From: Escherichia coli
Lineage (GTDB): Bacteria; Pseudomonadota; Gammaproteobacteria; Enterobacterales; Enterobacteriaceae
Assembly: GCF_003334815.1 (NCBI RefSeq)
Contig: NZ_QOWO01000003.1
Reading direction: 5' to 3' (one strand)
Length of the DNA stretch: 64,000 bases
Shown: in pieces, positions 1 through 64,000 of the stretch
Layout: each line of letters opens with the position of its first letter
How positions within the stretch are numbered: the stretch's first letter is position 1
Program-made: the position numbers and the translations under genes
The notes under the pieces: model-generated
Seen by the model: the letters and a program-made list of their open reading frames with translations, nothing else
Databases searched by the model: none
Told to the model about the DNA's origin: nothing

Positions 1-746
1 CATGGCACACCCGCGAGTTTTTTCAGTCGTGGGCTGAAATCAAGCATTCGGCGAGTGATCGCTTCTATTTCTTTACCCGGCGTTGCTTCACGCGTTTTCA
101 CCACTGCGCCGCTAAATTGTTCTTTGCCACTTTCATCTTTAAAGCGGTAAAGCACCGCCAGATAATGGTCGAACAAGTTATGTTTCCATTCCGGTTGGGA
201 ATAGGTGTCATATTCCAGATTGCCATTGTCCTGGCAGTCAACGTCGTATAACGGCAGGAAATCTAACAGTGAGGTAATACGTAATGCCAGTTCACGCATT
301 TCCGCATTATTAATTGCATGAATGATTGCTCGCGCCAGCATTTCAATCTGCAACTCATTGACGACTAACTCACATTTGCTACCGTCATGTAGCGTTAATA
401 CGAAGGTAAGATTTTCGCCTTGATTATCGGTAAGTTCCAGCGTGTTAACCCGACGATTAATATCGGCATTTTTAAGCTCATCAACCAGAATTTCTGGGAT
501 GTTTTCTGCCATTTTCTTAATGACTTTATCGCGAGCTTGCTCATACTGAAGGTGTGCAGCAGCATCCAGTTTATGCTTTTGATGCAGACGACTTTCCAGC
601 GCAATCAGCAGGTCGCGCAGTTCCATGACAGACATAAAGAACAACGATTCTTTATTGCGAGGTTCTTTAATTTTCAGCGCCAGTGCAATGAAATTATTAC
701 TCTTGCGAATAACACCGGTATTAACACCCTTGATGCTTATGGCCAT
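1..746 (-). CDS. yjeJ: Hypothetical protein, N-terminal part only (gene runs off the window start); position matches K-12 yjeJ
   Basis: ATG at 746-744 (minus) preceded by GGGAGAAC SD; frame stays open to position 1 and is absent from the ORF track, consistent with edge truncation; synteny upstream of epmB. Confidence 0.5.
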   Translation of the reverse strand, partial: MAISIKGVNTGVIRKSNNFIALALKIKEPRNKESLFFMSVMELRDLLIALESRLHQKHKLDAAAHLQYEQARDKVIKKMAENIPEILVDELKNADINRRVNTLELTDNQGENLTFVLTLHDGSKCELVVNELQIEMLARAIIHAINNAEMRELALRITSLLDFLPLYDVDCQDNGNLEYDTYSQPEWKHNLFDHYLAVLYRFKDESGKEQFSGAVVKTREATPGKEIEAITRRMLDFSPRLKKLAGVP

Positions 747-1007
747 GTAGGTTCTCCCTAACCATTTCTCAATTAAATAATTAATTTTAATTTATAAGCC
801 AGATAAATGGGCTTGGTAGTAATAGTTGTTAAAATAACATAAATAGCCGTACTCACTCTATATAAACAGAAAAGAAAGGTTAATTATTGGTGTTAGCTAT
901 ATAAAAAGTAACAACAGCAATGCATATGAATAATTAAAGGTTATGCAACGGGCAAAGATTAAACTTCCCAGTTTAATGACAGGTTGCTGTACTTGCGTTT
1001 GTTGCTC

Positions 1008-1107
1008 TTGCCGGATGCAGCGTAAACGCCTTATCCGGCCTACAGTTCATTGCAAATCCATTCAATTTCAATGCACGATGTAGGCCTGATAAGCGTAGCG
1101 AATCAGG
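1008..1107. repeat. REP/BIME element (two inverted REP units: GCCGGATGCAGCGTAAACGCCTTATCCGGCCTACA ... GTAGGCCTGATAAGCGTAGCGAATCAGGC)
   Basis: Characteristic E. coli REP palindromic units in the yjeJ-epmB intergenic region. Confidence 0.7.
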
Positions 1108-1140
1108 CAATTTTAATGTTTAACTTCCCTGTTTAATCAG

Positions 1141-2169
1141 TTACTGCTGGCGTAGCTGGAGATCCAGCGGCGTTTTGCTGGGTTCGCCGCCAATTTCTCG
1201 CGCCAGTTTCGGCACCAGATATCCCGACACCAGTGTCAGCAACTCACGCATAATCTGCCGTGCTTCGTCATCACTCACCATAAAATGCGCCGCGCCCTGT
1301 ACTTTATCGAGCACATGCAGGTAATACGGCATTACGCCGGCATCGAACAACGCATTACTCAGGTTTGCCAGCGTTTGTGCGTTATCGTTCACATCACGTA
1401 ACAGAACGCTCTGGTTCAGCAAAGTAACGCCTACCCGGCGCAACTTAGCCATCGCCTGACGGAATGTTTCATCTACCTCATTGGCATGGTTGATGTGATT
1501 CACCAGCAAGATTTGCAGCGTAGAACGGGCAAAGCATTCAACCAGCGCCTCGGTGATACGTGCCGGGATCACAATCGGCAGACGGCTGTGAATCCGCAGA
1601 CGTTTTATATGCGGGATGGCTTCCAGTTGTGTGAGCAACCAGTCCAGCTCGTGATCTTTCGCCATCAGCGGATCGCCGCCGGAGAAAATCATCTCGTCCA
1701 GTTCCGGATGCGCAGCAACATACTCAAGTGCAGTTTGCCAGTTACGCTTGTTGCCCTGATTTTCGGCATAGGGGAAGTGACGACGGAAGCAATAGCGGCA
1801 ATTTACCGCGCAGCCGCCTTTGACCAGCAAAAGCGCCCGGTTGTGGTATTTATGCAACAAACCAGGCACTACGCTGTGCTGTTCTTCCAGTGGGTCGGTG
1901 GAGAATCCGGGCGCGATGACAAACTCATCTTGCGAGGTAAGTACCTGACGCAAAAGAGGATCGTCCGGATTGCCTTTCTCCATGCGATCGATAAATGAGC
2001 GGGGCACACGCAGGGCAAAAAGCTTTTTGGCGCTGCGTCCGGCTAACAGTTTTTCCTCCGCGTCTATATTCAAAAGACGCAGAAGTTCATCAGGATCGGT
2101 CACAACATCGGCAAGTTGCGTTAACCAATCTTCTCTGGATGGGGTATTTAGGGTTACAATATGCGCCAT
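1141..2169 (-). CDS. epmB: EF-P beta-lysylation enzyme, lysine 2,3-aminomutase family (radical SAM)
   Basis: 342-aa ORF with CxxxCxxC motif (CAVNCRYC); matches recalled K-12 EpmB/YjeK; divergent from efp. Confidence 0.95.
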   Translation of the reverse strand: MAHIVTLNTPSREDWLTQLADVVTDPDELLRLLNIDAEEKLLAGRSAKKLFALRVPRSFIDRMEKGNPDDPLLRQVLTSQDEFVIAPGFSTDPLEEQHSVVPGLLHKYHNRALLLVKGGCAVNCRYCFRRHFPYAENQGNKRNWQTALEYVAAHPELDEMIFSGGDPLMAKDHELDWLLTQLEAIPHIKRLRIHSRLPIVIPARITEALVECFARSTLQILLVNHINHANEVDETFRQAMAKLRRVGVTLLNQSVLLRDVNDNAQTLANLSNALFDAGVMPYYLHVLDKVQGAAHFMVSDDEARQIMRELLTLVSGYLVPKLAREIGGEPSKTPLDLQLRQQ

Positions 2170-2210
2170 TTTGTGGCTTAGCTACCAATTAACAAATTTC
2201 AGAGGGCCTT

Positions 2211-2777
2211 ATGGCAACGTACTATAGCAACGATTTTCGTGCTGGTCTTAAAATCATGTTAGACGGCGAACCTTACGCGGTTGAAGCGAGTGAATTCGTA
2301 AAACCGGGTAAAGGCCAGGCATTTGCTCGCGTTAAACTGCGTCGTCTGCTGACCGGTACTCGCGTAGAAAAAACCTTCAAATCTACTGATTCCGCTGAAG
2401 GCGCTGATGTTGTCGATATGAACCTGACTTACCTGTACAACGACGGTGAGTTCTGGCACTTCATGAACAACGAAACTTTCGAGCAGCTGTCTGCTGATGC
2501 AAAAGCAATTGGTGACAACGCTAAATGGCTGCTGGATCAGGCAGAGTGTATCGTAACTCTGTGGAATGGTCAGCCGATCTCCGTTACTCCGCCGAACTTC
2601 GTTGAACTGGAAATCGTTGATACCGATCCGGGCCTGAAAGGTGATACCGCAGGTACTGGTGGCAAACCGGCTACCCTGTCTACTGGCGCTGTGGTTAAAG
2701 TTCCGCTGTTTGTACAAATCGGCGAAGTCATCAAAGTGGATACCCGCTCTGGTGAATACGTCTCTCGCGTGAAGTAA
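2211..2777 (+). CDS. efp: Elongation factor P
   Basis: 188-aa [18 protein letters not shown]..., modified-lysine loop KPGKGQA. Confidence 0.97.
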
Positions 2778-2828
2778 TGCGGTTGTGGTGCGGCCTGCAG
2801 GCTGCACCATCACTTATTCAGGTCAGAG

Positions 2829-2954
2829 ATGATGAAACGCCTTATCGTTCTTGTTTTGCTTGCCAGCACGCTGCTCACGGGCTGTAACACCGCTCGCGGT
2901 TTCGGCGAAGACATCAAACATCTCGGCAACTCCATCTCTCGCGCTGCCAGCTAA
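2829..2954 (+). CDS. ecnA: Entericidin A lipoprotein (41 aa)
   Basis: Small [22 protein letters not shown]... with lipobox LTGC; below the 60-aa ORF track cutoff, read directly from sequence. Confidence 0.8.
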
Positions 2955-3064
2955 TTTTTCTTCTCTTCCGAAAAATCATCAGATTCCCATCATTTTTGGC
3001 GATGTTGTCTATTATTAATTTGCTATAGGCAAACATAAATAACATTACCTAAAAGGAAGACGTT

Positions 3065-3211
3065 ATGGTGAAGAAGACAATTGCAGCGATCTTTTCTGTT
3101 CTGGTGCTTTCAACAGTATTAACTGCCTGCAACACCACGCGTGGCGTTGGTGAAGACATTTCTGATGGCGGTAACGCGATTTCTGGCGCAGCAACGAAAG
3201 CGCAGCAATAA
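3065..3211 (+). CDS. ecnB: Entericidin B lipoprotein (48 aa)
   Basis: Small [25 protein letters not shown]... paralogous to ecnA; read directly from sequence. Confidence 0.8.
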
Positions 3212-3386
3212 GCAATAACGGTACGACAGCTGTGTCGTGCCGTTTGTTTTTTCTGCGATAGTCACAAAGGTAATAGTTGAAATTCCCCTGCCACCTGGCA
3301 AAATATCCGTTCAACCATCAGCTTTGCAGGACGACCTGCAAACGCCTCTTTTCACCGGGGACGGCCCCAATTCTCCGGAGCCTGAT

Positions 3387-3704
3387 ATGTCCTGGATTAT
3401 CTTAGTTATTGCTGGTCTGCTGGAAGTGGTATGGGCCGTTGGCCTGAAATATACCCACGGCTTTAGTCGTTTGACGCCGAGTGTTATTACTGTGACGGCG
3501 ATGATTGTCAGTATGGCGCTACTTGCCTGGGCGATGAAATCGTTACCAGTAGGGACGGCTTATGCCGTGTGGACGGGTATTGGCGCAGTCGGCGCGGCCA
3601 TAACCGGCATTGTGCTGCTCGGTGAGTCCGCTAACCCGATGCGCCTGGCGAGTCTGGCGTTAATCGTATTGGGGATTATTGGTCTGAAACTCAGCACTCA
3701 CTAA
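3387..3704 (+). CDS. gdx: SMR-family guanidinium exporter (SugE)
   Basis: 105-aa product [21 protein letters not shown]... from internal ATG at 3387 (GGAG SD) of the 155-aa ORF. Confidence 0.9.
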
Positions 3705-4234
3705 CTACCAGGCTGCTGTACCCAAATAAATTTACTGACATCAAACCCTTCCCGGGTCGCGACTGCCAGCATCTCCTGTTTCACTTCGTCAGAAATGGTT
3801 GGCGTGCGGGAGAGTATCCACAGGTAGTCGCGGTCCGGGCCGCAAACCAGCGCATGGCGGTATTCCCGATCGAGTGCAATAACGTTATAACCGCCATAGA
3901 AAGGACCAAAGAATGACACTTTCAGCGCAGCGCGAGTTGGTGCGCCGGTAAAGTACGCTTTCCCTTCACTCTGCTGCCACATTCCTCTGTCAGGGTTATA
4001 GCCTTTATTAATGACATTCAGGCCGCCGTCATCACGCAGGCTGTATGTTGCGGTGACTTTTTCCAGTCCACGTTCAAAGCGGTGATCAAAACGGGCAATC
4101 TCATACCAGGTACCGAGATAACGTTTGGCGTCGAAATTATTTACTACGGTCACGCCACGCGGCGGCGTAGGAGAACTGCAGGCAACGACCAGAAATGCAG
4201 CTGTCGCTGCGGCAACGAGAGGGAGCAGGCGCAT
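3701..4234 (-). CDS. blc: Outer-membrane lipocalin Blc
   Basis: 177-aa ORF with lipobox VACSS; stop overlaps gdx stop (convergent). Confidence 0.93.
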
Positions 4235-4280
4235 AAATGTTTCCTTACTGGTTTTTTTCTAAGTGTAGATGACAGCAAGG

Positions 4281-4312
4281 AAAAGCGGAGAAAAGGTCCG
4301 AAAATTCGGACC
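4281..4312 (-). terminator. Intrinsic terminator downstream of ampC
   Basis: GGTCCGAA..TTCGGACC hairpin followed by a T-run on the minus strand. Confidence 0.55.
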
Positions 4313-4322
4313 CGATGGAATT

Positions 4323-5878
<1,556 letters not shown>

Positions 5879-5888
5879 CTCAGGCTCC

Positions 5889-7021
<1,133 letters not shown>

Positions 7022-7029
<8 letters not shown>

Positions 7030-8830
7030 TCGCCTTCTCCTTCTTATTGGCTGCTTCCGCCTTATCGGCTGCATCCGCTTCGCCACCGTAAACGCGTTTA
7101 GCTGGCGGCAGCGTAGTAATCTTCACGTCGCTGTACTCCAGGCGAGTCGTGCCATCAGCATCGCGGAAGGCGAGGGTGTGTTTGAGGAAGTTGACGTCGT
7201 CACGCTCGGTGCAACCTTCGTCCAGACGCTGGTGCGCGCCGCGGGACTCTTTACGTGCCATTGCGGAGTGCGCCATACATTCAGCAACGTTCAGACCGTG
7301 GCCCAGTTCAATGGTGTAGAGCAGGTCGGTGTTGAACACGCTGGAAGTGTCGGTGATGCGCACGCGCTTGAAGCGTTCCTGCAGCTCTGCCAGCTTGTCG
7401 ATGGTTTTCTGCATCAGTTCCGGCGTACGGTAGATACCGCAGCCTTCTTCCATAGCCAGGCCCATTTCGTCGCGGATCTTCGCCCAGTTTTCGCCGCCAT
7501 CCTGGTTAACCAGATCTTTCAGACGTTGTTCAACGCCAGCTGCCTGCGCTTCAATTGCCGCTTCGTTGCCATTACCGGCAGTTGCTGCACGCTCTGTCGC
7601 TTGTTCACCGGCCAGACGGCCGAAGACCACCAGTTCCGCCAGGGAGTTAGAACCCAGACGGTTTGCACCGTGCAGACCAACAGAGGAACATTCACCCACG
7701 GCGAACAGACCTTTAATGCGGGTTTCACAGTTCTGATCGGTTTCGATACCGCCCATGGTGTAGTGTGCGGTCGGACGTACCGGAATCGGTTCTTTAACCG
7801 GATCGACGCCAACGTACGCTTTCGCCAGTTCGCAGATGAACGGCAGACGTTCATGCAGTTTTTTCTCGCCGAGGTGACGCAAGTCGAGATAAACCACATC
7901 GCCACGCGGCGTGGAGATGGTGTTGCCTTTACGCCATTCGTGCCAGAAGGCCTGAGAGACTTTGTCGCGTGGACCCAGTTCCATATATTTGTTTTTCGGC
8001 TCGCCCAGCGGAGTTTCCGGGCCCATGCCGTAATCTTGCAGATAACGGTAGCCATTTTTGTTGACCAGAATACCGCCTTCACCGCGGCAACCTTCGGTCA
8101 TCAGGATACCGGAACCTGGCAGACCGGTTGGGTGATACTGAACGAATTCCATGTCACGCAGCGGAACGCCGTGGCTTAGCGCCATACCCATACCGTCACC
8201 GGTAACGATGCCGCCGTTGGTGTTGTAACGATAAACGCGACCCGCACCGCCAGTAGCCATAACGACCGCGTTAGCACGGATCTGCACCAGCGTGCCTTCC
8301 ATCATGTTCATTGCTACCAGGCCGCGAACATGACCATCATCAACCAGAATATCCAGCACGAAATGTTCGTCAAAACGCTGGATCTGCGGGAATTGCAGAG
8401 AGGTCTGGAACAGCGTGTGCAGCATATGGAAGCCGGTCTTATCGGCGGCGAACCAGGTGCGCTCGATTTTCATGCCGCCGAAGCGACGTACGTTGACGCT
8501 ACCATCCGGGCGACGGCTCCATGGGCATCCCCACAGTTCCAGTTGGGTCATTTCGGTTGGGCAGTGGTGGACGAAATAATCCACGACATCCTGCTCACAC
8601 AACCAGTCGCCACCCGCTACTGTATCGTGAAAGTGATATTCGAAGCTGTCATGATCCTGCGCGACAGCGGCGGAGCCCCCTTCTGCAGCAACGGTATGGC
8701 TACGCATCGGGTATACTTTTGAGATTAGTGCGATTTTTGCATTCGGATTTGCCTGCGCGGCAGCAATTGCAGCACGTAATCCCGCGCCACCGGCGCCTAC
8801 AATGGCAAGATCGGCTTGAAAGGTTTGCAC
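7022..8830 (-). CDS. frdA: Fumarate reductase flavoprotein subunit
   Basis: 602-aa ORF with [13 protein letters not shown] motif and [10 protein letters not shown] covalent-FAD histidine. Confidence 0.97.
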
Positions 8831-8962
8831 GACATTCCTCCAGATTGTTTTTATCCCACAGCCACGTACTTCAGGGTAAGTACCTGAAAGTTACGGTCTG
8901 CGAACGCTATTCCACTGCTCCTTTATAGGTACAACAGTATAGTCTGATGGATAAGTCTGAAA

Positions 8963-8976
8963 TTTGACGAGATCGA
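8963..8976 (-). promoter_or_regulatory. Putative FNR-type operator in the frdA promoter region
   Basis: TCGATCTCGTCAAA (minus-strand reading) resembles the TTGAT-N4-ATCAA FNR half-site arrangement upstream of frdA. Confidence 0.4.
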
Positions 8977-9154
8977 TTTTTTTAGTGCGCAAGAGGGCTA
9001 AATTATCACTGAAGATGATTAATTTAATTACTAAACCATCAGATCGTGCTTTTTTTAGTCACTGCCCACCGCTGTTTGATTCCTGCGTAAAATTTGTCTC
9101 GCCGTCGCGTTGCGAGTAGACTTCGTGCCCTTGTCAAAAACTGGAGATTTAACT

Positions 9155-10132
9155 ATGAGCGAAACGGCATCCTGGCAGCCGAGCGCATCCATTCCTAACT
9201 TATTAAAACGCGCGGCGATTATGGCGGAGATCCGTCGTTTCTTTGCCGATCGTGGAGTGCTGGAGGTGGAGACGCCTTGTATGAGCCAGGCGACGGTAAC
9301 CGATATTCATTTGGTCCCGTTTGAGACACGTTTCGTTGGCCCCGGGCATTCGCAGGGGATGAATCTCTGGTTAATGACCAGCCCGGAATACCATATGAAA
9401 CGCCTGCTGGTTGCCGGTTGTGGGCCGGTATTCCAGCTGTGCCGCAGCTTCCGTAATGAAGAGATGGGGCGTTATCACAACCCTGAGTTCACTATGCTGG
9501 AGTGGTATCGACCGCACTATGATATGTACCGGTTGATGAACGAGGTGGACGATCTCTTACAACAGGTGCTGGACTGCCCGGCAGCAGAAAGCCTTTCTTA
9601 TCAACAAGCTTTCTTGCGTTATCTGGAAATTGACCCGCTCTCTGCCGACAAAACGCAACTGCGGGAAGTCGCAGCGAAACTGGATTTGAGCAATGTTGCT
9701 GATACCGAAGAAGACCGCGACACGCTGCTACAATTGCTGTTTACCTTTGGCGTAGAGCCAAATATTGGCAAAGAAAAACCGACCTTTGTGTACCACTTTC
9801 CAGCCAGCCAGGCATCACTGGCGCAAATCAGTACCGAAGATCATCGGGTCGCTGAACGCTTTGAGGTTTATTATAAAGGTATTGAGCTGGCGAATGGTTT
9901 CCATGAATTGACGGATGCCCGTGAGCAGCAACAACGCTTTGAACAAGATAACCGTAAGCGCGCGGCGCGCGGTTTGCCGCAGCACCCCATTGACCAGAAT
10001 CTGATTGAAGCCTTGAAAGTCGGTATGCCTGACTGTTCCGGCGTGGCATTAGGTGTTGATCGTCTGGTGATGTTGGCGCTGGGCGCGGAGACACTGGCTG
10101 AAGTCATCGCCTTTAGCGTTGACCGGGCATAA
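9155..10132 (+). CDS. epmA: EF-P--(R)-beta-lysine ligase (truncated lysyl-tRNA synthetase paralog)
   Basis: 325-aa product [20 protein letters not shown]... from the internal ATG of a 340-aa ORF. Confidence 0.95.
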
Positions 10133-10350
10133 TTCTGAAAAATTACTGAATTAACAGCGAAGAATGGCGTGATAAGCGCCATTCTGTAGCATATGTTTTC
10201 ATTTTTCCGTTAAAGGCCACAATTTAAGACTGGATATTTGATATCATCCAGGTATCAATTCTGTATTGGTTTTTACGCTGCCTGCTCAATGTTGCGCAGT
10301 GCAGTTCAGTGGGCACGTGTTATACACGCGCTGAAATGAAGGATGGTTTC

Positions 10351-11853
10351 ATGCCTCACACGATAAAAAAGATGAGTCTGATAGGACTCATATTGATGAT
10401 CTTTACTTCCGTATTTGGATTTGCCAATAGCCCATCGGCTTATTACTTAATGGGTTATAGTGCGATTCCCTTTTATATATTTTCTGCATTGTTATTCTTT
10501 ATTCCATTCGCCTTAATGATGGCTGAAATGGGAGCTGCTTATCGCAAAGAAGAAGGCGGTATCTATTCCTGGATGAATAATAGTGTCGGACCACGTTTTG
10601 CCTTCATTGGTACGTTTATGTGGTTTTCCTCTTATATCATCTGGATGGTGAGTACCTCCGCGAAAGTTTGGGTACCGTTCTCAACATTCCTCTATGGTAG
10701 CGACATGACCCAGCACTGGCGTATTGCCGGACTGGAGCCTACGCAGGTGGTTGGTCTGCTGGCTGTGGCATGGATGATTCTGGTCACCGTCGTTGCTTCT
10801 AAGGGGATTAATAAAATTGCCCGCATTACTGCGGTGGGCGGTATTGCAGTAATGTGTCTGAATTTAGTATTGCTGTTAGTAAGCATTACTATTTTGTTAT
10901 TAAATGGTGGGCATTTCGCGCAGGATATTAATTTCCTTGCATCACCGAACCCGGGTTATCAGTCCGGTCTGGCAATGCTATCGTTTGTGGTATTTGCCAT
11001 TTTTGCCTATGGCGGAATTGAAGCGGTTGGTGGTCTGGTCGATAAAACGGAAAATCCAGAAAAGAACTTTGCCAAAGGTATTGTTTTTGCCGCTATTGTT
11101 ATTTCAATCGGTTATTCGCTGGCAATATTTTTATGGGGCGTCAGCACAAACTGGCAGCAGGTATTAAGTAATGGTTCCGTTAACCTCGGCAATATTACCT
11201 ATGTGCTGATGAAGAGCCTTGGGATGACGCTGGGTAATGCACTGCATTTGTCACCTGAAGCGTCATTGTCGCTGGGCGTATGGTTTGCGCGTATTACTGG
11301 ACTTTCGATGTTCCTCGCCTATACCGGTGCGTTCTTTACGCTTTGCTATTCACCGTTGAAAGCCATCATCCAGGGGACGCCGAAAGCATTGTGGCCGGAA
11401 CCGATGACGCGCCTGAATGCGATGGGGATGCCGTCTATCGCCATGTGGATGCAGTGCGGGTTGGTTACTGTCTTCATCCTGCTGGTTTCGTTTGGTGGCG
11501 GTACCGCATCGGCGTTCTTTAACAAGCTGACGCTGATGGCGAACGTGTCTATGACGCTTCCTTACCTGTTCCTCGCGCTGGCTTTCCCGTTCTTTAAAGC
11601 ACGTCAGGATCTCGACAGACCGTTTGTGATTTTCAAAACGCATTTGTCGGCAATGATTGCGACAGTGGTTGTCGTACTGGTGGTGACATTTGCGAACGTC
11701 TTCACCATCATTCAACCTGTGGTTGAAGCCGGAGACTGGGACAGCACATTGTGGATGATTGGCGGCCCTGTCTTCTTCTCGCTGTTAGCGATGGCGATTT
11801 ACCAGAACTATTGCAGCAGAGTGGCAAAAAATCCGCAGTGGGCGGTGGAATAA
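10351..11853 (+). CDS. yjeM: APC-family putative amino-acid/amine transporter
   Basis: 500-aa polytopic membrane protein MPHTIKKMSLIGLILM... Confidence 0.9.
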   Translation: MPHTIKKMSLIGLILMIFTSVFGFANSPSAYYLMGYSAIPFYIFSALLFFIPFALMMAEMGAAYRKEEGGIYSWMNNSVGPRFAFIGTFMWFSSYIIWMVSTSAKVWVPFSTFLYGSDMTQHWRIAGLEPTQVVGLLAVAWMILVTVVASKGINKIARITAVGGIAVMCLNLVLLLVSITILLLNGGHFAQDINFLASPNPGYQSGLAMLSFVVFAIFAYGGIEAVGGLVDKTENPEKNFAKGIVFAAIVISIGYSLAIFLWGVSTNWQQVLSNGSVNLGNITYVLMKSLGMTLGNALHLSPEASLSLGVWFARITGLSMFLAYTGAFFTLCYSPLKAIIQGTPKALWPEPMTRLNAMGMPSIAMWMQCGLVTVFILLVSFGGGTASAFFNKLTLMANVSMTLPYLFLALAFPFFKARQDLDRPFVIFKTHLSAMIATVVVVLVVTFANVFTIIQPVVEAGDWDSTLWMIGGPVFFSLLAMAIYQNYCSRVAKNPQWAVE

Positions 11854-11904
11854 CCCGATGCCCTATCGTCTACCTGACGATAGGGCGTAAAGACAGGAAA
11901 TGTT

Positions 11905-12219
11905 ATGGATGACACCAGCCGGGACCCGGCAATAACCGAAGATGAAATCAGGGCGCTGCAATTTTCTGCCGGGGATGTAGCGGAAATAGAGCAGACGATT
12001 CTCTCTTTTGTCGATGCCTGCCACACCCGTAAAGTGGCGATGGTGGTGGGTAGCACCATTAACACCCTCAAAGATCGCGATGGTAAACGGTGGGGAAACC
12101 TGCCGGATATTTATTGCGCTTATCTTATCCGATGTCTGGTTTTTCGCGGGGAATTAGTGGGATACGGCGATTTGTTTCGTATGCGCTATAGCGAAATTAA
12201 GCGACCGGTTACCTTATGA
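11905..12219 (+). CDS. yjeN: Uncharacterised protein YjeN
   Basis: 104-aa ORF; synteny. Confidence 0.75.
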   Translation: MDDTSRDPAITEDEIRALQFSAGDVAEIEQTILSFVDACHTRKVAMVVGSTINTLKDRDGKRWGNLPDIYCAYLIRCLVFRGELVGYGDLFRMRYSEIKRPVTL

Positions 12220-12530
12220 GTGCGCGCATGTTTGTCTTATGCTGCATCTGGTTTATTGTGGCGTTCCTCTGGATAACCATCACTTCCGCGCTGGACAAAG
12301 AGTGGATGATTGATGGACGCGGGATTAACAACGTCTGCGATGTGTTGATGTATCTCGAAGAAGACGATACCCGTGATGTTGGTGTGATAATGACGTTACC
12401 GCTCTTTTTCCCTTTTCTCTGGTTCGCTTTGTGGCGAAAAAAACGCGGCTGGTTTATGTACGCCACCGCGCTGGCTATTTTCGGCTACTGGCTGTGGCAG
12501 TTTTTTCTGCGCTATCAGTTTTGTTTGTGA
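12216..12530 (+). CDS. yjeO: Uncharacterised inner-membrane protein YjeO
   Basis: 104-aa hydrophobic ORF overlapping the yjeN stop. Confidence 0.75.
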   Translation: MSARMFVLCCIWFIVAFLWITITSALDKEWMIDGRGINNVCDVLMYLEEDDTRDVGVIMTLPLFFPFLWFALWRKKRGWFMYATALAIFGYWLWQFFLRYQFCL

Positions 12531-12558
12531 GCCGGATTGGTTCATCCGGCACACAAAC

Positions 12559-27072: not shown

Positions 27073-28353
27073 TTGTTTGACCGTTATGATGCTGGTGAGC
27101 AGGCGGTACTGGTACACATCTATTTTACGCAAGACAAAGATATGGAAGACCTCCAGGAGTTTGAATCTCTGGTCTCTTCCGCCGGTGTCGAAGCATTGCA
27201 GGTGATTACCGGTAGCCGTAAAGCGCCGCACCCAAAGTATTTTGTAGGTGAAGGTAAAGCAGTTGAAATTGCGGAAGCTGTCAAAGCGACGGGTGCTTCG
27301 GTCGTTCTTTTTGACCATGCCCTGAGCCCGGCGCAAGAGCGTAACCTGGAGCGTTTGTGCGAGTGTCGTGTTATCGACCGCACCGGCCTTATTTTAGATA
27401 TTTTCGCCCAACGTGCGCGTACCCATGAGGGTAAGTTGCAGGTTGAGCTGGCGCAGCTGCGCCATCTGGCTACGCGCCTGGTGCGTGGCTGGACCCACCT
27501 TGAAAGACAGAAAGGCGGGATAGGTTTGCGTGGTCCGGGTGAAACCCAGCTCGAAACCGACCGTCGTTTGTTGCGTAATCGCATCGTGCAGATACAGTCG
27601 CGCCTGGAAAGAGTTGAAAAGCAGCGTGAGCAGGGGCGGCAATCGCGTATCAAAGCCGACGTTCCTACTGTTTCGCTGGTGGGATATACCAACGCCGGTA
27701 AATCTACCCTTTTCAATCGCATCACCGAAGCGCGGGTCTACGCGGCAGACCAGTTGTTTGCCACCCTCGACCCGACGTTGCGGCGTATTGACGTTGCAGA
27801 TGTCGGTGAAACCGTACTTGCAGATACCGTAGGGTTTATTCGCCACCTGCCGCACGATCTGGTGGCGGCATTTAAAGCCACGTTACAAGAGACGCGGCAA
27901 GCCACATTACTGCTGCACGTCATTGATGCGGCGGATGTGCGTGTACAAGAAAACATCGAAGCGGTGAATACGGTTCTTGAAGAGATCGACGCTCACGAGA
28001 TCCCAACCCTGCTGGTGATGAACAAGATCGATATGCTGGAAGATTTCGAACCGCGTATTGATCGGGACGAAGAGAACAAACCGATCCGTGTCTGGCTTTC
28101 CGCACAGACCGGAGCGGGGATACCACAGCTTTTTCAGGCTTTGACGGAGCGGCTTTCCGGCGAGGTGGCGCAGCATACATTGCGTCTGCCACCGCAGGAA
28201 GGGCGTCTGAGAAGTCGTTTTTATCAGCTTCAGGCAATAGAAAAAGAGTGGATGGAGGAGGACGGCAGCGTAAGTCTGCAAGTTCGTATGCCGATCGTTG
28301 ACTGGCGTCGCCTCTGTAAACAAGAACCGGCGTTGATCGATTACCTGATCTAA
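27073..28353 (+). CDS. hflX: Ribosome-associated GTPase HflX
   Basis: 426-aa ORF initiating at TTG (27073); G-domain motifs GYTNAGKST. Confidence 0.93.
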
Positions 28354-28438
28354 CGGCGTAGCGTCTGAAGCGTGGAGTCATATCCTCTGGCGTCGAAAGA
28401 CAACAGGGATCACCGCATAACAAATATGGAGCACAAAC

Positions 28439-29698
28439 ATGGCGTGGAATCAGCCCGGTAATAACGGACAAGACCGCGACCCGTGGGGAAGCAGCAAACC
28501 TGGCGGCAACTCTGAGGGAAATGGAAACAAAGGCGGTCGCGATCAAGGGCCACCTGATTTAGATGATATCTTCCGCAAACTGAGCAAAAAGCTCGGTGGT
28601 CTGGGCGGCGGTAAAGGCACCGGATCTGGCGGTGGCAGTTCATCGCAAGGCCCGCGCCCGCAGTTTGGCGGTCGTGTCGTTACCATCGCAGCGGCAGCGA
28701 TTGTCATTATCTGGGCGGCCAGTGGTTTCTATACCATTAAAGAAGCCGAACGCGGCGTGGTAACACGCTTTGGTAAATTCAGCCATCTGGTTGAGCCGGG
28801 TCTGAACTGGAAACCGACGTTTATCGACGAAGTCAAACCGGTGAACGTGGAAGCCGTGCGTGAACTGGCCGCTTCTGGTGTGATGCTGACGTCGGACGAG
28901 AACGTAGTGCGCGTTGAGATGAACGTGCAGTACCGCGTCACCAATCCGGAAAAATATCTGTATAGCGTGACCAGCCCGGATGACAGCCTGCGTCAGGCTA
29001 CCGACAGCGCCCTGCGTGGAGTTATCGGTAAATACACCATGGACCGCATTCTGACGGAAGGTCGTACCGTGATTCGTAGCGATACTCAGCGCGAACTGGA
29101 AGAGACGATTCGTCCGTATGACATGGGTATCACGCTGCTGGACGTCAACTTCCAGGCTGCTCGTCCGCCGGAAGAAGTAAAAGCGGCGTTTGACGATGCG
29201 ATTGCCGCGCGTGAAAACGAACAGCAATACATTCGTGAAGCAGAAGCGTATACCAACGAAGTTCAGCCGCGTGCGAACGGTCAGGCGCAACGTATCCTCG
29301 AAGAGGCGCGTGCGTACAAGGCCCAGACCATCCTGGAAGCTCAGGGTGAAGTGGCGCGCTTTGCTAAACTTCTGCCGGAATATAAAGCCGCGCCGGAAAT
29401 TACTCGCGAGCGTCTGTATATCGAGACGATGGAAAAAGTGTTGGGTAACACCCGCAAAGTGCTGGTTAACGATAAAGGTGGCAACCTGATGGTTCTGCCG
29501 TTAGACCAGATGCTGAAAGGTGGTAACGCCCCTGCGGCGAAGAGCGATAACGGTGCCAGCAATCTGCTGCGTCTGCCGCCAGCCTCTTCCTCCACAACCA
29601 GTGGAGCAAGCAACACGTCGTCCACCAGTCAGGGCGATATTATGGACCAACGCCGCGCCAACGCGCAGCGTAACGACTACCAGCGTCAGGGGGAATAA
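28439..29698 (+). CDS. hflK: FtsH modulator HflK (SPFH/band-7)
   Basis: 419-aa ORF with Gly-rich N-terminus and SPFH domain. Confidence 0.96.
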   Translation: MAWNQPGNNGQDRDPWGSSKPGGNSEGNGNKGGRDQGPPDLDDIFRKLSKKLGGLGGGKGTGSGGGSSSQGPRPQFGGRVVTIAAAAIVIIWAASGFYTIKEAERGVVTRFGKFSHLVEPGLNWKPTFIDEVKPVNVEAVRELAASGVMLTSDENVVRVEMNVQYRVTNPEKYLYSVTSPDDSLRQATDSALRGVIGKYTMDRILTEGRTVIRSDTQRELEETIRPYDMGITLLDVNFQAARPPEEVKAAFDDAIAARENEQQYIREAEAYTNEVQPRANGQAQRILEEARAYKAQTILEAQGEVARFAKLLPEYKAAPEITRERLYIETMEKVLGNTRKVLVNDKGGNLMVLPLDQMLKGGNAPAAKSDNGASNLLRLPPASSSTTSGASNTSSTSQGDIMDQRRANAQRNDYQRQGE

Positions 29699-29700
29699 CG

Positions 29701-30705
29701 ATGCGTAAGTCAGTTATCGCGATTATCATCATCGTGCTGGTAGTGCTTTACATGTCTGTCTTTGTCGTCAAAGAAGGTGAGCGCGGTATTACGCTGCGTT
29801 TTGGTAAGGTACTGCGTGACGATGACAACAAACCTCTGGTTTATGAGCCGGGTCTGCATTTCAAGATACCGTTCATTGAAACGGTGAAAATGCTCGACGC
29901 ACGTATTCAGACCATGGACAACCAGGCCGACCGCTTTGTGACCAAAGAGAAGAAAGACCTGATCGTCGACTCTTACATCAAATGGCGCATCAGCGATTTC
30001 AGCCGTTACTACCTGGCAACGGGTGGTGGCGACATTTCGCAAGCGGAAGTGCTGTTGAAACGTAAGTTCTCTGACCGTCTGCGTTCTGAAATTGGTCGCC
30101 TGGACGTGAAAGATATCGTCACCGATTCCCGTGGTCGTCTGACCCTCGAAGTACGTGACGCGCTGAACTCCGGTTCTGCGGGTACAGAAGATGAAGTTAC
30201 TACCCCGGCGGCAGATAACGCCATTGCCGAAGCGGCAGAGCGCGTAACGGCTGAGACGAAGGGCAAAGTTCCGGTCATCAACCCGAACAGTATGGCGGCG
30301 CTGGGTATTGAAGTTGTCGATGTGCGTATCAAGCAGATCAACCTGCCGACCGAAGTGTCTGAAGCGATCTACAACCGTATGCGCGCCGAGCGTGAAGCGG
30401 TAGCGCGTCGTCACCGTTCACAAGGTCAGGAAGAAGCGGAAAAACTGCGCGCGACTGCCGACTATGAAGTGACCAGAACGCTGGCAGAAGCTGAGCGTCA
30501 GGGCCGCATCATGCGTGGTGAAGGCGATGCCGAAGCAGCCAAACTGTTTGCTGATGCATTCAGTAAAGATCCGGACTTCTACGCATTCATCCGTAGCCTG
30601 CGTGCTTATGAGAACAGCTTCTCTGGCAATCAGGACGTGATGGTCATGAGCCCGGATAGCGATTTCTTCCGCTACATGAAGACGCCGACTTCCGCAACGC
30701 GTTAA
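29701..30705 (+). CDS. hflC: FtsH modulator HflC (SPFH/band-7)
   Basis: 334-aa ORF; translationally coupled to hflK (2-bp gap). Confidence 0.96.
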   Translation: MRKSVIAIIIIVLVVLYMSVFVVKEGERGITLRFGKVLRDDDNKPLVYEPGLHFKIPFIETVKMLDARIQTMDNQADRFVTKEKKDLIVDSYIKWRISDFSRYYLATGGGDISQAEVLLKRKFSDRLRSEIGRLDVKDIVTDSRGRLTLEVRDALNSGSAGTEDEVTTPAADNAIAEAAERVTAETKGKVPVINPNSMAALGIEVVDVRIKQINLPTEVSEAIYNRMRAEREAVARRHRSQGQEEAEKLRATADYEVTRTLAEAERQGRIMRGEGDAEAAKLFADAFSKDPDFYAFIRSLRAYENSFSGNQDVMVMSPDSDFFRYMKTPTSATR

Positions 30706-30732
30706 TATAACGACTGCGGTACAGGTCAATAA

Positions 30733-30771
30733 AGCCACCGCATCCTCAGGGATGTCGGTGGTTTTCTTTTT
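30733..30771 (+). terminator. Intrinsic terminator after hflC
   Basis: CCACCGCATCC-TCAG-GGATGTCGGTGG hairpin followed by TTTTCTTTTT. Confidence 0.7.
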
Positions 30772-30786
30772 CTATAAGGATAATGA

Positions 30787-30984
30787 ATGAATTCGACAAT
30801 CTGGCTGGCGCTTGCCCTGGTTTTGGTACTGGAAGGTTTAGGGCCGATGCTTTACCCGAAGGCATGGAAGAAGATGATCTCTGCGATGACCAATTTGCCC
30901 GATAATATTTTACGTCGTTTTGGCGGTGGACTTGTGGTTGCGGGCGTTGTGGTCTACTACATGTTGAGGAAAACGATTGGCTGA
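30787..30984 (+). CDS. yjeT: Small membrane protein YjeT (DUF2065)
   Basis: 65-aa hydrophobic ORF; synteny. Confidence 0.8.
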   Translation: MNSTIWLALALVLVLEGLGPMLYPKAWKKMISAMTNLPDNILRRFGGGLVVAGVVVYYMLRKTIG

Positions 30985-31084
30985 ACAAAAAACAGACTGA
31001 TCGAGGTCATTTTTGAGTGCAAAAAGTGCTGTAACTCTGAAAAAGCGATGGTAGAATCCATTTTTAAGCAAACGGTGATTTTGA

Positions 31085-32386
<1,302 letters not shown>

Positions 32387-32590
32387 TTCTGGTACGCCTG
32401 GCAGATATTTTGCCTGCCGGGCGAACAGTGTGATACATTGCTGTGTCGGGTAAGCCATTACGCTATCCGACACAGTGTTAAATCCTCGCTTTTTTCCTTC
32501 CCCGAACTGAAATAAATTAGCGACACAGCTTGTGGCTGGTTTATCATCAATATAAATGTATTTTTTCCCGATTTCCCTTTTGAGGTTGAT

Positions 32591-33016
32591 GTGCAGTTAA
32601 CGAGTTTCACTGATTACGGATTACGTGCGCTGATCTACATGGCGTCATTGCCAGAAGGGCGGATGACCAGTATTTCTGAAGTGACTGACGTCTACGGCGT
32701 CTCCCGTAATCATATGGTCAAAATAATCAATCAACTTAGTCGTGCCGGCTACGTGACTGCTGTTCGTGGAAAAAATGGCGGCATTCGCCTGGGTAAACCG
32801 GCGAGTGCGATACGTATTGGTGATGTGGTGCGCGAGCTGGAGCCCTTATCGCTGGTGAATTGCAGCAGTGAGTTTTGCCACATTACACCTGCCTGTAGGT
32901 TGAAACAGGCACTTTCTAAGGCCGTGCAAAGTTTTCTTACGGAACTGGATAACTACACGCTTGCCGATTTGGTTGAAGAGAATCAACCGCTTTATAAATT
33001 ATTGCTGGTGGAGTGA
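32591..33016 (+). CDS. nsrR: Nitric-oxide-sensing Rrf2-family repressor NsrR
   Basis: 141-aa ORF from GTG; Rrf2 HTH and Cys ligands. Confidence 0.93.
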
Positions 33017-33054
33017 CGAAAATCTTCATCAGAGATGACAACGGAGGAACCGAG

Positions 33055-35496
33055 ATGTCACAAGATCCTTTCCAGGAACGCGAAGCTGAAAAATACGCGA
33101 ATCCCATCCCTAGTCGGGAATTTATCCTCGAACATTTAACCAAACGTGAAAAACCGGCCAGCCGTGATGAGCTGGCGGTAGAACTGCACATTGAAGGCGA
33201 AGAGCAGCTTGAAGGCCTGCGTCGCCGCCTGCGCGCGATGGAGCGCGATGGTCAACTGGTCTTCACTCGTCGTCAGTGCTATGCGCTGCCGGAACGCCTC
33301 GACCTGGTGAAAGGTACCGTTATTGGCCACCGTGATGGCTACGGCTTTCTGCGGGTTGAAGGGCGTAAAGATGATTTGTATCTCTCCAGCGAGCAGATGA
33401 AAACCTGCATTCATGGCGATCAGGTGCTGGCTCAGCCGCTGGGTGCTGACCGTAAAGGTCGTCGTGAAGCGCGTATTGTCCGCGTACTGGTGCCAAAAAC
33501 CAGCCAGATTGTTGGTCGCTACTTTACCGAAGCGGGCGTCGGCTTTGTGGTTCCTGACGACAGCCGTCTGAGCTTCGATATCTTAATCCCGCCCGATCAG
33601 ATCATGGGCGCGCGGATGGGCTTTGTGGTCGTAGTCGAACTGACTCAGCGTCCGACTCGCCGCACCAAAGCGGTGGGTAAAATCGTCGAAGTGCTGGGCG
33701 ACAATATGGGCACCGGCATGGCGGTTGATATCGCTCTGCGTACCCATGAAATTCCGTACATCTGGCCGCAGGCTGTTGAGCAACAGGTTGCCGGGCTGAA
33801 AGAAGAAGTGCCGGAAGAAGCAAAAGCGGGCCGTGTTGATCTGCGCGATTTACCGCTGGTCACCATTGATGGCGAAGACGCCCGTGACTTTGACGATGCA
33901 GTTTACTGCGAGAAAAAACGCGGCGGCGGCTGGCGTTTATGGGTCGCGATTGCCGACGTCAGCTACTATGTGCGTCCGTCAACGCCGCTGGACAGAGAAG
34001 CGCGTAACCGTGGCACGTCGGTGTACTTCCCTTCGCAGGTTATCCCGATGCTGCCGGAAGTGCTCTCTAACGGCCTGTGTTCGCTCAACCCGCAGGTAGA
34101 CCGCCTGTGTATGGTGTGCGAGATGACGGTTTCGTCGAAAGGCCGCCTGACGGGCTACAAATTCTACGAAGCGGTGATGAGCTCTCACGCGCGTCTGACC
34201 TACACCAAAGTCTGGCATATTCTGCAGGGCGATCAGGATCTGCGCGAGCAGTACGCCCCGCTGGTTAAGCATCTCGAAGAGTTGCATAACCTCTATAAAG
34301 TGCTGGATAAAGCCCGTGAAGAACGCGGTGGGATCTCATTTGAGAGCGAAGAAGCGAAGTTCATTTTCAACGCTGAACGCCGTATTGAACGTATCGAACA
34401 GACCCAGCGTAACGACGCGCACAAATTAATTGAAGAGTGCATGATTCTGGCGAATATCTCGGCGGCGCGTTTCGTTGAGAAAGCGAAAGAACCGGCACTG
34501 TTCCGTATTCACGACAAGCCGAGCACCGAAGCGATTACCTCTTTCCGTTCAGTGCTGGCGGAGCTGGGGCTGGAACTGCCGGGCGGTAACAAGCCGGAAC
34601 CGCGTGACTACGCGGAGCTGCTGGAGTCGGTTGCCGATCGTCCTGATGCAGAAATGCTGCAAACCATGCTGCTGCGCTCGATGAAACAGGCGATTTACGA
34701 TCCAGAAAACCGTGGTCACTTTGGCCTGGCATTGCAGTCCTATGCGCACTTTACTTCGCCGATTCGTCGTTATCCAGACCTGACGCTGCACCGCGCCATT
34801 AAATATCTGCTGGCGAAAGAGCAGGGGCATCAGGGCAACACCACTGAAACCGGCGGCTACCATTATTCGATGGAAGAGATGCTGCAACTGGGTCAGCACT
34901 GTTCGATGGCGGAACGTCGTGCCGACGAAGCAACGCGCGATGTGGCTGACTGGCTGAAGTGTGACTTCATGCTCGACCAGGTAGGTAACGTCTTTAAAGG
35001 CGTAATTTCCAGCGTCACTGGCTTTGGCTTCTTCGTCCGTCTGGACGACTTGTTCATTGATGGTCTGGTCCATGTCTCTTCGCTGGACAATGACTACTAT
35101 CGCTTTGACCAGGTAGGGCAACGCCTGATGGGGGAATCCAGCGGCCAGACTTATCGCCTGGGCGATCGCGTGGAAGTTCGCGTCGAAGCGGTTAATATGG
35201 ACGAGCGCAAAATCGACTTTAGCCTGATCTCCAGCGAACGCGCACCGCGCAACGTCGGTAAAACGGCGCGCGAGAAAGCGAAAAAAGGCGATGCAGGTAA
35301 AAAAGGCGGCAAGCGTCGTCAGGTCGGTAAAAAGGTAAACTTTGAGCCAGACAGCGCCTTCCGCGGTGAGAAAAAAACGAAGCCGAAAGCGGCGAAGAAA
35401 GACGCGAGAAAAGCGAAAAAGCCATCGGCGAAAACGCAGAAAATAGCTGCAGCGACCAAAGCGAAGCGTGCGGCGAAGAAAAAAGTGGCAGAGTGA
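33055..35496 (+). CDS. rnr: Ribonuclease R
   Basis: 813-aa product [20 protein letters not shown]... with RNB and S1 domains and a lysine-rich C-terminal tail. Confidence 0.96.
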
Positions 35497-35563
35497 TCAA
35501 TACCCTCTTTAAAAGAAGAGGGTTAGATTGCTGACAAAATGCGCTTTGTTCATGCCGGATGCG

Positions 35564-35651
35564 GCGTGAACGCCTTATCCGGCCTACATAATCACGCAAA
35601 TTCAATATATTGCAGAGATCATGTAGGCCGGATAAACGTAGTGCATCAGGC
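35564..35651. repeat. REP/BIME element (inverted REP pair)
   Basis: GCCGGATGCGGCGTGAACGCCTTATCCGGCCTACA ... TGTAGGCCGGATAAACGTAGTGCATCAGGC, same architecture as the element at 1008-1107. Confidence 0.7.
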
Positions 35652-35675
35652 AAAACGTAAACAACGAGTACATTA

Positions 35676-36407
35676 ATGAGCGAAATGATTTACGGCATCC
35701 ACGCAGTGCAGGCCCTGCTGGAGCGCGCCCCTGAACGTTTTCAGGAAGTCTTTATTTTAAAAGGCCGTGAAGATAAACGTCTGTTACCGCTGATTCACGC
35801 CCTTGAGTCTCAGGGCGTGGTTATCCAGTTGGCAAACCGCCAATATCTCGACGAGAAAAGCGACGGTGCCGTGCATCAGGGCATTATCGCCCGCGTGAAG
35901 CCAGGACGTCAGTATCAGGAAAACGATCTGCCGGATCTGATCGCTTCGCTCGATCAACCGTTCCTGCTGATCCTCGACGGCGTAACCGATCCGCACAACC
36001 TCGGCGCGTGCCTGCGTAGTGCGGACGCCGCAGGCGTTCATGCGGTGATTGTGCCGAAAGATCGCTCCGCACAGCTCAACGCTACGGCGAAAAAAGTAGC
36101 CTGCGGCGCGGCAGAAAGCGTTCCGCTGATTCGGGTGACTAACCTTGCGCGCACCATGCGTATGTTGCAGGAAGAGAATATCTGGATCGTCGGTACGGCA
36201 GGCGAGGCGGATCATACACTCTATCAGAGCAAAATGACCGGACGCCTGGCGCTGGTGATGGGTGCGGAAGGTGAAGGTATGCGTCGCCTGACTCGTGAAC
36301 ATTGCGATGAGTTGATCAGCATCCCGATGGCTGGAAGCGTTTCTTCCCTGAACGTTTCGGTTGCGACCGGAATTTGCTTATTTGAAGCGGTGCGCCAGCG
36401 CAGCTAA
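35676..36407 (+). CDS. rlmB: 23S rRNA (Gm2251) 2'-O-methyltransferase
   Basis: 243-aa SpoU/TrmH-family ORF. Confidence 0.95.
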
Positions 36408-36424
36408 TTTCTCAGAATTATGAA

Positions 36425-36453
36425 AAGCCATCCAGATTTGGATGGTTTTTTTT
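36425..36453 (+). terminator. Intrinsic terminator after rlmB
   Basis: CCATCCA-GATT-TGGATGG hairpin followed by T8. Confidence 0.75.
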
Positions 36454-36532
36454 GTCTATAGCTGGTAAGATAATTACGTATTGCAAATATTCATTTTATT
36501 AATATTTAAACTTAATCTATATGGAATAATAT

Positions 36533-36934
36533 ATGACATGGAATCCGTTGGCGCTAGCGACGGCGCTGCAAACTGTACCTGAACAAAATATTGATGTAAC
36601 AAATAGCGAGAACGCATTAATTATTAAAATGAATGATTATGGCGATTTGCAAATCAATATTCTTTTTACTTCCCGCCAAATGATTATCGAAACCTTTATT
36701 TGTCCGGTGAGTAGTATCAGCAATCCAGATGAATTTAATACCTTCTTATTAAGAAATCAGAAGATGATGCCGTTGTCATCGGTAGGGATCTCCAGCGTAC
36801 AACAGGAAGAGTATTACATTGTTTTCGGGGCGTTATCGCTTAAATCTTCTCTTGAAGATATCCTGCTTGAGATAACCTCGCTGGTAGATAACGCATTGGA
36901 TCTGGCTGAAATTACAGAAGAATATTCACACTAA
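36533..36934 (+). CDS. yjfI: Uncharacterised protein YjfI (DUF2170 as recalled)
   Basis: 133-aa ORF; first gene of the yjfIJKLMC cluster. Confidence 0.85.
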   Translation: MTWNPLALATALQTVPEQNIDVTNSENALIIKMNDYGDLQINILFTSRQMIIETFICPVSSISNPDEFNTFLLRNQKMMPLSSVGISSVQQEEYYIVFGALSLKSSLEDILLEITSLVDNALDLAEITEEYSH

Positions 36935-36952
36935 TTACAAGGACGGGTATTT

Positions 36953-37651
36953 ATGGGAATTTTAAAAAGTTTATTTACGCTGGGGAAATCGTTTATCTCC
37001 CAGGCGGAAGAATCCATTGAAGAAACCCAGGGCGTGCGCATGCTGGAACAGCATATTCGTGACGCTAAAGCTGAACTCGATAAAGCCGGAAAATCTCGCG
37101 TTGATCTGCTGGCGCGGGTGAAATTAAGTCACGATAAGCTGAAAGATTTACGTGAGCGCAAAGCCAGTCTGGAAGCCCGTGCGCTGGAAGCGTTAAGCAA
37201 GAACGTTAATCCGTCGTTGATTAACGAAGTTGCTGAAGAAATCGCGCGCCTTGAGAATCTCATTACCGCTGAAGAGCAAGTGTTGTCGAATCTGGAAGTC
37301 TCCCGTGATGGCGTGGAAAAAGCAGTTACAGCGACAGCGCAGCGTATCGCTCAGTTTGAGCAGCAAATGGAAGTCGTTAAAGCCACTGAAGCCATGCAGC
37401 GTGCACAACAGGCTGTAACAACCTCTACCGTTGGCGCATCTTCCAGCGTTTCGACAGCGGCAGAATCCTTAAAACGCCTGCAAACGCGTCAGGCCGAACG
37501 TCAGGCTCGCCTGGATGCTGCCGCACAGTTGGAGAAAGTCGCAGACGGTCGCGACCTTGACGAAAAGCTGGCGGAAGCCGGAATTGGCGGTAGCAATAAA
37601 AGTAGCGCCCAGGATGTATTAGCAAGACTGCAACGCCAACAGGGCGAGTAA
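36953..37651 (+). CDS. yjfJ: PspA/IM30 (ESCRT-III-like) family protein
   Basis: 232-aa predominantly coiled-coil ORF (EESIEETQGVRMLEQHIRDAKAELDKAG...). Confidence 0.88.
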   Translation: MGILKSLFTLGKSFISQAEESIEETQGVRMLEQHIRDAKAELDKAGKSRVDLLARVKLSHDKLKDLRERKASLEARALEALSKNVNPSLINEVAEEIARLENLITAEEQVLSNLEVSRDGVEKAVTATAQRIAQFEQQMEVVKATEAMQRAQQAVTTSTVGASSSVSTAAESLKRLQTRQAERQARLDAAAQLEKVADGRDLDEKLAEAGIGGSNKSSAQDVLARLQRQQGE

Positions 37652-37701
37652 TTTTTTTGCCAGCCTCGCTAAAAGGCTGGCAACTATTTTAAGGATAAAA
37701 T

Positions 37702-38361
37702 ATGTCTGGTTTTTTCCAGCGTCTGTTTGGCAAGGATAATAAGCCAGCTATCGCTCGTGGTCCGCTGGGACTTCATCTCAATAGTGGCTTTACGCTCGAC
37801 ACGTTAGCGTTTCGTTTGCTGGAAGATGAATTGCTGATTGCGCTGCCGGGTGAGGAATTTACGGTAGCCGCCGTCAGCCACATCGATCTGGGCGGCGGTA
37901 GTCAGATTTTCCGCTACTACACTTCAGGCGATGAGTTTCTGCAAATCAATACCACCGGCGGCGAAGATATTGATGACATTGATGATATCAAGCTCTTTGT
38001 CTATGAAGAGAGCTACGGTATCAGTAAAGAGAGTCACTGGCGCGAGGCGATCAACGCCAAAGCGATGGGAGCAATGACCTTAAACTGGCAGGAAAAACGC
38101 TGGCAGCGATTTTTTAACAGCGAAGAACCGGGAAATATCGAACCCGTCTACATGCTGGAAAAAGTAGAAAATCAAAACCATGCCAAATGGGAGGTCCATA
38201 ATTTTACCATGGGCTACCAACGGCAAGTAACCGAAGATACTTACGAATATTTGCTGCTAAATGGTGAGGAATCTTTTAACGATCTCGGCGAGCCAGAGTG
38301 GTTATTTTCGCGCGCGTTGGGTGTCGATATCCCGCTGACATCACTTCATATTATTGGTTAA
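37702..38361 (+). CDS. yjfK: Uncharacterised protein YjfK (DUF2491 as recalled)
   Basis: 219-aa ORF; synteny. Confidence 0.85.
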   Translation: MSGFFQRLFGKDNKPAIARGPLGLHLNSGFTLDTLAFRLLEDELLIALPGEEFTVAAVSHIDLGGGSQIFRYYTSGDEFLQINTTGGEDIDDIDDIKLFVYEESYGISKESHWREAINAKAMGAMTLNWQEKRWQRFFNSEEPGNIEPVYMLEKVENQNHAKWEVHNFTMGYQRQVTEDTYEYLLLNGEESFNDLGEPEWLFSRALGVDIPLTSLHIIG

Positions 38362-38378
38362 TTACAAGGACGTTTACA

Positions 38379-38777
38379 ATGCATATACTGGATTCACTTC
38401 TTGCCTTTAGCGCCTATTTTTTTATTGGCGTGGCTATGGTGATTATTTTTCTGTTTATCTATTCTAAAATTACACCGCACAACGAATGGCAGTTAATCAA
38501 AAACAATAATACCGCGGCGTCACTGGCGTTCAGCGGTACATTGTTGGGTTACGTTATCCCCTTATCCAGTGCGGCAATCAATGCGGTGAGTATTCCAGAC
38601 TATTTCGCCTGGGGCGGGATTGCACTGGTGATTCAGTTACTCGTTTTTGCTGGTGTCAGACTTTATATGCCCGCATTAAGCGAAAAAATTATTAATCACA
38701 ATACCGCAGCAGGAATGTTTATGGGAACCGCCGCGCTGGCTGGCGGTATTTTTAACGCAGCTTGTATGACATGGTAA
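38379..38777 (+). CDS. yjfL: Inner-membrane protein YjfL (DUF350 as recalled)
   Basis: 132-aa hydrophobic product from the ATG at 38379 (MHILDSLLAFSAYFFIGVAMVIIFLF). Confidence 0.85.
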   Translation: MHILDSLLAFSAYFFIGVAMVIIFLFIYSKITPHNEWQLIKNNNTAASLAFSGTLLGYVIPLSSAAINAVSIPDYFAWGGIALVIQLLVFAGVRLYMPALSEKIINHNTAAGMFMGTAALAGGIFNAACMTW

Positions 38778-38786
38778 TGGACGATC

Positions 38787-39425
38787 ATGGCCAGAAAACG
38801 CAAATCAAGAAATAACAGTAAAATTGGTCACGGAGCGATTAGTCGCATTGGTAGACCGAATAATCCTTTTGAACCGCGTCGCAATCGCTACGCACAAAAA
38901 TACTTAACGTTGGCGCTAATGGGCGGTGCCGCTTTTTTCGTATTGAAAGGTTGTAGCGATAGTAGCGATGTCGATAACGACGGCGACGGAACGTTTTACG
39001 CGACAGTGCAGGATTGTATTGATGACGGTAATAATGCCGACATTTGCGCGCGTGGCTGGAACAACGCCAAAACGGCATTTTATGCCGATGTTCCGAAGAA
39101 TATGACTCAGCAGAACTGTCAGTCTAAGTACGAAAATTGCTACTACGACAATGTTGAACAGAGTTGGATCCCGGTCGTTTCTGGATTTTTGTTAAGCCGG
39201 GTTATTCGTAAAGATCGCGATGAGCCGTTTGTTTATAACAGCGGCGGTTCCTCTTTTGCTTCGCGCCCAGTCTGGCGCAGCACTTCTGGTGATTACTCTT
39301 GGCGCTCCGGTTCTGGCAAAAAAGAGTCTTACTCTTCGGGCGGCTTTACCACCAAAAAAGCGTCTACCGTTTCTCGCGGCGGCTATGGTCGTTCTTCCAG
39401 CGCCCGTGGGCATTGGGGAGGCTAA
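38787..39425 (+). CDS. yjfM: Uncharacterised Gly/Ser-rich protein YjfM (DUF1190 as recalled)
   Basis: 212-aa ORF with basic N-terminus, one membrane helix, low-complexity C-terminus. Confidence 0.85.
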   Translation: MARKRKSRNNSKIGHGAISRIGRPNNPFEPRRNRYAQKYLTLALMGGAAFFVLKGCSDSSDVDNDGDGTFYATVQDCIDDGNNADICARGWNNAKTAFYADVPKNMTQQNCQSKYENCYYDNVEQSWIPVVSGFLLSRVIRKDRDEPFVYNSGGSSFASRPVWRSTSGDYSWRSGSGKKESYSSGGFTTKKASTVSRGGYGRSSSARGHWGG

Positions 39426-39427
39426 TC

Positions 39428-64000: not shown

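Follow-up and report, generated by a model that had tools for sequence, protein, structure and literature searches.

A pair of inverted REP sequences between yjeJ and epmB of an Escherichia coli K-12-like genome is flanked by two nearly identical direct repeats, which raises the question of whether these repeats are the trace of an insertion. The DNA analyzed here (the window) is a single stretch of 64,000 nucleotides, and the MG1655 coordinate of any of its positions is obtained by adding 4,373,488. The intergenic region is 393 nt long, and the REP-containing element sits 3-19 nt downstream of the epmB stop codon. The MG1655 RefSeq record has no REP features annotated at yjeJ-epmB, and hence supplies no official REP name. 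The features discussed below are collected in Table 1.

Table 1. Positions of genes, repeats and BIME-1 parts in the 64,000-nucleotide window
Feature	Position	Strand	Sequence	Remark
yjeJ	start codon 744-746	minus		beyond the intergenic region from epmB
Target-site duplication, epmB-distal copy	962-977		AACTTCCCAGTTTAAT	single copy in empty alleles
Junction dinucleotide	978-979		GA	between duplicated target and BIME-1 left terminus
BIME-1 left terminal motif	980-1009	plus	CAGGTTGCTGTACTTGCGTTTGTTGCTCTT	30 nt; consensus CAGATTGCTGACAAAGTGCGCTTTGTTCAT, 25 loci
Y REP (palindromic unit)	1010-1043	plus	GCCGGATGCAGCGTAAACGCCTTATCCGGCCTAC	
L linker	1044-1079	plus		36 nt, between inverted REPs; Y-to-Z1 gap of 36-39 nt defines BIME-1
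Z1 REP	1080-1108	plus	GTAGGCCTGATAAGCGTAGCGAATCAGGC	inverted orientation
BIME-1 right terminal motif, shortened	1109-1121	plus	AATTTTAATGTTT	consensus AATTTTGCGTTTGTCATCAGTCTC
Target-site duplication, epmB-proximal copy	1122-1137		AACTTCCCTGTTTAAT	followed by CAG, then the epmB stop codon
epmB CDS	1141-2169	minus		stop codon TTA at 1141-1143
efp	2211-2777	plus		
Second BIME-1	~35526-35660			between rnr (ends 35496) and rlmB (starts 35676)

An earlier sequence-only reading had described the repeats as about 20 bp long and as matching at 17 of 19 positions plus a 2-bp indel. Both strings were located, AACTTCCCAGTTTAATGACAG at 962-982 and AACTTCCCTGTTTAATCAG at 1122-1140, where it adjoins the epmB stop codon, and the direct repeat is real and correctly placed, but the two counts belong to different registers: 18 of 19 positions match with the 2-nt gap, while 17 of 19 match in an ungapped 19-mer register that pairs TTAAACTTCCCAGTTTAAT (959-977) with TTTAACTTCCCTGTTTAAT (1119-1137). 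The judgment that such a match is not expected by chance was borne out: when the 393-nt intergenic region was shuffled 300 times with its dinucleotides preserved, the best 19-mer pair had 16 matches (reached twice), so that 17 was never attained, and the core AACTTCCC[AT]GTTTAAT was found only at 962 and 1122 when both strands of the window were searched. The left repeat ends in CAG (980-982), a triplet that is also the left terminus of the BIME-1 consensus (CAGATTGCTG; here CAGGTTGCTG), and the target, too, has CAG at this position. The preferred reading takes this CAG as the terminus of BIME-1 itself, and the GA taken for a 2-bp indel is junction sequence; because of the coincidence at CAG, the secure duplicated unit is only 16 nt, with a start-to-start spacing of 160 bp between its two copies. 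Other BIME-1 loci have 0-2 extra nucleotides at the left junction, and E. coli E166 has only G at yjeJ-epmB.

The repeats had been described as bracketing a 100-bp REP pair. The REP pair does lie inside, but the bracketed object is the whole BIME-1 including its terminal motifs, and the segment between the repeats is one complete BIME-1, a REP doublet of the RIP/RIB/REPIN type. Its Y and Z1 REPs aligned with five other BIME-1 copies, the homology to these copies reached past both REPs into the outer motifs, and the 36-nt linker has a length within the range of the 53 BIME-1 instances from a wider survey (see below). In genomes without the insert, the best matches to positions 978-1126 were the BIME-1 copies at gcd-cueO, yfiE-srmB, livF, fdnI-yddM and livJ-panM. 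The consensus of 25 loci is 152 nt long and consists of CAGATTGCTGACAAAGTGCGCTTTGTTCAT, a 98-nt core and AATTTTGCGTTTGTCATCAGTCTC; its termini AGATTGcTGACAAA and TTTGTCAtCAGTCT pair as inverted repeats, and as single-stranded DNA it folds as one long hairpin (-36 kcal/mol). The yjeJ-epmB insert thus shares with BIME-1 (RIP/RIB) the Y REP, the 36-nt linker, the inverted Z1, the outer motifs, the extragenic position at a gene 3' end and the strain-variable presence, and differs in a shortened right motif and a degenerate IHF core: it is about 142-145 bp long, its right motif retains 13 of about 24 nt, corresponding to the start of the conserved motif, and the linker (1044-1079) held no match to WATCAANNNNTTR with at most one mismatch. 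The second BIME-1 in the window, between rnr and rlmB, has an intact IHF-like core (ATTCAATATATTG at 35600-35612) and a hairpin, ACCCTCTTTAAAAGAAGAGGGT (35500-35521), just left of its left terminus, the right-hand second copy being absent.

Two further ideas about this segment were rejected. Copying of the non-REP parts (983-1009 and 1110-1121) from a donor locus was discarded, search and alignment having identified both as conserved BIME-1 terminal motifs. A functional RNA or signal at yjeJ-epmB was discarded as well: a scan of 700-1300 found no promoter-like or terminator-like sites, and the sole Rfam match, on the minus strand at 951-1040, was a sub-threshold match to naRNA4 (39.9 bits, the gathering score being 59.5); naRNA4 is a family of nucleoid-associated RNAs derived from REPs, and the match most likely reflects REP similarity only.

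If the repeats were produced by the insertion, alleles without the element should carry one copy, and such alleles were found in abundance. Positions 760-1340 (581 bp) were compared by megablast with 5,426 complete E. coli genomes, and the locus was found in all but a few. With query coverage of at least 80% taken as filled, 3,251 of the 5,426 genomes carry the filled allele, and most of the remaining genomes (about 2,175, ~40%) matched over 419-421 bp instead of 581, in two pieces. The empty allele is 160-162 bp shorter than the filled one and reads ...GGGCAAAGATTA-AACTTCCCTGTTTAAT-CAGTTACTGCTGG, that is, left flank, a single repeat copy and the epmB stop codon; the empty alleles sampled (O157:H7 Z1814, an ST131 strain, YDC107 and U13A) read ...GGGCAAAGATTA AACTTCCCTGTTTAAT CAG TTACTGCTGG, and only two length classes occurred among the genomes sampled. 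The empty-site check proposed in the sequence-only reading therefore came out positive, with alleles lacking BIME-1 and holding one copy of the 16-mer in ~40% of the 5,426 E. coli genomes and also in E. albertii. Presence/absence polymorphism of BIME-1 as such was already known, and 71% of BIME-1 length lies in strain-specific loops (PMC1187871).

The same footprint was found at other BIME-1 loci. Two of five other BIME-1 copies that had been fetched by chance had long flanking direct repeats, and both repeats were hairpins. At yfiE-srmB the filled allele, present in 2,525 of 5,426 genomes, has AATG(C/T)CGGG(C/A)TTAAACCCGGCATT on both sides, and the empty allele (ATCC 25922, NZRM4165) has this unit once (242 vs 418 bp). 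At fdnI-yddM the filled allele of O157 has AAATGGCGCTGTAAAAGGCGCCATTTT on both sides, and the empty allele (strains A2 and O111:H8 8B) has one hairpin (234 vs 411 bp); K-12 J53 carries here two tandem BIME-1 separated by the terminator hairpin, with three hairpin copies in all, which implies unequal exchange between the duplicated hairpins. The empty allele at tsx-yajD (strain TUM12368) has one AATGCCGGATTTCATATCCGGCATT, and that downstream of fbaA (strain ESM2.2) has one 37-nt unit. At ysgA-metE none of the 5,426 E. coli genomes covered at least 80% of the filled query, and the sampled alleles (e.g. APEC O78) are empty with one CCGGGTGGTATTACCACCCGG; a metagenome contig with flanks about 94% identical was the only source of the filled form, so that gain is favored over loss at this locus. 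In all six loci tested (yjeJ-epmB, fdnI-yddM, yfiE-srmB, tsx-yajD, ysgA-metE and fbaA-downstream), the filled allele reads repeat-BIME-1-repeat and the empty allele holds one repeat.

A survey extended these observations. Metagenome contigs were scanned for the Z1 REP, which gave 120 loci, and a BIME-1 instance was defined as a Y REP 36-39 nt upstream of Z1, yielding the 53 instances at 25 distinct loci; the 120-nt left flank of each locus was then locally aligned with its 120-nt right flank, 600 non-cognate pairs serving as the control. The cognate flanks scored 53, 34, 31, 30, 30, 30, 28, 23, 22, 21, 21, 20 and downward, as compared with a mean of 15, a 95th percentile of 20, a 99th percentile of 22 and a maximum of 27 for the non-cognate pairs. 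Seven of the 25 loci thus lay above every control pair, and 11 scored at least 21. The position of the repeats is constant, the left one ending about -30 from the Y REP and the right one starting about +23 past the Z1 REP: the left copy stops where CAGATTG starts, and the right copy begins past ...CAGTCTC or a shorter right end (about 12 or about 4 nt). The repeats form palindromic stem-loops, in many cases preceded by a run of A and followed by a run of T, and the duplicated unit of 16-37 bp follows the length of the hairpin and is not fixed. They are direct, not inverted, in 10 of the 11 top loci, the one inverted exception being due to the element's own inverted termini within the scored flanks. 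In about half of the 25 loci there is either a hairpin on just one side or no repeat that reaches significance; most of the loci below the top 11 have a one-sided hairpin, as does the BIME-1 between rnr and rlmB. A target of the terminator type (G+C-rich stem and T run) is present at, for example, tsx-yajD, ysgA-metE and fdnI-yddM. The duplicated target is almost always a hairpin or an intrinsic-terminator stem-loop, and this is a property of the BIME-1 family.

The yjeJ-epmB locus fits this rule less neatly than the terminator loci. Its distal copy lies within a small AT-rich palindrome, ATTAAAC-TTCCCA-GTTTAAT (958-977), which is weak (7 A/T-rich pairs, -5 kcal/mol), the duplication takes in only 16 of the palindrome's 20 nt, and a G+C-rich stem followed by a T run was absent from the scanned positions 700-1300.

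To place the insertion in time, EpmB-anchored loci were compared in one genome per species (80 loci), a set in which E. albertii was the sole outgroup and E. fergusonii was not represented. The site is empty in E. albertii (...TAGATTAAACGTCCCTGTCTAATCAG), and the insert occupies the corresponding position in E. whittamii, Escherichia sp. MOD1-EC7003, Escherichia sp. E1V33 and strain SCPM-O-B-8794. The distal repeat of E. whittamii reads AACTTCCCTGTTTAAT, with T as its ninth base, and is thus identical both to the empty site and to the proximal copy of E. coli; this indicates that the duplication was originally perfect, the A at 970 having arisen later in the E. coli/E1V33 alleles. Insertion with target duplication, one of the two origins suggested from the sequence alone, is thus supported by the single-copy empty sites together with the perfect duplication in E. 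whittamii, and the other suggestion, a local duplication, does not stand as a separate alternative, the duplication being the footprint of the insertion. Since filled orthologues occur in four other Escherichia lineages and inter-clade divergence inside BIME-1 is similar to that of the flanks, the insertion is old, and on this comparison of sequences it probably predates the split from E. whittamii.

At least two events are required to account for the distribution (E. albertii empty, four lineages filled, E. coli about 60:40). Some of the empty alleles in E. coli may have arisen secondarily by precise deletion, and would then not be never-occupied sites. In a stronger form, the empty alleles of E. 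coli would have arisen generally by slipped mispairing between the 16-bp repeats, stimulated by the palindrome, and we regard this as almost evenly balanced, leaning slightly against it. The filled orthologues with an element as diverged as its flanks, the A/T difference by which the two repeat copies have diverged in E. coli, and the three hairpins of the K-12 fdnI-yddM tandem, which show recombination or slippage between such repeats, all point toward deletion. E. albertii, however, is empty, and the empty alleles in B2 (ST131) and E (O157:H7), groups that branch earlier than A/B1, need several losses, or loss plus re-acquisition. Allele exchange offers an alternative to deletion, as the intergenic region of E1V33 is 97.7% identical to K-12 and its flanking genes only about 93%, a contrast that suggests recombination across clades. 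The E. coli polymorphism could plausibly stem from either process, precise loss between the repeats or replacement of alleles by recombination. The deletion account concerns polarity within E. coli only, and it still needs an insertion with duplication. An insert with inverted repeats lying between direct repeats is the classic substrate for transposase-independent loss, as in precise excision of Tn10/Tn5, a process that accounts for loss only and not for the origin of the repeats. Such excision and palindrome-stimulated deletion between short direct repeats were reportedly described by Foster 1981, Albertini 1982 and Sharp and Leach 1996 (ERIC), and the abstract of Bachellier 1997 is said to report 'excisions of a whole BIME-1'.

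Overall, we consider it highly probable that the repeats at yjeJ-epmB are the target-site duplication of a BIME-1, that the duplicated hairpin is a family-wide footprint with a RAYT as the putative catalyst, and that precise loss or exchange followed later. Of the way in which this footprint arises we speak more tentatively: it is possible, with the doubts still outweighing the support, that BIME-1 integrates by an undescribed mechanism in which both strands of a target hairpin, in most cases a terminator, are cut at the base of the stem and the hairpin is duplicated on either side. The target would be recognized by its structure, whether a single-stranded hairpin or an extruded cruciform, and the overhangs left by the cuts at the stem foot on both strands would consist of the hairpin itself. 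Both strands of the almost palindromic BIME-1 would then be joined to these overhangs, and gap filling would copy the hairpin on both sides. The target 3'-OH ends would each follow the hairpin on their strand, and their joining to the BIME-1 5' ends would give exactly the observed product. The most likely catalyst would be the REP-associated Y1/HUH transposase TnpA-REP (YafM), which is encoded outside the window and would putatively act symmetrically on both strands, and since target and BIME-1 are both palindromic, both strands could be substrates. With a long palindrome between direct repeats, a precise later loss of BIME-1 by slipped-strand mispairing or recombination would be possible and would regenerate the empty site; such loss, or allele exchange by recombination, could account for the polymorphism of about 60:40 in E. 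coli despite an old insertion. Resolution of a cruciform into hairpin-capped ends was rejected as a route, because it predicts that one loop is reverse-complemented, and in 10 of the 11 loci both copies, with their loops, have the same orientation.

Y1/HUH enzymes, TnpA-REP among them, cleave single-stranded DNA next to hairpins, the products being a 3'-OH and a 5'-phosphotyrosine (PMC3333891, PMC3479197), and BIME-1 shares with IS200/IS605 its subterminal hairpins, the REP hairpins lying 13-30 nt from the element ends. However, the IS200/IS605 family, RAYTs included, is said to make no target duplications (PMC3333891, PMC2817692), whereas a duplication was found at yjeJ-epmB and at 7-11 of the 25 BIME-1 loci, so TnpA-REP as the catalyst would need an undescribed mode of action. 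The REPIN-RAYT system has the same object as its replicator, with two inverted REPs forming a long hairpin, vertical inheritance and rare duplication, but its IS200/IS605 model inserts single-stranded DNA 3' of a short target with no duplication (PMC3333891), as opposed to the 16-37 bp seen here. If the hairpin-cut mechanism is true and the work of the REP-associated Y1 transposase, it would be a double-strand symmetric HUH transposition, a mode not known in IS200/IS605, and it would explain why BIMEs lie only at gene 3' ends and why their loss is scarless.

Two other routes to the same product are weaker alternatives to the hairpin-cut model. In the first, BIME-1 would have been moved as double-stranded DNA by a DDE transposase, in the manner of a MITE; the usual short staggered cut of the enzyme would span the foot of an extruded cruciform, so that the duplication would be as long as the palindrome. 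BIME-1 resembles bacterial MITEs (Correia, ERIC/IRU) in being small and non-coding and in having terminal inverted repeats (paired in the consensus, the right terminus being shortened in the yjeJ-epmB copy), a target duplication, and filled and single-copy empty sites among strains, and the variable length of the duplication, which tracks the hairpin, would follow from a cut of this kind. MITE duplications, in contrast, are short and of fixed length (2-10 bp), whereas that of BIME-1, at 16-37 bp, is atypically long and defined by the structure of the target. BIME-1 is present in every E. coli genome, as against the patchy content of IS elements (preprint 10.1101/2021.07.10.451892), and we judge a DDE route improbable. 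Elements of the IS1634 type reportedly make long, variable direct repeats (Vilei 1999) and resemble BIME-1 in this respect, but they are autonomous members of the IS4 family for which we know of no link to hairpin targets. Likewise, we know of no IS with ends matching CAGATTGCTGACAA and of no cognate IS for BIME-1.

In the second route, the nascent strand at a replication fork would copy the hairpin, switch to a BIME-1 elsewhere and return upstream of the hairpin, leaving a duplication. Forks are stalled by hairpins and long palindromes, and the duplication always includes a hairpin; nevertheless, the element ends are sharply defined, with the same nucleotides in unrelated loci, and there is no evident microhomology between targets and element ends, and we rate template switching as less probable still. 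Finally, that the repeats came from an unrelated local tandem duplication or from chance, with BIME-1 landing between them later, has nothing in its favor beyond their bare presence and is very improbable, given that no shuffle reached the observed match, that the sampled genomes fall into two length classes only, and that six of six loci have one copy without the element and two with it.

In the literature searched, no description was found of target duplications flanking BIME-1 or REPINs, although key older papers lay outside that scope and an earlier description is possible. The mechanism by which REPs, BIMEs and REPINs spread is called unknown there and is modeled on transposons that make no target duplication; one review states that REPs lack MITE signatures (PMC3184786), and the nearest statement found is that some REP families in other phyla lie inside small palindromes (Di Nocera 2013). 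The yjeJ-epmB locus itself is an ordinary polymorphic BIME-1 insertion, and the part worth following up is the general hairpin-duplication footprint. Pairs of filled and empty alleles with a structure-defined footprint constrain the mechanism with respect to the cut site, the involvement of both strands and the use of terminator hairpins as landing sites. The footprint would also explain the extragenic position of BIME-1 at gene 3' ends, the hairpin on either side and the scarless reversibility, which would make BIME-1 insertions homoplastic markers in strain comparison.

Several alleles have changed since the insertion. MOD1-EC7003 has lost the distal copy and a few flanking bases (about 25 nt, ~955-981) and has kept BIME-1, showing the decay of a two-copy footprint to a one-sided one. 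In E1V33, 10 nt are deleted from the L linker, equivalent to window positions ~1055-1064. A common filled class of 576 bp, represented by E. coli 2011C-4251, lacks 5 nt (AATTT) of the right motif at window positions 1109-1113, and in its distal repeat AATTTCCC replaces AACTTCCC, a change common to E1V33. E. coli LY180 has an extra segment of 59 bp, CTGATGAATCCCCTAATGATTTTTATCAAAATCATTAGGGGATTCATCAG, inside the Z1 REP (~1084-1092), flanked by a 9-bp duplication, GGCCTGATA; judged by the IS10 outside ends, it looks like the 50-bp scar left by nearly precise excision of Tn10 in an engineered strain. NZ_CP092452.1 and NZ_CP187189.1 have an IS1 insertion in the yjeJ-epmB region, in one case on a filled and in the other on an empty allele. 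In E. coli E166 the region is 89.5% identical to K-12, the epmB 3' end is 91.5% identical and an ISVsa5 (IS4-like) transposase gene stands in place of yjeJ; this allele looks like an import from a divergent Escherichia lineage. Outside Escherichia, Citrobacter sp. wls619 has a different REP pair downstream of epmB, adjoining the hairpin GAGTGTCCCTGTTCAGGGACACTC, which is an independent colonization of the epmB 3' end in another genus.

Follow-up and report, generated by a model that had tools for sequence, protein, structure and literature searches.

The window, by which we mean the whole stretch of 64,000 nucleotides of Escherichia coli DNA that was analysed, carries two small lipoprotein genes in tandem, separated by a short spacer:

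2829..2954, plus strand: ecnA (b4410), entericidin A prolipoprotein, 41 aa, supported by HMM, K-12 identity and dN/dS
2955..3064, plus strand: ecnA-ecnB spacer, 110 bp, with the ecnB promoter and 5' leader
3065..3211, plus strand: ecnB (b4411), entericidin B prolipoprotein, 48 aa, supported by HMM, PF08085 and dN/dS

An earlier note, made from the sequence alone, had placed two reading frames of 41 and 48 aa at exactly these positions on the plus strand, 110 bp apart, and had named them ecnA and ecnB. Firstly, the alignment with K-12 that it proposed as a check gave 100% identity over 2778..3260; all 483 of 483 nucleotides are those of MG1655, and this segment covers both genes, the spacer and the terminator. 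The MG1655 annotation gives 2829..2954 as ecnA (b4410, YP_026283.1; MG1655 positions 4376317-4376442), 'entericidin A lipoprotein, antidote to entericidin B', and 3065..3211 as ecnB (b4411, YP_026284.1; 4376553-4376699), 'bacteriolytic entericidin B lipoprotein'. Secondly, both products exceed the curated cutoffs of their NCBIfam equivalog models (EcnA against NF007319, 114.9 bits, cutoff 86; EcnB against NF007487, 121.9 bits, cutoff 94), and EcnB matches Pfam PF08085 (E = 5.9e-07). Thirdly, the neighbours of the type locus, epmB, efp, gdx/sugE and blc, are kept in the window as in K-12 MG1655, and the gene order efp, (ecnA), ecnB, sugE, blc is universal among the 80 Enterobacteriaceae species that we compared. 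It is a near certainty that these genes are the K-12 entericidin locus (Bishop et al. 1998); the locus is the same one, and no difference was found.

The find is an ordinary one, because ecnA and ecnB have long been known and are already annotated in K-12: the genes were described in 1998, they stand in the K-12 reference annotation and curated HMMs name them. Each of the 5426 complete E. coli genomes matches a 701-bp query from the locus, and in 5420 of them the match extends over 80% of the query or more. The RefSeq records that we inspected carry both annotations, under the product names 'lipoprotein toxin entericidin B' and 'lipoprotein antitoxin entericidin A', with which the K-12 names agree. 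Both frames are shorter than 60 aa and therefore cannot appear in a list of ORFs of that minimum length, from which their absence had been reported correctly. The further suggestion, that length-filtered annotation misses such genes, holds for a naive 60-aa list and fails for RefSeq/PGAP and the K-12 record; since these list both genes, it has to be limited to the naive length filter. What the 60-aa list displays at this place is a set of antisense frames:

3063..3314, minus strand: antisense ORF, 83 aa, over ecnB
3119..3301, minus strand: antisense ORF, 60 aa, over ecnB
2259..2813, minus strand: antisense ORF, 184 aa, over efp

The locus is a fair teaching example of how a 60-aa filter hides real genes and displays spurious antisense ORFs instead.

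Reading frames and lipoprotein features

We compared 80 species-representative Enterobacteriaceae loci, picked by similarity to EcnB; because of this choice, species carrying ecnA only are invisible in the set. EcnB is 48 aa long throughout, with 81-100% identity. The pooled Nei-Gojobori dN/dS is 0.055 for ecnB (80 species) and 0.076 for the mature part of ecnA (54 unique sequences), synonymous sites being near saturation in both estimates. Variable columns are in excess at third codon positions (21/12/47 for positions 1/2/3 in ecnB, 14/9/22 in ecnA), and the two other sense frames were rejected as alternatives, as they hold stops in 80 of 81 and in 81 of 81 sequences. Both annotated frames are under strong purifying selection across the 80 species, which removes the ground for doubt that the earlier note had named, namely a lack of conservation of the frames in related genomes. 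In the species that carry ecnA, this gene is under purifying selection, so its product does something.

These data bear on a sceptical explanation, in which the two frames are non-coding ORFs that arose by chance and the true feature lies elsewhere, for example in the 83-aa antisense ORF at 3063..3314. Small ORFs do arise easily, and 38 ORFs of at least 20 aa overlap a stretch of 2.2 kb around the locus. Against this stand the low dN/dS of both genes, the third-position excess, the stops in the other sense frames and the HMM scores beyond curated cutoffs; the 83-aa antisense frame is itself interrupted within ecnB in 77 of 80 species, which rules it out as a real feature. EcnB peptides have moreover been detected by mass spectrometry, EcnB being among the small proteins most commonly detected in E. 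coli proteomics (PMC12529367). This explanation is already refuted by how the frames are conserved and by the detection of the protein, and we give it practically no credence. A search of the Ribo-seq literature found no text mentioning ecnA.

The claim that the two genes are paralogues proved sound: BLASTP aligns EcnA and EcnB with 55% identity over 44 aa (E = 4e-14) and each protein cross-matches the NCBIfam model of the other (E about 1e-11 to 1e-12), which is far beyond chance. The signal peptide, the lipobox Cys and the CNT[AT]RG.GEDI motif that had been read as shared are present in both ORFs. Both precursors have a basic N-terminus, a hydrophobic stretch and a lipobox (LTGC in EcnA, LTAC in EcnB). 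In EcnA, whose start may be ATG 2829 or the adjacent ATG 2832, the signal peptide takes up codons 1-18, the lipobox L-T-G-C ends in Cys19 (2883..2885) and the mature peptide has 23 aa; in EcnB, the corresponding elements are codons 1-21, L-T-A-C with Cys22 (3128..3130) and 27 aa. Both lipoboxes fit the pattern [LVI][ASTVI][GAS]C, which is found in 80 of 80 EcnB and 56 of 57 EcnA sequences. Across species, LT[AG]C followed by Asn is invariant in EcnB, and EcnA shows L[TAS]GC in 56 of 57 sequences, with Asn at +2 in as many (56/57).

Lipoproteins in which Asp is absent from position +2 are sorted to the outer membrane by the Lol system. With Asn rather than Asp at this position, outer-membrane sorting by Lol is predicted for both entericidins. 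From general lipoprotein biology, EcnA and EcnB would be lipidated at the Cys and then cut by signal peptidase II; lacking Asp at +2, they would be sent by Lol to the outer membrane, where they may reside as lipid-anchored amphipathic helices. The helical hydrophobic moment of the mature peptide (18-residue window) is 0.68 for EcnA, a value reached by 0 of 2000 shuffles, and 0.49 for EcnB (p = 0.006). As computed from the peptides, these moments would fit the amphipathic-helix model of entericidins, which reportedly goes back to Bishop and colleagues in 1998. UniProt curation asserts lipid modifications of Cys22 (PMC12529367).

Transcription and translation signals

We searched the locus for elements that could govern the expression of the two genes, and the following were located upstream of, between and downstream of the coding regions:

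2781..2814, plus strand: GC-rich hairpin after efp, RNA fold of -22.6 kcal/mol, z -2.3, with a T-poor tail
3005..3018, plus strand: conserved block TTGTCTATTATTAA, which holds the sigma-S-type -10 of the ecnB promoter
3008..3015, plus strand: sigma-S-type -10, TCTATTAT, inside the conserved block
3021..3029, plus strand: TGCTATAGG, -10-like pause element in the initially transcribed region, with coordinates deduced from PMC5389655
3053..3059, plus strand: Shine-Dalgarno AAGGAAG of ecnB, read from the sequence, ending 5 nt 5' of the ATG
3066..3096, plus strand: predicted MicA pairing site (RNAduplex), spanning the start codon of ecnB and its first 10 codons
3217..3254, plus strand: intrinsic terminator of the ecnAB and ecnB transcripts (terminator scan), a 12-bp stem at 3217..3244 followed by a T-run

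Upstream of ecnA, no sigma-70-like promoter was found in 2100..2840, nor a T-run terminator after efp, and a literature search on an ecnA promoter returned nothing relevant. The hairpin at 2781..2814 lies directly 3' of the efp stop codon (2775..2777) and 15 nt 5' of ecnA, and a comparable post-efp hairpin occurs in all related loci, with a median MFE of about -24 kcal/mol. The terminator scan gave no call for it, because the T-run is absent. It is probably a leaky efp terminator or an RNA-stabilising stem, and ecnA may be transcribed by read-through from efp across it.

The structure of this hairpin is kept across genera through pairing-preserving changes, as in Salmonella (ATGGTGCAGC/GCTGCGCCAT). 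Its tail is a T-run in Salmonella and Citrobacter and T-poor in E. coli, which suggests more read-through into ecnA in E. coli than in the others.

The spacer is 99-111 bp long in 54 of 56 ecnA-bearing species. The RNA fold of 2940..3000 reaches only -4.8 kcal/mol (z +0.87), hence there is no terminator after ecnA, and with nothing of the kind intervening between ecnA and ecnB a bicistronic transcript is possible. The earlier note had also pointed to this spacer as the place to look for an ecnB promoter, and the promoter is there. Promoters used by sigma-S have a -10 of the TCTATACTT type and a C at -13, the -35 being weak or absent. A scan of the spacer for the sigma-70 consensus gave no match. 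At most positions of the block TTGTCTATTATTAA, about 90% or more of the related loci share the base of the window, positions 3013-3014 being those that usually differ; this conservation is seen in loci with ecnA (n=59) and without it (n=22) alike. The ecnB promoter has been transcribed in vitro by sigma-38 RNA polymerase and is poorly recognised by the sigma-70 enzyme (PMC5389655), and this published sigma-38 dependence, together with the position of TCTATTAT in a conserved block and the failure of the sigma-70 scan, identifies a sigma-S promoter.

From the numbering in PMC5389655, ecnB transcription would start at about 3021..3023. The same study describes a -10-like element that causes a sigma-38-dependent promoter-proximal pause at +17/+18, abolished by a +5G substitution, in a region that overlaps an OmpR repressor site (PMC5389655). 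GCTATA within this element is largely conserved across species. We had considered TGcTATAGG (3021..3029) as an extended -10 and rejected it, since PMC5389655 assigns it to the transcribed region as a pause element and a better -10 is offered by the conserved TCTATTAT that lies upstream.

By eye, the Escherichia ecnB leader has about 6 extra bases relative to most other genera, within 3030..3045 on the plus strand. These create two ACAT repeats about 9 bp apart (CAAACATAAATAACAT), at the place where PMC5389655 puts the OmpR site, and may represent a lineage-specific change in OmpR control.

The Shine-Dalgarno sequence AAGGAAG is a strong one and is conserved at about 90% or more in all related loci. 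Just downstream, RNAduplex pairs the 5' end of MicA, whose sequence was verified as Rfam RF00078 (83.9 bits), with ecnB at -24.2 kcal/mol, compared with -12.7 +/- 2.7 kcal/mol for shuffled targets, none of which was as good (0/500). MicA represses ecnB mRNA (PMC3551931), and the site predicted at 3066..3096 would be consistent with this published repression. The terminator downstream of ecnB is strong, folding at -24.6 kcal/mol (z -4.74), and 0 of 200 shuffles were as good.

Loss of ecnA and the toxin-antidote label

We then weighed the description of the two genes as an antidote/toxin pair, which the earlier note had adopted. The wording agrees with the standard product names and fits poorly with the loss of ecnA in 23 of 80 species and with the abundance of EcnB in healthy cells. 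Taken literally, it describes a classical chromosomal toxin-antitoxin, addiction or programmed-death module, in which EcnB is lethal unless neutralised by EcnA and in which sigma-S/OmpR control frees EcnB to lyse part of a starving population. RefSeq and the K-12 record annotate the genes in this sense; the antitoxin-first order, with no terminator between the genes, resembles that of toxin-antitoxin operons; and EcnB overproduction leads to lysis, which ecnA co-expression lessens, by the accounts that PMC7296081 and 10.1101/505081 give of Bishop et al. (1998). In these relayed accounts, the label appears to rest mainly on the overexpression results of 1998. We nevertheless regard such a module as unlikely, for the reasons that follow.

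Toxin and antitoxin genes are not always retained together among the 80 species. In 22 of the 80 species, ecnB occurs without a detectable ecnA, and in one more (locus L009) ecnA is frameshifted, so that 23 of 80 lack an intact ecnA; in all 23, ecnB (81-98% identity) and its promoter are conserved. Some of these cases are clear pseudogene decay, with ecnA remnants in Salmonella enterica subsp. arizonae (L006) and in three other species (L009, L022, L059). The efp-ecnB gap of S. arizonae (L006 2209..2500) has the E. coli length and aligns to ecnA along its length; ATGATG has become ATACTG, with loss of the start, and an 11-bp deletion falls in the CNTARGFG motif, in a locus where ecnB is 98% identical and the promoter block is intact. 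The efp-ecnB gaps without ecnA fall into 17 sequence classes. On a tree of efp and ecnB, which is rough as it is built from 708 nt only, Fitch parsimony places ecnA at the root and gives about 11 changes of ecnA state (bootstrap range 9-13).

The locus also does not travel on mobile elements. Matches to ecnB occur in 17 of 72,556 plasmid records, mostly chromosome-sized, and in 4 of the 50,697 records of the phage collection, each time on a contig of 250-500 kb; in these collections, genuine plasmids and phages are all but free of ecnB.

Published work on the cells themselves likewise speaks against EcnB being lethal unless neutralised. Up to about 70,000 copies of EcnB per healthy cell were counted by mass spectrometry in minimal medium (PMC12529367), with no lysis, and EcnA protein was not detected by this technique (PMC3686733), an outcome that the shortness of the tryptic peptides of EcnA may explain. 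The Keio ecnA mutant is viable (PMC7296081). The ecnB gene has its own promoter, and upon LolCDE inhibition it rises 6.7- to 13-fold, without ecnA (PMC5105897). An Agrobacterium homologue has no lytic or pore-forming activity (PMC7296081). In a study of ampC amplicons, a deletion of ecnB and a deletion of the ecnB promoter were both viable, and the region between ecnA and ecnB is where one of the amplicons begins (PMC12625342); that paper says nothing decisive on toxicity.

The reading that we favour, and consider likely as a whole, is that EcnB is primarily a conserved stress-phase envelope lipoprotein which damages membranes only if overproduced, and that EcnA is a dispensable, modulating paralogue, the two not forming an obligate toxin-antidote module. 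In this proposal, ecnB is transcribed from a sigma-S promoter of its own within the spacer; according to the literature, sigma-S induces it in stationary phase and under envelope stress, and OmpR and the small RNA MicA repress it. EcnB would then be a normal component of the stress-phase envelope, causing membrane damage only on overproduction, and EcnA an accessory paralogue, dispensable and able to modulate EcnB. The counterpoint is that the only direct functional tests in E. coli, those of Bishop et al. (1998) in their relayed form, show antidote-like behaviour of EcnA.

Doubt about the toxin-antitoxin label for entericidins has already been voiced in PMC7296081; what we add is the repeated loss of ecnA while ecnB and its promoter stay conserved. 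From this comparative pattern, in which every species has a tightly constrained ecnB, ecnA has been lost again and again and the locus is not mobile, together with the published abundance and knockout data, we argue that the annotation over-interprets overexpression. A bolder version holds that the name 'toxin-antitoxin' is a misnomer altogether: EcnB would be an abundant, sigma-S-controlled outer-membrane/vesicle lipoprotein with a non-lethal role in the envelope, EcnA a younger or accessory paralogue lost about 10 times in Enterobacteriaceae, including Salmonella, and lysis an artefact of overexpression. For this version, we hold the chances of its being right and wrong to be evenly balanced.

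The pattern of loss also bears on a different function for the pair, as an exported weapon, with EcnB released in outer-membrane vesicles or secreted to lyse competitors and EcnA serving as the immunity factor of the producer. A secreted 3-kDa EcnB homologue of Enterobacter sp. C6-6 is bacteriolytic to Flavobacterium psychrophilum (Schubiger 2015, as relayed in PMC7296081), EcnB-like lipoproteins occur in vesicles of several Gram-negative bacteria (PMC7296081), and the Asn at +2 predicts sorting to the outer membrane. The presumed immunity gene is, however, the one that many species retaining ecnB have lost, the locus has no dedicated export or processing gene, and the Agrobacterium homologue acts in the docking of vesicles rather than in lysis (PMC7296081). 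We consider this function very improbable, well below the addiction module.

Related systems and flanking observations

The envelope-lipoprotein reading can be set beside several known systems. Other PF08085 lipoproteins, such as Agrobacterium Atu8019 and Xanthomonas citri ecnAB, are likewise small prolipoproteins, each having a lipobox Cys and a short mature domain that is conserved, and weak entericidin-family matches were found in Burkholderia, Paroceanicella and Acinetobacter records. Atu8019 was studied alone, as a surface-exposed vesicle-docking protein without lytic activity (PMC7296081), whereas in enterobacteria the two genes stand in tandem at a fixed place between efp and sugE/blc. 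Toxin-antitoxin modules with small hydrophobic toxins share with ecnAB a small membrane-active peptide that is lytic if overproduced, an adjacent counteracting gene and a small RNA (here MicA) acting on the toxin mRNA. In contrast to these modules, the ecnAB products are exported lipoproteins and mutual paralogues; the 'toxin' gene ecnB has its own sigma-S promoter and its product is abundant in healthy cells (PMC12529367); and many species keep ecnB in the absence of the 'antitoxin', while mobile elements do not carry it.

Loci of the Citrobacter type, which carry ecnR, have the order efp, ecnA, ecnB, sugE, blc in common with the window. In most other genera, about 900 bp separate ecnB from sugE, whereas in Escherichia the ecnB-gdx interval is 175 bp, without a regulator ORF; short ecnB-sugE intervals also occur in a few genera besides Escherichia. 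Between ecnB and sugE, Citrobacter werkmanii has a 199-aa ORF (L007 2678..3277, minus strand) that resembles regulators of the LuxR/RcsA type (E = 4.9e-13 against the RcsA model, below cutoff) and is presumably the regulator gene ecnR.

Among the plasmid records with ecnB, the only small ones are NZ_CP069925.1 (5.3 kb, 'Klebsiella oxytoca') and NZ_CP048309.1 (24.5 kb, E. coli). Their EcnB is 100% identical to the E. coli protein, and excision of ampC-region amplicons or faulty assembly may account for these records. Among the other PLSDB 'plasmid' matches, several are 0.4-5.4 Mb long and resemble chromosomes or chromosome fragments.

E. coli UPEC129 (NZ_CP071522.1; L081 1579..1679) carries a natural clean deletion of ecnA and ecnB, which leaves 101 bp between efp and sugE where the window has 609 bp. 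Less than 80% of the region is covered in only 6 of the 5426 complete genomes, this one among them.

Downstream of the ecnB terminator lie a further regulatory element and its gene:

3323..3369, plus strand: Guanidine-II (mini-ykkC) riboswitch, Rfam RF01068, 50.4 bits (gathering score 32)
3387..3704, plus strand: gdx/sugE, 105 aa, start ATG at 3387 (K-12 annotation 4376875-4377192)

A 155-aa ORF that starts from GTG 3237 (3237..3704, plus strand) was rejected as a gene: as it spans the ecnB terminator and the riboswitch, it is an artefact produced by beginning each ORF at the first possible start behind a stop. The Guanidine-II riboswitch stands just 5' of gdx/sugE, and is already known from the guanidinium exporter gene of K-12; its first hairpin (3323..3342) also came up in the terminator scan.

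Follow-up and report, generated by a model that had tools for sequence, protein, structure and literature searches.

[quoted passage not shown] Ordinary initiation at these codons, which make up about 14% (GUG) and 3–4% (UUG) of the annotated starts, shares with the genes described here an NTG codon that marks the border of the conserved protein, placed 5–9 nt after a Shine-Dalgarno (SD) motif, and a lower output. For rsgA, nsrR and aidB no difference from this ordinary GUG/UUG initiation was found. In general AUG is the favored codon, start codons come under weak selection, and a stronger SD motif tends to offset a weak start (Belinky, 2017). With non-AUG starts commonly described as weakly selected (Belinky, 2017), the hflX UUG stands out by a far stronger conservation.

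A conserved sub-optimal start on a translation-factor gene is also present in infC, which encodes IF3 and starts with AUU, and it sets the dosage, as the UUG would for hflX. The two systems differ in that AUU is a non-canonical codon that is discriminated against by IF3 itself, closing a feedback loop, whereas UUG belongs to the canonical class and is not among the codons discriminated by IF3. Neither HflX nor RsgA is known to alter the choice of start codon, and an infC-like autoregulation is not apparent for rsgA, the literature describing start-codon recognition as unchanged upon deletion of this gene.

Two further systems act on the RNA level. With the RNA thermometers of the rpoH-type and the fourU family, hflX has in common a predicted hairpin enclosing the start codon, the location in a heat-shock operon, the presence of G-U wobbles and a partner strand located in the coding region. 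However, the hflX hairpin differs from these thermometers in that no melting is predicted at physiological temperatures, covariation does not support it and it is not conserved in every lineage that has the TTG. In Firmicutes and Actinobacteria, hflX is likewise controlled post-transcriptionally, by leader-peptide attenuation (e.g., the uORFC-6-1 motif). These systems make use of an upstream open reading frame (uORF) and a terminator, whereas E. coli hflX has no uORF and lies directly behind hfq.

The DNA analyzed here, in the following called the window, is a stretch of 64,000 nt from E. coli (GCF_003334815.1, contig NZ_QOWO01000003.1) and corresponds to the chromosome segment spanning yjeJ to ytfB. 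A slice of 24.9 kb taken around the finding shares 100% identity with the chromosome of E. coli strain 23CRST014 (RefSeq NZ_AP045828.1). It was matched in all 5426 complete E. coli genomes, and in 4589 of them the match extends across 80% or more of the slice. The starts of hflX, rsgA, nsrR and aidB are genuine TTG and GTG starts, which are already part of the reference annotation and as such already known. With high probability, they are best described as annotated GUG/UUG starts that form no cluster and that differ in their evolutionary status from gene to gene.

Start-codon usage in the window

The original prediction had described the weak starts of these four genes as a cluster. Among the 68 annotated CDS of the window, 61 start with ATG, four with GTG (frdA, mscM, nsrR, aidB) and three with TTG (psd, rsgA, hflX), resulting in a non-ATG share of 7/68 (10.3%). 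Prokaryotic annotations typically contain about 82% AUG, 14% GUG and 4% UUG starts, i.e., about 18% non-ATG starts (Kohl, 2022), and against this baseline 12 non-ATG CDS are expected where seven are observed. Binomial tests yielded P(X≥7) = 0.53–0.97 for non-ATG starts and P(X≥3) = 0.33–0.52 for TTG starts. Both the census and the binomial tests thus show that non-ATG starts are not enriched in the window, their number being at or below expectation, and the notion of a cluster has to be given up.

The non-ATG starts of frdA, mscM and psd had been overlooked, and rsgA, psd and mscM form a run of three neighboring non-ATG genes. The starts of these additional genes are as follows:

8828..8830, minus strand: frdA GTG start, RefSeq CDS start, with the best SD among the in-frame candidates
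15880..15882, minus strand: mscM GTG start, RefSeq CDS start, with the best SD among the in-frame candidates
16870..16872, minus strand: psd TTG start, RefSeq CDS start, with the best SD among the in-frame candidates

Placement of the start codons

The features that define the starts of the four genes are the following:

16969..18021, minus strand: rsgA CDS, 350 aa (RefSeq, PDB sequence, K-12 length)
18019..18021, minus strand: rsgA TTG start, RefSeq CDS start, followed by AGT AAA AAT AAA (SKNK)
18031..18035, minus strand: rsgA SD motif AGGAG, 9 nt upstream of the TTG, −6.9 kcal/mol
27060..27064, plus strand: hflX SD motif GAGGG, 8 nt upstream of the TTG, anti-SD duplex of −6.3 kcal/mol
27073..27075, plus strand: hflX TTG start, first possible start after the in-frame stop, followed by TTT GAC CGT TAT (FDRY)
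27073..28353, plus strand: hflX CDS, 426 aa (RefSeq annotation, PDB sequence)
32582..32586, plus strand: nsrR SD motif GAGGT (sequence, duplex energy, Kohl, 2022)
32591..32593, plus strand: nsrR GTG start, first possible start after the in-frame stop, followed by CAG TTA ACG (QLT)
32591..33016, plus strand: nsrR CDS, 141 aa (RefSeq, K-12 length)
40657..40662, plus strand: rival in-frame aidB starts TTG 40657 and ATG 40660, −2.8 kcal/mol, no usable SD
40662..40669, plus strand: aidB SD motif GGAGGGAG, 5 nt upstream of the GTG, −9.8 kcal/mol
40675..40677, plus strand: aidB GTG start, RefSeq CDS start, followed by CAC TGG CAA (HWQ)
40675..42300, plus strand: aidB CDS, 541 aa (RefSeq, PDB sequence, K-12 length)

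The positions given for the four codons in the original prediction were all correct, as judged by direct reading of the sequence and by the RefSeq CDS starts. The same codons are the RefSeq (PGAP) CDS starts in the 100%-identical genome NZ_AP045828.1, and the CDS lengths equal those of the K-12 MG1655 record (rsgA 1053 nt, hflX 1281 nt, nsrR 426 nt, aidB 1626 nt). In that record, the four CDS start at 4400672 (hflX), 4391509 on the minus strand (rsgA), 4406190 (nsrR) and 4414275 (aidB). The PDB depositor sequences of HflX (426 aa), RsgA (350 aa) and AidB (541 aa, MHWQTH...) open at the same residues, these being constructs and not native N-termini. The nsrR GTG sits in the sequence AUGUG, in which the out-of-frame ATG at 32589 would give MCS-stop only.

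Anti-SD duplex energies of the four annotated starts range from −6.3 to −9.8 kcal/mol at a spacing of about 3–8 nt, and in all seven non-ATG genes of the window the chosen start has the strongest anti-SD duplex of the in-frame candidates. Moreover, in relatives in-frame stops lie 1–6 codons upstream of the aligned start in all four genes, which excludes longer forms as conserved protein, and the N-terminal peptide is conserved from residue 2 onward. These observations uphold the claim that the conserved N-termini of these proteins need the TTG and GTG codons, a placement that rests on comparative and sequence evidence. None of the four genes is named in the TRAINSPOTTER or TetRP supplements or in the text of the Ribo-RET preprint.

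It had also been suggested that automated annotation can mis-place such starts, and alternative models of HflX, NsrR and RsgA are indeed present in public databases. By exact-sequence look-up, at least 200 contigs were found to carry HflX as a 403-aa protein with Met24 as its first residue, and 152 contigs to carry NsrR as a 125-aa protein that opens with Met17; 125-aa forms also occur in Salmonella, Shigella and Raoultella records. An extended 361-aa RsgA was found on 3 contigs. These models could be taken to mean that the non-ATG starts themselves are annotation errors and that the real starts are Met24 of hflX, Met17 of nsrR, the ATG at 40660 of aidB and the TTG at 18054 of rsgA, in line with the in-frame ATG five codons upstream of the aidB start, an in-frame ATG that Citrobacter relatives have eight codons ahead of the rsgA TTG and a 358-aa Salmonella chain in the PDB with 8 N-terminal residues more than E. 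coli RsgA. However, the rival in-frame starts have an absent or weak SD (−2.8 kcal/mol or worse): Met24 of hflX and Met17 of nsrR, which are the next in-frame ATGs, lack an SD motif, as does the upstream TTG of rsgA at 18054. HflX residues 2–23 and NsrR residues 2–16 are highly conserved across orders, and conservation is lacking for the upstream candidates of rsgA and aidB, which the stops in relatives exclude. Furthermore, for the 546- and 547-aa AidB forms of this allele no match was found in a collection of 15 billion proteins. An error of annotation at these four starts is thus very improbable. The truncated HflX and NsrR forms are present in hundreds of public records because gene callers favored the downstream ATG, and as a practical warning it should be noted that these truncations delete conserved parts of the N-terminal and the winged-helix domain.

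Conservation of the hflX start codon

For the comparative scan, species-representative genomes encoding HflX were collected with 10-kb flanks, resulting in 80 loci from about 45 genera with 63–100% protein identity, which cover Enterobacterales, Vibrionales, Alteromonadales, Aeromonadales, Orbales and Pasteurellales. The starts of rsgA, nsrR, psd and sometimes aidB were counted in the same flanks. The hflX start is TTG in 79/79 alignable gammaproteobacterial loci, down to 63% protein identity, one Haemophilus locus being left out of the count because its diverged N-terminus is not alignable. The control genes at the same loci start with ATG throughout (hfq 80/80, hflK 76/76, purA 60/60), and a purine-rich block at −14 to −9 of hflX is conserved in the relatives.

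In a neighbor-joining tree built from 78 hflX genes, 0 parsimony changes are needed at base 1 of the start codon, whereas 52 fully conserved four-fold sites of the same genes need a minimum of 10–39 changes each (mean 29). A change from T to A or from T to G would still give a working and normally favored start and yet none occurred, which shows that this T is under purifying selection. The comparison across Gammaproteobacteria thus indicates strong purifying selection on the hflX TTG, and neutral drift was rejected for this gene. Ten further lineages with 42–61% identity, drawn from the representatives of 50%-identity clusters, have TTG in seven cases, GTG in one and ATG in two. Several other HflX cluster representatives are recorded with a literal leading Leu.

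Within the species, 5418 of 5426 E. coli genomes share the same 63-nt hflX start region, and an ATG variant of it has no exact match among the 5426. The aidB start region is identical in 4899/5404 genomes, and an ATG variant likewise has no exact match among the E. coli genomes searched. Since within-species diversity is low, the absence of ATG alleles of both genes is uninformative on selection.

How would these starts act? Each of the four GUG/UUG codons would be read by fMet-tRNA after the 30S subunit has docked on a good SD motif 5–9 nt upstream, and with initiation below that of AUG each gene would make less protein per mRNA. For hflX, the most likely reason for the conservation is that the UUG would keep the level of HflX, a ribosome-splitting GTPase, far below that of Hfq, with both proteins made from the shared hfq-hflX transcript. 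It would do so in concert with the differential decay of the mRNA that is known to follow hfq. The hfq stop codon at 26995–26997 lies 75 nt upstream of the hflX start, and hfq-hflX is among the operons with a conserved pattern of differential decay and 3′-ends (Dar and Sorek). This pattern fits the terminator-like hairpin at 26986–27005 and the GGGGA/TCCCC hairpin after hfq. Against Hfq dosage as the reason for the UUG, one of the further lineages (L092) has no hfq upstream and a TTG start nonetheless, and one of the two lineages with ATG (L094) has hfq upstream.

A cryo-EM preprint on the E. coli 50S-HflX complex mentions that hflX begins with the less frequent TTG, for which an efficiency seven- to eight-fold below that of ATG is cited, reports that arabinose-driven over-expression of HflX harms growth under chloramphenicol and notes the need for a tight HflX dosage. 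In the literature searched, no account of the conservation of the hflX UUG was found. The depth of this conservation, together with the invariant TTGTTTGA described below, is a small new observation.

An invariant octamer and a predicted hairpin at the hflX start

Two features overlap the hflX start:

27070..27105, plus strand: predicted hairpin around the hflX start, in which −3 to +11 pairs with +21 to +33 (RNAfold)
27073..27080, plus strand: octamer TTGTTTGA, invariant in the 79 loci, including positions +1 and +6, which are free of protein-coding constraint

Codon 2 of hflX is TTT and never TTC, its third base showing 0 changes, while 23 other conserved two-fold pyrimidine sites of the gene need 4–23 changes each. 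This invariant TTT is left unexplained by a pure dosage argument. A rival reading is that the TTG is kept not for its initiation strength but as part of an RNA element, the candidate being a start-sequestering hairpin at 27070–27105. In this hairpin the bases U(+1) and U(+6) take part in G-U wobbles, and it might serve as a tuned translational brake or as a heat sensor of this sigma-32 operon gene. The hairpin has a predicted energy of about −16 kcal/mol in E. coli (RNAfold), and its partner strand (+21 to +33) consists of the codons for Gly8-Glu9-Gln10-Ala11 of HflX. Of 73 distinct sequences, most are predicted to adopt the same fold, and 86% of cells are paired compared to 36–49% in slid controls. 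In silico, the change of TTG to ATG costs +2.7 kcal/mol and that to GTG +0.85 kcal/mol, and the native non-coding stretch −6 to −1 stabilizes the fold more than random hexamers (median percentile 0.07). Moreover, both invariant free positions are the wobble U's, and +24, the least variable four-fold site of the gene, pairs with A(+8).

However, recoding with synonymous codons leaves the fold just as stable (median percentile 0.41), from which it follows that the stem is a consequence of the conserved peptide. Only a single pair covaries, the hairpin is not predicted in most of the distant lineages that retain the TTG, the stem is predicted not to melt at temperatures up to 50 °C, and neither an Rfam match nor, in the literature searched, a link between hflX and an RNA thermometer was found. 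Given the recoding control, the distant lineages and the covariation, the start-codon hairpin was not adopted as the cause of the TTG conservation and counts as a minor rival, an RNA element of this kind being an unlikely reason for keeping the codon. As predicted, the hairpin is a possible contributor to low initiation, not a demonstrated reason for the frozen TTG. For a thermometer in particular, occlusion of the start codon is predicted, but at 50 °C the fold retains a predicted −11.8 kcal/mol, and this reading is unlikely as well. Termination-reinitiation from a uORF ending at the TGA 27078–27080 inside TTGTTTGA was rejected as that frame has no start codon; the hfq stop, as mentioned, is 75 nt away. 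A search for RNA families near the four starts returned two tRNA-Gly matches only.

Tentatively, a strong SD and the invariant UUGUUUGA may together form an ancient control element of hflX initiation that is kept for its own sake. It is conceivable, with similar reservation, that the UUG itself is needed for a specific behavior, for instance initiation that depends on stress or a hairpin tuned around the start codon, by which the HflX output from the hfq-hflX mRNA would be set. An ancient element of this kind would account for the absence of AUG, GUG and of UUC at codon 2 across about 45 gammaproteobacterial genera. If the hflX UUG is functionally required, it adds a translational layer to the control of HflX dosage, which is relevant to ribosome rescue under heat stress and to antibiotic tolerance.

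Evolution of the nsrR, rsgA and aidB starts

For the remaining genes the picture differs. The original prediction had read all four weak starts as low translation efficiency by design. This reading is strongly supported for hflX, with its TTG in all alignable loci, and supported for nsrR; it is plausible for rsgA and not supported for aidB. Retention of the start beyond neutral expectation was found for hflX and largely for nsrR, for rsgA with regard to the non-ATG class alone, and not for aidB.

The nsrR start is GTG in 27 of 31 loci, the four ATG starts being those of Vibrio and Aliivibrio, and this distribution supports a low-expression design. The GUG, conserved in Enterobacterales, would keep the repressor scarce. 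The weak initiation region of nsrR is reportedly what keeps the repressor scarce and shapes the behavior of its regulon. Inefficient translation of nsrR is named in the title of a dedicated study (Chhabra & Spiro 2015, Microbiology 161:2029). The gene is listed as an atGTG gene with the SD GAGGU and a PaxDb abundance of 27.6 ppm (Table 2 in Kohl, 2022).

For rsgA, 20 loci contain TTG in nine cases (Enterobacteriaceae), GTG in ten and ATG in one. The start is thus non-ATG in 19/20 loci and switches between TTG and GTG, which makes a low-expression design plausible. The gene would require some weak start, be it UUG or GUG, and no particular one of the two. A feedback on ribosome-assembly quality acting through the weak rsgA start was considered and rejected, as the ΔrsgA strain described in the literature, with its unchanged start-codon recognition, does not relax start-codon scrutiny. 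In the neighboring psd, the relatives have TTG in two and GTG in three loci.

Could all four weak starts be the result of neutral drift among ATG, GTG and TTG, without any function? In favor of this is the generally weak selection on start codons (Belinky, 2017), the flipping of rsgA and psd between TTG and GTG and the restriction of the aidB GTG to Escherichia. However, the first base of the hflX start is unchanged where neutral sites of the same genes changed many times, the nsrR GTG is kept in the large majority of loci, and rsgA has ATG only once although ATG is generally favored. Drift as an explanation for all four genes is therefore improbable.

In aidB, the start is ATG in nine of ten other loci and GTG solely in E. 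albertii. With the GTG confined to Escherichia, a low-expression design is not supported for this gene. The aidB GUG would be a recent ATG-to-GTG change in the Escherichia lineage, probably near-neutral or buffered by the strong SD motif. The weak starts thus range from a deeply constrained codon (hflX) to a recent and probably inconsequential substitution (aidB), and the contrast among the four genes shows that start-codon identity alone is not readable as design. The position of the aidB GTG behind an unusually strong SD is in line with the compensation pattern described for weak starts (Belinky, 2017).

Conservation of the hflX translation start

The octamer TTGTTTGA over the hflX start (window 27073-27080) shows no variation among the 79 alignable loci of a set of 80 (L004-L083) from species-representative gammaproteobacterial genomes. 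Codon 2 is TTT throughout these 79 loci and TTC in none, even though its third base is synonymous, and 0 parsimony changes were obtained for this base compared to 4-23 at comparable sites. In the same set of loci the start codon of mutL, which is ATG in E. coli, is TTG in three and GTG in one, and therefore start-codon switching does happen within these same genomes. This sharpens the contrast to hflX, for which TTG is present in all 79 loci. The start codon moreover lies within a predicted secondary structure:

27070-27105: predicted 13-bp hairpin containing the hflX start codon, with codons 7-11 forming the partner strand

Most gammaproteobacterial sequences are compatible with the same fold, and compared to synonymous recodings the predicted hairpin shows no gain in stability.

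Hairpins between hfq and hflX

Two further hairpins are located in the hfq-hflX intergenic region (26986-27047):

26986-27005: terminator-like hairpin at the hfq stop, followed by a T-run
about 27020-27047: second hairpin, GGGGA...TCCCC

Both are in agreement with the conserved differential decay published for hfq versus hflX (Dar and Sorek).

Start sites of rsgA and nsrR

Non-ATG starts occur in all three genes of a consecutive run, of which the original prediction had listed rsgA alone:

15880-18021, minus strand: rsgA (TTG), psd (TTG) and mscM (GTG)

In Citrobacter and Pseudocitrobacter (loci L005, L006 and L033) the rsgA TTG is preceded by an in-frame ATG at a distance of eight codons, and for Salmonella RsgA models of 358 amino acids are on record (PDB 2rcn). 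In some genera there is thus real ambiguity about where rsgA begins, but in E. coli there is none.

32589-32600: nsrR start, within an AUGUG motif

The ATG at position 32589 is out of frame with nsrR and would yield just Met-Cys-Ser-stop. The GATGTG context is found again across most Enterobacteriaceae loci, and nsrR was tabulated among the atGTG genes, with no ambiguity predicted for it (Kohl 2022).

Additional features of the window

At 18872-19056 the window has just two tRNA-Gly genes in tandem, at a site where K-12 MG1655 carries three (glyV, glyX, glyY). An annotated 17-codon ORF (19293-19346; K-12 name yjeV) overlaps the queG 3' end on the opposite strand. The rplI-ytfB interval holds a multi-gene block:

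about 53069-62205: TRAP transporter, FAD-binding protein, CoA-transferase, enoyl-CoA hydratase, sugar-phosphate isomerase, 3-ketoacyl-ACP reductase and TetR regulator

In the closest RefSeq strain, E. coli 23CRST014 (NZ_AP045828.1), this block contains one IS1 and two pseudogenes; the window counterparts, ORFs 55934-58015 and 58012-59553, are intact.
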